Of a stretch of DNA of 64,000 bases, positions 1-64,000 are shown piece by piece. Within the stretch, counting starts at the first letter, position 1. Each line of letters starts with the position of its first letter. The stretch covers positions 4,774,001-4,838,000 of the forward strand of contig UYFQ01000001.1 in NCBI GenBank assembly GCA_900617105.1, given 5' to 3'. The notes under the pieces are model-generated. The model had not been told where the DNA came from. It saw only the letters and a list, made by a program, of their open reading frames with translations, and ran no database searches. The position numbers were made by a program, and so were the translations under genes. This DNA is from Hydrurus foetidus. Taxonomy: Eukaryota.

Positions 1-1841
1 ACGACACCCCACCCGCCAAACTGGCTTTTTACTCCCCGCCTGCAGCGGGCGCCAGCGCCAAGCCCAATGCGGGCCTTGGCCTAAAACCGCTGGCTGATTT
101 ACTGCGCTTAAATGATGCTGGCCAGTCTGCATTGCTTGGCGACTGGCTGAGCGGTTGCTACACAACCAGCAAGCTTGATGACGCTCTGGCAGTGCGCGCC
201 AAGCTGCAAAACGGCGAAGTCATTTTTGTTAAAAACGGCCATGCGGTCACGCAGCACAGCGTGAGTTTTTATGCACCTGATTCTGAGCAAGCCGGTTTGC
301 TGGCCCGTGCGCAAGAAATTGAAAACCTCGACAAGCAGCTCAAAGCGCAAGTGCTGATCAGCGAAGAAGCGCGGTCTGCATCCATTCGGGCGGAGGCCAG
401 CTATGCCGATGCCGCCCAGCGGCTGGTGGCCGCGCGCCGCACCACCGCAGACGCGCAGGTGGCCACCCACGCGCTGCAAGTTGAAGTGCTGCGCCTGTCG
501 CAATTGGCCGAGCAAACCCGCTCGCGCGCCGAGCAAATTCAGGTCGACGTAGTTGACATTGAAGCGCAGTTGGGCGACTTGGAAGAACGCAAAGCCGTGG
601 CCGAGGGCCGGTTTGAAGAGCTCGATATGCAGCTGGCTGACAGCCAGGAGCGCCACGCCCAATTCGACGACCGCGTGATTGAAGCGGAGCGCAAACAAAA
701 CGAAGCTCGCGAGCAGCAGCGCGCACTTGAGCGGCAACTGCAAGAAGCGCAATTCAGCCAGCGCTCAGTCACAGCGCGGCAAACCGAGCTGACCCGGGCC
801 ATCGCCATTGCCGCCGAGCAATTTGAAACCATTGCCCAAGAAGAGCAACGCGCAAGCGCTGAGCTGTCCAGCCTGTCTGACGTGGTGGCGCAAACGGGCC
901 TGCAGTCGGCCCTTAGCGTCAAGCTGGAGCGCGAGTCTGACTTGGGCGCTAAACGCAGCCAGTACGACGACCTGACCGCCAAGCTGCGGGCCAGTGATGA
1001 AAGGCGACTTGCACTTGAGCGCGACCTTGACCCGCTGCGCCAGCGCATGACCGACCTGCAACTGAAAGAGCAAGCCGCGCGCCTGGGCTTTGAGCAGTAC
1101 GAGCAGCTGTTGCAAGACGCGCAGGCCGATTTGGCGGCGGTTGAGCAATCGATTCAAACCGGCAACGTGCGGCTGAGCGGTCTGCAAAGCGACATTGACC
1201 GCATCAACCGCGATATTGCAGCGCTGGGCGCAGTGAATTTGGCGGCGCTTGACGAGCTGAGCACGGCGCGCGAACGCAAACAATTTTTAGATGCCCAGTC
1301 TGCCGACCTGAACGAGGCCATGACCACGCTGGAAGATGCGATCAAAAAAATCGACGCCGAAACCCGCGACTTGCTGGCCAGCACCTTTGAAAAAGTCAAT
1401 GAGCACTTTGGCCGCATGTTCCCCGAGTTGTTTGGGGGCGGCAACGCCCAGCTCAAAATGACCGGCGAAGAAATTCTGGATGCAGGCGTGCAAGTCATTG
1501 CCCAGCCACCGGGCAAGAAAAACCAGAGCATTGCGTTGCTGTCGGGTGGTGAGAAAGCGCTGACCGCCATCGCGCTGGTTTTTGCCATTTTTCAGCTCAA
1601 CCCCGCGCCGTTTTGTTTGCTGGACGAGGTCGATGCCCCGCTGGACGACGCCAACACCGAGCGCTACGCCAAGCTGGTGAAGTCGATGAGCAAGCAAACC
1701 CAGTTTTTGTTCATCAGCCACAACAAAATTGCCATGGAAATGGCCGAGCAGCTGATTGGCGTCACCATGCAAGAGCAGGGCGTCTCGCGCATTGTGGCGG
1801 TCGACATGGAGTCGGCGCTGGGCTTTGCCGAGGCCGCTTGA
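1..1841 (+). CDS. smc: Chromosome segregation protein SMC, 3' part (starts before the window)
   Basis: Frame open from position 3; long coiled coil, then [10 protein letters not shown] signature and [13 protein letters not shown]alker B; smc-zipA-ligA order. Confidence 0.97.
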
Positions 1842-1872
1842 TGTCCGGCGTCACGTTTAAAACGAGCAGACC

Positions 1873-5177
<3,305 letters not shown>

Positions 5178-5205
5178 CTTAACGGGCCAGTCCCTGCAAT
5201 CATAC

Positions 5206-5254
5206 GCTATGTATTCAGGAGCTGCTCGCGCCCGTATTTACTGGTCTGCAGCCT
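5206..5254 (+). repeat. Family R dispersed motif (GCTAY-N7-RKAGC-TGCTMGCGCCC-N9-GGGC)
   Basis: GCTATGTATTCAGGAGCTGCTCGCGCCCGTATTTACTGG just after the ligA stop. Confidence 0.9.
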
Positions 5255-5416
5255 ATCTATGTCCTGTTTTTAAGCCCTTATACGCACTTACAAGCCGTTA
5301 CTGGGCTTTGCATTGAAGCTGTCCCAGCCGCCTGCCGCTCGCACGTTGAAAGCAGAGCAGGGGTTTTTAAACTGGCGATTCGTTTTGTTTTTGCTCCTGC
5401 GTTTGAGGAGCTTTGC

Positions 5417-5632
5417 ATGTTTCGTTTTACCGCTTTTTCGCGCCTTGCCTCGCTAGCGTCTGCACTGGCCGGTACCGCCGTCTTGTCCGGTTGCGTGGTC
5501 GCTCCCATCGGCCCGCGGCCAGTGGTGATTCGGCCCGTGCCCTTGTACGTAGAGGCAGCGCCCGTCGTCATTGTGCAGCCACCCCCGCCGCGCGCGTACT
5601 ACTGGCATCGCGGCCAGCGTTACTGGCGTTAG
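5417..5632 (+). CDS. Small proline-rich lipoprotein
   Basis: Signal peptide with lipobox LSGC, then VVAP..PPPPRAYYWH; GAGGAG RBS. Confidence 0.8.
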   Translation: MFRFTAFSRLASLASALAGTAVLSGCVVAPIGPRPVVIRPVPLYVEAAPVVIVQPPPPRAYYWHRGQRYWR

Positions 5633-5702
5633 GAAACGTTAAGGCGTTTGTCGGCCGATGGAGAACTCGCTGATGCTTGCGGTTAAAGCCGCATTAGCCC
5701 AA

Positions 5703-5727
5703 TTTTGATATCATTGAGATATCAAAA
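5703..5727. promoter_or_regulatory. Palindromic operator upstream of the putative TA operon
   Basis: Perfect TTTTGATATC-N5-GATATCAAAA 11 bp before the start codon. Confidence 0.65.
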
Positions 5728-5738
5728 AGGACTGCCCA

Positions 5739-6023
5739 ATGACTTCAGCTGCCACGCCTTCACCCGACGCGCTGTTAATGCGCTTTCAGCCAACCGACAC
5801 TGCCACCAAAGTGTCCCGCGCCACGCTGACCAAATTAGCCAAGCAACTTGGCTATAAGCGCGAGTCTGAAGTCCTGCACTACGCAGTGCGCAAGCTGGCA
5901 GACGAGGTGCTGCCGACTTATGAGCCAGACGATGGTTTGCTGACAGCCAAGCAACTCGCTGCCATCAGAAAAATTTCACCACCAGATAAATACGCATCAG
6001 TCGTTTCAAGCCTGTTTGATTAA
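5739..6023 (+). CDS. Putative antitoxin / small DNA-binding protein
   Basis: 94 aa, TAATG overlap with downstream toxin-like gene, RHH-like segment ESEVLHYAVRKLA. Confidence 0.65.
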   Translation: MTSAATPSPDALLMRFQPTDTATKVSRATLTKLAKQLGYKRESEVLHYAVRKLADEVLPTYEPDDGLLTAKQLAAIRKISPPDKYASVVSSLFD

Positions 6024-6448
6024 TGGTTAAAAGCGTGGACACCTGGTGGCCCAAACCATCGGCAGGCGACATCGTCTGGTGCATGTTTCCGTATCTGCCA
6101 GATTTAGCACCGGGTCGCAAGCCACGACCCGTGTTGGTCGTGAAGGTTTTTGATGACTATGCGCCTGAATATGGCGTGTTGGCGGTTTATGGCACAAGTC
6201 AAAAGCTCGATCGTCTCCTATCGGGTGAATTTGCCATACGGGTGCACACGGACCAACCCGCCTATCGTCTGGCGAGCTTAAGCTACGACACAAAATTCAG
6301 TTTTAACCAGACCTTTGTTCTGCCCTACAACGATGCGTGGTTTAAGCCGCCCCCGGTTTCGGCGTTTGGCAATACACCTAAGCTAGGCTTGCTACATCCA
6401 GCTTTGACTGCGCGTGTTTCACGAGCGTGGCAGGCTTCAAAAAAATGA
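6023..6448 (+). CDS. PemK/MazF-like toxin
   Basis: [21 protein letters not shown] pattern of the PemK-like fold. Confidence 0.75.
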
Positions 6449-6984
6449 CTACCCACCACATCTTAAAAATGGGCGACCCGCGCCTGCTGCGCATTTCTCC
6501 ACCCGTTGCCGCGTTTGACACAGACGAGCTGCACTTACTCATCAGCGACATGTTCGACACCATGCGTTCAGTCAACGGCGCGGGTCTGGCAGCGCCGCAG
6601 ATTGGAGTTGACTTACAACTGGTTATTTTTGGCACTGACGAAGTCAACCCGCGCTACCCCGACTCGCCGCCGATACCGCGCACCGTCCTGCTCAACCCCA
6701 TCATCACGCCGCTTGATGAGGTCAAAGAAAACGGCTGGGAAGGGTGCCTGTCAGTGCCCGGCCTGCGCGGTGTGGTGCCGCGCTTTGCGCGAATCAGGTA
6801 CACCGGCTTTGACCAATATGGCGACCCCATCGACCGCACGGTAGACGGCTTTCATGCGCGAGTGGTGCAGCATGAATGCGATCACCTGATTGGCAAGTTG
6901 TACCCGATGCGCATCAAGGACTTCACGCAGTTTGGGTTTACGGAGGTGCTGTTTCCCGGGCTGGATGCATCTAGCGACGACTGA
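6445..6984 (+). CDS. def: Peptide deformylase
   Basis: [21 protein letters not shown] motifs; ATG at 6445 overlaps the toxin stop (ATGA). Confidence 0.97.
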
Positions 6985-6988
6985 TTTC

Positions 6989-7115
6989 TTACGCGTCAAG
7001 AGCAGCCAGAAACTCAGTCTCAATAGCAATCTGCGCGAGATTTTGCAGAAGCTCTGGCCCGTCAATCAAAGACGTGCCTTCTACCCGCTCGTCCAGCGTT
7101 GTTACTTTGGCCAGT
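6989..7115 (-). pseudogene. Degenerate duplicate of the glnD 3' end
   Basis: Translates [41 protein letters not shown] versus Gln[42 protein letters not shown]. Confidence 0.93.
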
Positions 7116-7210
7116 AACAATAGGGGATCTAGCACTTGACTTTCAATTCGGTGTCTGCCCCCGCTAGCTCTTACTTTTGGCTGTGCCTAATGGAGTATTG
7201 CTCCAACTTT

Positions 7211-7588
7211 TTACCACTCTAGGTAAACAGTTCTGCCGTTACCGCCGCCGTACATGCCTTCAAGTCGCTTTTTCCCTTCAACAGCTCGAACTTGCAATTC
7301 AATCTCGGTTGAGCTCGGAGTGTTGCAGCGCTTGGCGGTGAGCCTCCACGCTCCATCTTTAAATTCAACACTGGACTCAGATGTCCTGCAATAAGGCCAG
7401 AATGCGATTTTGATCGTCGCAGTAGTTGGAGACTCCATCTTTAAGATTTCAACCTCCACCTTGTTTGAATGTCCACTGCTTGGGTTAAACCACTTCCCCT
7501 CCATTTTTGTTGGGAGTGCATCTTGTGCAAGGGCTGAGGCACAAAGCAAGAGCAGAATTGGAAACACTTTTAAACGATTCATTCGCAC
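7211..7588 (-). CDS. Hypothetical exported protein in an AT-rich insert
   Basis: Signal peptide (ILLLLCASALA-Q), 125-aa ORF, visibly AT-rich region. Confidence 0.7.
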   Translation of the reverse strand: MRMNRLKVFPILLLLCASALAQDALPTKMEGKWFNPSSGHSNKVEVEILKMESPTTATIKIAFWPYCRTSESSVEFKDGAWRLTAKRCNTPSSTEIELQVRAVEGKKRLEGMYGGGNGRTVYLEW

Positions 7589-7787
7589 ATCCTAGTTTTT
7601 ACAAGATTTATCTTTTAACAATAACCTTGCGTTTTGCCATCAAGTGAAGACTTTTCCGCCGTAGGCAGGAAACGCGTATTGGCAGCTACGAGTATGTTAT
7701 TTTGACCACTATTCATACCAAGGGTCACCTTAGCTAAAGTTTCGAACGTGTAAATTATTTTTTACAACCGCTATCAATGCAACTCCG

Positions 7788-10388
7788 TCACGCATTCAAA
7801 GCCGCCAACAATTCAGTCTCAATAGCAATCTGCGCCCGGTTTTGTTGCAGCTCGGGCCCATCAATCAAAAACGTGTCTTCTACGCGCTCGCCCAGCGTGG
7901 TGACTTTGGCCAGTTGCAGGTTGATGCGGTGTTTGGCCAAAATTCGGGCAATCAGGTACAGCAACCCAACGCGGTCGCTGGCCGATACGCTTAACAACCA
8001 GCGCTGGGCTTTTTCGTCTGGCCGCAGGTCAACGCGGGGTGCCACCGGAAAGCTTTTGACCCTACGTGACACGCGGCCCATGCTGGGGGTGGGCAGGGGG
8101 CCGGGCTCGGTTAGCGTGCGGTCAAGGTCGGCTTCGACCATTGCGGCGAGCTCTCTGAAGTGGTCTTCTGCATCGGCCAAATCCGGGCTGATAACCTGGA
8201 ATGTATCCAGCGCATAGCCGTTTTTGGCGGTGTGAATTTTCGCGTCCAAAATGCTGAAACCCGACTGGTCAAAGTACCCGCAAATGCGCGCAAACAAATC
8301 GGGCGCATCCGGTGTGTACACCAGCACTTGCATGCCTTCGCCAGCCGATGACCGGCGGGCTCGCACAATGACTTTGTCCTTGCCAACATGCCGAGACAAC
8401 TGGCGCGCATGCCAGGCAATGTCACTGGCGTCGTGCCGCATAAAGTAGCTGATGTCCAGCGTGGTCCAGAGTGCTTTATGCGCCTCAAACGGCTCGGCGT
8501 GCAGGGCGAGTGTCGTTAATGCCTCACGCTTGCGGGCTTCAACCTCGGCGCTTGCATCTGGCGCGCGGCCGCCCAGCACGCGCAGGGTGTATCGGTACAG
8601 GTCTTCCAGCAGCTTGCCTTTCCAGGCGTTCCATACCTTGGGGCTGGTGCCGCGTATGTCGGCTACGGTCAGCAAGTACAGCGCTGTTAAATAGCGCTCG
8701 TTGCCCACGCGTTTGGCAAACGCTGCAATCACGTCGGCGTCGCTCAAGTCTTCTTTTTGTGCAACGCGGCTCATGGTGAGGTGTTCGCTGACCAAAAACT
8801 CGATCAGTTTGGCGTCTTCAAGTGCAATGCCGTGCTGGCGGCAAAACACGCGCACATCAACGCAGCCCAGCACTGAATGGTCGCCGCCCCGGCCCTTGGC
8901 AATGTCGTGAAACAGCGCGGCGATGTACAAAATCCACGGCTTGTCCCAGCCGGCGGCAAGTTGCGAGCACATCGGGTATTCATGCGAGTGCTCGGCCATA
9001 AAAAACCGCCGCACGTTGCGCAGCACCATCAATATATGTTGGTCAACCGTGTAGACGTGAAACAAGTCATGCTGCATTTGGCCGACGATTTTTCTGAACA
9101 CCCACAGGTAGCGGCCCAGCACAGATGTTTGATTCATCAGCCGCATGGCGTGCGTGATGCCTTCGGGCTGCTGCAAAATTTTGCGAAAGGTGTCGCGGTT
9201 TACCGGGTCACTGCGAAACTTGGCGTTCATCACGCCGCGTGCGTTGTACAGCGCGCGCAGCGTTCTGGCCGATAAGCCCTTAATGCCCACCGTTGATTCG
9301 TAGAGTAAAAACGTCTCCAAAATCGCGTGGGGGTGTTGCACGTACAAGTCGTCGCAGGCCACTTCAATCATGCCGGCTTTGTCAAAAAACCGTTCGTTGA
9401 TTTTGCGCAGCGCGTGGGTAGCCGGGTTCAGGCGCTCTTCAATGTTCAGCAGCAAAATTAAATTGAGCTGGCTCACTGCTTTCGCAGCCCAGTAGTAGCG
9501 ACGCATCAGTGCCTCGCTTGAGCGGCTGACAAGGCGGCCTTCTGCATTTATCTTGCTTGTGTAGCCGAACGATTCCGCTACAGCGGTTTGCAGGTCGAAC
9601 ACCAGCCGGTCTTCACGGCGTTTGGCCAGCAAGTGCAGGCGGGCGCGAATCAAACTTAGCAGCGCTTCATTGGCTTTGATTTGGCGCACTTCAAAAGGGG
9701 TAGCCAAGCCGTTTTTGGCCAGGTCGTCCCACGATTTGCCCAGGCCTGCCGCGCGCGCTACCCACAGCACCACCTGCAAGTCGCGCAGGCCGCCGGGGGA
9801 CTCTTTGCAGTTGGGCTCTAGCGCGTACGGCGTGTTTTCAAACTTGTTGTGGCGCTGGCGCAGCTCAAGCGTTTTGGCAACAAAAAAAGCTTTGGGGTCT
9901 AGCTCGGCAGTCAGGCGTTGCTGCAGCTCTGCAAACAATTTTTTGTCGCCCACCACCAGCCGCGCTTCGAGCAATGACGTTTGCACAGTCACGTCTTTGG
10001 CTGCTTCAGCTACGCACTGCGAGCGGGTGCGCACGCTGGAGCCAATTTCCAAGCCGCTGTCCCAGCAGTTGGTAATAAACGTTTCTATCTTGGCTTTTAG
10101 CTGCCCGTCATCGTCTGGGTTGGCTCCGCTAGGGATCAGCAGCAGCACATCAATGTCTGAGTGTGGAAACAGCTCGCCCCGGCCATAACCACCCACAGCC
10201 ACCAAACAAAAGTCAGGCTCAAAACCCGCCAGCGCCCACAGTTGCTGCAGTGTGCCGTCGGTGTGTTTGCTGAGCTTTTGCAGCATGCCGCGAATGCCCC
10301 GGCTAGACGCACCGCTGGTGGCCAGCGATGTGAATAGGGCGTCTTTACCAGCGCGGTAATGCGCACGCGCAAGGGCTAGTTGCGGCAT
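7788..10388 (-). CDS. glnD: [Protein-PII] uridylyltransferase
   Basis: [36 protein letters not shown], two ACT domains; follows map. Confidence 0.98.
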
Positions 10389-10415
10389 GGCGCTGGCCTT
10401 TATTGGTTCAGTTGT

Positions 10416-11261
10416 TTAAGCAGTCGCGGCTTCTTGCACCGCTGCAGCAATTTGCTGCGGAACAAACGACGGAATGGCCGGGCTGCCTGCGGACACAGTC
10501 AGCACTTCATAACCCGTAGGAGTAACCAGCACGGTGTGTTCCCACTGCGCCGACAGTGAATGATCTCGCGTGACGATAGACCAGCCGTCTTTTTCAGGGC
10601 CGTCTTTGATGTCGCGTTTGCCAGCGTTAATCATTGGCTCAATGGTGAAGGTCATGCCTTCTTTGAGCTCTTCAAGCGTGCCGGGCTTGCCGTAGTGCAG
10701 TACTTGCGGGTCTTCATGAAAGCGGTTGCCAATGCCGTGGCCGCAAAACTCGCGCACCACTGAAAAGCCTTGGCGCTCGGCAAACTGTTGAATGGCAAAA
10801 CCAATGTCGCCCAGCCGCACGCCGGGCTTGACGCGCATGATGCCTTGCCACATCGCCTCGTAAGTGATGCTGCACAGGCGGCTGGCGGCAATGGATGCCT
10901 CGCCCACCAAATACATGCGGCTGGTGTCACCGTGCCAGCCGTCTTTGATCACGGTGACATCAACGTTCACAATGTCGCCTTTTTTAAGTGGCTTGTCGTT
11001 CGGAATGCCGTGGCACACCTGGTGGTTAACGGATGTGCACAGCGACTTGGGGTAGGCGGCGTAACCCTGCGGCTGGTAGCCCAGCGTGGCGGGTATGGTG
11101 TGCTGCACCTGCGTCATGTAGTCATGCGCCAAGCGGTCGATGTCGTTGGTAGTCAGGCCGGGCAAAATGTGCGGCGTGAGGTAGTCCAGCACTTCAGAGG
11201 CCAGTTTGCCTGCCACGCGCATGCCGTTGATTCCTGCGGCGTCTTTGTAGGTAATGCTCAT
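10416..11261 (-). CDS. map: Methionine aminopeptidase type I
   Basis: VCHGIP, HGDTS, CGHGIG, TIEPMIN, SAQWEHT. Confidence 0.98.
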   Translation of the reverse strand: MSITYKDAAGINGMRVAGKLASEVLDYLTPHILPGLTTNDIDRLAHDYMTQVQHTIPATLGYQPQGYAAYPKSLCTSVNHQVCHGIPNDKPLKKGDIVNVDVTVIKDGWHGDTSRMYLVGEASIAASRLCSITYEAMWQGIMRVKPGVRLGDIGFAIQQFAERQGFSVVREFCGHGIGNRFHEDPQVLHYGKPGTLEELKEGMTFTIEPMINAGKRDIKDGPEKDGWSIVTRDHSLSAQWEHTVLVTPTGYEVLTVSAGSPAIPSFVPQQIAAAVQEAATA

Positions 11262-11374
11262 GCTTTCGATTATCCCACTGGTGTTGATGGCGCGTGCAGC
11301 TTAAGGAAACTCGGCAAAAAGCCCGCTGGTAAACTTAAGGATTCGCTCATTACACCTCACAGGCTGCCCATTTC

Positions 11375-14300
11375 GTGACCCTTCACTTGACCACTTTTGA
11401 GGGCGAGCCGCACGTCCCAAACTCAACCAACGGCCCGATTAATGCCCTCAGCGGCTTTCGCGCCGCCCAGCTCTTACCCCTTTTGCAGGCCATTGAGCCA
11501 AAAATAACCAGCCTGCAAGCGCGGTTTATTCACTGGGTTTCTTCAGCACAAATTCCAACTGCAGCGACTACCCAACAGCTTTCTGAGCTGCTCAGCTACG
11601 GCCAACCAGCCGGGCCAGTAATAGGCAAAGACGCCGACAGCACGGTTTTTATCGTGTCGCCCCGCATCGGCACGGTGTCGCCCTGGGCTTCAAAAGCGAC
11701 TGACATTGCCCGCAATTGCGGCTTGGCCATCAAGCGGATTGAGCGCATCACCGAATACCGCGTGAATTTCAAACACGGCTTGTTTGGCAAAACCTTATTG
11801 ACTGCCGACCAACGCAGCCTAATCGCCGCGCTGCTGCACGACCGCATGACCGAGAGCGTGCTGGCTGACCGTACTCAGGCAGCTGCTTTATTCACTGAAC
11901 TGCAAGCCGCGCCGCTTCAGACTATCGACGTACTGGCAGGCGGCAAAGCTGCGCTTGAATCAGCCAACGTCGAGTTTGGGCTGGCATTGGCTGCCGATGA
12001 AATTGATTATCTGGTTGACGCGTTTACCAAGCTAAACCGCAACCCCACCGACGTTGAGCTGATGATGTTTGCGCAAGCCAACAGCGAGCATTGCCGCCAC
12101 AAGATTTTTAACGCCGACTTCACGATTGACGGCATGCCCCAAGGCATCAGTTTGTTCGGCATGATTCGCAACACTGAAAAGTTGAACCCGCAGCACACGG
12201 TGGTGGCCTATTCAGACAACGCATCGGTCATGGAAGGCTCAAAAAGGCAGATATTTAATGCCAAATATGACTCTAGCCCAGTAAATACGGGCGCAAGCAG
12301 CTCTCAAATATATAGTGCTGCAGACGACGTGCTGACACACGTCTTGATGAAGGTCGAAACGCATAACCACCCCACAGCAATCTCACCCTTCCCGGGCGCA
12401 TCTACTGGCGCAGGCGGCGAGATACGTGACGAAGGTGCCACAGGCCGCGGCTCAAAGCCCAAGGCAGCGCTGACGGGTTTTACGGTTTCCAAGCTGTTTG
12501 ATGCCGAAAATGTGGCGGGTTACGGCAAGCCAGACCACATCGCCAGCCCGCTGCAAATCATGACTGAAGGCCCGTTGGGCGGCGCAGCTTTTAACAACGA
12601 GTTTGGCCGGCCCAATTTGTTGGGCTACTTTCGGGAATATGAGCAAACCGCCCAAGGCCAGCGCTGGGGTTACCACAAGCCGATCATGATTGCGGGCGGC
12701 CTGGGCACGATTGACGCGGGCTTGACGAAGAAAATTTTGTTCCCCGCAGGCACGCTGCTGATTCAACTCGGCGGGCCGGGGATGCGCATTGGCATGGGCG
12801 GCAGCGCAGCCAGTTCGATGGCCGCGGGCGCAAACGCGGCCAGCCTTGACTTCGATTCAGTGCAGCGCGGCAACCCTGAAATTGAACGGCGTGCGCAAGA
12901 GGTGATCAACCAATGCGCGCAGTTGGGCCAGGCGAATCCGATTCTGGCGATTCACGATGTGGGCGCCGGCGGTTTGTCGAATGCCTTCCCCGAGCTGACA
13001 AACGACGCAGGGCGCGGCGCAAGGTTTGACCTGCGTGCTGTGCCGCTGGAAGAAAGCGGATTGAGCCCGAAAGAGATCTGGAGCAACGAAAGCCAAGAGC
13101 GCTACGTGATGGCGATTGAGCCTGAATCACTGGCTCAGTTCACCGCGTTTTGTGAGCGTGAGCGTTGCCCGTTTGCGGTGGTTGGCGTGGCGACGGAGGA
13201 GCGGGAATTGGTTGTGACGGATGCGGGGCCGCCCCTCACCCCAACCCTCTCCCCAGAGGGGCAAGGGAGCCATGCGGGTTCACTCCCTCTCCCTTTGCGG
13301 GGTGAGGGTGAGGGTAAGGGTAAGGGTGACCCCGCCTCTTTTCCAGTCCACATGCCCATGAATGTGTTGCTCGGCAAGCCACCAAAAATGCACCGCAACG
13401 TCAAAACCGTCAAACGCACCACCAAGCCCATCGACCTCACAGGCATAGACCTCCAAAAAAGCGTCATCGACGTTCTAAGCCACCCCACAGTCGCATCCAA
13501 ACGCTTTTTAATCACCATCGGCGACCGCACTGTCGGCGGCCTTACCCACCGCGACCAAATGGTCGGCCCGTGGCAAGTGCCAGTGGCCGACTGCGCCGTG
13601 ACGCTGGCCGACTACCAGGGCTTTGCGGGCGAGGCGATGGCCATGGGCGAACGCACGCCGCTGGCGGTGACCAACGCCGCCGCTTCGGGTCGCATGGCCG
13701 TGGCTGAAGCCATCACCAACTTGCTGGCCGCGCCGATTGAGTTGCCACGCGTCAAGCTGTCGGCCAACTGGATGGCCGCGTGTGGCGAGCCAGGGCAAGA
13801 CGCCGCGCTGTTTGAAACTGTTAAAGCCGTAGGCATGGAGCTGTGCCCGGCATTGGGCATATCGATTCCGGTGGGTAAAGATTCGCTGTCCATGCGTACA
13901 ACGTGGAAAGACGACGGCGAGAACAAAAAAGTCACCTCGCCCGTATCGCTCATCATCACTGCGTTTGCATCGCTGGCCGATGTGCGCGGCACGCTTACCC
14001 CGCAGCTCAACCGCGACGAGGCCGACACCACAGTGATTTTGATTGACCTGGGCAAAGGCCAAAAACGCATGGGCGGCAGCATCTTGGCGCAAACGCTGAA
14101 CTGTGAAGACGGTGAGGTGCCTGACTTGGACGATCCGAAAGACCTGGTGAATCTGGTCAACGCCATCAACGCACTGCGGTCTAAAAACCAGGTGCTTGCC
14201 TACCACGACCGCAGCGACGGCGGCCTGTTTGCGTGTGTGTGTGAAATGGCCTTTGCTGGCAACGTTGGTGTGGCGCTGAACATTGACATGCTGCTGGTTG

Positions 14301-15586
14301 AAGGAGACGGCATCACAGACAGCCGCATGGACGTTGGCGACAGCAAAAACTGGGCCGGCCAGGTCGGCGTGCGGCGCGAAGAACTGACGCTTAAAGCGCT
14401 GTTCAACGAAGAGCTGGGCGTGGTCATTCAGGTAGCCACCACCGTGCGAAACGACGTGATGCAAACGCTGCGCGAACACGGCTTGAGTAAGTTCAGCCAC
14501 TTCATCGGCAAAACTCGGCCTGAAGCGTCGACCATAAAAGTGGGCATCGGCGAAGTACAAATCTGGCGCGACACCAAAGCGGTGTTTAAGGGCAAGCTGC
14601 AAGACCTGCATCAGGTGTGGGACTCAGTAAGCTGGCGCATTTGCCAGCAGCGCGACAACCCGGCGGGGGCGGATGCGGAGCATGCGGCGGTGGGTGACCC
14701 ATCTAACCCCGGGCTTCACGTATTCCTCCCCGACTTACTCCCTCTCCTGCCGGGAGAGGGCAGGGGTGAGGGCATCCCCGCATCCATTCCCGCCCCCGCA
14801 TTGATGCTCTCCAAACCCAAAGTAGCCATCCTCCGAGAACAAGGCGTCAACTCCCACATAGAAATGGCCTACGCCTTTACCCAGGCAGGTTTTGAAGCGT
14901 ACGACGTTCACATGACCGACCTGCAAACCGGCCGAGCCAATCTGGCCGACTTCAAAGGCGTAGTCGCCTGCGGCGGTTTTAGTTACGGAGACACGTTGGG
15001 TGCAGGCATCGGCTGGGCAAGGTCCATCACCTTCAACCCGCTGCTGGCCGACCAATTCGCCAAGTTTTTTGCAGAAAAAGATACGTTTGGTCTAGGCGTC
15101 TGCAACGGCTGCCAGATGTTTGCAGAACTCAGCAGCATCATCCCCGGCGCAGAGGCCTGGCCACGCTTCACCACCAACCAAAGCGAACGCTTTGAGGCGC
15201 GCTTGAGCCAAGTTGAAGTGCTTGATTCACCCAGCCTGTTCTTCAAAGGCATGGAAGGCAGCCGCTTGCCAATAGCCGTAGCGCACGGCGAAGGTTTCGC
15301 CAATTTCGACCCCGCCTTGGGCGGGCGCGGCAATGCAAGCCAAGCCATAGCCGCCATGCGCTTTACCGATAACAGCGGTGCGGCAACAGAGGCGTACCCC
15401 GCCAACCCCAACGGCAGTCCCGGTGGTTTTACGGCAGTAACAACTCTCGATGGCCGCTTCACGGCAATGATGCCGCACCCCGAGCGCGTCTTTCGCAATA
15501 TTCAAATGAGCTGGACGCCATTAGATAAAGCAGCCCACAGCCCGTGGATGCAGCTGTGGCACAACGCACGGCGTTGGGTGGGGTAG
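11375..15586 (+). CDS. purL: Phosphoribosylformylglycinamidine synthase (large single-chain form)
   Basis: [47 protein letters not shown]. Confidence 0.98.
12271..12316 (-). repeat. Family R motif inside purL
   Basis: CTCTAGCCCAGTAAATACGGGCGCAAGCAGCTCTCAAATATATAGT, read as [15 protein letters not shown]. Confidence 0.85.
13232..13326. repeat. Family P palindrome pair in frame in purL
   Basis: CCCCTCACCCCAACCCTCTCCCCAGAGGGG..CTCCCTCTCCCTTTGCGGGGTGAGGG; encodes [22 protein letters not shown]. Confidence 0.9.
14737..14772. repeat. Family P palindrome in frame in purL (second site)
   Basis: ACTCCCTCTCCTGCCGGGAGAGGGCAGGGGTGAGGG; encodes [12 protein letters not shown]. Confidence 0.9.
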
Positions 15587-15608
15587 GGTAGGGTGCGGAT
15601 CAGTAGCT

Positions 15609-15650
15609 ACTATTAAATTAGGAGCTGCTCGAGCCCGTATTCATTGGGCT
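15609..15650 (+). repeat. Family R motif
   Basis: ACTATTAAATTAGGAGCTGCTCGAGCCCGTATTCATTGGGCT after the purL stop. Confidence 0.9.
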
Positions 15651-15737
15651 TAAACGTTATTCAACACATGAAAATCGATGTTTTCATGTTTTCAAACCCT
15701 CAACTTGAATAAATTTCGTTCTTAGACGAAAATAGGG

Positions 15738-16073
15738 ATGTACTAAATAGAGCACTACGTCAGCGCCAGCGAGCAATAAGACTTGTACATCGATTGGCTG
15801 AAACGGCTTCGTGACAGCAAAGTCAAGGTAGCAGTGCTTCGGCGTGTGACGCGCGTTGAACTTGGTAATTTTGGTGACCATAAGTTTTGTCGTGACGGCG
15901 TATCTGAATTGCGCATTGATGTCGGGCCGGGTTATCGGCTGTATTACGCCGTGTCGGGCCATCGTGTGGTGTTGCTGCTTTGCGGCGGCGACAAGCGCAC
16001 TCAGGATGCCGACATTTCTAGAGCGGTTGCATATTGGCAAGATTGGCAAAGGAGAACGGATGATGAAAAGTAA
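15738..16073 (+). pseudogene. RelE/ParE-like addiction-module toxin with two in-frame stops
   Basis: ATG 15738 reads MY*IEHYVSASEQ*DLYIDWL, then GNFGDHK..GVSELRIDVGPGYRLYY..LLCGGDK. Confidence 0.85.
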
Positions 16074-16371
16074 ACCCAATGACGAAGCAATGGCCGAGCT
16101 GTACCGTGACGACCCGGCGTTAGCTCTAGAGGTGATCAACAGCATTCTGGAAGACGGCGACCAAGCTGAGCTTTTAATCGTGCTGCGCCAAATGGCACAG
16201 GCTTTTGGCGGCGTTCAAGCTGTGGCTGAGCAAGCCCATTTGAATCCGACCCAGCTTTACCGCACCCTTTCGCCAAAAGGTAATCCGGCGCTTAGCAGCT
16301 TGTCAGCCATTCTTAAGGCGATGGGGTTGAGGTTGGCGGTGCAGCCGCTGGCTGCGCCGATGGACGCGTAA
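16060..16371 (+). CDS. Addiction-module antitoxin (HTH)
   Basis: GGVQAVAEQAHLNPTQLYRTLSPKGNP..ILKAMGLRL; overlaps toxin 3' end. Confidence 0.88.
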   Translation: MMKSKPNDEAMAELYRDDPALALEVINSILEDGDQAELLIVLRQMAQAFGGVQAVAEQAHLNPTQLYRTLSPKGNPALSSLSAILKAMGLRLAVQPLAAPMDA

Positions 16372-16550
16372 GATAAATGATGACCCGTTTTTCTTCTGTA
16401 ATGGCGATGAGTCCCGTCAACTGCAGCAGACTAAATTTGACTGCTGCAAATTCGGGTCCGAAATTACGATGACGCCGTCGCGACTCACCATGGACTTGAC
16501 CCGTTTCAATAGACACCTGATAAGGTCGAAATTGAAAAGGAGAGCGAGTC

Positions 16551-16832
16551 ATGAAGAAAGTCAGTTACACGGCCGAATTTAAGGCTGAGGCAGTCAAACA
16601 AGTCATTGAACGGGGCCACGGCGTGGTGGAGGTTTCCAGCCGACTTGGGGTGTCGGATAAAAGCCTTTACCTTTGGTTCAGGCAAGCTAAGGAACTGCAA
16701 GGCGCTGGTAGCGGTGAAGCTGCCTTGCTTAAAAGTGAAATTGCCCGACTCAAAGCTGAACTAAAACGCACCAGCGAGGAGCGCGACATTCTAAAAAAGG
16801 CCGCCGCGTACTTTGCCAGAGTGTCCGGGTGA
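16551..16832 (+). CDS. IS3 transposase OrfA
   Basis: YTAEFKAEAV HTH, ERDILKKAAAYFA. Confidence 0.93.
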   Translation: MKKVSYTAEFKAEAVKQVIERGHGVVEVSSRLGVSDKSLYLWFRQAKELQGAGSGEAALLKSEIARLKAELKRTSEERDILKKAAAYFARVSG

Positions 16833-17694
16833 GGTACGCATTCATGGCCGAGCACCACGGGCGGTTTCGTCTCACGAGCATATGTCGGGTGCTGCGGGTG
16901 CAGCGCAGCGGTTACTACGCCTGGAAGGCCACACCGAAGTCGCTGCGAGCTCGAGCCGATGAAACCTTGACTACAGCCATACAGCAATCGTTTGAAGACA
17001 GCGACGGCATCTACGGCAGCCCACGTGTCCATCGAGATCTGCGGGAAGCCGGCGTGCTGTGCGGCAAAAAGCGCGTTGCCCGACTCATGCAGGCCGCCAA
17101 GTTACGTTCAGTGCGTGGCTACAAGCGGCCCCGCTACCGGGCGGGCAAGCCTGGTGTGGCTGCACCGAACCGGCTGCAGCGCCAGTTCACGGTCGGGCAG
17201 CCCGACCAGGTCTGGGTCACCGACATCACCTACATCCGTACCTATGAGGGGTGGCTGTACCTAGCGGTGGTGATCGACCTGTACTCCCGCAAGGTGGTGG
17301 GCTGGTCGATGAAGCCCACGATGGCTACGGAGCTGGTCTTTGATGCCTTGACCATGGCTGTTTGGCGCAGAAGGCCGAAGGCAGAGGTGATCATTCATTC
17401 GGACCAGGGCAGCCAGTTTGCCAGTGATGACTTCAACCGCTGGTGCAAAGACAACGCCTTGCTGCCCAGCATGAGCCGGCGGGGTAACTGCTGGGACAAC
17501 GCAGTTGCCGAATCCTTCTTCAGGCGTCTGATCTACCCGACACGGGACGATGCCAAGTCAGACGTATTTGATTACATTGAGAGTTTCTACAATCGAGTCC
17601 GCAGGCACAGTCATCTTGACCTTCTGAGCCCGCTGGCGTTCGAGCAGCTTCGTACTGGAAGCTCAAATATGTCTATCAAAGCGGGTCAAGTCCA
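16829..17694 (+). pseudogene. IS3 transposase OrfB, probably damaged
   Basis: WVTDITY, HSDQGSQF and DNAVAESFF present, but the usual SxLKxE segment after ESFF is missing and the frame runs through the IR without a stop. Confidence 0.8.
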
Positions 17695-20119
17695 TGGGGC
17701 TGCGCTATGCCGATGGAACGGCCACATCGTTCATGAGCAGCGTAAACGAGAGCCTGTCGGCCTGGAAGTTGAATTACGAGCTGCTGTGGGAGGACAAGGA
17801 CACTGACACGATTGACTGGGTGCAGGCGGAGTTTGATGCTCTGTGGAACGACCCGCGTGCTGTGGATTTGAGCGTTTGCCCCTTCATCGTGCAAGACGTG
17901 CAGCGCATTATTTCCCGCACCGTCATTGAGCCAATTGAATTGACAACGATTGCCGACCCGACCCTGGTGGCGGCTGCGCTGCGGCTGCGGTTGAAACCCC
18001 GGTGTACCGGCGTGATCAGGGCTTGTGGCCGCACCAGAAATACTTTGCCCGGCTGGCATTGGAGCGGCACCGCTTGGGTGGCGCACGCCTGGTACTGGCT
18101 GACCGAGTGGGTTTGGGCAAGACGGTGCAACTGGCGATGGCGGCCATGCTGATGGCACTGGATGACCCGGGTGGCGGGCCGATTCTGGTGCTCGCGCCCA
18201 AGCCGCTATTGCAACAGTGGCAAAACGAGTTGATGGAGCTGCTGTCGTTGCCCTCTGCCCGCTGAAATGGCAAGGCGTGGGTGGATGAGAACGACTTGGA
18301 ATATCCCTCCGATGGAGCCAAGTCGCTGGGCAAGCGAGCGCGCCGAATCGGACTGGTGTCGCAGGGTTTGGTGGTGCGCGGCCTGTCAGAGGCGGTGAAC
18401 CAGTTGCTGAGCCGCCGCTACACCTGCGTGATCGTGGATGAGGCGCACCGCGCCCGCCGCCGTAAGGTGCCTAAGGTGGACGCCGACGCCGACGAAGTTA
18501 ACGAGCGCGCGGAGCCCAACAAGCTAATGGGATTTTTGCGCGAGATCGGTCCCAAGACAAAAAGCATGCTGCTGGCAACCGCTACCCCGGTGCAACTGCA
18601 CCCGGTAGAGGCGTGGGATTTACTCCATATGTTGTCACAGGGCAATGATGGTGTTCTGGGTGGCTGGACGCATTCCAGCCCGTGGTTTCAGGCCAGCCGT
18701 TGCCTGGATATTGCGACTGGCGACGCCGAGGTGCCGACTGCGGATGTGCGCAGTGGATGGGAGTATGTGCGCGACCCCTTGCCATCCAAGTTTGAAAACC
18801 CGGCTTTTGACCGGATACGCCGCGGCCTGGATGCCAGCGATACGCGCTGGCAATTCACCCCAGAGAGTTTGGATCAACTATTGCCCGCCATTCGACGCGT
18901 GCAACTGCAAAACGGGCTGCTGCCCGACTACGGCACCAAATTCAACCCGCTGCTGCGCTGCATCGTGCGTCGCACCCGTGCCTACTTGGAGGCGACCATC
19001 AACCCGGCCACCGGCGGGTATTTTCTGCCCAAGGTGAAGGTGAAGTTGTTTGGTGAAAAAAACGAGGACGCTCTGGTTTTGGGTAGCTATCTGCGTGACG
19101 CCTATGCAGAGGCGGAGGAGTTTTCGCAGTTGCTTCAGCAAAGGGTAAAAGGCGCTGGCTTTTTCAAGACGCTGCTGCTTCGGCGCATGGGCAGCTCGAT
19201 GGAAGCAGGGCGGCGCACCGTTGCCAAGCTTCTGGGCGAGGAGCCAGATGCCCCTGATGATGAGGACGAAGACGACGCTGAAGAAGAGGTGCCGATTCAG
19301 TTGGGGCGGCCTCCGCAGGGGGCCAGTGATTTCAAGAACTTCACGGGCAAGGAAATTGATTCGTTACGGCGATGCCTGAGCCTGCTCAAACAAGGCGGCA
19401 ACAACGAGCCCACGCTGGAGGCGCTGGTTGGCTATTTGCGCGGAACCCATCCGGGGGTATCCGGGAGCTGGCTGGAACGGGGCTGCATTTTGTTTTCGCA
19501 GTATTACGACACGGTGCGATGGATTGGCGATGAAATGGCCAAACGCGCAAAGTTCGCGGGTATGGATATTGGGCTGTACGCGGGTAGCAATCGTTCCGGC
19601 TTTTGGCGTGATCGTCGCTTCCAGCGTTGCGACCGCAATGTGCTCAAAGGCCATGTGCGCGCTGGTGACCTCAAGTTGATGCTGGGCACCGATGCCGCAT
19701 CGGAGGGCTTGAACCTGCAACGCCTGGGAACGCTCATCAATATCGACATGCCTTGGAACCCGACCCGGCTGGAGCAGCGCAAGGGACGTATCCAGCGCAT
19801 CGGCCAAGCGCGCAATGAAATCTGGATTGCCAATCTGCGTTACCGCGACTCGGTAGAGGATCGAGTCCACCAGGTGTCGGCCGACCGGCTGGAAGCGCTT
19901 CACGGCCTGTTCGGTCAGATACCCGACACCCTAGAAGACGTTTGGGTGCAAGTGGCGCTGAACGACGAGGCCGCCGCCAATCAACTGATAGACCGCAGTA
20001 CGGCGACGCGCAACCCGTTTGATGCCAAGTACAGTAAGGTGGAGGATGCGGACTGGGAAACCTGCGCTTCGGTACTGAATGAGCTGAGCATGCGGGAGAT
20101 GCTGTGGCAGGGTTGGTGA
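17695..20119 (+). pseudogene. PLD-domain plus SNF2 helicase (restriction-like defence subunit); 5' truncated, frameshifted, nonsense codon
   Basis: SVNESLSAWKLNYEL (PLD tail), frameshift near 17980, LADRVGLGKT, TGA at 18263 in frame with 18281, IVDEAH, ATATP, SEGLNLQ, PWNPTRLEQRKGRIQRIGQ. Confidence 0.85.
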
Positions 20120-20149
20120 TCGCTGGCGGTCGGGTCAAGTTTCATCGGC

Positions 20150-21589
20150 TCAACGACCCCGCTGCATGGGCACAACGTTGGTTACCCGGCCAGCAGCCAT
20201 GTCTTGCAGTAGCGCCAGACGGCTGCCCAGACGTTTGCAGGCTGCGCGCATTGGCCCTTCGTACTGGGCGCGTTGGTAGATGCGCTTGACCTTGCCCACC
20301 TCGGCGTGGTTTAGGCACTTTTCAATCACATCGGGGAGGGCACCGAGTTCTGCCATGGTGGTGGCCGCTGTACGGCGCAGGTCGTGCGATGTCCACTTGC
20401 CGCCGGGTAGCACCAGTGCGTCCACGTCCTTAGAGCGGCCGCTCATGGGCGCATCACCGGGGCGTTGCCTGTCGCCCACTTGCTTGGTCACGGTCTTGAC
20501 GCAGACATGGTCGGCAAAGTCGGGTTGATCTTTTTTAGCCTGCGTAGCCGGGAACAGCCAAGGTGTCAGGCCGGTGCTTTCATGCAAGCTCTTGAGTTGG
20601 CGCATAGCAAAGTCACTCAGCCAGATTTCATGCCGCTTGCCGTTCTTGGTTTCGGGCAGGGTCAGATCCCGCCGCTCAAAGTCCACATGCTCCCAGCGCG
20701 CAGCCAGCACTTCGCCGATGCGGGCGGCGATTGCCAGTTGAATCAGCAGCGCCAGTTGGCTGGTGGCTGCCAGCCCTGCACGGGGCAATTTCTGAAACAG
20801 CAGAATCATTTCGGCTTCGCTCAACACGCGGTCGCGCTCTACGTCGGCACCGATGCGGGCTTTTTTGACGCGGGCGGTGGGGTCGGCATCCACATAATCC
20901 CGATCCAGCGCGAAGCCAAACATCTGGCGCATGTCGGCCAGCGTCTTTTTGGCGGTGCGTACCATGTTCTTTGTCGGTGTGGCGCGTGATTTGATGGTCT
21001 CCACAATTTCCTGAATGTGCGCTTTACCCACGTCCGCCGCCGCTACGTTGCCGATGAGCGGGAACACATCGCGCTCAAAGGAGCGCTGCACCTCGCTGCC
21101 TTTGTCGGCGCGTTGGACCAGCTCCAGCCGCTGCCATTGGTCAAACAGGCTGCGAACAGTCATGCGCGCGGTCTTTTCGGCCAATGCTTGCAGCCGCAAT
21201 TGCTGCTGGTGCACAGCTTCTTGCCGGTCAGCTTGGATTTTGAGGAGCTCGGCCTCACGTTCGGCCGCCAGGCGCAGTTGGTCGGCTTCGCGGTCGGATT
21301 GCACTTGTTCACGCACAAGCTGGTTTTGTGCCACTGGGTCAATGCCGCTTTGAATCTTCACCCGCAATGCGTCACGGTCTTTGCGGATGGCGGTGATGTC
21401 GGCCTTTGGCCATGTGCCGACCAGCACTTCGCGCGACTTGCCGCCAAATTTGTAGGCGAACCGGAATTGAACCGAGACGGCACTGTCACGCGCCACATAG
21501 ACCTTGCCCTTGAGCGATCCACCATCAGTTAACCGGCGTCCGTGGTCCGCAGCATTCAGCGATTTGAGTTCCAACATCGTCAATGCCAT
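20150..21589 (-). CDS. Tyrosine recombinase/integrase (P4-like, N-terminal arm-binding domain)
   Basis: DGGSL..FAYKFGGK..GTWP arm domain; ARIGE, TKNG, HDLRRT, LNH and catalytic Y. Confidence 0.95.
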   Translation of the reverse strand: MALTMLELKSLNAADHGRRLTDGGSLKGKVYVARDSAVSVQFRFAYKFGGKSREVLVGTWPKADITAIRKDRDALRVKIQSGIDPVAQNQLVREQVQSDREADQLRLAAEREAELLKIQADRQEAVHQQQLRLQALAEKTARMTVRSLFDQWQRLELVQRADKGSEVQRSFERDVFPLIGNVAAADVGKAHIQEIVETIKSRATPTKNMVRTAKKTLADMRQMFGFALDRDYVDADPTARVKKARIGADVERDRVLSEAEMILLFQKLPRAGLAATSQLALLIQLAIAARIGEVLAARWEHVDFERRDLTLPETKNGKRHEIWLSDFAMRQLKSLHESTGLTPWLFPATQAKKDQPDFADHVCVKTVTKQVGDRQRPGDAPMSGRSKDVDALVLPGGKWTSHDLRRTAATTMAELGALPDVIEKCLNHAEVGKVKRIYQRAQYEGPMRAACKRLGSRLALLQDMAAGRVTNVVPMQRGR

Positions 21590-21777
21590 CGCAAACCCCG
21601 ATATTCCGCGCCGTCTCTGTTGTCCCCACTATTGTCCCAACCACAACACAAGCTTTGAGAGTGTCGCAATGGACGTTGTTGGATGACACCTTTCGTAGTG
21701 GTTGATTAAAATTCGTTTAAAAACATAGACTTAGATGAACTTTGGGATTTTGTGGTGGCTTGCTGGGCTTGCAAAAA

Positions 21778-21823
21778 TTGCATGGGGTGCAAGGGGTAGA
21801 AGGTTCGAATCCTTTCACACCAA
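21778..21823 (+). pseudogene. 3' half of tRNA-Pro(GGG), integration att remnant
   Basis: TTGCATGGGGTGCAAG anticodon arm and GAAGGTTCGAATCCTTTC T arm; no 5' acceptor strand or D arm upstream; adjacent to integrase. Confidence 0.85.
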
Positions 21824-21836
21824 ATTCATTATGCGT

Positions 21837-21869
21837 GGCCTCTAAGGATTTCTTTCTTAGAGGTCTTTT
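21837..21869 (+). terminator. Rho-independent terminator after the tRNA remnant
   Basis: GGCCTCTAAGGA..TTCTTAGAGGTC followed by TTTT. Confidence 0.75.
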
Positions 21870-21939
21870 ATTTTGCGGATCCCTATTCAAAACGCAATCA
21901 AAGGCGCAATCAGAGACGTAGTCAAAAACTCAATGTTCT

Positions 21940-21975
21940 GCTACTTTATTAATAGCTGCTAGCGCCCGAATTTGT
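21940..21975 (+). repeat. Family R motif
   Basis: GCTACTTTATTAATAGCTGCTAGCGCCCGAATTTG. Confidence 0.85.
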
Positions 21976-22055
21976 TAGTTATAAAGCCAACTTAGTGCTT
22001 GAACTGGAGGCTAAATGCCGTTTCAGCCGCGCTGCGCGCCAATTGCCAAACTTGC

Positions 22056-22610
22056 TCACACAGCGTCAATTTCATGAACACCGAAAGCGCCGCGGCGACG
22101 ATCGGCAAAGTAGTGCTTTAAAGTGGTTTTAACAGTCTTGAAAGCCAGGTCGTCCCAGGGAATGTCTTGTTCTTCAAACAGTTGAGCCTCCATGGTTTCA
22201 AATCCTGGCTCGAACACGGCGCTCAGCAGTTTTGCGCGGTAAAACAAGTGCAGCTGGCCCACCCGAGTCACGTTGACAATTGAAAAGAGCGATTGCATTT
22301 CAAACTGCGCACCAGCCTCTTCAACGGTTTCCCGAGCGGCGCCCTCGGCTGCGGTTTCGTTCAGCTCCATAAAGCCTGCTGGCAGCGTCCAATAGCCTTT
22401 ACGCGGTTCAATATTACGTTTGCACAGCAGCACTTGAGCGCCATCCGTGCCCCAAAACGGCACCGTGCCCACTACATTCAGCGGATTTTCGTAATGAACG
22501 GTTTGGCAAACCGTGCAAATGGCGCGGCTTTTGGTGTCGCCGTCGTCTGGCTGTCGATACGTGACTTTGCCGCCACATTCGCGGCAATGTTTTAAAGGAG
22601 GTCTGAGCAT
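22056..22610 (-). CDS. NUDIX hydrolase with N-terminal zinc ribbon
   Basis: CRECG..CTVC, HYENP, Nudix box GFMELNETAAEGAARETVEEAG. Confidence 0.95.
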   Translation of the reverse strand: MLRPPLKHCRECGGKVTYRQPDDGDTKSRAICTVCQTVHYENPLNVVGTVPFWGTDGAQVLLCKRNIEPRKGYWTLPAGFMELNETAAEGAARETVEEAGAQFEMQSLFSIVNVTRVGQLHLFYRAKLLSAVFEPGFETMEAQLFEEQDIPWDDLAFKTVKTTLKHYFADRRRGAFGVHEIDAV

Positions 22611-22883
22611 CACTGAAGTTTAGCGAGTTCGGCTCACTTCTTTGATTCGAATGTCACCAACGCCAGCTTTCTGCCCTTGACCCTGCTGAAAGCATGGTGC
22701 TGCCCATCTGCCTAACGCGCCAAAAATGGTTGTGACTTTTCAAACGATATTTCATTTGGGCAAAACAGTTTTGCAATTTACTTATTTAGCAGATGATCAT
22801 GTTATCGTTTGCAGCGTGCTTACCGATAAACTGAGCAAGATGCGTATCTCGGCGCTATATTTTTAGATTTAGTTACAACTCAC

Positions 22884-23543
22884 ATGGCGATTTTTGTTCG
22901 TACTGAAGAAGGTCAAGAAGCTGCTTACAGCTCGCAGTCAGCTCTGCCGCGCAAATTAAAGTCGATTTTGAAGGTGATTGACGGTCGTACAACGGTAGAC
23001 GCGTTTGAGAAAAATCTCAGCTCCTTTGGTGATGTCAGGGCAATATTGCAGTCTTTGGATATGGCCGGACTCATCAAGCAGGTCGAGGGCGGCGGTGCTG
23101 TACCTGCATTGAATGCAGAGCCGACGCTAACGGCGGCGGTAGCGCCCAGCAAATCCTTTTTAGCGCCACGGCATGCGCCGCCCGCACGCTCAAACGACGC
23201 GGGACTTGGAGCGTGGACGCAGCCGCGAGCGCCAGCAATGGACGCATCTAACTCCATCAGCATGGAAAGCTGGCAGGCGTCCGAGTTGGCCACTCAGGCA
23301 ATGCCCGCTGCGCGGCAAATGCAAAGCCCGGCGCTGCAAAGCGTGGTGGATTCGATGTCCAATTTTGTGCTGACGTACCTGCCAGACCGATCGTTCCAAA
23401 TCCTCAAAGAATTTGAGGAGATCACGTCTTTGGAACTGTTAGCCGTTACGCTCGGCGGGTACGAGCAAATGGTTGCGGTAGTGGGCGAGCCAAGCGTGCA
23501 GCATTTAAAAGCGATCAAACAGGTATTGCGGGATAACTTATGA
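22884..23543 (+). CDS. Hypothetical protein, paralogue A (winged-helix-like N-domain, linker, helical C-domain)
   Basis: N-domain aligns without gaps to 23540 and 23912; ATGA-coupled to the next gene. Confidence 0.85.
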   Translation: MAIFVRTEEGQEAAYSSQSALPRKLKSILKVIDGRTTVDAFEKNLSSFGDVRAILQSLDMAGLIKQVEGGGAVPALNAEPTLTAAVAPSKSFLAPRHAPPARSNDAGLGAWTQPRAPAMDASNSISMESWQASELATQAMPAARQMQSPALQSVVDSMSNFVLTYLPDRSFQILKEFEEITSLELLAVTLGGYEQMVAVVGEPSVQHLKAIKQVLRDNL

Positions 23544-23878
23544 CCGGTTTGGCAGAGGTGGTTTTTAGCATTACCCCGGCCGGGTACACGGCGCTGCGCA
23601 ACACCACAGAGCCGATGGACTTGCGGCTGAAAACGGTGTTGACCTTGGTAGACGGCGTGTGCCCAGTTGCGCAGTACGTGCCGTACCTGATGGCTTTTGA
23701 TCCGCTGTCAGAGAAATTTTTTATTCTGGAACGTATGGGTTATGTCAGGCGCTTGGGCAGAATTGCCAGCAGCGCGGTATCAGGTTTTCAGGAATCGATT
23801 CGCGTTGGAACCTCTAAGTCGCGTTTGCCGCGTATCGATAAAGAGTCTAAAGAATCGGGTTTTATGCCCTCGGTTTAA
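23540..23878 (+). CDS. Hypothetical protein, paralogue B (N-domain only)
   Basis: VFSITPAG..LRLKTVLTLVDG..LERMGYV matches the shared domain. Confidence 0.85.
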   Translation: MTGLAEVVFSITPAGYTALRNTTEPMDLRLKTVLTLVDGVCPVAQYVPYLMAFDPLSEKFFILERMGYVRRLGRIASSAVSGFQESIRVGTSKSRLPRIDKESKESGFMPSV

Positions 23879-23911
23879 TTGGTCGCGACAACAAAAACAG
23901 TCAGGGGAAAT

Positions 23912-24484
23912 ATGTCAATCATCTACCGAAAATCACTCAAGGGCATCGACGAAGTTGCCTTCAAATCCAGCGGCTTGCCGCTGCGGTTGGTCAGCTATTT
24001 ACTAGCCGTTGACGGCGAGGCGTCGGTTGACCAATTAGTTGCGCGTTACCAAAACCTGCCATCCCTTCAAGCTGTACTTGAAGGTTTGGCCGGGCAGGGG
24101 TTTTTAGAGGTCGCGGGCGCGGCAGACAACGTAGTGGGCATTGGCCAAATGCGAGTCGGCAACGGTGCAAATATTGTTACCGGCTACAACAATGCGACGC
24201 CTCCGCAGCAGGCTTATGCGCCACCTACGCAGCAGCAATACCAGCCTGTCCAGCAACCAACCAACTATTTTCCCGAGCTGGAAAGCTACAAAGCCAACAT
24301 GATTCGCGACGTGACCGCGCTGCTGGGAAGCGATTCTGGGCCCGTGGTTTCGAAAATACAGGCCTGCAAATCCAAAGACGACCTGTTCGGCACGATGATG
24401 GGCATTAAAAAAATCGTCACCATTTACACCAACCGCGACACTGCTGAAAAGTTCGGCGCGCGATATATCAATTTGTCGGTCTAA
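23912..24484 (+). CDS. Hypothetical protein, paralogue C (N-domain, Q/P linker, helical C-domain)
   Basis: AGGGG RBS before ATG 23912; IYRKSLKG..LPLRL..LAVDG..LAGQGFL. Confidence 0.85.
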   Translation: MSIIYRKSLKGIDEVAFKSSGLPLRLVSYLLAVDGEASVDQLVARYQNLPSLQAVLEGLAGQGFLEVAGAADNVVGIGQMRVGNGANIVTGYNNATPPQQAYAPPTQQQYQPVQQPTNYFPELESYKANMIRDVTALLGSDSGPVVSKIQACKSKDDLFGTMMGIKKIVTIYTNRDTAEKFGARYINLSV

Positions 24485-24544
24485 CTTTTTTCAGACCAAC
24501 TTTTCTCCCGGTACTTTTTGTTTTCAATCGTTTAAGGAATTACC

Positions 24545-25291
24545 ATGCAATTTGACTTGATCATGGCCACGCAGTTTTCATTTTTAATGGGTTTTATCGG
24601 ACTCATTGGCGGCTTTTATTATTTTTCGGCTATCAAGAGTTCTCTACCGCTTGAGCACCAGTCCAATGCTGTGACGTCCGCAGTGTATTGTTTGATGGCA
24701 GCCATCATGTACGGATTTATCAATTACAAGTACGGCATTGGCACCGACGCGCTTGCCAAAGGCGACTACCCCACCGTGCTGCGCTATATTGACTGGTTGG
24801 TCACTACACCGCTGTTGGTGTTGAAATTTCCAGAAATGTTGGGCGGTGATGAAGCGCCCGCTGTAGCTTTGCTGGTGATTGTTGCTGACGTGCTGATGAT
24901 TTTGTTTGGCTTGGCCGGTGAATCTTCAATCAATGCGTCGAAGGGCTCCACATTAGTCGGTTGGGCGATGTTCGGCGTTAGCTGCCTGGCTTGGTTGTTC
25001 ATTATTTTCATCTTGTACACAGCCGTGACGAACGCCGCTGCAAACAAGCTTGGGCCGGTTAAAGTTGGTTTGAGTCGCCTTAAGTTGTTTATCGTATTGG
25101 GCTGGGCGATTTACCCGCTCGGCTATTTACTGACCTTGATTTCGAACTCACCTGATTTGCGCGTGGGCCGCGAACTTGTCTATAACATTGCTGACCTTGT
25201 AAACAAGGTGGGTTTTGGCATGGTGGCCATTTACACCGTTCGCCAAATTGTGCGCGAACAGAAAATCCGCGAAGCGATGCTGCAGTTGTAG
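24545..25291 (+). CDS. Type-1 microbial rhodopsin, DTK motif
   Basis: Seven hydrophobic segments; helix C RYIDWLVTTPLLVLK; helix F GWAIYPLGY; helix G ADLVNK with retinal-binding Lys; AAGGA RBS. Confidence 0.97.
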   Translation: MQFDLIMATQFSFLMGFIGLIGGFYYFSAIKSSLPLEHQSNAVTSAVYCLMAAIMYGFINYKYGIGTDALAKGDYPTVLRYIDWLVTTPLLVLKFPEMLGGDEAPAVALLVIVADVLMILFGLAGESSINASKGSTLVGWAMFGVSCLAWLFIIFILYTAVTNAAANKLGPVKVGLSRLKLFIVLGWAIYPLGYLLTLISNSPDLRVGRELVYNIADLVNKVGFGMVAIYTVRQIVREQKIREAMLQL

Positions 25292-25319
25292 TTTTTTACT
25301 GCTGTTCAGACATTTCTTC

Positions 25320-25358
25320 GACCCGGCCGGCCATTTAATGTGCCGGCCGGGTCTTTTT
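25320..25358 (+). terminator. Rho-independent terminator between rhodopsin and crtY
   Basis: 12-bp stem GACCCGGCCGGC/GCCGGCCGGGTC followed by TTTTT. Confidence 0.9.
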
Positions 25359-25417
25359 ATTTTTTGCAGGCCAACAACCCCTGTGGGCAAGGTCCGCGTG
25401 TTTTGCGAAGCCGGTGA

Positions 25418-26578
25418 ATGACTGAGAAAGTGACCGAAAACGATTGGGACATCTTGATTGTGGGCGGCGGCCTGGGCGGCTTGTCGCTTGCGGTAGAGCT
25501 GGCGCAGCCTGCGTATGCCCACTTGCGGGTGCTGGTGCTTGAAAAGCGCGCCAGCTACAGCCGCGACCGCACCTGGAGCTACTGGCAAACCCACGCTCAT
25601 CGTTACAGCGGCCTTGAACGCAAGCGTTGGAATGCCTGGCGTTTGAGCTACGAAGGAAACCACGCGCAGCACGCCAGCAAGCCTGCTTACTGCACGATAG
25701 ACGCTGATGCGTTTTACGAATTTGCATTGGCACAAATAGCGCTTGCGCCGCACGTGCAGCTCAAAATGAACGTTGCGGTTACCAGCGTTCAAACCCAGCC
25801 GCGGGCAACCGTGCAGTTCGCCGACGGCACAGCGCTTACAGCCGCTTGGGTGATGGACGGCCGGCCCAACCCAGCGCCGCTGCCAGACGCGTTGTGCCAG
25901 CATTTTGAAGGCTGGGAGGTTCAAACCGACGCTGACTGCTTTGACGACAGCGCCGTGGAGCTGATGAACTTTCAGCCCGCTACGCTGGGCTTGCACTTTT
26001 TGTACGTGTTGCCTTATGGGCCGCGTCAGGCCTTGGTGGAAAGCACCTGGATGTCGGCTTTTAACCACCAGCCCGACTACGCCGCCGAGCTGCGTGACTA
26101 TTTGCAAAGTCGTTACGGCGTGACCGACTACAAATGCGTGTACCGTGAACGCGGTTGCCTCGACTTGCAGGCACGCACGCGCCAACCCGAGGCAACGGAC
26201 GGCAGTAGCCGGGTGGTTGCCCTTGGTAAGGCTGCTGGCACGCTGCGGGCGTCCACAGGCTTTGCCTTTTTGGAAACCGTTGCAGAAGCGTGGCGTATTG
26301 CGCAGTGTTTTAGTGGGGTTCCGCTGGCTGATGTTAGGGTGCCGCCGTACCGCCGTGACTGGCTCGACGCGTGGATGGACAAAATTTTCTGCGACGGCTT
26401 AAAGGCCGACTGGCCACGTGCGCCGGAGTTTTTCATGGCCATGTTCAAAGGCATATCGCCTGAAACCTGGGTAAGTTTTTTAACCGGTCGCCCCAGCATG
26501 ATGCAGCGCTTGCAGGTCAGTTTGCAGCTGCCCAAACTGCATTTTTTGCGTGCGGTGCGCAGGGTTCTGGTGGGCTAA
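25418..26578 (+). CDS. crtY: Lycopene beta-cyclase
   Basis: IVGGGLGGLSLA FAD motif, DRTWSYW, QHFEGW, FLYVLP, ALVEST, STGFAF; lies between opsin and blh. Confidence 0.9.
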   Translation: MTEKVTENDWDILIVGGGLGGLSLAVELAQPAYAHLRVLVLEKRASYSRDRTWSYWQTHAHRYSGLERKRWNAWRLSYEGNHAQHASKPAYCTIDADAFYEFALAQIALAPHVQLKMNVAVTSVQTQPRATVQFADGTALTAAWVMDGRPNPAPLPDALCQHFEGWEVQTDADCFDDSAVELMNFQPATLGLHFLYVLPYGPRQALVESTWMSAFNHQPDYAAELRDYLQSRYGVTDYKCVYRERGCLDLQARTRQPEATDGSSRVVALGKAAGTLRASTGFAFLETVAEAWRIAQCFSGVPLADVRVPPYRRDWLDAWMDKIFCDGLKADWPRAPEFFMAMFKGISPETWVSFLTGRPSMMQRLQVSLQLPKLHFLRAVRRVLVG

Positions 26579-27511
26579 GTGAGGCGAGGGCAGGCGGCTC
26601 TGATTGGCTTGTGTTTGATAGCGCCGGTAGCACTGGCCATGGTGTGGTGGTTAGATACCACCCAGCCGCAAGCCGGCGCTTGGGCACTGGTTGGCTTGAG
26701 CTTGAGCGTGGGCTTTTTGCATGGCGCGCTTGATGCGCCGCTGTTGCAACGCAAATTCGCCAATCGCTCGGCGCTGCTGCGGGTGCTTACCGCTTACCTG
26801 GCCTCAGTTTTACTGCTGGGTTGGTGGCTTAGCGGCGCTATGGCCGTCGCTTTGGGGGTGCTGATTACCATGTCGATCTGGCATTTTGGCGAGCCGTACG
26901 GGCGTTGGGATGACCTGCCGCCATGGTCGGCTGGCTTGACTCGCATTGTGGTGGGCGGCGCGCCCATCATGCTGGCCGTGTGGCTTGCTCCCGATCAGCT
27001 TGCCACCTTGTTAGCGCCCGTGGTGGAGCCGGCTGCGCTTCAGGTCTGGCGCGTAGCAGCCATGGCTTGGTTAGTTTTGCTGGCGGTGTGGACGGTTGCC
27101 TGCGGCTTGCGTAATGCCCGAGCCGCGCAGCACGCCTGGTTTGAATTGCTCGGCTGCACCGCGGCCTACCTTGTGTTTTCTCCAGTAATGGCATTTGCGC
27201 TTTACTTCGGCATTTATCACGCGCCCGTTCATATTTGGCGGGTGTGGCGCGGTTGGGTTGCCAGCGACGCGCAGCCTACGGCTAAGCCAAGGCCTGCGCT
27301 GGTTGCGGCTGGTTTAGCAGCTACCTTGTTGGCTACGTGGCTGCTGGGCGCGGGGCTTTGGCTGTTGCTGAGCCCAAGTGTTTCTGCAGCGCCAGATGTG
27401 CCAAGCGCGCTGCGCTGGTTGATTGTGGCGCTGGCTGCAGTGACTGCGCCTCACTTGGTGTTGATTAGTGCCTGTTCAGATTTTTTGTCACGCAAAACTC
27501 GTGCTGTTTAG
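26579..27511 (+). CDS. blh: Brp/Blh beta-carotene 15,15'-dioxygenase
   Basis: Membrane protein with the four His motifs HGALD, WHFGE, YFGIYH, TAPH. Confidence 0.92.
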   Translation: MRRGQAALIGLCLIAPVALAMVWWLDTTQPQAGAWALVGLSLSVGFLHGALDAPLLQRKFANRSALLRVLTAYLASVLLLGWWLSGAMAVALGVLITMSIWHFGEPYGRWDDLPPWSAGLTRIVVGGAPIMLAVWLAPDQLATLLAPVVEPAALQVWRVAAMAWLVLLAVWTVACGLRNARAAQHAWFELLGCTAAYLVFSPVMAFALYFGIYHAPVHIWRVWRGWVASDAQPTAKPRPALVAAGLAATLLATWLLGAGLWLLLSPSVSAAPDVPSALRWLIVALAAVTAPHLVLISACSDFLSRKTRAV

Positions 27512-27532
27512 CCGTAAGGTAAAGCATTATTT

Positions 27533-27573
27533 GCTATTTAAAATATAGCTGCTCGCGCCCGTATTCATTGGCT
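27533..27573 (+). repeat. Family R motif
   Basis: GCTATTTAAAATATAGCTGCTCGCGCCCGTATTCATTGGCT after the blh stop. Confidence 0.9.
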
Positions 27574-27620
27574 CAAACTCATAAAAAGCTGTCATTTCAT
27601 GCGTTTTTAAGCGCCCCAGT

Positions 27621-27649
27621 AAAAAAACCGGCTCAAAGGCCGGTTTTTT
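27621..27649. terminator. Bidirectional terminator between blh and dctP
   Basis: AAAAAAACCGGC-TCAAAG-GCCGGTTTTTT between convergent genes. Confidence 0.85.
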
Positions 27650-27672
27650 ATTGCACAGCAGGCGCTACGCCC

Positions 27673-28725
27673 TCAAGCTTTAGTGGTTTTGCCGTGTTTT
27701 TCAATCAGTATTTTGGCGGTGTCGAGCAGCTTTTTGCCGTCAAAGCCTTTTTTGTTCATGTCCTCTACCCACTCGACTTCTACCGCGCGGGCCTTGCGGC
27801 GGAAGTCTTGCGCCTCGGCAACGCTTACGGTGTAGATCGTGTTGCCGCGGTCGCTGGCAGATTTGCGGCCAATGCCGTCGTTGCCCTGCTGCGTTTTACC
27901 CAGCATGGCTGAGGTGGCCATGCCTGAGTTGTTGTCGATGACTTTTTTCAGGTCAGGCGCCAGCGAGTTGTACTTGGCTTTGTTCATGGCCATTACAAAG
28001 GTGGTGGTGTACAAACTGCCGCCCGCAGGGTCAAATTCGGCGTGGAACTTGGTGAGTTCGTTTACCTTGACTGATGGCACCACTTCCCAAGGAATCACGC
28101 AGCCGCTGATCGTGCCTTTGCTCAGTGCATCGGGAATGCCGGGCAGCGGCATGCCCACTGGCGTAGCGCCCAGCACGCCCAAAAGTTTGGTGACTTGGCG
28201 GGTAGGGCCGCGCACCTTCAAGCCGCGCATGTCTGCAATAGATTTAACTGCTTTGTCGACAGTGTGAATCACACCCGGGCCGTGCACTTGCAGCGCCAAC
28301 ACTTGCGTGTCTTTGAATTCGTCCGCGGCAACAGTTTGAAAATACTCCCAGTAGGCTTTGGAAGTCGCTTCGGCATTGTTCATCATGAACGGCAGCTCAA
28401 ACACTTCAACCCGCGGGAAGCGGCCGGCCGTGTTGCCGGGCAGCGTCCACACCACATCGACCACGCCGTCTTTGGCCTGGTCATACAGCTGCACGGGTGT
28501 GCCGCCCAGCTGCATGGCCGGATAGCCTTCAAACTTGATGCGGCCGCCCGATTCTTTTTCGACCTTGTCCATCCACGGCTTGTGCATGGTCAGCCATACG
28601 TTCGACTGCGGCGACATGAAGGTGTGAAACTTCAGCGTAACGGCTTGCTGCGCCAGGCCGGACAGGGCTGGCGCACCCAAAGCAGCGGCAGCGCCGGTTT
28701 TTAAAAGAGTGCGTCTGGCGATCAT
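27673..28725 (-). CDS. dctP: TRAP transporter substrate-binding protein
   Basis: Tat signal RRTLL, YPAMQLGG, DGVVD, GRFP..ELPF, GLKVRGP. Confidence 0.92.
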   Translation of the reverse strand: MIARRTLLKTGAAAALGAPALSGLAQQAVTLKFHTFMSPQSNVWLTMHKPWMDKVEKESGGRIKFEGYPAMQLGGTPVQLYDQAKDGVVDVVWTLPGNTAGRFPRVEVFELPFMMNNAEATSKAYWEYFQTVAADEFKDTQVLALQVHGPGVIHTVDKAVKSIADMRGLKVRGPTRQVTKLLGVLGATPVGMPLPGIPDALSKGTISGCVIPWEVVPSVKVNELTKFHAEFDPAGGSLYTTTFVMAMNKAKYNSLAPDLKKVIDNNSGMATSAMLGKTQQGNDGIGRKSASDRGNTIYTVSVAEAQDFRRKARAVEVEWVEDMNKKGFDGKKLLDTAKILIEKHGKTTKA

Positions 28726-28889
28726 GAAGGTTCCTTGAACGAATGAAAAATCAACCTGAAAATTTAATGCGAATCACAGTTTTTGCAAACCCGTACATGC
28801 CCTAACGAGAAGGGAAAGCACCGCAATCGCCTCACCGGCCCAGATCGTTATTTGAGACGTAAAAACCGCTTTTTTATGCATAAAATGAA

Positions 28890-28936
28890 CCTGTAGCCAA
28901 ACAAAATCGGGCGCGAGCAGCTATGAAAATAATAGT
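28890..28936 (-). repeat. Family R motif
   Basis: CCTGTAGCC..ATCGGGCGCGAGCAGCTATGAAAATAATAGT. Confidence 0.88.
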
Positions 28937-29000
28937 AGCTAAAAGCGCTTTGCAGTGTCAGTTTGCGGCGTGGCAATGGCTTTGGGCGAGAGCTGTCACC

Positions 29001-29975
29001 TTATTCAGCCTTGATGCCAGCCGACTGAATAGTTTTGGCCCAAAACTCGGTGTCTTTTTTCACCAACGCGTCCAGCGCCGTCGGCGTCATGTAGCGCAGC
29101 TCTATGCCTGCAGTGTCGGCGCGGGTTTTGGTTTCAGGAAGCTCCAGCGCAGCTTTGATCTGGCTGCTGAGTTTGGCCACCACATCAGCGGGCGTGCCTG
29201 CGGGCGCAAAGATGCCGATCCAGGCTTCCAGCTCAAAGCCCTTCAAGCCGGCTTCTGCCGTGGTGGGCACGCCGGGCAAACCCGGGTGGCGGGTTTTGCC
29301 CGCTACCGCCAAGCCTTTTAGCTTGCCCACCTGAATTTGCCCCATCACCGACGGCGGGGTGGTGATAAACACCTGCACCTGGCCCGACAACACATCTTGC
29401 AGTGCCGGGCCAGAGCCTCGGTACGGAATGTGCACCATGCTGGTTTGCGTTTGCTGCTTGAACATTTCGGTGCCGATATGCGACAGCGAGCCGTTGCCCT
29501 GGCTGGCGTAGCTTAATTTGCCGGGGTTGGCTTTGAGGTAGCGGGTGAACTCACTCAGGTTGTTGGCCGGGATCGAAGGGTGAATTGCAATCACGTTGGT
29601 GGCCACCGTGATGAGCGCCACCGACACAAAATCTTTTTGCGACCACGGCAGTTTGGGCGTGAGGTTGGGGTTGCCCACGTGGTAGGCCGAATAAGAGTTA
29701 AGCAGTGTGTAACCATCAGGCGTGGCGCGCGCTACCGCCTGGTACGCCACATTGCCACTGCCACCGCCTCGGTTGTCTACCACCACCGTTTGGCTGGTCA
29801 CTTTGGCCAACGAGTCCGACAAGATACGCGCCGATGTATCGACAAAACCGCCAGGCGGATTGGGCACCACCAGCGTGATGGGTTTGCTAGGGTACGGCTG
29901 GGCAATCGACGCTGTGGTTGCAATGGCAACTAACAACGCGCTAGCAGAACGCAGAAGTGTGATGTTGAAGGTCAT
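29001..29975 (-). CDS. Bug/TctC tripartite tricarboxylate transporter substrate-binding protein
   Basis: YPSKPITLVVPNPPGG, PDGYTLL, HIPYRGSGPA. Confidence 0.93.
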   Translation of the reverse strand: MTFNITLLRSASALLVAIATTASIAQPYPSKPITLVVPNPPGGFVDTSARILSDSLAKVTSQTVVVDNRGGGSGNVAYQAVARATPDGYTLLNSYSAYHVGNPNLTPKLPWSQKDFVSVALITVATNVIAIHPSIPANNLSEFTRYLKANPGKLSYASQGNGSLSHIGTEMFKQQTQTSMVHIPYRGSGPALQDVLSGQVQVFITTPPSVMGQIQVGKLKGLAVAGKTRHPGLPGVPTTAEAGLKGFELEAWIGIFAPAGTPADVVAKLSSQIKAALELPETKTRADTAGIELRYMTPTALDALVKKDTEFWAKTIQSAGIKAE

Positions 29976-29999
29976 GTCGGGTGGTGTGTTTTAAAGCGT

Positions 30000-31331
30000 T
30001 CAAGTAATGTATTTCACGAGCCACAGCGAAATACCCGGAAAAAACAAAAGCAGCAGCGTGCGCAGCGTGTCAGAAATTAAAAACGGCATCACGCCTTTGT
30101 AGCTTTCCGCAATCGGCACGGCGTTGCTTTTGCCTTTGGTCATGCCGTTAACGACGTACACGTTCAAGCCTACTGGCGGAGCCAACATGCCAAAACCAAC
30201 CGTCATCAGCACCATGATGCCGAACCAGATAGCGGTGTACTCTTTGCTCATGCCAAAGTCCAGGCTAATTACCATCGGGAAAAAGATCGGAATGGTCAGC
30301 AAAATCATGCTCAGCTCGTCCATCACTGCGCCCAGCACCACATAAAACAGCATGATGGCCGCCACCACCATCACAGGTGACAGGCCCCAGCTGCCCACCA
30401 CTTGGGCCATTTGTGCGGGTACTTGTGTCAGCGCCAACGACGCGTTCATTAAATCCGCACCCAAAAAGATTAAAAAGATCATGGCCGAGCTTTCGGCCGT
30501 GGCGTAAAAGCAGGTTTTGAATTTTTCCCAGGTCATTTCGCGCTTGGCCATCGCTGCAATAAAAGTAGCAAACGCGCCTACTGCTGCGCCTTCGGTAGGC
30601 GTGAAAAAACCGCCGTAAATGCCGCCAAAAACAATCACAAAAATAATGGCGATCGGTCCAATACCCTTTAAAGCCTCGGCAATATTGGTCTGTGCAGCCT
30701 GCGCTTTTTCAGGCGCGTGACCCGGCACCACCCGAACATAAATCGCAATCGCCACCATGTAGCCCAGCATGGCAATAATGCCGGGCACCATGGCAGCGGC
30801 AAACAGTTTGGCTATGTTTTGCTCGGTCAAAATCGCGTAAATGACCAGCGGAACCGACGGTGGAATCAAAATGCCCAGCGTGCCGCCTGCGGCCAGCGTG
30901 CCAGTTGTCAAGCGGCCTGAGTAGCCGTGGTTTCGCATTTCGTCATAAGCCACGTTGGTAATAGTGGCGGCAGTAGCGACTGACGAGCCGCAGATGGCGC
31001 CAAAGGCTGCGCAGGCCAGCACCGCACCCATGGCCAAGCCACCTTTGAAACGGCCCATCACGCCGGCAGCGAACTGAAACAGCGCTTTACTGATGCCGCC
31101 TTGCGTGGCGAAGTGGCCCATCAAAATAAACAGCGGAATCACCGACAAGTCATAACTCGCAAAACGCGCAAACGCCTGACTGTTTAAAAAATTGGCCAGC
31201 GGGCTCCAGCCGGTTTGCATGACATAGCCGATGCCGCCCGCCAAAAACATGGTGATGGCAATCGGCACGCGCACCGCCATTAGCACCAGCATGATGCCGA
31301 AAATCATTAACGCAAGTTGTATAGCGCTCAT
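30000..31331 (-). CDS. dctM: TRAP transporter large permease
   Basis: IPLFILMG, GSSVATAAT, GTLGILIPPS, FTPTE, PPVGLN. Confidence 0.94.
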   Translation of the reverse strand: MSAIQLALMIFGIMLVLMAVRVPIAITMFLAGGIGYVMQTGWSPLANFLNSQAFARFASYDLSVIPLFILMGHFATQGGISKALFQFAAGVMGRFKGGLAMGAVLACAAFGAICGSSVATAATITNVAYDEMRNHGYSGRLTTGTLAAGGTLGILIPPSVPLVIYAILTEQNIAKLFAAAMVPGIIAMLGYMVAIAIYVRVVPGHAPEKAQAAQTNIAEALKGIGPIAIIFVIVFGGIYGGFFTPTEGAAVGAFATFIAAMAKREMTWEKFKTCFYATAESSAMIFLIFLGADLMNASLALTQVPAQMAQVVGSWGLSPVMVVAAIMLFYVVLGAVMDELSMILLTIPIFFPMVISLDFGMSKEYTAIWFGIMVLMTVGFGMLAPPVGLNVYVVNGMTKGKSNAVPIAESYKGVMPFLISDTLRTLLLLFFPGISLWLVKYIT

Positions 31332-31343
31332 AAAAATTGATGC

Positions 31344-31841
31344 TTAAACAGCAAGCTCCGGGTTGTCTTGGGTGGTTTGCGCTTCAAAACCAAAAATGCC
31401 TTGGTGCAGCGCGATCAATACCGTCAAAGCCAGCGGCGGCACCATCAGGGCGTAAACAATCCACTCGGGCAGGCCCAAAATTTGGGTTTCTGAGTGGGTA
31501 CGAAATGAATTCAAGCCGCCTACCGTTGTGCGCCAGGCCATCAGCGCCATCACGCAGCCCAGCAGCAATGCGCCGATGCGGTCCATCACATCTTGCGTCG
31601 CAGGCGACGCTTTGGTGGTGAAAAAATCGACCACAATATTGCCCCGCCTGACCTGGCACCACGGCATGAACAGCGCTATCGCCGCGCCCGCCGCCGCACC
31701 TGACAATTCAAAGTCACCCACAATGGTTTTGCCAATCAGGTCGCGGCCAATGATGCTGACGCAGGTCATCAGCGTGATAAAAATCAGCAGCAGGCCGGCC
31801 AGAATGGCGCAGAATTTTGCCAAATTTGCTAGTATTTTCAT
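31344..31841 (-). CDS. dctQ: TRAP transporter small permease
   Basis: Four TM segments, GNIVVDFF motif, upstream of dctM. Confidence 0.9.
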   Translation of the reverse strand: MKILANLAKFCAILAGLLLIFITLMTCVSIIGRDLIGKTIVGDFELSGAAAGAAIALFMPWCQVRRGNIVVDFFTTKASPATQDVMDRIGALLLGCVMALMAWRTTVGGLNSFRTHSETQILGLPEWIVYALMVPPLALTVLIALHQGIFGFEAQTTQDNPELAV

Positions 31842-31879
31842 AGCTGAAAGCCTTCGATTTAGCGCGTAGCTATTGGTTT

Positions 31880-32587
31880 TTAAACAACTTTAACGTGTAA
31901 TTCACCCAGCCCGGCAACGCTGCCAACCATGGTGTCGCCAGCGACAACAGCTGCCACGCCTTCGGGTGTGCCCGTGTAAATCAAATCGCCGGGCATCAGC
32001 TCCCAGGCTGCAGACAAGTGTTCAATCGTCTCGGCCACGTTCCAGATCAGTTTGGACACGTTGCTTCGCTGGCGGTCAATGCCGCCCACCTGCACATACA
32101 GCTCAGCGTTGTTCACATCGCCAGCCTGCGCGACGGGCGTGATCGGCCCAATCGGTGCGGAATGATCAAAACCTTTGCCAATGCACCACGGGCGGCCGGC
32201 TTTTTTCATTTCGCCTTGCAAGTCGCGGCGCGTCATGTCCAAGCCCACGGCGTAGCCATAAATGTGTTTGTGGGCGTCCGCCGCTTTGATGTTTTTGCCG
32301 CCTGTGCCAATCGCCACCACCAGCTCAATTTCGTGGTGAAAGTTTTTGGTCAAGCTGGGGTAGGCAATAGTGCCGACTGTTCCGGCGTCCACCACCACCA
32401 CCGCATCAGCTGGTTTTAAAAAGAAAAACGGCGGCTCGCGGCCGGTAAAGCCCATTTCTTTGGCGTGCTCTTCGTAATTGCGGCCTACGCAGTACACGCG
32501 GTGCACGGCGTAGCGGTCAGTGCTGCCAACAACGGGTACCGACACAACAGGTGGTGGGCTAAAAACATAACTGGCGAAGTTGCTCAT
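31880..32587 (-). CDS. Fumarylacetoacetate hydrolase family protein (probable fumarylpyruvate hydrolase)
   Basis: CVGRNY, PFFFLKP, HHEIEL, DMTRRDLQ, GDLIYTGTP. Confidence 0.93.
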   Translation of the reverse strand: MSNFASYVFSPPPVVSVPVVGSTDRYAVHRVYCVGRNYEEHAKEMGFTGREPPFFFLKPADAVVVVDAGTVGTIAYPSLTKNFHHEIELVVAIGTGGKNIKAADAHKHIYGYAVGLDMTRRDLQGEMKKAGRPWCIGKGFDHSAPIGPITPVAQAGDVNNAELYVQVGGIDRQRSNVSKLIWNVAETIEHLSAAWELMPGDLIYTGTPEGVAAVVAGDTMVGSVAGLGELHVKVV

Positions 32588-33729
32588 GACTTTCTTTCTT
32601 CTTTATGTATGCCCAGTGCCTGATGCACCGGACGGTCTGAAAAACTGAACAGCACGCAACCTTCGCTGCTGGCTAGCGCGGCCGTGTACCACGAAGGAAT
32701 AACAAAATGGTCACGCGGGCTAACCTCGAACTGCGTGGTTTGCCCGCCACTTTCTACGGTAATCGTTGCCGAACCCTCGACCACACTGAACACCGCGCCG
32801 TCGGTCTGGCGGTAGGGCTTGCCGGCAAACCCGGCGGGCAGGCGCTGCATGAAAGTAGCCATGGTAGGCATGGGCGCGCCGCCTGTTGCCGGGTTCACGT
32901 AACGCAGTTTTACGCCGTCCCAAGCGTCAACTTCTGCTTGACGCTCGAGCTGCTCAAGCGCGTGGCGCGTTCGGTCATAGGGGTAGCTGAAGATGGGCGA
33001 TGTTTGCCCAAACGGTGCGTCATACCTGACCGGCAGCATGTTGGCACCGTACTGATGAATATTGATGCCTTCAGGCTTGGTGACGGCCTGGCGGGCTTCG
33101 TTGCCGTTTTCGGCAAAACCAGCATCGAAAAAACGCAGCATGGGAATGTCAAGGCCGTCTAGCCACACCACGGGGGCGGCGACATCAAGTTGACCATTTT
33201 TGCCGTCGTGCCCATGAGAAGTAGCATGACCATCGTGCCCATGGTCGTGCCAGGTCCAGCTCGGCGTAATGATGAAGTCGCCCGGCTGCATGTAAGTGCG
33301 CTCGCCATCAACAGCGGTGTAGGCGCCTTGCCCTTCAACGACAAAACGCAGTGCACTTTGCGTGTGGCGGTGGCTGGGCGCGACCTCGCCCGGCATGATG
33401 ACCTGCAGCCCGGCATACAGCGACTGCGTGATGCACGACTGCCCGCGCAGCGCCGGGTTTTCAAGTACCAGCACGCGGCGCACAGCTTCTTCGGCGGTGA
33501 TCAGCTCGCCTGATGCCATCAAAAAAGGGCGAATGTCTGCGTACTTCCAAAGCGCAGGGCGGCACGGCGTAGCGGGCGAGGGCGGCACCAAGGCGTGCAG
33601 CACTTCCCACAAGGGCGTCATGCTGTGCTGGCCAATCGCGTTGTAAAAGGCTTGGCGTGCTGCTGCCGAGCCGCTGGGAGCAGAAGGGTCGGAAGAGTCG
33701 CAAGAGTCGATAGGTAAGTTAGCTGGCAT
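32584..33729 (-). CDS. gtdA: Gentisate 1,2-dioxygenase
   Basis: EEAVRRVLVLENP, SHRHTQSALRF, WTWHDHG, WLDGLDIP, FSFSDRPV; start placed at MPANL (uncertain). Confidence 0.93.
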   Translation of the reverse strand: MPANLPIDSCDSSDPSAPSGSAAARQAFYNAIGQHSMTPLWEVLHALVPPSPATPCRPALWKYADIRPFLMASGELITAEEAVRRVLVLENPALRGQSCITQSLYAGLQVIMPGEVAPSHRHTQSALRFVVEGQGAYTAVDGERTYMQPGDFIITPSWTWHDHGHDGHATSHGHDGKNGQLDVAAPVVWLDGLDIPMLRFFDAGFAENGNEARQAVTKPEGINIHQYGANMLPVRYDAPFGQTSPIFSYPYDRTRHALEQLERQAEVDAWDGVKLRYVNPATGGAPMPTMATFMQRLPAGFAGKPYRQTDGAVFSVVEGSATITVESGGQTTQFEVSPRDHFVIPSWYTAALASSEGCVLFSFSDRPVHQALGIHKEERKS

Positions 33730-35086
33730 GTTGGTCGAGGTAAACGCCGTCATGAATAAGAGCCGTTTGCAAGGCGGCAACGTCGACATCTGCAAAGCGC
33801 TGCCCAGCGCCGAGTGCCGATGCTGCGGTACCGGCGGCCTGTCCCATCACAAAGCAAGCCCCGCTGGCACGCGCGGCAGATTGCCCTTCATGCGTCATTG
33901 AGGCGCAGCGCCCCGCAACCAGCAGGTTGTCTACATTGGGCGGCACCAGCATGCGCCAGGGCAAGTCATTAAAAGCGCGGCCAACGCCTGCTTCGTCGTT
34001 GCGGGGAAATTGCCAGTCGATCTCGCCAGCGGTGTGCAGCTCCATCGGCCAGGCGTTGAAGCCAATCGTGTCGGTAAATCTGCTGGAGGCCAGGATGTCT
34101 TCGCCGCTCAACGAATAAAGGCCGTTGATTCGACGCGATTCGCGTATGCCGATTTGGGGCGCTATGTCTACGATTGTCGACTGCTCAAAACCCGGGACTT
34201 CAGAGCGCAAAAAATTGAAATAGTCACCAATCTGGCGGCGGCCTTCTAGCTCGCCTGCACTTAACTGGCGGGCGTCGGTAGCGTCCATGGCAGCGCCTTG
34301 CGCATTGCTGATTTGCGTGACGTTGGCTCGCCATTCGGTCGGATTTCTTTGTGGCCGCAAAATCGCGCCTTCGCGCGCAAAACTGTAAGCGCCGGGCTTG
34401 GCGGATTGCGCTTGCTTCATCAAGGTGTTGATGGCTTTAAATTCACCCACCGCTGCTAGCGCTCGCTCAGCATCGACATGACCGACCCTGAACATGGTGG
34501 TGGGAAACAAACCACTGCCGCAGCCGTCGCCCAGCGAGTAGGGCACACCGGCGAAATGCGCCACATCTGCATCACCGCTGCAGTCAATGAAGGCGCGTGC
34601 GCGAATCGCCTGCCTGCCAGATTTGGTTTCAACAATCAGCGCGTTTATTTGCGACGTGTCCGTTACCACCGCCGCAGCCCAGGCGTGAAAAAGCAGCTGT
34701 ACGCCCGCGGCCACCAACATTTGGTCGGCGGCGCACTTGTAGGCGCTGACGTCATACGAGCGCACCCGAATCCGGCCCGCCATGCCGTCTTGTGGGGCGT
34801 TCAGGCCGCCCAATGCATCAATGCGCTGCAAAAGCTCATCAACCACGCCGTGCACAACCGGTTGCATCACCCCGTCTTTTTTGCCGTACAGCCCGGCAAA
34901 ATTAGTGACGCCGCCAGCCGTGCCCATGCCGCCTAAAAACCCGTACTTTTCAACCAGCAACACGTTTGAGCCACGCTTGGCGGCGCTGGTGCTGGCAGCT
35001 ATGCCTGCAGGTCCACCGCCCACCACGACCACGTCAAATTCGCCGAAAACCGGGAGTTGGCGGGCGGGTTCAAATACGAAGTTCAT
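33719..35086 (-). CDS. FAD-dependent oxidoreductase
   Basis: DVVVVGGGPAG, FIDCSGDAD, GIRESRRI, NLLVAGRC. Confidence 0.9.
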   Translation of the reverse strand: MNFVFEPARQLPVFGEFDVVVVGGGPAGIAASTSAAKRGSNVLLVEKYGFLGGMGTAGGVTNFAGLYGKKDGVMQPVVHGVVDELLQRIDALGGLNAPQDGMAGRIRVRSYDVSAYKCAADQMLVAAGVQLLFHAWAAAVVTDTSQINALIVETKSGRQAIRARAFIDCSGDADVAHFAGVPYSLGDGCGSGLFPTTMFRVGHVDAERALAAVGEFKAINTLMKQAQSAKPGAYSFAREGAILRPQRNPTEWRANVTQISNAQGAAMDATDARQLSAGELEGRRQIGDYFNFLRSEVPGFEQSTIVDIAPQIGIRESRRINGLYSLSGEDILASSRFTDTIGFNAWPMELHTAGEIDWQFPRNDEAGVGRAFNDLPWRMLVPPNVDNLLVAGRCASMTHEGQSAARASGACFVMGQAAGTAASALGAGQRFADVDVAALQTALIHDGVYLDQHAS

Positions 35087-35113
35087 TGGTGCTTGCAGGA
35101 GCGCTTTTGCTGG

Positions 35114-36136
35114 TCACTCTATTTTGATATTGCGCATCGCAATGATTCCGCCCATGATGGCGGTCTCGATTTTGATGCGGCTGCTCAACCCGTCTGGCGA
35201 CGTGCCGACAGCTTGCCAGCCTTGGTTGAACAGCTTTTGACGCGTATCAGCGTCGCGAATAATTTTTGACACTTCAGCATTCAAGCGCGCCTGCGCTGCT
35301 GCCGACAAATTCGCCGGCCCTACCAACGCTGTCCACACCTCAAGGCTGAAGTTTCGAATATCGGCATCGGCCAGTGGCGCAATTTCGGTCGCCAGAGCGC
35401 TGCGCCCGCTGGTCAAGCCGATGGCTTTTAGCTTGCCTGCTTTGATTTGCGGCAGGGCAATGCCGGGCGGCACCAGCGCCATCTGAATTTGCCCGCCCAG
35501 CAGGGCAGTGACCACTTGCGGGTTGCCTTGGTACGGGACATGCACTGCCTGCAGGCCGCCAGCTTTTGACTTGAGCAGCTCCATGCCCAAGTGGCCTACC
35601 GAGCCGTTGCCGACCGAGCCAAAGTTCCATTTGTCACCACCTGCACGAGCAGCATCGAAAAAAGCGACGCCTGAGGGCAGGTTGGGCGGCGCAACCAGCA
35701 CGAGCGGCGCGGTAGTGAGTAGCGAAATCGGTGTGAAGTCTTTTGCAGGGTCGTAAGGCAGCTTGGGGAACAGCAGCTTGGCCGATGTCAGGTTGCCATT
35801 GATCACCACGCCCAGCGTGTGATCGTCAGTCGCTTTAGCAACCAGGTCTGCTGAAATGTTGCCAGACGCGCCTGGCTTGTTTTCAATAATGACCGGCTGG
35901 CCGAGGGCTCTTGACAACGGCTCTGCCAACGTGCGTGCCGCCATGTCTGGCGTCGAGCCGCCCGGAAAGCCCACCAAAATTCTGACGGGTTTGGTTGGCC
36001 AATCGGCCAATGGCGCCGGTTTTTTCTTGATATTTTGGGCTGTAACCCCAAAAGAAAGGGCGCAAGCAGCTATTAATACAGTAGCAGATGCCAGTCGGCG
36101 GCTGGGCAAACGCAGTCGGGACAAGTTGGGCTTCAT
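35114..36136 (-). CDS. Bug/TctC substrate-binding protein
   Basis: WPTKPVRILVGFPGGSTPD, ENKPGASG, HVPYQG; start uncertain. Confidence 0.92.
   Translation of the reverse strand: MKPNLSRLRLPSRRLASATVLIAACALSFGVTAQNIKKKPAPLADWPTKPVRILVGFPGGSTPDMAARTLAEPLSRALGQPVIIENKPGASGNISADLVAKATDDHTLGVVINGNLTSAKLLFPKLPYDPAKDFTPISLLTTAPLVLVAPPNLPSGVAFFDAARAGGDKWNFGSVGNGSVGHLGMELLKSKAGGLQAVHVPYQGNPQVVTALLGGQIQMALVPPGIALPQIKAGKLKAIGLTSGRSALATEIAPLADADIRNFSLEVWTALVGPANLSAAAQARLNAEVSKIIRDADTRQKLFNQGWQAVGTSPDGLSSRIKIETAIMGGIIAMRNIKIE
36038..36085 (-). repeat. Family R motif encoding part of a signal peptide
   Basis: Minus strand GCTACTGTATTAATAGCTGCTTGCGCCCTTTCTTTTGGGGTTACAGCC = ATVLIAACALSFGVTA. Confidence 0.8.
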
Positions 36137-36419
36137 GACGGTTTCCATAAAAAGCAGATTTTTAAACAACCATTATTTGAACAGTTTTGCAGGCTCAATT
36201 TCGCCTCACATGCACTTCAGTCCAGCCAAATTTTTACTCGCCATAGTCGAATCATTCAAGATAATATGTATGCTTATTTATATTGACATGAGGGCAAACC
36301 CGAAATCCACACAGCCATGGATGCGCGGCGGCAATCGAGCCGATAGAGCTCCCCAGTTAAATCCCGATGGCAGGCTTGGGAAGCCGTTAAAACCGCAGCT
36401 TGACGATTAAACTCGTTTC

Positions 36420-36902
36420 ATGACAAAAAGCTACAAATTCGAGGTTGCCCCGGGCCACTTGATCAGGCGTGCGCAGCAAATCGCAGTGGCGCTTTTTATG
36501 GAAGAAACCCTTGCGTTTGACATCACGCCGGTGCAATTTGCTATTTTGAACGCGCTGATTGACGCCCCTGGCGAGGACCAGGTCACCCTGTCTAAACATG
36601 TAGCGTTTGATCCCGCTACCTTCGGCTCGGTGGTGGGGCGGCTCGAAGCTAAAGCTTGGGTGACCCGCAAGGCAGATCCCAAAGACAAGCGGCGCAGGTT
36701 GCTGTGGGTCACTGACGATGGCAAAAAAGTCGCGCTAAAAATGAAAAAAGCCGTCGACAAAGCTCAGTTGCGCATTGTTAGCCCGCTAGATGAACAGGAG
36801 CAAGAGCACTTGGTGCGGCTGATTGGCAAACTGGTGGCTGGGCATGCCGAAAGTTCGGCCTCTGCAGCAAGCAACATCACCAGCCAGACAACCCTCAAAT
36901 AG
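36420..36902 (+). CDS. MarR family transcriptional regulator
   Basis: PGHLIRRAQQ, ITPVQFAIL, DKRRRLLWVT; divergent from the catabolic operon. Confidence 0.93.
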   Translation: MTKSYKFEVAPGHLIRRAQQIAVALFMEETLAFDITPVQFAILNALIDAPGEDQVTLSKHVAFDPATFGSVVGRLEAKAWVTRKADPKDKRRRLLWVTDDGKKVALKMKKAVDKAQLRIVSPLDEQEQEHLVRLIGKLVAGHAESSASAASNITSQTTLK

Positions 36903-36921
36903 CCGTCAGTCAGTATTGCAA

Positions 36922-37212
36922 CTAATACTGATTAAGCGGCAATCTGAGCGTCAATCCCTCCAGCGCTGGGGTCAACACCAGTTGGCAGCTCAAGCGGCTA
37001 TGTGGCTCGCGCGGAGCAGCAGTAAAAGCCAGCATCGCCAATTCTTCGGCATCAGGCGGCGGCAGCGTGCCAGCGAATTCGTCGCAAACGATCACATGGC
37101 AAGTCGCGCAAGTCATCAAGCCGCCGCAGTCTGCCGCAATGCCGTCTACGTTATTTGCTGTGGCAGCGTCCATCACGCTTTTACCCACCTTGGCGGTGAT
37201 TGAACGGCTATT
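36922..37212 (-). pseudogene. 2Fe-2S ferredoxin (putidaredoxin type), apparently 5' truncated
   Basis: ADCGGLMTCATCHV and SRLSCQ; frame is closed by TAA at 37215-37213 with no ATG for the first beta strand. Confidence 0.75.
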
Positions 37213-37227
37213 TTAAGCATCTTTTGT

Positions 37228-37275
37228 GCCTGTAGCGCCCATTTCACGGGCGCGAGCAGCTATGAAATGTATAGT
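37228..37275 (-). repeat. Family R motif
   Basis: GCCTGTAGCGCCCATTTCACGGGCGCGAGCAGCTATGAAATGTATAGT. Confidence 0.88.
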
Positions 37276-37386
37276 AATAGTTCGGCTCATAGTGCAATCG
37301 GTTTTATCTAGATCGGATGATGCGTTCGTTTTGCTCAGCGCTCATGACTACATGGGGCGGGCGTTGCAGCCATGATAATCGCCGCT

Positions 37387-37857
37387 ATGGACAACACTGC
37401 TGAAATTAACGAGGCCCGGTTATGGGTAGCCGACGGCTGGACGGCCAAGGTCATTAAAAACGAAGACGACGACGGCTGGGCCGTTGCCATGATCAAAGAC
37501 GGCGAGCCCGAACCCGCGCTAATTGGGCCGTGGACCATGGGCCGGGACAAAAAGAACCCCAAGCCGCTGGACACCAACGCTTTTCATACGCTGGTTAAAA
37601 CCGCGTCTGAGTTTGTGCGCCGGCATGAGCAGCAACTGCACGCCGAACTGCACCAAAGCATGGCGATTACCGCAGGCACTGCTCGCATCACCGTAAACCT
37701 GGACATCGTGCCGGACGAAGACAACCCTTTTGCGACGTTAAGTGCGCGAGACGCGGGCGGCGACTTGCTGGCCGACATCAAAGTGGCGGCGTCTTTCAAA
37801 CTTAACCGTGCCAGTGCTGAGCGCTGGGCGGCCAGCAACTTTGCAAAACCCAAATGA
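37387..37857 (+). CDS. Hypothetical protein
   Basis: Clean ORF, ATGA-coupled to the next gene. Confidence 0.8.
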   Translation: MDNTAEINEARLWVADGWTAKVIKNEDDDGWAVAMIKDGEPEPALIGPWTMGRDKKNPKPLDTNAFHTLVKTASEFVRRHEQQLHAELHQSMAITAGTARITVNLDIVPDEDNPFATLSARDAGGDLLADIKVAASFKLNRASAERWAASNFAKPK

Positions 37858-38375
37858 ATTTTGCCCCCGACCTGGCCACAGTCACGCACGGCATACAGCT
37901 GGCGGTGGCGCCGGTGTTTTTGCTGACGGCGGTGTCTGGTTTGATTGCGGCGGTAGCGGGCAGGCTGGCCCGCATCATTGACCGCGCGCGGTTTCTTGAA
38001 AATCGGCTTGAAGCTGGCGTTGTGGATGGCGCCAAGGCCACCAAAATGTACGCGGAGCTGCAGCAGCTGCGCAAGCGTGGCTGGCTGGTCAATGCCTCAA
38101 TTGCGCTGCTGACGTTTTGCGCACTGCTGATTGGCATGACGATTATTTTGCTGTTTTTGGGTGAGGCCGCCGAAATAGCCACCTTCAAAATAGCGACGAT
38201 TTGCTTTTTGTTGGGCGTGCTGTGTTTTTTATTTGCGCTGATGTGCTTTTTAACTGAAACACTCATGGCGACCCGCTTGCTTAAATTTGCCCGGCCGCCT
38301 GACGCGCCGCCAACTACGGCTGGCGCAATCGCCATTGCGCCAGCCACTGGTCGCGCTGAAGACAAAAAAGCATGA
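37854..38375 (+). CDS. DUF2721-like membrane protein
   Basis: IQLAVAPVFLL..RLARIIDRAR motif, three TM segments. Confidence 0.8.
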   Translation: MNFAPDLATVTHGIQLAVAPVFLLTAVSGLIAAVAGRLARIIDRARFLENRLEAGVVDGAKATKMYAELQQLRKRGWLVNASIALLTFCALLIGMTIILLFLGEAAEIATFKIATICFLLGVLCFLFALMCFLTETLMATRLLKFARPPDAPPTTAGAIAIAPATGRAEDKKA

Positions 38376-39034
38376 CCGCATCAATAGATTCTTCGCTGGC
38401 GTCGCGCCGCTTTGCAGCCGCAGCGGCCGCTGTTGCTTGGGCCGCTTTGCTTTTGCAGCTGTGGCTAACGATGGGCATTGTCATCAACCAAGGCCGTGGC
38501 TTTGCGATGGGCCTGGTGGTGTACTTCGGGTTTTTCACGGTGCTGACCAATTTGCTGGCCGCTGTGTGCTTGACTGCATTTGCTTCTGGCCCGCCATTTC
38601 CCGGTCACCGCAAGCTGACGCACCCGGTGGCCGTTACCACCTTGGCCGCGGCCATTACCGTGGTGGGGCTGGTTTACTTTCTGATTTTGCGCCACACCTG
38701 GAAGCCCGAGGGCGCGCAGTTTGCAGCCGACGCGGCTTTGCATTACGTGGTTCCGGTTTTGGCTGTTCTGTTCTGGTTTTGGGTGGTGCCCCACGGCGCC
38801 GTTAAGTGGGGCGCGCTGCCGTGGTTGTTTGTTTACCCGCTGGCGTACCTCGTTTATGTGTTTGTTCGCGGTGAGATTTTCAAAATTTACCCTTACTTTT
38901 TTATTGATGTGGGCCAAATTGGTTACGACACTGCACTGCGTAATTCAGTCGGCGTGCTGGTTGCCTATGGCGCTGTGGTGGCTGTGTTGCTTGGACTCAA
39001 GCGGGCGCTTTCGCCCGGCAAGCCGCGGCTGTAA
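38372..39034 (+). CDS. Pr6Pr/FAR-17a-like membrane protein
   Basis: FFTVLTN, LHYVVP, YPLAY, YPYFFID. Confidence 0.8.
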   Translation: MTASIDSSLASRRFAAAAAAVAWAALLLQLWLTMGIVINQGRGFAMGLVVYFGFFTVLTNLLAAVCLTAFASGPPFPGHRKLTHPVAVTTLAAAITVVGLVYFLILRHTWKPEGAQFAADAALHYVVPVLAVLFWFWVVPHGAVKWGALPWLFVYPLAYLVYVFVRGEIFKIYPYFFIDVGQIGYDTALRNSVGVLVAYGAVVAVLLGLKRALSPGKPRL

Positions 39035-39172
39035 ATCTGCGTTTTGCCGCTGGCGGTTACAGCGTGCCGTCCTACGCTATTGATTGCGCCTCTCAGCCTA
39101 CGATGAATTCGGAGATCGTTGCGTGCAGCCTCTCTGCTGCAACCGGTCTGATTAATCTGCAAAGGCTGCACT

Positions 39173-39610
39173 ATGAAAACTCGACTTTCGCTTTCTGTCA
39201 TCTGCGCAATCGCATTTGCATCTGCGCTGTCAGCAGCGCCCGTGCGGGCAGCTACTGCTAATGCGCCCAGTGCCGCTGAATGCGCCGCACCGACCACGCA
39301 AAAGATGATGAATGAATGCGCCTATGAGGACTTTCTGGTCGCCAGTGCTGAATATGCGGCCAGCAACAAACAATACGCCGACAGGCTGAGCAGCACGCAG
39401 CGAACCTTGTTTCGGCGCTCACAAAGCGCCTGGATTGCTTACCAGACCGCAGCCTGCGAGTTTGAAAGCAGCGCCCTTCAGGGCGGCAGCGCCCGGGCGA
39501 TGTCACGGTGGCAGTGCGCCAGCCGCATGACCCGAGCGCGCGCAACTGAGGTGATTAATTTGAGCAACTGCAAAGAAGGCGACATCAGCTGCCCACGCTT
39601 TAAACGGTGA
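39173..39610 (+). CDS. Lysozyme inhibitor LprI (DUF1311)-like exported protein
   Basis: Signal peptide, TQKMMNECA, SQSAWIAYQTAACEFE. Confidence 0.8.
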   Translation: MKTRLSLSVICAIAFASALSAAPVRAATANAPSAAECAAPTTQKMMNECAYEDFLVASAEYAASNKQYADRLSSTQRTLFRRSQSAWIAYQTAACEFESSALQGGSARAMSRWQCASRMTRARATEVINLSNCKEGDISCPRFKR

Positions 39611-39627
39611 CACACGACTAATTAGCC

Positions 39628-39680
39628 GCTATTAATACATGAGCTGCTCGCGCCCGTATTAATTGGGCTGCAGGCCTATT
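39628..39680 (+). repeat. Family R motif
   Basis: GCTATTAATACATGAGCTGCTCGCGCCCGTATTAATTGGGCTGCAGGCC. Confidence 0.92.
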
Positions 39681-39792
39681 ATGCTAGTATTTAGGGCGCT
39701 GTAGGCTTGATTTTGGCTTGGTTTTGGCTTGGTTGTAGCTTGATTTGCCTGAGTGCTGGCGATAATGGGTTTTTATTCTCGAAGGAAGCCCC

Positions 39793-40449
39793 ATGCTGCT
39801 GGACGCTGACGATTGCCAACTCGTTCTGGTTGACTACCAAACCCGCCTGATGCCGGTTATTTTTGGGCAAGAGCGACTACTGGCCAATGCCGTTCGGCTC
39901 GCCAAAATGGCGGCGATTATGCAAGTCCCGGTTTGGGGCACCGCGCAGTTGCCCGACAAGCTGGGCGCAAACACAACGGACGTGCAAAACGCCATTGACG
40001 CGGCGGGCGGCCAGACGCTTGCCAAAGCGCACTTCAGTGCTGTGGCCGATGGTCTGGGTGACTGGCTGCGCCCGCCTGCTCGCAGGCCCGCGCAAAACGA
40101 GCCAGTCAGGCAGGTAAGGGGCAATGCCCGCAGCCTGCCCAAACACATGCAAAAAAGTCAGCAAAATGCTGCGCCAGAGCCAGAGGACGGCCGCAACGTG
40201 ATCGTTATTGCCGGCTGCGAAGCGCATGTGTGCCTGCTGCAAACCGCTTTGGACTTGCTAGAAGAAGAGTTTGACGTGTGGGTGGTGACAGACGCCTGCG
40301 GCTCTCGCCTTGATTCAAACCGCGACGCCGCTTTTGACAGGCTGGCTGGCAATGGCGCCGAGCTGGTGACGACTGAGATGGTGGCATTTGAGTGGCTGCG
40401 CAGTGCTGACCACCCCGCCTTCAAAGACATGCTGGCGCTGGTTAAATAA
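39793..40449 (+). CDS. Isochorismatase family hydrolase
   Basis: LVLVDYQTRL, AGCEAHVCLLQT, DACGSR, TTEMVAFEW. Confidence 0.9.
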   Translation: MLLDADDCQLVLVDYQTRLMPVIFGQERLLANAVRLAKMAAIMQVPVWGTAQLPDKLGANTTDVQNAIDAAGGQTLAKAHFSAVADGLGDWLRPPARRPAQNEPVRQVRGNARSLPKHMQKSQQNAAPEPEDGRNVIVIAGCEAHVCLLQTALDLLEEEFDVWVVTDACGSRLDSNRDAAFDRLAGNGAELVTTEMVAFEWLRSADHPAFKDMLALVK

Positions 40450-40468
40450 CCAACGCAGCCATCAAAAA

Positions 40469-40568
40469 GGTGACGAGCCTTTACCCCGGCACTGACTCCA
40501 CAGTTAGGGCTGCTTGGTTCCCCACCTGACCCGTTTGGCCGCTTCACCATGCGGGAAGGCTCGTCACC
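40469..40568 (-). ncRNA. ffs: Signal recognition particle 4.5S RNA
   Basis: Long hairpin with complementary ends; core GGGTCAGGTGGGAACCAAGCAGCCC on the minus strand; divergent from dnaX. Confidence 0.92.
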
Positions 40569-40613
40569 GCTGATTGTAAATGACGCGCCGACACAGCCAC
40601 TTAGAATTAGAAA

Positions 40614-42500
40614 ATGTCCTACCTAGTTCTTGCCCGCAAATATCGCCCGAAAAACTTCCTGGAGATGGTGGGGCAGGCGCACGTAGTGCAGGCACTCAGC
40701 AACGCGCTGACCACCCAGCGGCTGCATCACGCCTACTTGTTTACGGGCACACGGGGCGTGGGTAAAACCACTATTTCGCGTATTTTGGCCAAGTCGCTGA
40801 ACTGTATTGGCGCAGACGGGCAGGGCGGGATTACCGCTACGCCTTGCGGGGTGTGCCAGGCTTGCACCGACATTGATTCAGGCCGTTTTGTGGACTACAC
40901 CGAGCTGGACGCAGCGTCTAACCGCGGGGTTGACGAAATCGCCCAGCTGCTGGAACAAGCGGTATACAAACCCGTCATTGGGCGCTTCAAAGTGTTCATG
41001 ATTGACGAGGTGCACATGCTGACGAACACGGCATTTAACGCCATGCTCAAAACACTAGAAGAGCCGCCCGAATATTTAAAATTTGTGCTGGCCACCACTG
41101 ACCCGCAAAAGGTGCCCGCCACGGTTCTGTCGCGTTGCCTGCAGTTCAATTTACGGCCCATGGCGCCTGAAACCATTTTGGAACACTTGGGCATCGTGCT
41201 GGGCGTTGAGGCAGTGCCTTCAGAGCCGCAAGCGCTGCGCCTGCTGGCGCGCGCCGCGCGCGGCTCCATGCGCGATGCGCTGTCGCTCACCGACCAAGCC
41301 ATTGCCTTTGGGTCTGGCGCCTTGAATGAAGACAGCGTGCGCCTGATGCTGGGCAGCGTCGACCGCAGCTACGTGTTCAAGTTGCTTGCTGCGCTGGCCA
41401 GTGGCGACGGTAAAACAGTGGTCGACACCGCCGAAGCGCTGCGCATCAATGGCTTGAGCGCAGCATCGACGTTAGAAGAAATGACGACCGTGCTACAGCG
41501 CATGGCCGTGTTGCAGGCCGTGCCTAGCATGATGAGCCAAGCGCTGGCTACCACCGACGGCGATACCGACCCCGAAGCTACGCAAACCGCGCAGCTGGCG
41601 CAAACCATGGCGGCAGACGAGACGCAGCTGCTGTATTCCATCTGCCTGCATGGCCGCAGCGAGCTGGGCCTGGCGCCCGACGACTATGCGGCCCTAACGA
41701 TGGTGCTGCTGCGGTTGCTGGCGTTCAAACCTGCCGCTGCTGCAGGTGCATCGGTGGTGCCTTTTAAAGCGGGGGCTGCCGCAGAGCCCGAAAAAAAGCC
41801 GCTGCATGAACCGCAAGCTGCGGCCGGGCTGCAAGCTGCGCCTGAACCTAAACTGAAACCGGCGGTAGTACCGCTGGCCGAGCCAAATGCAGCGGCCCCA
41901 GCAGAACCGCTTGCTGCACCATTGGCTGCAGCGCCTGTTGAGGCCATTATTCCAACTATTTCAGATACAAAAGAGCCTGTAGCCCAATTAATACAGGCGC
42001 AAGCAGCTCCTGAAATAATAGCAAATTTACCATCATCTGGCGCCGCACCTGATGCTGATCTGGGTGACTTGTGGGCTAGCGTGGTGGCAGAACTCGTCGC
42101 GCAAGACTTGATTAAGACCATGGTTCGCGAACTCGCGCTCCAGTCGCAGCTGCAGCATCAAGCGGGGCATTCTGCACAGCCAGTCGACGGCGCTGCTGCA
42201 ATGGTGTGGACGCTGCGAATCGAAAGCGAATCGCTGAACAACCCGGCCGCGCTAGACAAGCTGCAAACCGCTATCAATTCGCAGCGCGCTGATTTGCCGC
42301 TGGTCATGTTGGTGCTTGAAATGGGCGCCGTTGTCGACACGCCCGTGCGCCGCAACACAGCAGCCGCTCTTGAGCGCCAGAGGCAAGCCCAAGCGCTGAT
42401 TGAAGGGGACTGCCTGGTGCAAGAGCTGGTTCAGAAGTGGGGCGCCACACTGGTGCCCGGCAGCATCAAAACTACGCTGCACGCCGCCTTGCCTCGCTAA
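40614..42500 (+). CDS. dnaX: DNA polymerase III subunits tau/gamma
   Basis: LARKYRP, GTRGVGKTT, IDEVHML, LKTLEEPP, SRC, GSMRDALS. Confidence 0.98.
   Translation: MSYLVLARKYRPKNFLEMVGQAHVVQALSNALTTQRLHHAYLFTGTRGVGKTTISRILAKSLNCIGADGQGGITATPCGVCQACTDIDSGRFVDYTELDAASNRGVDEIAQLLEQAVYKPVIGRFKVFMIDEVHMLTNTAFNAMLKTLEEPPEYLKFVLATTDPQKVPATVLSRCLQFNLRPMAPETILEHLGIVLGVEAVPSEPQALRLLARAARGSMRDALSLTDQAIAFGSGALNEDSVRLMLGSVDRSYVFKLLAALASGDGKTVVDTAEALRINGLSAASTLEEMTTVLQRMAVLQAVPSMMSQALATTDGDTDPEATQTAQLAQTMAADETQLLYSICLHGRSELGLAPDDYAALTMVLLRLLAFKPAAAAGASVVPFKAGAAAEPEKKPLHEPQAAAGLQAAPEPKLKPAVVPLAEPNAAAPAEPLAAPLAAAPVEAIIPTISDTKEPVAQLIQAQAAPEIIANLPSSGAAPDADLGDLWASVVAELVAQDLIKTMVRELALQSQLQHQAGHSAQPVDGAAAMVWTLRIESESLNNPAALDKLQTAINSQRADLPLVMLVLEMGAVVDTPVRRNTAAALERQRQAQALIEGDCLVQELVQKWGATLVPGSIKTTLHAALPR
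41791..41809 (+). other. Probable programmed -1 frameshift site in dnaX
   Basis: In-frame GAA AAA AAG; the -1 frame reads GCC GCT GCA TGA. Confidence 0.7.
41975..42022 (-). repeat. Family R motif inside the dnaX linker
   Basis: GCCTGTAGCCCAATTAATACAGGCGCAAGCAGCTCCTGAAATAATAGC = PVAQLIQAQAAPEIIA. Confidence 0.88.
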
Positions 42501-42578
42501 CTCGCTAACTCTTTAAGACCAGCTTGCAGCCGATATGATGTCGCATCGCTTTGGCACCACTATTTAAAGGAAAAACTG

Positions 42579-42911
42579 ATGTTCAACAAAGGGCAACTTG
42601 CCGGTCTGATGAAGCAGGCGCAAGCCATGCAAGACAACATGAAAAAAGCCCAGGACGAGCTGGCTTTTATTGAAGTGACGGCCGAATCAGGCTCAGGCCT
42701 GGTCAAAGTCACCATGACCTGCAAGCACGAGGTAAAGCGGGTAGAAATTGCGCCCAGCTTGCTGCTTGAGGACAAAGACATGATTGAAGACCTGGTCGCA
42801 GCCGCATTCAACGCCGCCGTGCGCAAGGCAGAAGAAGTCAGCGGCGAGAAGATGGGCAAGATCACCGCCGGCATGCCAGGCCTTCCCGGTGGGATGAAAA
42901 TGCCCTTCTAA
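42579..42911 (+). CDS. ybaB: YbaB/EbfC nucleoid-associated protein
   Basis: [26 protein letters not shown]; between dnaX and recR. Confidence 0.95.
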
Positions 42912-43051
42912 AACTGTGAGCCCCCACGTTCGCTCACTGCGTGTAGCTCTCTGCCCCCCGAGGGGGCCGCTGCGCCTGCGGTCTGGCAAAGCCAGTCTCG
43001 CGGCCCCTGCTTGCAGGGAAGGTTCATTGCTGTACTTCCGGATCGCAATCT

Positions 43052-43678
43052 ATGGCTGACTCAAATGCATTAGAAGGCCTAACCCAAGCCCTGCGCAAGC
43101 TGCCCGGCGTGGGCGCAAAATCTGCTGCGCGCATGGCGTTTCATTTGCTGCAACACGACAAAAGCGCCGCCCTGCAAATAGCCAAAGCACTCGAAAACGC
43201 TGTCGCCAACATCAAGCATTGCAGCCTGTGCAACACCTTGACGGAATTGGACGTTTGCAGCACTTGCGCCAGCGCCCAGCGGGACCGCAGCAAACTCTGC
43301 GTGGTAGAAACGCCCGCCGACCAAGCCGCACTCGAGCGAACGTTGGCCTATAAGGGCTTGTACTTTGTATTGATGGGCAAGCTCAGCCCACTCGACGGCA
43401 TTGGGCCGCACGACATCGGCTTGCAAAAGCTCTTTGACCGGGTTGTGCCCAAAGACGCAAACGGCCAGAACGTAGCCGCGTCCGAGCGTGAAGTTCAAGA
43501 AGTTATTTTGGCGACCAACTTCACGGCTGAAGGCGAGGCAACGGCGCATGTAATTGCCCAGGCCTTGAAGGCACGCGGCGTTCAGGTTACCCGCTTGGCG
43601 CGCGGCGTGCCTGTGGGCAGTGAGCTGGAGTACGTCGACTTGGGCACGATTGCGCACGCCCTGGTGGACAGACGCTAG
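43052..43678 (+). CDS. recR: Recombination mediator RecR
   Basis: [10 protein letters not shown]4 zinc finger, [21 protein letters not shown]. Confidence 0.98.
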
Positions 43679-43697
43679 AAAAATCGGGCCATTTTTT

Positions 43698-43745
43698 GCT
43701 ACACTATCAGTAGCTGCTCGCGCCCGTATTGATTGGGCTGCAGCA
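43698..43745 (+). repeat. Family R motif
   Basis: GCTACACTATCAGTAGCTGCTCGCGCCCGTATTGATTGGGCTGCAG after the recR stop. Confidence 0.92.
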
Positions 43746-43812
43746 CTAAAATAATTGAATTAATTGCCTTGAGCAGGCTTTTTTCTGCTCTGCGCCTTCA
43801 AAGGATTACCCC

Positions 43813-44226
43813 ATGACTTACGCCCGCTTTACCGTTGCTTACTGGTGCATTTTGGTCGCTGCCGTTTTGCCAATTGTGTGTACGGCTATTGCCAAGTACG
43901 GCATGTTTACCGTCAACCGCAAAGACGGCGGCTACGACAACAACAACCCACGCGCCTGGCTGGCCAAACAACAAGACTGGCGCGCCCGAGCCAATGCGGC
44001 TCAGGCCAACACGTTTGAGGCATTGCCACTGTTTTTTGCGGCAGTCATCATTGCGCATTTGCTGCAGGCGGGGCAAACCAAGCTTGATATTTTGGCGTTT
44101 ACTTTTGTCTTGCTGCGCTTAGCCTACATCGTGGTGTACGTGGCAGACATGGCCAGCACGCGTAGCGTAATCTGGTTTTTGGCGCTGCTGACCAACGTGG
44201 CGATTTTGTTTGCTGGCTACCGTTGA
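43813..44226 (+). CDS. MAPEG family membrane protein
   Basis: DNNNPR..RANAAQANTFEALPLF. Confidence 0.88.
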   Translation: MTYARFTVAYWCILVAAVLPIVCTAIAKYGMFTVNRKDGGYDNNNPRAWLAKQQDWRARANAAQANTFEALPLFFAAVIIAHLLQAGQTKLDILAFTFVLLRLAYIVVYVADMASTRSVIWFLALLTNVAILFAGYR

Positions 44227-44429
44227 TAAGCCAAGCAGTTGAGTAGTTGAGTAGTTGAGCAACTCGGCAGTGTAGCAATTGGCTAGTCGCCTTTCTGCCT
44301 AGCCCTCGCGGGCAGGCCTTGGCGTCGTTGGGGTAAGTACCCGCGCGGGATGTCCCCGATGCGGGTTTTTTTTCGTCTGGATAAGCTCGAGGGCATACAA
44401 AAGTATTCAGACAAAAGCCTTAACTCACC

Positions 44430-45479
44430 GTGATTGACGCCAGCCCGTTGCCCCGCCGCCGTTTTGTTTCAGCAATAGCCCTTGCTGCGGCCAGCGTTGC
44501 TGCGCCCACACTGCGGGCGCAGAGCAAAGCTGAAAAGCCGCGGATCACGCTGGCATTAGACGGCAAGACCACTTTTTACCATTTGCCGCTGACGATCGCC
44601 GAGCAATTGGGCTACTTCAAGGCTGAAGGGGTGGATGTTGAGTTTGTCGACCTTCCCTCAAGCCTTCGCGCTCATCAGGCAGTAGCCAGCGGTGCAGCTG
44701 ATATTTGCGCAGGCGCTTTTGAATGCACGCTGCAATTGCAAGCTAAAGGCCAGTTTTTGCGGTCATTTGTGCTGCACGGTAGGGCGCCGCAGTGCGCTTT
44801 TGGGTTGTCGACCAAAGCGCTGTCCGCACCCAGCACCATCGCCGATTTACGGGGTAAAAAAATTGGCGTTCCAGCCTTGGGTAGCTCCAGCCACCTGCTG
44901 GTCAGCACAGTGCTGTCCAAAGCCGGCATCACGCCGCTGGAGGTCGCCTATGTGGCGGTAGGCGGGGGCGCAGCGGCGCTGAATGCCCTGCGCACTTGGC
45001 AGATTGACGCGGTCAGCCACACCGACCCGGTCATGACCATGCTGGAGCTCAAAGGCGAGGTGAAAACCATCAGCGACGCCCGCACGCTTAAAGGTGCTCA
45101 GGCCGTGTTTGGCGGCACCATGCCTGCGGCCTGCTTGTACGCGCCGATTGAGTTTGTGCAGCAGAACCCCAAAACTTGTCAGGCCTTGACGAACGCAGTG
45201 GTTCACGGTTTGAAGTGGCTGCAAACAGCGGGGCCCAGCGACATCATTAAAGCCGTGCCGGAAAGTTACCTGCTGGGCGACCGCGGCTTGTACCTGGCCG
45301 CCTTCAACAAGCTGCGCGAGTCCATTTGCCCCGACGGCATGATGCCCGAAGATGGGCCCAGAACGGCGCTGCGCGCAATGACTGGCTTCGATGCTTCAAT
45401 CGAGATCAAAAAAATAGACCTGCCAAAAAGCTTCACCAATGACATAGCCAGGCGTGCCAAAGAACGCTTTAAAGCTTGA
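44430..45479 (+). CDS. ABC transporter substrate-binding protein (NMT1/SsuA-like)
   Basis: Tat-like signal, LPLTIAEQLGYFKAEG, DLRGKKIGV. Confidence 0.88.
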   Translation: MIDASPLPRRRFVSAIALAAASVAAPTLRAQSKAEKPRITLALDGKTTFYHLPLTIAEQLGYFKAEGVDVEFVDLPSSLRAHQAVASGAADICAGAFECTLQLQAKGQFLRSFVLHGRAPQCAFGLSTKALSAPSTIADLRGKKIGVPALGSSSHLLVSTVLSKAGITPLEVAYVAVGGGAAALNALRTWQIDAVSHTDPVMTMLELKGEVKTISDARTLKGAQAVFGGTMPAACLYAPIEFVQQNPKTCQALTNAVVHGLKWLQTAGPSDIIKAVPESYLLGDRGLYLAAFNKLRESICPDGMMPEDGPRTALRAMTGFDASIEIKKIDLPKSFTNDIARRAKERFKA

Positions 45480-45523
45480 TCAGTCTGCCAGGTCGACCGT
45501 GCTAGCGCCGCCCGCTGTCAGCT

Positions 45524-47188
45524 TCATCGCTTGCTTGAGCTGGCGGCGACTTTCGTGCCACGCTTAACGCTGCTCTTAGCGTAAGCCACCACCACTCGCT
45601 TGGCCGACGCATTGACCGACTTGCGGCTGCTGGTTTTGGCAGATGCAGTCCGTGTGCCGCTCTTTTTATTGCCCGCGCTGGCTGTGATGGGTAAATACAC
45701 CACCACTTGCTGGCCCTTTTTAAAAGCGCTGCCGGCGCTGGCTTTGTTCCACTGTGCAACGCTGCTGGCGCTTAAGGCGTAGCGCTTGGCCAAACCAGCG
45801 ACGGTTTCACCTTTGCGCGCTTTGACCGTTGTGCGGCGAGTAACGATTTCTGGGGCGAGCGACATCTGGGCGTTATCGGCCACGCTGCTGCTCACATCTG
45901 CCTGTATGCCGCTGGGCCGCGTCACTAGCAGCGTCGAGCCGCCCTTGATCAGCATGCGTGGCGGTATGTTGTTGGCTGCTCGCAAGTCGGCTTCGGTCAT
46001 GCTGACCCGGCGCGCCGCATCAGCCACCGACACCGTTGACGGGGCAGTCCACGCGGTCCAGCTCGCAAACTGGCCTTTGTTGTGCGCGTCAAAGTTGCGC
46101 TGAAAAACAACCGCATTGTCCCAAGGCAGCAACAATTCGGGCGTGCCCGAGGCAATGATGACCGGCCGGTGCGCTGATGGGTTTAGCGCTTTGAAGTCGT
46201 CAATTTTGACGTCGGCCAGCTTGGCGGCCAGCGCCACATCAATGTCGCGGGCCAGCTTGACCCGCTGAAAGTACGGGTGATTGCCAATCACCGGCAACTC
46301 GGCGCGAAAGCCTTGCGGGTTGGCCACAATGTTTTTAACCGCTTGCAGCTTGGGCACGTACAACCGCGTTTCAGCGGGCATATTCAGGTCGAGGTAGCGA
46401 GTGCCCAGGCCGGCTTTTTTATTGCGCTCAATAGCGCGGCCTACGCTGCCTTCGCCCCAGTTGTAAGCGGCCAGCGCCAGGTGCCAGTCACCAAACATGC
46501 CGTAAAGCTTTTGTAAATAATCAAGTGCCGCACGGGTCGATGCCAGCACGTCGCGGCGGTCATCCCGAAAAGCGTTTTGTTTTAAGTCAAAGTATTTGCC
46601 GGTAGCCGGCATGAACTGCCACATGCCTGCCGCTTTGGCACTGGAAACGGCCTGTGGGTTGAACGCGCTTTCGATAAACGGAAGCAGCGCCAGCTCGGTC
46701 GGCATTTTGCGGCGTTCAAGTTCTTCAACAATATGAAACAGGTATTTGCTCGAGCGCCCAGTCATTCGCAAAATGTAGTCGGGCCTACTGGTGTACCACT
46801 GCTCGCGGTCCGCCACCAGCGGGTCTTGCAAGTCAGGCATGGCGTAGCCGCGCCGAATGCGGTCCCATAGCTCTTTGGGCGGCTCGCTGAGGTCGGGCTT
46901 TAGGCCGACAGTTTTAGATGGCTCACCGAGCATGATCGAAGCTGCTGCTGCGTCTGCGGGCGTTGTACTGGTTGTAGCTGAATCAGTGATTGGCGTGGCG
47001 GCTTGAACTGCGGCTGTCGGCGTTTGGCTGGCTGTGCTGGCCGGTTGCAGCGCAGTTGTGCTGCAACCCGCAAGCAAGGCCGCAGTAAAAAGTATGGATG
47101 CTGCAACCAAACGATGGATGAATGGATGGCGAAGATAGGCAGGCGATAAAGGCGATAGAGGCAATACAGGCTTAGATTGAAGGGTCAT
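45524..47188 (-). CDS. mltD: Lytic murein transglycosylase (SLT plus LysM), MltD-like lipoprotein
   Basis: Lipobox LAGC, LPFIESAFNP, AAGMWQFMP, AAYNWGEG; mltD-gloB-methyltransferase-rnhA order; start uncertain. Confidence 0.88.
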   Translation of the reverse strand: MTLQSKPVLPLSPLSPAYLRHPFIHRLVAASILFTAALLAGCSTTALQPASTASQTPTAAVQAATPITDSATTSTTPADAAAASIMLGEPSKTVGLKPDLSEPPKELWDRIRRGYAMPDLQDPLVADREQWYTSRPDYILRMTGRSSKYLFHIVEELERRKMPTELALLPFIESAFNPQAVSSAKAAGMWQFMPATGKYFDLKQNAFRDDRRDVLASTRAALDYLQKLYGMFGDWHLALAAYNWGEGSVGRAIERNKKAGLGTRYLDLNMPAETRLYVPKLQAVKNIVANPQGFRAELPVIGNHPYFQRVKLARDIDVALAAKLADVKIDDFKALNPSAHRPVIIASGTPELLLPWDNAVVFQRNFDAHNKGQFASWTAWTAPSTVSVADAARRVSMTEADLRAANNIPPRMLIKGGSTLLVTRPSGIQADVSSSVADNAQMSLAPEIVTRRTTVKARKGETVAGLAKRYALSASSVAQWNKASAGSAFKKGQQVVVYLPITASAGNKKSGTRTASAKTSSRKSVNASAKRVVVAYAKSSVKRGTKVAASSSKR

Positions 47189-47958
47189 TTGAAGTCGTTT
47201 TTAAGTTGCCGGATGGCGGCAAATACTGACGTGTCGTCATGGGCTGCCGAGTCAAAGCGCTTGGCAGACGAAACCAGAGCACACTGGCGAGTGCGCAAAA
47301 ACGGGTTGATCAACAACTCTTGCGCGAGGGACGTCGGCAAGGTGGGCTGGCTGCGTTCACGCAGGTCGATGCAACGCGCCTGGTAGGCTGCCAAGTCTGC
47401 ATTCGCTGGATCTACCGCCACGGCAAAGCGCAAATTGCTCAGCGTGTACTCGTGCGTGCAGCAAACCACAGTGTTGCCCGGCAACGCGGCAAGTTTGTCG
47501 AGCGAAGCCAGCATTTGAGCAGGGGTGCCCTCAAACAACCTACCGCAGCCGCCAGAAAATAATGTGTCTCCGCAGAAAAGCAGCGGCTTGCCATTCATGT
47601 CGGGTGTGTAAAAAGCAATATGCCCTGCGGTGTGGCCGGGTACATCAATCACGGTGAATTCAAGCTGCAATGCTTTAACTTTATCGCCGCCGGCCAATGG
47701 CAAAAAGGGTTTGGGAATACGCTCAGTAGCCGGACCATAGACCACGGCTCCGCACGCTTCGCGCAAGGCAGCCACCCCGCCTGTGTGGTCGGCATGGTGG
47801 TGCGTGACTAAAATCTGCTTGAGCTGCAAATTGTGTTCGCGCAGTACGTGCAACACCGCATCAGCATCGCCTGGGTCCACCACCAATGCATTGCTACCCT
47901 CGTGCAGTAGCCACAGGTAGTTGTCAGTAAAGGCAGGAATGGCGATTAATTTATACAT
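47185..47958 (-). CDS. gloB: Hydroxyacylglutathione hydrolase
   Basis: THHHADHTGG, PGHTAGH, GDTLFSGGCGR, HEYT, NPFLR. Confidence 0.97.
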   Translation of the reverse strand: MYKLIAIPAFTDNYLWLLHEGSNALVVDPGDADAVLHVLREHNLQLKQILVTHHHADHTGGVAALREACGAVVYGPATERIPKPFLPLAGGDKVKALQLEFTVIDVPGHTAGHIAFYTPDMNGKPLLFCGDTLFSGGCGRLFEGTPAQMLASLDKLAALPGNTVVCCTHEYTLSNLRFAVAVDPANADLAAYQARCIDLRERSQPTLPTSLAQELLINPFLRTRQCALVSSAKRFDSAAHDDTSVFAAIRQLKNDFK

Positions 47959-47981
47959 GCATGGGTATCAATGGAATCAGG

Positions 47982-48821
47982 ATGGACGCTGAAATTATAG
48001 GTTTTACTGATTGGCTGCAAACCCCACCCGGCAGATATTTGCTGGAGTGGGAACAGACGCAGTTTGACCAATCGGTAAGCGATGTCTTTGGCTACCACGC
48101 GTTGCAACTTGGCTTTACCGAGCTTGACGCGCTGCGTGCCAATCGCATGCCGCACCGGTGGCTTGCGGCAGCCGATGTGCTCGCCGACGACTTGCCATTG
48201 ACCCCATTGGCTGACGCAAGTTCCCCGATGCGTGCGGCGCTGGTTACCGATGCGGGTGCGCTGCCGTTCCCGGCTGCCAGTCTTGACTTGGTCGTGCTGC
48301 CGCACACGCTTGAGTTGAGCGACGACGCACACGCCACGCTGCGCGAGGTAGAGCGCGTGTTGGTGCCCGAAGGCCGCCTGGTGATCAGCGGTTTAAACCC
48401 GGCCAGCCTGTGGGGCATGCGGCAAAGGCGGGCGCACTTTTACCAACGCTTTGGCCGGGGTGATTTGTTTTTGCCAGAGGCAGGCGACTTCATTGGTTAT
48501 TGGCGCCTGCGTGACTGGTTGCGCCTGCTGAGCTTTGAAGTCGAATCTGCACGCTTTGGCTGCTACCGACCGGCCCTGGAAACTTCGCAGTGGTTGGCCC
48601 GCTTTGAATGGATGGACAAGGCTGGCAAGCGCTGGTGGCCGATTTTTGGCGCCGTGTATTTTTTAGTGGCCGTCAAGCGCGTGCGCGGCATGCGGCTGCT
48701 TGAACCCGCCTGGAAGCCGCGCAAGGCAGTGGCCAGTGCACCGGCAGTGGTGGCCAACAAAGAACCCAACCTTCATTTATTTAACGTTACACCGAACCCG
48801 CTCTCTGATAAAAACCCATGA
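47982..48821 (+). CDS. Class I SAM-dependent methyltransferase (YafS-like)
   Basis: [27 protein letters not shown]; between gloB and rnhA. Confidence 0.9.
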
Positions 48822-49303
48822 ACGATCCGCAACCGATTTCTTCGCAAACTTCCGCCCAGCCCGTCATCATCTACACCGACGGGGCCTGCAAAGGAAACCC
48901 CGGCCCCGGCGGATGGGGCGCACTGCTTAGCCAAGGCGGCACCGAGAAAGAAATTTTTGGCGGCGAGCTGGGCACCACCAACAACCGCATGGAGTTGTCG
49001 GCAGTTATTGAAGCACTGGCAGCCCTCAAGCGGCCGTGCCGCGTCACGCTTTACCTCGACAGCGAGTACGTTCGCAAAGGCATCACTGAATGGATCCACG
49101 GCTGGAAGGCGCGCGGCTGGAAAACAGCCGCCAAAGCGCCGGTCAAAAACGTTGACTTGTGGCAAAAACTGGACGCGCTGGTAGCCACCAGTGGCCACAC
49201 CATCGACTGGCGCTGGGTTAAAGGACACGCCGGTGACCCCGGCAACGAACGCGCTGATGGCTTGGCCAATAAAGGCGTTGAACGAGCACTTGGCCGCATT
49301 TAG
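48818..49303 (+). CDS. rnhA: Ribonuclease HI
   Basis: [39 protein letters not shown]. Confidence 0.98.
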
Positions 49304-49465
49304 CTCGTACTTGGCGGCACGCGTGCGACCCGAGCGCCGCTTAGTTTGTAAACACGTCGTAAAGCTCGCGGCCAGCGTGTGAAAACTGAAGCTTGACTGT
49401 AGGCAAGGCATAGTCGCAACTGCTACATTCGAAGAAGTATCAACTTGTAGCAACTCAGTAGTCTC

Positions 49466-51007
49466 ATGGCATCCAAAGCAATTTATTCGTTAGTCGCTGT
49501 TGTGGGAATTGCGGGTGCGTCAGGCGCTGCATGGTGGTTGCAGCAACCCAAATCAAACGCAGTAGCAGACGGAGCAGTGTCCGCTGCGCCCAAAGGCGCG
49601 GCAAGCGGCACGCCTGGCCCACCGGGCGCGCCAGGCAGCGCCCCTGGCGGTGGCCGACCACCGTCAGTTGAAGTCGCCAAGGTAGATGTCACCAAACTCA
49701 CTGACGAAACCCAGGCAGTGGGTAGCCTGCGGTCCAGGCGGGGCGTAGTGGTGCGGCCAGAGGTAGCCGGGCGCATTACCCAGCTTAACTTTACCGATGG
49801 CCAACGCGTGAAGGCAGGTCAGGTGCTGGTGCAGTTTGACGATCAGCTGCCGCAAGCGCAAGTTCAGCAGGCGCTGGCTGAATTGTCAATTGCGCAAGCC
49901 AATCAAAAACGCAACCAAGACCTGGTAGCGCAGAACTTCATTAGTCAACGTTCGCTCGACGAAAGTGCGGCCAACCTGCAAGTAGCGCAGGCCAAGTTGT
50001 CGTTGGCACGCGCCACGGCTGCGCGGCTGAAAATTGTGTCTCCGTTTGACGGTGTGGCCGGTATTCGGCTGGTGAACGTGGGTGACTATTTAAAAGACGG
50101 CGCAGACATCGTCAATATCGAAGACATGGACGCGATTTTTGTTGACTACCGCTTGCCCGAACGCTTTCAGGCAAAAGTCAAACGCGGGCAAACAGCGCAA
50201 CTTGACTTTGACTCGTTGCCGGGCCGTAAATTTGCTGCACAAATTCAGGCCGTTGACCCGTTGATTGACGCCAACGGGCGCTCGGTGGGCGTGCGCGCCT
50301 GCATTGACAACCGTCAAGCGCAACTCAAACCCGGCATGTTCGCACGTGTAAATACGGTGTTTGGCGTTAAAAACGAAGCCCGTGTTGTGCCGGAAGAAGC
50401 TATTGTTCCGCAGGGCGGCAAGCAGTTTGTTATCAAGCTGATCAAGTCTGCCGATGGCAAGTCGCAGACCACGTTGCGCTCTGAAGTCAAAGTGGGGTTG
50501 CGCACACCGGGCAAGGTGGAAATTCTGGACGGCGTGGACATCGGCGACACGGTGGTGACGGCGGGTCAGCAGCGTTTGCAAAAAGACGGCACGGTTGTTA
50601 ATGTGGTCGATATGAGCAGCGCGAGGCCGGGCGGGCCCGGGGTGGCTGGTGCCCCCGGAACAACGCCGCCCGCTGGTGCCGCATCTTCAGCAGCGGCTGC
50701 TGCACCGGCTCCCGCACCTGGAGCATCGGCGCCAATGTCAACTGCAGTGGTTGCCGCCGCTGCAGCCCCCTCTGCTGGTTCAGCCAAAAATGCAACTGAT
50801 GCGAAGAAGCCAGACGTTGATGTGAAGAAAGGCGATAAGAGAAGCAAAAACGCCAAGCTGGCCGGCCCCAATCCGTGTTTGATGAGCACTGCAGGCGCCG
50901 ATGGTGCGGGCAAGGGTGGCAAAGGCGTTGCGGTTGGTAAAGGCGGTAAAGAGGGTGTTTCAGATGCCCCTGGCGGCGCTGCAAAAGGGCGTCCGCCCGG
51001 CAAATAA
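49466..51007 (+). CDS. RND efflux periplasmic adaptor subunit with long low-complexity tail
   Basis: N-terminal anchor, GQRVKAGQVL, SPFDGVAG, LKPGMFARV. Confidence 0.93.
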   Translation: MASKAIYSLVAVVGIAGASGAAWWLQQPKSNAVADGAVSAAPKGAASGTPGPPGAPGSAPGGGRPPSVEVAKVDVTKLTDETQAVGSLRSRRGVVVRPEVAGRITQLNFTDGQRVKAGQVLVQFDDQLPQAQVQQALAELSIAQANQKRNQDLVAQNFISQRSLDESAANLQVAQAKLSLARATAARLKIVSPFDGVAGIRLVNVGDYLKDGADIVNIEDMDAIFVDYRLPERFQAKVKRGQTAQLDFDSLPGRKFAAQIQAVDPLIDANGRSVGVRACIDNRQAQLKPGMFARVNTVFGVKNEARVVPEEAIVPQGGKQFVIKLIKSADGKSQTTLRSEVKVGLRTPGKVEILDGVDIGDTVVTAGQQRLQKDGTVVNVVDMSSARPGGPGVAGAPGTTPPAGAASSAAAAAPAPAPGASAPMSTAVVAAAAAPSAGSAKNATDAKKPDVDVKKGDKRSKNAKLAGPNPCLMSTAGADGAGKGGKGVAVGKGGKEGVSDAPGGAAKGRPPGK

Positions 51008-51062
51008 AGCGCCGCATTTCGCTCGCAACTCTTTTAACCCATTCCCTTAATAACTGCACTCC

Positions 51063-54000
51063 ATGCAACTTGCTGAACTCTCCATTCGTCGACCGGTGCT
51101 AGCCACTGTGCTGTCGCTGCTGGTTGTGCTGATCGGTGCGGTCAGCTTTGACCGCCTGACGGTACGCGAGTACCCCAAGATTGACGAGCCAGTCGTCACG
51201 GTCAGTGTGCGCTATGCAGGCGCGTCTGCCGAGGTCATTGAATCGCAAGTCACCAAACCGCTTGAAGACTCCATTGCCGGCATCGATGGGGTAGATGTGA
51301 TTACCTCCATCAGCCGCGCAGAACAAGGGCAGATAACGGTGAAGTTTCGGCTTGAAAAAGACGCCGACTCCGCTGCAGCTGAAGTACGAGACCGCACCTC
51401 ACGCGTGCGCAACCGGTTGCCGCAAGCCATTGAAGAGCCGGTTATTTCCAAAGTCGAGGCTGATGCGTTCCCGGTAATTTTCATGGCTTTCAGCAGCGAC
51501 AGCTTGTCGCAACTGCAAATCAACGATTTGATTAACCGCGTGGCCAAGTCGCGCCTGCAAACCGTCACTGGCGTGGCTGATGTGCGTATTTTTGGCGAGC
51601 GCAAATACGCCATGCGCGTGTGGCTAGACACCGACAAGCTGGCGTCTTATCGCCTGACAACCCAAGACGTAGAAGACGCGATACGCCGCAGCAACCTTGA
51701 GCTGCCCGCCGGGCGCATTGAATCGCAGCAGCGCGAGTTCAGCGTAACGTCGCAAACTGACCTGGTTCGGCCTGCGCAATTTGGCGACATTGTGGTCAAA
51801 ACCGTGAACGGTTTTTCAGTCAAGGTGCGCGACGTTGCCCGAGTGCAAGAAGCCGCCGCCGAAGAGCGTACTGCCGTGCGCTTGAATGGTCGCTCGGCTG
51901 TTGCAGTAGGCGTCATTCGCCAGGCCACCGCCAACCCGCTTGACTTGTCTAAAGGTGTGCGTGACGCCATTCCGCAGCTAAAAGCTGACTTGCCGCCCGG
52001 CATGAATATTGACATCGCGAACGACAACTCAGTGTTCATTGATCGCTCGGTTAAAAACGTTTATAAAACCATTGTTGAAGCGGTGATTTTGGTGGCGCTG
52101 GTTATCTTTGTGTTTTTGCGCACGTTTCGCGCGTCGCTGATTCCGATTATTACCATTCCCGTCAGTTTGATTGGTACGTTTGCGCTGATGGCGCTGGCGG
52201 GCTTTTCCATCAACACGCTGACGCTGCTGGCGCTGGTGCTGGCCATTGGCCTGGTGGTGGACGACGCTATTGTGATGCTGGAAAATATTTTCAGGCACAT
52301 TGAAGAAGGCATGGACCCTTTTTCAGCCAGCATTAAGGGGGCGCGCGAAATCGGTTTTGCAGTGATTGCCATGACCGCCACGCTGGTTGCGGTGTACGCG
52401 CCGCTGGCGTTTACGCCTGGCCGCACGGGCCGCCTGTTTGTCGAGTTTGCGCTAGCGCTGGCCGGCGCGGTGGTGGTGTCTGGCCTGGTGGCCCTGACCC
52501 TGACGCCCATGATGTGCGCGCAATTGCTCAAGCACAACCCCAAGCCAAATTGGTTTGACCGCACGATGGAGCGGCTGCTGACCCGCCTGTCTGCCCACTA
52601 CGGCTCGGCGCTGCGCTGGGTGGTGACGGCGCGTGCCCCGCTCAGGGGTGCAAAGCCGGGCGTTTTGCAGCACGTCAAACGTGCGGTGTTTCAAGCGCGC
52701 TGGTTGGTGGTGGGTGTGATGCTGGCCAGTGCCGTGGCGCTGGTATTGGTGTTTCCCACCATGAAGCAAGAGCTGTCGCCGCTAGAGGACCGAGGCGTGA
52801 TTTTGGCGAACATCACTGCGCCCGACGGCGCAACGCTGGACTACACCAATCGTTATGCGCAAGCGGTCGAACGCATAGGCCAGCCGTTCAAAGAATTTGA
52901 CCGGGTGTTTGCCAACGTTGGCAACCCTACTGTGGCGCAGGCCAGCGTGGTGTTTCGCACGGTCGATTGGGAAGAACGCCAACGCACCACCCTTGAAATG
53001 GCGCGCGAGCTGCAACCCAAACTAGGTGGCTTGCCTGGGGCTACCGTCTTCACCATCACGCCGCCGTCGCTGGGGCAGGGCTTTCGTGAGCGGCCCATCA
53101 ATTTCGTGATTCAAACGTCTGAAAGTTACCAAAATTTAAACGCCGTGTCGCGCCAGATGATGGAAGAAATCGCCAAAAACCCCGGCATAGTTTCGCCCGA
53201 CGTTGACCTGCGGCTGAACAAGCCCGAGCTGCGCATTGAAGTCGTGCGCGACAAAGCAGCCGACCTGGGCGTGAGCGTAGAAGTAGTGGCCAAGGCAATT
53301 GAAACCGTACTCGGAGGCCGCAACGTGACGCGCTACAAACGCGATGCTGAACAGTACGACGTGATTGTGCAAACCGAAGCGCGCGGCCGCACCACACCTG
53401 AAGACATTGAACGAATTTATGTGCGTGGCCGAAACGACACCATGATTCCGTTGTCAAGCCTGGTCAAGGTGCGCGAAAGCGTGTCGCCGCGCGAGCTGAA
53501 CCACTTTGGCCAGCGCCGGTCAGTGTCAATTACCGCCAGCCTGGCGCCTGACTATTCGCTGGGCGAAGCGCTCAAGTTCATGGACGCCACCGCAGCCAAG
53601 GTGCTTAAAACCGGTTACAGCACCGACTTGAATGGCACGTCACGCGAGTTTAAAAACTCTAAAGGCGCGTTGGCTATTGTTTTTGTATTGGCGCTGGTGT
53701 TTATCTTTTTGGTGCTAGCCGCACAGTTTGAGAGTTTTATCGATCCGCTGGTCATCATGCTGTCGGTGCCGCTGTCGATGATTGGCGCGCTGCTGGCGCT
53801 GAAGTGGTCGGGCGGCTCGATCAATGTTTATTCGCAAATTGGACTCATCACGCTGGTCGGGCTGATCACCAAGCACGGCATTTTGATTGTGGAGTTCACC
53901 AACCAGCTGCGGGCGCAAGGTATGGGCATGACCGAAGCGCTGATTAAAGCGTCGAGTCAGCGCTTGCGGCCAATTTTGATGACGACCGGCGCTATGGTGG

Positions 54001-54227
54001 TGGGCGCAGTGCCGCTGGCACTGGCAACGGGTGCAGGCGCTGAAAGCCGCACGCAAATTGGATGGGTGATTGTGGGCGGCATGTCGGTGGGTACGCTGCT
54101 GACGATTTTTGTGGTGCCGACGATGTACAGCTTGTTTGCGCGGCGTGCGGTGCCGGGTGCCAATACGCAGGCTGAAAGAGATCAGCCGGCCATTGCAGTG
54201 CCGCATGCGGAATACGTTGCCAAGTAA
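51063..54227 (+). CDS. RND efflux permease subunit
   Basis: SIRRPVLA, GLVVDDAIVMLENI, KHGILIVEF, RLRPILMTT. Confidence 0.97.
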   Translation: MQLAELSIRRPVLATVLSLLVVLIGAVSFDRLTVREYPKIDEPVVTVSVRYAGASAEVIESQVTKPLEDSIAGIDGVDVITSISRAEQGQITVKFRLEKDADSAAAEVRDRTSRVRNRLPQAIEEPVISKVEADAFPVIFMAFSSDSLSQLQINDLINRVAKSRLQTVTGVADVRIFGERKYAMRVWLDTDKLASYRLTTQDVEDAIRRSNLELPAGRIESQQREFSVTSQTDLVRPAQFGDIVVKTVNGFSVKVRDVARVQEAAAEERTAVRLNGRSAVAVGVIRQATANPLDLSKGVRDAIPQLKADLPPGMNIDIANDNSVFIDRSVKNVYKTIVEAVILVALVIFVFLRTFRASLIPIITIPVSLIGTFALMALAGFSINTLTLLALVLAIGLVVDDAIVMLENIFRHIEEGMDPFSASIKGAREIGFAVIAMTATLVAVYAPLAFTPGRTGRLFVEFALALAGAVVVSGLVALTLTPMMCAQLLKHNPKPNWFDRTMERLLTRLSAHYGSALRWVVTARAPLRGAKPGVLQHVKRAVFQARWLVVGVMLASAVALVLVFPTMKQELSPLEDRGVILANITAPDGATLDYTNRYAQAVERIGQPFKEFDRVFANVGNPTVAQASVVFRTVDWEERQRTTLEMARELQPKLGGLPGATVFTITPPSLGQGFRERPINFVIQTSESYQNLNAVSRQMMEEIAKNPGIVSPDVDLRLNKPELRIEVVRDKAADLGVSVEVVAKAIETVLGGRNVTRYKRDAEQYDVIVQTEARGRTTPEDIERIYVRGRNDTMIPLSSLVKVRESVSPRELNHFGQRRSVSITASLAPDYSLGEALKFMDATAAKVLKTGYSTDLNGTSREFKNSKGALAIVFVLALVFIFLVLAAQFESFIDPLVIMLSVPLSMIGALLALKWSGGSINVYSQIGLITLVGLITKHGILIVEFTNQLRAQGMGMTEALIKASSQRLRPILMTTGAMVVGAVPLALATGAGAESRTQIGWVIVGGMSVGTLLTIFVVPTMYSLFARRAVPGANTQAERDQPAIAVPHAEYVAK

Positions 54228-54246
54228 GTTGAGCCAGCCAGCTTAC

Positions 54247-54290
54247 GCTATATATTTAATAGCTGCTAGCGCCCATATTTATTGAGCTGG
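54247..54290 (+). repeat. Family R motif
   Basis: GCTATATATTTAATAGCTGCTAGCGCCCATATTTATTGAGCTGG. Confidence 0.9.
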
Positions 54291-54335
54291 AGCTCTTTTT
54301 TATGCCTAAAAAGGGCTCTAAATGTGCTGATTCGG

Positions 54336-54983
54336 TCAAACAAGGTCAGGCCGCTTAAAAGGCTTTGCCAAGCTTTGCAAATCAGCCAACGTATTCGCAT
54401 TAAAAAAAGCGTTCGGGTCGTCGCCCGGCTGGTCGAAAGCTACTTGTACTACTTTGTGCCGGGCAGTCCAATCGCTGACTTTACGGCCACCCGCAGCGGT
54501 GTAGCGCAGCAGGCTGGGCAGCATGCTGGCACGCATCAGGCAAAACACGCTTTGCTCGCGCAAGCTGCCGTTGGCATCAAGGCTAGCTGCTACTGCAAAG
54601 TCTGCATTGCTCTCGGCCAGCGCCGTGGAAAGCCGGGCGGCGAGGTCAGCAGGAAATAGCGGCGCGTCGCAAGGCACGGTCAGGAAATAGGGCGTGGTGC
54701 AATGCTGCAGCCCGGCAACCATGCCCGCCAGCGGCCCGGCAAACTCGCCCAGCGCATCGCTGTCTGGCCACACCGGCACGCCGAAGTTTGCATAGTCAGC
54801 GTGGTTGCGGTTGGAGTTAATGATCACGTTGCCTACTTGCGGCAGCAGTCGATTGAGCGCGTGTTGCGCCAACGGCAGGTCGTTGAACAATTGCAGGCCC
54901 TTGTCGAAACCGCCCATGCGCAAACCGCGGCCGCCTGCAAGAACGACGGCGGTGATGGACTCTTTACTTGGTGCGGCGAGCAT
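54336..54983 (-). CDS. mobA: Molybdenum cofactor guanylyltransferase
   Basis: LAGGRGLRMGGFDKGL, GPLAG, VPCDAP, FFNANT. Confidence 0.95.
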   Translation of the reverse strand: MLAAPSKESITAVVLAGGRGLRMGGFDKGLQLFNDLPLAQHALNRLLPQVGNVIINSNRNHADYANFGVPVWPDSDALGEFAGPLAGMVAGLQHCTTPYFLTVPCDAPLFPADLAARLSTALAESNADFAVAASLDANGSLREQSVFCLMRASMLPSLLRYTAAGGRKVSDWTARHKVVQVAFDQPGDDPNAFFNANTLADLQSLAKPFKRPDLV

Positions 54984-54985
54984 GC

Positions 54986-56107
54986 TTAGCCGCCGATGTA
55001 GCTCATCTCAACGCGCTTTTTGCCGTCGCCAATTTGCGTGTCAGCAGGCAGTGCGGCACGCAGTTCTGAATAGCGGTCGTCGCGCTTGTGCCAAATGTTG
55101 CCGACGGCGTTGGCTATCTGGCCATCACTGAACTCACCGCGAAGCAGGGCGCGCAAGTCGTGGCCTTGACTCGCGAAGAGGCATAAAAACAGCTTGCCTT
55201 CAGTCGACAGACGCGCGCGGTTGCAGTCGCCGCAAAACGCGTGGGTAACGCTGCTGATGACGCCAATTTCACCGCCACCATCCGCATAGCTCCAGCGCTC
55301 GGCCGTTTCGCCCAAATAGTTCGCATCAATTTCTGCTACAGGAAAGAGAGCACTGATGCGCTCAATTACTTGGGCTGACGGCAACACTTCATCCATGCGC
55401 CAGCCGTTAGTGGCGCCCACGTCCATGTATTCAATGAACCGCAGCACATTGCCTGAATGGCGAAAGTGCTTGGCCATCGGCAAAATTTCCTGGTCGTTTG
55501 TTCCACGTTTAACGACCATGTTGATTTTGATTGGCAGCAGCCCGACCTTGTTCGCTGCCTCAATGCCGCGCAGCACATCAGCCACCGGAAAATCCACATC
55601 GTTCATCTTGCGAAAAATCGCATCGTCCATCGCGTCCAGGCTGACGGTAACGCGCTGCAGGCCAGCGTCTTTCAGCGACTGAGCTTTTTTGGCCAGCAGC
55701 GATGCGTTGGTCGTCAGCGTGATGTCCAGCGGCTTGCCAGCCACCGTGGTCATCTTGGCCAGCATCTCAATCAATACTTCAAGGTTTTTACGAAGCAGCG
55801 GCTCACCGCCCGTGATACGAATTTTCTCGACCCCATGCGCGACAAAAACGCGTGCTAGCCGCGCAATCTCTTCAAAGCTTAGGAGCGATGTTTGCGGCAA
55901 GTACGCATAGTCTTTGTTGAACACCTCACTCGGCATGCAGTAGCTGCACCTGAAGTTGCAGCGGTCGGTGACGCTGATGCGAAGGTCACGCAACGGGCGG
56001 GCTAGGGTGTCAGTTAGCAGGCCTGTTGTCGGAAAGGGTTGTGCTGCCAGTTCAGCCGCGAGTCTGCTGGTCAGTTGATTGACGATGGGAATAATGCGGG
56101 CGGCCAT
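54986..56107 (-). CDS. moaA: GTP 3',8-cyclase
   Basis: [29 protein letters not shown]-terminal MSYIGG. Confidence 0.97.
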
Positions 56108-56132
56108 GGGAGTGAGCTTTTGACCAACCAGC

Positions 56133-56537
56133 TTACGCCAAAGCTGAAACAATATCGGTCTGCGCGAAGTCGTTGCCCTTGTATAAAAGTGGCAGGTTCA
56201 GCGATTTGGCCAGCGCATACGCGCAGCAGTCGCCAAAGTTAAGCGCAGCCGGGTGGCGGCCTTTGCCATACTGGGTGAATGCGGCTATCGCCAGCGTGGC
56301 GTGCGCTTGGGTAAAAGGCTCGATTTGAATTTGATACGTTTGTATCGACCGATCCACTCTGGTTTGAATATTTTTGTGCAGGGACACAATGCCCAGTTCA
56401 AGCCGCGTTGGCGCGCTCATCACCAGTTGCGCGCCGCTGGTCAGCACTGCTTCAAGCTTTTCGTACCCCACCTCGCCCAAACAACAAGCCAACACCGCAG
56501 AGGCATCTACTACCAGGCGATTAAGAGCGGTTTTCAA
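56133..56537 (-). CDS. vapC: VapC PIN-domain toxin
   Basis: [33 protein letters not shown]. Confidence 0.93.
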
Positions 56538-56809
56538 TCGAAGTAACCGAATTCGTTGTAACCCAGAATTTCGTCATCGGTACGCAGGTCTGGCTTCATT
56601 TCACACTGAATCTTTGCGCGAATTAAATCCATCGCCGCCTTTTTTTCTTCGGGCGTGGTGGCCTTTGGCACTTGCGCCAACTTTGCATCACGATATGCCT
56701 GCAAAGCGACGATGACTTGCTTATTCACAGAACGTTGGTTCGCCGCAGCATCCGCCTTCAAGAAGGCTTGAAGGTCGTCGGGCAGCTCTCTCACAGTCAT
56801 GGTGCTCAT
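56534..56809 (-). CDS. FitA/VapB-like ribbon-helix-helix antitoxin
   Basis: MTVRELPDDL..AAANQRSVNKQV; tail DEILGYNEFG; overlaps vapC. Confidence 0.88.
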   Translation of the reverse strand: MSTMTVRELPDDLQAFLKADAAANQRSVNKQVIVALQAYRDAKLAQVPKATTPEEKKAAMDLIRAKIQCEMKPDLRTDDEILGYNEFGYFD

Positions 56810-56864
56810 ATGAAACCCCTTTGCTTTCGAAATGCCATCATTATGCAGGCATTTCGAGTTTTAA

Positions 56865-57626
56865 TCAAACGCAGCGCGCCCCATCAACCTCAATACACAC
56901 GCCGCTGATAAAGTCCGCCTCGTCGCTGGCCAGGTACAGCGCCGCGTTAGCCACGTCCAGCGCCGTTGAAAAGCGGCCCAGCGGAATGCTGCTTCTGAAC
57001 TTCGCCAAGCGGCTCTCATCCATCGGCCCGCCTGCAAACTCGGCAGACAAGCCCGTTTCAGGGTTAAACACCGGGTTGATGCAGTTCACCCGAATGTTGT
57101 CTGGCCCCAGCTCGGCGGCCAAGGACTTGGAGGTGGTGATCACCGCACCCTTGCTGCCGTTGTACCAGGTCAAGCCCGGGCGAGGGCGCACGCCTGCGGT
57201 CGAGGCGATATTAATAAACACGCCGCCGCCATTGGCCTTGAAATGCGGCACAGCGTGAATGGTGCTGAGGTAAATGCTTTTGACATTGATGGCGTAGCAC
57301 TTGTCGAAGTCGTCCTCGCTAACGTCAAGTGCGGGCTGGTTGCGGTGCGTCCAGCCCGCGTTGTTGATCATCACGTCGAGCTTGCCGTGGCGTGTCATTG
57401 CTGCTTCGACCAGCGCTTTGACTTGCGCCGAGTTAGTCACATCCGCCTGAAAAAACGAAGCCACACCGCCCGCCTTAACAATGGCCGCCACAACTGCCTC
57501 GCCCATGGCCGCATTGATGTCATTGACGATGACGCTGGCCCCCTCGGCTGCCAGCCGCCGCGCGATGCCCTCGCCAATGCCGTTACCAGAGCCTGTGACG
57601 ATGATCGATTTGTTTTTTAGTCTCAT
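56865..57626 (-). CDS. SDR family oxidoreductase
   Basis: TGSGNGIG, NNAG, YNGSK. Confidence 0.95.
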   Translation of the reverse strand: MRLKNKSIIVTGSGNGIGEGIARRLAAEGASVIVNDINAAMGEAVVAAIVKAGGVASFFQADVTNSAQVKALVEAAMTRHGKLDVMINNAGWTHRNQPALDVSEDDFDKCYAINVKSIYLSTIHAVPHFKANGGGVFINIASTAGVRPRPGLTWYNGSKGAVITTSKSLAAELGPDNIRVNCINPVFNPETGLSAEFAGGPMDESRLAKFRSSIPLGRFSTALDVANAALYLASDEADFISGVCIEVDGARCV

Positions 57627-57642
57627 GATGTTTTTTTAGTGC

Positions 57643-57681
57643 GCTATTAAATCAGGAGCTGCTAGCGCCCGTGTATGCTGG
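57643..57681 (+). repeat. Family R motif
   Basis: GCTATTAAATCAGGAGCTGCTAGCGCCCGTGTATGCTGG. Confidence 0.88.
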
Positions 57682-57697
57682 TTTTTGCGTATTTATG

Positions 57698-57811
57698 GCA
57701 TTACTCCCTCTCCCTCCGGGAGAGGGCAGGGGTGAGGGCAGGCGCGGAGACACTGCCGGTATCGTCCGTGCCCCCATCCCTATCCTCCCCCGCAAGGGGA
57801 AGGAGTAATGC
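57698..57811. repeat. Family P palindrome pair, intergenic
   Basis: GCATTACTCCCTCTCCCTCCGGGAGAGGGCAGGGGTGAGGG..CCCCCGCAAGGGGAAGGAGTAATGC with complementary ends. Confidence 0.9.
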
Positions 57812-57822
57812 GGTTTCAATCA

Positions 57823-58029
57823 TCAAAATCGATCAGGCTCAAAGTCTATATCTGAACTGCTCAACCCCTTGGCAATGCCGCGATACGCAGACGTGGGCAG
57901 CGCGGTTGGCAGATCAGACGGATTGCCCCGCTTCACCCGGGCGCGCAACTGCAAGCCGTCTTTAAATTTAGGCCCCTGGATTAGCAGCCAATCTTTGGGG
58001 TTGGTAATTGGAGGCTGTGGAAGTTTCAT
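57823..58029 (-). CDS. Small hypothetical protein or antitoxin-like fragment
   Basis: 68-aa ORF between repeats; tail YRGIAKGLSSSDIDFEPDRF resembles antitoxin tails. Confidence 0.35.
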   Translation of the reverse strand: MKLPQPPITNPKDWLLIQGPKFKDGLQLRARVKRGNPSDLPTALPTSAYRGIAKGLSSSDIDFEPDRF

Positions 58030-58035
58030 AAAAAT

Positions 58036-58082
58036 GCTATCTAATTCGGAGCTGACTGCGCCCGTATTTGTTGGGCTTGAGG
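58036..58082 (+). repeat. Family R motif
   Basis: GCTATCTAATTCGGAGCTGACTGCGCCCGTATTTGTTGGGCTTGAGG. Confidence 0.85.
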
Positions 58083-58261
58083 TTAATAGAGTTAGGTAGT
58101 TTGATGAATATGCAAGATTTCTAGCGGACTCTTATTTTTCACAAGATTTGCTTTGCGAATTCCAGCGACCACCTGCGTCCAAACAACGATCCACCTCATC
58201 GAAAAACATGCACCCAGACAAAGCCAGAGCGATAACCAAGCAGGTCGCGAGATGTAGCCAA

Positions 58262-59695
58262 TTACCCATGCTTCACCGCCACAGTCTTCAAAACAGTAAA
58301 CCCAAGCAAAGCCTCAAACCCCTTCTCCCGCCCGTACCCAGACGACTTCACGCCGCCAAACGGCAGCTCCACCCCACCGCCAGCGCCGTAGTTGTTGATA
58401 AAAACCTGGCCGGCACGCACCTTTTTGGCCATACGGAACTGGCGTGCGCCGTCTTGCGTCCATACGCCCGCGACCAGGCCGAATGGCGTGGCGTTGGCCA
58501 ACACAATCGCGTGGGCTTCGTCTCTAAATGGCATCGCACACAGCACCGGGCCAAACACTTCTTCTTGCGCCAGGCGGTGCATCACCGGCACGTCGCGCAG
58601 CAGGGTAGGCGCTTGGTAAAAACCGGTGTCTGGTGCTTCGTCAACTATCTGGCCTTGCGCCACCATCGGTATGCCTGCAACCTGAGCGTCGCTTAAAAAG
58701 TCCCACACGCGCTGCTGCTGGCTTTGGCGGATGAGGGGGCCCACGTCGAGGTCCATCGCAGCGGGGCCGACGCGCAGGGCTTCGAACGCTGCACCCAAGC
58801 GCTCTAACAACGGCTCGTAAATACTTTGCTCTACCAACAAGCGTGAGCCTGCGGAGCAGGTCTGCCCAGCGTTTTGCACGATGGCGTTGATGATGGTGGG
58901 TATGGCTTCGTCCAAATTCGCATCTGCAAACACGATTTGCGGGCTTTTGCCGCCCAGCTCCAGCGTGACCGGGCAGTGGCGCACGGCGGCGACTTGCTGG
59001 ATTAACGTGCCAACCGACGGGCTGCCGGTGAAGCTGATGTGGTCGATGCCTGCGTGCCGCGCCAGCGCGTCGCCCACCTCGTGGCCGTAGCCTGTCACGA
59101 TGTTGATCGCCCCCGCCGGAAAGCCGACTTCAGCCGCCAGTTGCGCGATGCGAATCAATGACAAACAAGCGTCTTCACTCGGCTTGACCACGCACACATT
59201 GCCCGCGGCCAGTGCACCGCCCACGCTGCGGCCAAAAATCTGCATGGGGTAGTTCCACGGAATGATGTGGCCTGTGACGCCATGCGGCTCGCGCCAAGTC
59301 ATCACGCTGTAGCCGTTCAGGTACGGAAGGGTGTCGCCATGCAGCTTGTCGCAGGCGCCTGCGTAAAACTCAAAGTAGCGGGCCAAAGCTGCGGCATCAG
59401 CCTTCGCTTGTTTGGCGGGCTTGCCGCAATCGCGCTGCTCCAGCAAAGCCAGCTCGTCGGCCTGCTCGGTAATTTTGTTCGACAGCTTCATGAGCATCCG
59501 CCCACGTTCAGCGGCGGTGATGTGCTGCCACACCAGGTCAAAGCAGTCGCGCGCGGCCATGACCGCCTGGTGAATGTCAGCCGCATTGCTGCGCTGAATC
59601 TGGTCAAACACCTGCCCGTCTGACGGGTCAATGACCTGAATGGTTTTGCCGGAAGAGGAGGCGACTGGCGCGTTGGCGATGTAGTTAAGTTGCAT
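58262..59695 (-). CDS. Aldehyde dehydrogenase
   Basis: IPWNYP, SFTGS, LELGGKSP, GQTCSA, EEVFGP, PFGGVKSSG. Confidence 0.96.
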   Translation of the reverse strand: MQLNYIANAPVASSSGKTIQVIDPSDGQVFDQIQRSNAADIHQAVMAARDCFDLVWQHITAAERGRMLMKLSNKITEQADELALLEQRDCGKPAKQAKADAAALARYFEFYAGACDKLHGDTLPYLNGYSVMTWREPHGVTGHIIPWNYPMQIFGRSVGGALAAGNVCVVKPSEDACLSLIRIAQLAAEVGFPAGAINIVTGYGHEVGDALARHAGIDHISFTGSPSVGTLIQQVAAVRHCPVTLELGGKSPQIVFADANLDEAIPTIINAIVQNAGQTCSAGSRLLVEQSIYEPLLERLGAAFEALRVGPAAMDLDVGPLIRQSQQQRVWDFLSDAQVAGIPMVAQGQIVDEAPDTGFYQAPTLLRDVPVMHRLAQEEVFGPVLCAMPFRDEAHAIVLANATPFGLVAGVWTQDGARQFRMAKKVRAGQVFINNYGAGGGVELPFGGVKSSGYGREKGFEALLGFTVLKTVAVKHG

Positions 59696-59760
59696 GGACT
59701 TATTTTGCTTCAAAAAGCTTAAAACAGTCTGTTTCTGGCTGTTTTTGAGTATTAAATAGG

Positions 59761-59807
59761 GCTGTAGGCCAATTGATATGGGCGCAAGACGCTCCTCAAA
59801 TAATAGC
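59761..59807 (-). repeat. Family R motif
   Basis: GCTGTAGGCCAATTGATATGGGCGCAAGACGCTCCTCAAATAATAGC. Confidence 0.82.
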
Positions 59808-59809
59808 GG

Positions 59810-60238
59810 CTAGGTGTTGCTCACCTGAAGTCCTAGCGCCTCTGCAGCCGCATTCAACTGCTTGTCAAAGCAGCAAAACATCAGATTACTACCTAACTGC
59901 CTGTGTAGGAGATGCACGCTGGCCAGTTGCACGCTGTCATATGCGCGCAGTCCAAAGCGCACCGCCAGCTCGCTTGCGTCCTGCACCAGCGCGGTGTCAA
60001 TGGTCAATTTGTTAAAGCTGCTCCATTCGTTTGTCAATCGCACCAAGCCGGCTCTTACCTCGGCTTGTGTAATCTGAGAGGTTCGTTCTTTCAAAGCAAA
60101 AGCCGCATGCATCTCAACCCATGTGATCAGACTGACATAGCTATGGGAGGCTTTTTTGAGCCATGTGCGCACCTCATGACTGTGCTGTTCACTCGCGTAG
60201 GCTTTCATCAGCGCTGATGTGTCACAAAACAAAATCAC
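59810..60238 (-). CDS. vapC: VapC PIN-domain toxin
   Basis: FCDTSALMKAY, LRAYDSVQLAS, FCCFDKQL. Confidence 0.92.
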   Translation of the reverse strand: MILFCDTSALMKAYASEQHSHEVRTWLKKASHSYVSLITWVEMHAAFALKERTSQITQAEVRAGLVRLTNEWSSFNKLTIDTALVQDASELAVRFGLRAYDSVQLASVHLLHRQLGSNLMFCCFDKQLNAAAEALGLQVSNT

Positions 60239-60540
60239 CGAGGGCCCCGCATCTCCATCACCAGCTCACTCATGGTTTGGCCGTTAGGGCCGGGCAGGAA
60301 ATCAATCAACTCGCCCAGGCGCATAGGCTGGGAAGCTGGTACGCACACCATCCCCGAATCTCTTAATTTTTGCATGGCTTCTTCGTCTGTCATCTCTGCT
60401 TGAGCAGACGCTTCGGCTCTGGGCGCAACCAGCTCTGCCACCACTTTGCGGTGTGAAGTGATTTGAACCACCTCACCCCGGCGCATGCGTGCAATCGCTT
60501 GTGCAGGGTTGGCTTTTAACTCGCGGATGGAGACTTGCAT
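60235..60540 (-). CDS. Phd/YefM family antitoxin
   Basis: VSIRELKAN..GEVVQITSHRKVVAEL; overlaps vapC. Confidence 0.92.
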   Translation of the reverse strand: MQVSIRELKANPAQAIARMRRGEVVQITSHRKVVAELVAPRAEASAQAEMTDEEAMQKLRDSGMVCVPASQPMRLGELIDFLPGPNGQTMSELVMEMRGPR

Positions 60541-60557
60541 GGCGGACTCTGTATTTT

Positions 60558-60606
60558 AAAAAGTGGTCACATTTTACATATTTGGCTGAAATAGTGGTCA
60601 TATTTT
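60558..60606. promoter_or_regulatory. Tandem imperfect palindromes, likely TA autoregulatory operators
   Basis: AAAAGTGGTCACATTTT and AATAGTGGTCATATTTT upstream of the antitoxin. Confidence 0.55.
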
Positions 60607-60655
60607 AACCGGCTGTAGGCCGCAGACGATGTTTCAATAATAGGCAGGTGCAACC

Positions 60656-61007
60656 ATGAAAACAGTGATTCTTGAAGTTAGCTCCCCTGAAGATTCCATG
60701 GCCAGCTTTGTGAAGTCATGGAAGTCTGGCAAGGCAGAGCGCAACACGCGAATTGCCTTCGCTACGCCTGAGCTGCTTTGGCAAGTATTGACGGCCAAGC
60801 GCTGGGAACTGCTCAAAGCGCTGTGCGGCGCTGGCCCCATATCCATACGTGAAGCCGCCCGCTGGGTTCAGCGTGACGTGAAAGCGGTACACGCAGACAG
60901 ACATTTCCGCGCTGCTCAACGCTGGCATGATTGACCGTCACGAAGGCGGCGGGATTGTTTTTCCGTTTGAGGCGGTCAAGGTTGAATTTTTGATTGAGGC
61001 GGCTTGA
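60656..61007 (+). pseudogene. HVO_A0114-like HTH antitoxin/regulator, frameshifted
   Basis: LTAKRWELL..SIREAAR..RDVKAVH; a 4-bp AGAC duplication near 60895-60902 shifts the frame; removing it gives DISALLNAGMID..FPFEAVKVEFLIEAA*. Confidence 0.85.
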
Positions 61008-61096
61008 GCAGAGATTCGGGTGGGGCCATGAATCCCGGATGGGCTCTGGAAGGACCATTAGGGGGAAAAAATAGCCATTTTTATCCCTAAAATTCG

Positions 61097-61143
61097 GCGC
61101 TAGACCAATAAAGACGGGCGCAAGCAGCTCCTAAATTGATAGT
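61097..61143 (-). repeat. Family R motif
   Basis: GCGCTAGACCAATAAAGACGGGCGCAAGCAGCTCCTAAATTGATAGT. Confidence 0.88.
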
Positions 61144-61458
61144 TCCTAGACGGTTAGAGCCGGTTGCTATTGAAGCAAAGCATCTCGCATGCCACGTATT
61201 GGCGTTGCTAAGCCGTATTTGGCAAGCTATAGTCAAAGTAAGGGGGTGTCAGATGCAGTTGCTCTGGTCTGGAGCGCGTAGGTAACTGCCAAAATCAGAT
61301 TCCCGGGTTCTACGGAAGGTTGATACACGCCGACTAAACAGTACGATACCTTTGTAGCCAACAAGCAAGCCAGTTTCAGGAGATTTTGATGTCCAGATTA
61401 TGTTGCAGAGCAATTTTTATACCGCAGGTTTTGCGGTATATATTGCATTAGAAACTCT

Positions 61459-61686
61459 ATGGCTTGTGAAAATGATCCGCACGATTTGAGCAGTAAAACG
61501 GATGAAGAGTTATGCCAGTGGATCGCAGGCTGGAATGACCAAAGAGGCATCGGTTATCGCATTCTTGGTCAACAGGAACTTGAACGGCGCCAACGGCGGC
61601 CGGATGCAATGCGATCTTGGCTTGCAATTTGCATCTCCATTTTTGCCTTAATAGTTTCCATCTGGCTTCACTTTTTCTCAAAATGA
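61459..61686 (+). CDS. Cassette 1: small protein with C-terminal TM segment
   Basis: ATG just after the core site; hydrophobic tail WLAICISIFALIVSIWLHFF. Confidence 0.65.
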   Translation: MACENDPHDLSSKTDEELCQWIAGWNDQRGIGYRILGQQELERRQRRPDAMRSWLAICISIFALIVSIWLHFFSK

Positions 61687-61710
61687 AGCAGCAGGCAGAA
61701 CTCGAGCTTT

Positions 61711-61762
61711 TTTCTAATCCGGCAGTCAAGCGGACTGCCGTCGAAACTAACTTATCTTAGGC
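61711..61762 (+). other. attC-like site 1 (degenerate)
   Basis: TTTCTAATCCGGCAGTCAAGCGGACTGCC..CTTAGGC. Confidence 0.65.
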
Positions 61763-61777
61763 GTTTTGCCCCACAAA

Positions 61778-62170
61778 ATGCACCTTCGCCGCTCTTTGTT
61801 CCCTTTCGCAGCCGTCCTGTTTCTAGCCTTGCCGGCAGCCTATGGTCAGCCGAATCAAAATGCGCTGTTTCAACGAGCACTGAAGGCGACAAGTTGCGAG
61901 CAGATTCCAAACAACGGTCGATACTGCAAGTACGAATTTGTAAACGTACTTACTGTCGGAATCAAGGATGTAGGTGGAAACGATACTGTGATTGGCTTTA
62001 ACAACTCCAGCATCAAGAATGAGCTATACGCAGTTCTCTACTTCGGCTGCATCGTCGTAGTTCCCGGAAATACTCATCCCCGAAACTACGACAGAGAATA
62101 CGGCGTACACATTTCACCCAAAACGGGGCTTGTGTACAAAACTTCGGCTGAATGCCGCGCTTCACTGTAG
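61778..62170 (+). CDS. Cassette 2: exported Cys-containing hypothetical protein
   Basis: Signal peptide, four Cys. Confidence 0.75.
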   Translation: MHLRRSLFPFAAVLFLALPAAYGQPNQNALFQRALKATSCEQIPNNGRYCKYEFVNVLTVGIKDVGGNDTVIGFNNSSIKNELYAVLYFGCIVVVPGNTHPRNYDREYGVHISPKTGLVYKTSAECRASL

Positions 62171-62184
62171 CCGCCGCCTGTGAA

Positions 62185-62223
62185 GCCTAAACCCCTCGCT
62201 CAAGCGCAGCGCCAACGTTAGAT
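62185..62223 (+). other. attC-like site 2 (internally deleted)
   Basis: GCCTAAACCCCTCGCTCAAGCGCAGCGCCAACGTTAGAT; left arm fused directly to the right core. Confidence 0.75.
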
Positions 62224-62229
62224 TTGTTC

Positions 62230-62811
62230 ATGCCGTCCAGTGAATATGTACGCATCGACACAGCCGAGGACGCGGTATCGTCACTTGAGCTGGCCGCAGA
62301 TTTCCTCGAACGCGCCGCCGTCGACGATCGGTATTGGAAGTGGTTCGTGGTTGCCCTCCACGCTGGTATCCAGAGCCTGTTCGCGCTTACGCTAGAAGCA
62401 GGCAATGGATTTCTGGTTCAAAAGCCGGGTGTAATGCGCGCAATTCTTGCAGCGCACGAGTCTGGTGAAGATGCTCCGCTGCCACACATGGACAACTTCT
62501 TAAAGCTCTACAAAAAGGTTCAGCGGGCGGAGAACCTACGAAACGTCGACTGTTTGCCGATTGATTCTTCGCCAGCGCGTGACCGCGACCACAAGTCATT
62601 AGACGATCTTCGAGACAGCTTTCTCCACTTCAACACAAAGTCGTGGAGCATTGAGCGAGAGCTGATTCTCGAAAGCGCTCGAGGTTGCACGGAAGTTGCT
62701 GAATTTATCGTCAGCAGAAGCAGGGCGATTTTTTGGCACCAAGAGTATCACCAACAACGTACCATCGTCGCTCTTCAGAGCTTGCATTCACTACTCCACG
62801 ACCAAATCTAA
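62230..62811 (+). CDS. Cassette 3: possible HEPN-domain protein
   Basis: Apparently helical protein with Rx4H motif LRDSFLH; stop codon lies within ATCTAAC. Confidence 0.7.
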   Translation: MPSSEYVRIDTAEDAVSSLELAADFLERAAVDDRYWKWFVVALHAGIQSLFALTLEAGNGFLVQKPGVMRAILAAHESGEDAPLPHMDNFLKLYKKVQRAENLRNVDCLPIDSSPARDRDHKSLDDLRDSFLHFNTKSWSIERELILESARGCTEVAEFIVSRSRAIFWHQEYHQQRTIVALQSLHSLLHDQI

Positions 62812-62839
62812 CTCATCCATTGAGGGATGCACAAAAGGC
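62806..62839 (+). other. attC-like site 3, left half, cut by IS3
   Basis: ATCTAACTCATCCATTGAGGGATGCACAAAAGGC immediately followed by the IS end TGTATTGGTC. Confidence 0.75.
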
Positions 62840-62847
62840 TGTATTGG

Positions 62848-64000
<1,153 letters not shown>

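Follow-up and report, generated by a model that had tools for sequence, protein, structure and literature searches.

A conserved four-gene unit, in which three genes encoding predicted winged-helix proteins (A, B and C) precede a rhodopsin gene, was found in the window (the whole stretch of 64,000 nucleotides analyzed here) and in related loci of Comamonadaceae. This A-B-C-opsin module is genuine, its genes are closely linked, and it has apparently not been described before; its function is read from its genomic context. The opsin gene travels with A, B and C, often beside an ordinary proton pump, and thus the four genes likely form a light-sensing module. With a probability of roughly 50%, we consider that it encodes a sensory rhodopsin with soluble winged-helix adaptors. 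This reading is favored by the linkage order, the co-loss of genes, the co-occurrence in the same five genomes, the control loci (0/165), the second rhodopsin of most carriers, the absence of a helix-B histidine and the conserved opsin tail. Further support comes from a sister subfamily of C that accompanies a three-transmembrane (3-TM) gene, fold matches to RRE and other protein-interaction domains, near-neutral domain charge, and a pKa shift given in the available part of PMC11155677. The main evidence against it is the intact pump motif and four genomes with a single rhodopsin. Also counting against it are the abundance of the winged-helix family without opsins (175/401 genomes), middling fold Z-scores tied with those of DNA-binding winged helices, a frameshifted B in one locus (L259), a crtY distance correlation as high as those of A/B/C, and the kinship of the carrier genomes. 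Nor does the unit contain any conserved output gene, such as one for Htr, Che or a kinase.

Six open reading frames, all in the same direction, occupy positions 22884..27511 (+) of the window, with nudix and dctP as outer neighbors. Gene A (22884..23543, +; 219 aa) comprises an N-terminal winged-helix domain (aa 1-68), a variable linker and a helical C-domain (aa 147-219), and belongs to what we call the A-type subfamily. Gene B (23540..23878, +; 112 aa), whose start overlaps the end of A by ATGA, has the winged-helix domain and a short conserved tail (I99, S106, G107) without the helical C-domain. Gene C (23912..24484, +; 190 aa) was assigned to an ATG with a ribosome-binding site, the ORF tool listing an upstream TTG at 23879; its product carries the winged-helix domain, a conserved NVV...RVxNG linker motif, a Gln/Pro linker and a helical bundle of generic type. 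After a spacing of 60 bp follows the opsin gene (24545..25291, +; PF01036, E 5e-36), with D83-T87-K94, the Schiff-base lysine K221, M55 and a C-terminal helix (aa 232-248). The last two genes are crtY (25418..26578, +; PF05834), of the lycopene cyclase family, and blh (26579..27511, +; PF15461, and TIGR03753 above its cut-off), predicted to encode the beta-carotene 15,15'-dioxygenase of retinal synthesis. Between opsin and crtY lies a predicted intrinsic terminator (25320..25367, +), a 15-bp hairpin with a U-tract that reaches z -5.5 and was equaled in 0/200 shuffles. It is absent from the list of a simple terminator scan, which shows only weak hairpins within A-opsin. Because a strong hairpin with a U-tract stands 3' of the opsin gene, crtY-blh may be a separate or a read-through transcript. 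The six co-directional genes, the ATGA overlap, the 60-bp spacing and the position of the first strong terminator after the opsin are all as described in the original prediction. No sigma-70 promoter was called upstream of gene A. Two RNA sequencing runs contained two partial reads and none over the locus, respectively, and the locus sequence is identical to a public contig, with zero differences. The A-B-C-opsin unit is under purifying selection, with median dN/dS values of 0.22 for A (8 pairs), 0.26 for B (21 pairs), 0.12 for C (32 pairs) and 0.048 for the opsin (59 pairs from 25 loci).

Sequence comparison places the opsin among the Exiguobacterium-type (ESR/DTK) rhodopsins and shows that it has no counterion histidine. 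Among relatives of solved structure, the closest is ESR (PDB 4HYJ; E 2.3e-60, versus 6e-26 for the next), with which the opsin shares the D-T-K motif and linked retinal genes; it differs in the residue at the His57 position, in the C-terminal helix and in the partners A, B and C. Among the 120 best opsin homologs (67-99% identity), R80, D83, T87, K94, D217 and K221 are invariant (120/120), and thus the opsin may pump. The position of ESR His57 in helix B is occupied by M in 96, V in 13, I in 6, A in 5 and H in none of them (M55 in this opsin), so the His57-Asp85 counterion pair of ESR does not occur here. Helix G runs on into the C-terminal tail, where Q234, R237, R242, A244, M245 and the terminal L248 are found in 115-120 of the 120 homologs; as aligned, the C-terminal helix is near-invariant. 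His-bearing DTK relatives (L007, L008) are without this conserved tail. The missing His and the conserved tail fit a specialization of the opsin; the D-T-K pump motif is kept.

Since all pump residues except the His are kept, a pump with accessory proteins is the main rival explanation: the opsin would function as an ESR-type proton pump adjusted to a different range of pH, and A, B and C would bind, localize, assemble or gate it with no onward signal. We regard this as possible, though the less probable account. It agrees with the full conservation of the DTK motif and with the presence of crtY and of blh in 28/34 loci each. According to the accessible part of PMC11155677, the H57M substitution in ESR raises pKa(Asp85) from 2.3 to 6.3, i.e., loss of the His shifts the pKa while the acceptor is kept. 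What speaks against it is that no such genes accompany other DTK pumps or proteorhodopsins: the winged-helix domain was found beside other rhodopsins, His-bearing DTK ones included, in 0/165 loci, many of them short or from other phyla. These controls include loci of a metagenome scan whose matches were overwhelmingly generic proteorhodopsins, with not one locus of this opsin clade among them. Moreover, a second pump is usually present. A clear second rhodopsin was detected in 24/29 genomes with an intact or contig-cut opsin, directly downstream in 19/34 loci; every complete copy (24 loci checked) has DTE plus His, as in a canonical DTE proteorhodopsin. The remaining carriers comprise one with only a weak fragment and four (76-95% complete) in which no second rhodopsin was seen, and this opsin as the sole rhodopsin found in four genomes again suits a pump.

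The original prediction also called for a conserved A-B-C linkage in opsin neighborhoods, and this is what the survey revealed. After removal of five duplicates, 34 distinct loci including the window were compared, and the order A-B-C-opsin was observed in 29 of them; two of the 29 have an opsin truncated at a contig end, and L259 combines a frameshifted B with an intact opsin. Two further loci (L004, L268), cut by contig ends, are too short to judge. In all three loci with a broken opsin (L254, L266, L267), B and C are missing; in L267 the initial portion of A directly adjoins the opsin's final 40 codons. This co-loss could reflect single deletions of neighboring genes. Among 121 genomes of the genus Polaromonas, the opsin and a full-length C ortholog occur in the same five, and two more gave weak N-domain matches only. 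Distance correlations with the opsin are 0.78-0.87 for A/B/C and 0.89 for crtY; as the latter is just as high, Mantel co-divergence does not discriminate, and the proteorhodopsin comparison covers only 71 columns.

Most of the nearest named relatives, at 83-94% opsin identity, are MAGs labeled Polaromonas. The opsin clade was found only in Comamonadaceae-type genomes of the family and order samples, with 5/401 family genomes and a single one (G001) among 401 order genomes as carriers. As the carrier genomes are kin, locus and genome counts are not independent events. Such a narrow distribution, together with gene trees that follow genera, would fit a linkage that is only historical hitch-hiking in a few related genomes, with the functional link absent. 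We consider this very improbable: the gene order is constant across four genera while the flanks differ between genera and the crt content varies from none (L183) to a full set, and ten genomes without an intact opsin (a set with no positive-control genome) yielded no ortholog of B or C, the B profile giving only two weak N-domain matches.

A, B and C are real paralogs with a predicted winged-helix domain. As described originally, a 62-aa stretch of the three aligns without gaps. Profile comparisons gave 93.9% for A-B, 88.5% for A-C and 42.3% for B-C; the A-C match takes in the C-terminal domain, as had been claimed for this pair. No significant match to Pfam or NCBIfam was obtained for any of the three, and ESM Atlas returned unnamed clusters only. 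The model of the shared domain (pLDDT 91.7) is an alpha/beta winged helix with a three-helix core and a small sheet, and the top rows of the fold search are nearly all of winged-helix type (Z up to 6.9, rmsd 2.1-3.1, 58-69 aligned residues), in line with the winged-helix-like character first proposed. Foldseek gave no E below 0.001 for the domain. RRE domains, NPRL2/3 and PriA tie at Z 6-6.9, with MarR-like folds among the ties, and hence the fold names no function. RRE, a peptide-recognition domain, ties with non-RRE rows, and one weak PqqD match occurs in 77 domain copies. The suggested resemblance to DUF742 was not recovered, with 0/77 domain copies matching at E up to 1 in a search whose HMMER filters drop weak matches; DUF742, DUF7882 and ASRT-like chains are absent among the fold-search matches listed. 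PPR matches to the domain profile were rejected as repeat-summing artefacts.

The same fold would suit DNA-binding or co-regulatory proteins that control the rhodopsin/carotenoid operon by another cue, with no opsin contact. MarR- and PriA-like matches among the ties, the position of A/B/C at the 5' end of the cluster and relatives near BLUF and response-regulator genes point that way, yet we hold it to be unlikely. A/B/C track this opsin and not the proteorhodopsin or crt genes, as two loci have a proteorhodopsin and crt genes without A/B/C (L269, L270), whereas L183 has A/B/C and the opsin with no crt gene. The domains are not basic (net charge about -1 to +3, near neutral), and no shared motif upstream of A was evident by eye in a comparison of 23 leaders.

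For a sensory module with soluble adaptors, we propose that the His-less ESR-type rhodopsin passes a light-driven change to the winged-helix proteins, probably via its cytoplasmic C-terminal helix. Light would alter the cytoplasmic face of the opsin, C would bind the tail, and A and B would relay the signal, a sequence of events that we give about even odds. All three proteins appear soluble by hydropathy (maximum 1.3). C is the candidate for docking on the opsin, as its gene adjoins the opsin gene and its subfamily is sister to partners of a membrane protein; A and B would then join C. The winged-helix domains would act as peptide- or protein-binding modules and not as DNA binders. Control of pigment, photoprotection or motility is the most likely output, crtY and blh would supply retinal, and proton pumping in bulk would fall to the DTE proteorhodopsin also encoded by most carriers. 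Complex prediction of A+B+C with the opsin, run without alignments or folded controls, scored 0.12 and 0.13 against a mark of 0.34, values that speak neither for nor against a complex.

Soluble partners of rhodopsins have precedents. Anabaena sensory rhodopsin (ASR), of the xenorhodopsin clade, is co-encoded with the soluble transducer ASRT, a single beta-sandwich partner. No Pfam similarity of A/B/C to ASRT was detected. In CryoRhodopsins, as described in the accessible part of PMC12227055, a small soluble gene (DUF7882) likewise adjoins the opsin, a conserved C-terminal extension is proposed as a docking site, and a sensory role with residual pumping has been suggested; however, they form another rhodopsin clade and have one PH-like beta partner, versus three winged-helix proteins here. 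A/B/C do not match DUF7882 (PF25355) in a Pfam version that may predate the family. The unit most resembles CryoRhodopsins with DUF7882 and ASR with ASRT, but the opsin clade and the partner fold differ. Proteo-SRs, to judge from the available part of PMC10519204, also have DTK pumps as their nearest kin, are devoid of the helix-B His and act as sensors, but their motif is Y(T/C)M and their neighbors are Htr/Che genes, whereas this opsin keeps DTK. With no Htr or Che gene seen by eye in the ORF lists of the window or related loci, the opsin is, on motif and neighborhood, not a Proteo-SR. CvnC/DUF742 proteins with MglA-Roadblock are similar in being winged-helix accessory proteins in signaling operons (PMC4316618, in part). 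No description of a His-less DTK clade or of A/B/C partners was found in searches of the open full-text literature, subscription journals being outside this coverage. A lake opsin survey (bioRxiv 2022.08.01.502354) mentions, in the part available, that Rhodoferax has non-DTE motifs but gives no particulars, and its figures or supplements may include the clade. Rhodopsins are present in Polaromonas MAGs according to the consulted part of PMC9021309, and the searchable part of PMC9601134 contains neither DTK nor ESR as a term. Surveys count DTK-motif rhodopsins as energy pumps; if this clade is a sensor, it would represent a further switch from pump to sensor, one whose type of transducer did not come up in the literature searched. 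As a natural ESR H57M-like variant, the clade should be simple to express and assay.

The shared-domain profile matches 175/401 family genomes and 22/300 class genomes, and the majority of members are stand-alone genes, frequently close to those for an AMP-binding ligase and an M61 peptidase. In trees of both domains, which leave out B for want of a second domain, A clusters with A-like genes that stand alone (bootstrap 95-97), and C is placed separately from them. A and C belong to different subfamilies, and thus recruitment is indicated and not local triplication; with the family also widespread without opsins, the first idea of three dedicated local paralogs is not supported. C has its own sister subfamily (bootstrap 97; 10/11 members in the tree), whose genes in 11 loci follow a conserved gene for a ~100-aa 3-TM protein at a distance of no more than about 50 bp. 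The trees and this pairing indicate that the unit arose by bringing together two older subfamilies, one of which already had a membrane protein as its partner. By eye, the 3-TM protein had seemed related to opsin helices E-G, but the comparison gave a probability of 0.1%, less than that of shuffled controls, and the idea was rejected. With one query and no positive control, the 3-TM gene went undetected in five carrier genomes, and a search for fused, longer members (446-2000 aa), which carries little weight, found none.

More tentatively, the opsin may be an ESR-derived pump turned receptor, signaling via a heteromer of three adaptors recruited from a widespread family, the general role of which would be to read membrane sensors at their cytoplasmic tails (here the opsin, elsewhere the 3-TM protein). 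If so, this would provide a first function and a light-switchable handle for the winged-helix family, and a sensory module would offer a testable entry into an unnamed family present in 175/401 genomes of the family sample. The Roadblock/small-GTPase link of the original prediction held once, for a divergent and different family member, and failed in the opsin-locus ORF lists, where no GTPase or Roadblock gene was seen by eye. That single association is at L232, where the member is divergent from a PAS/GTPase/Roadblock operon. Some other members also adjoin signaling genes, namely BLUF (L224, L225) and a kinase with a response regulator (L218).

Two PAS-fold ORFs, which we take to resemble PYP, were found a few kb 5' of the A-B-C-opsin-PR-crt genes (the winged-helix paralogues A, B and C, the DTK-type opsin, the DTE proteorhodopsin and the carotenoid genes) in three loci, namely L243 (the same locus as L005), L245 and L247. 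A BLUF gene is likewise located a few kb 5' of these genes in L243 and L245. The proximity of the PAS-fold ORFs and the BLUF gene to A-B-C-opsin-PR-crt suggests that they form a photosensory cluster. Upstream of A, one to three additional A-like paralogues are arranged in tandem in two further loci (L250:9692-10348 and L253:2412-4493).

Other members of the winged-helix family also neighbor signaling genes. A BLUF gene lies approximately 45 bp 3' of a family gene on the same strand in L224:1007-2200 and L225:115-1396, and in the nearest genome (L232:4427-9936) an operon of PAS, unknown, small-GTPase and Roadblock genes is divergent from an A-like gene. Directly 5' of a C-like gene, 11 loci from several families (L196, L197, L202, L205, L272, L274, L276, L277, L278, L280 and L281) contain a gene for an unnamed ~100-aa 3-TM protein, which features a PGG-x-x-G motif and had no Pfam match over the cut-off. 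This gene pair is a candidate two-gene membrane sensor. In addition, a weakly Roadblock-like gene directly precedes the gene of a DTK rhodopsin from Myxococcota, in which Asn replaces the His (both in L009:3695-5063).

Within the window, a tyrosine integrase adjoins a 44-bp tRNA-Pro remnant (21778-21821; whole region, 20150-21821). Since tRNA-Pro is intact at the equivalent site in relatives, an integrated element is likely present here; no second end was found within the 64-kb window. Short REP-like intergenic repeats (27531-27573 and 28890-28937) are common to many other contigs.
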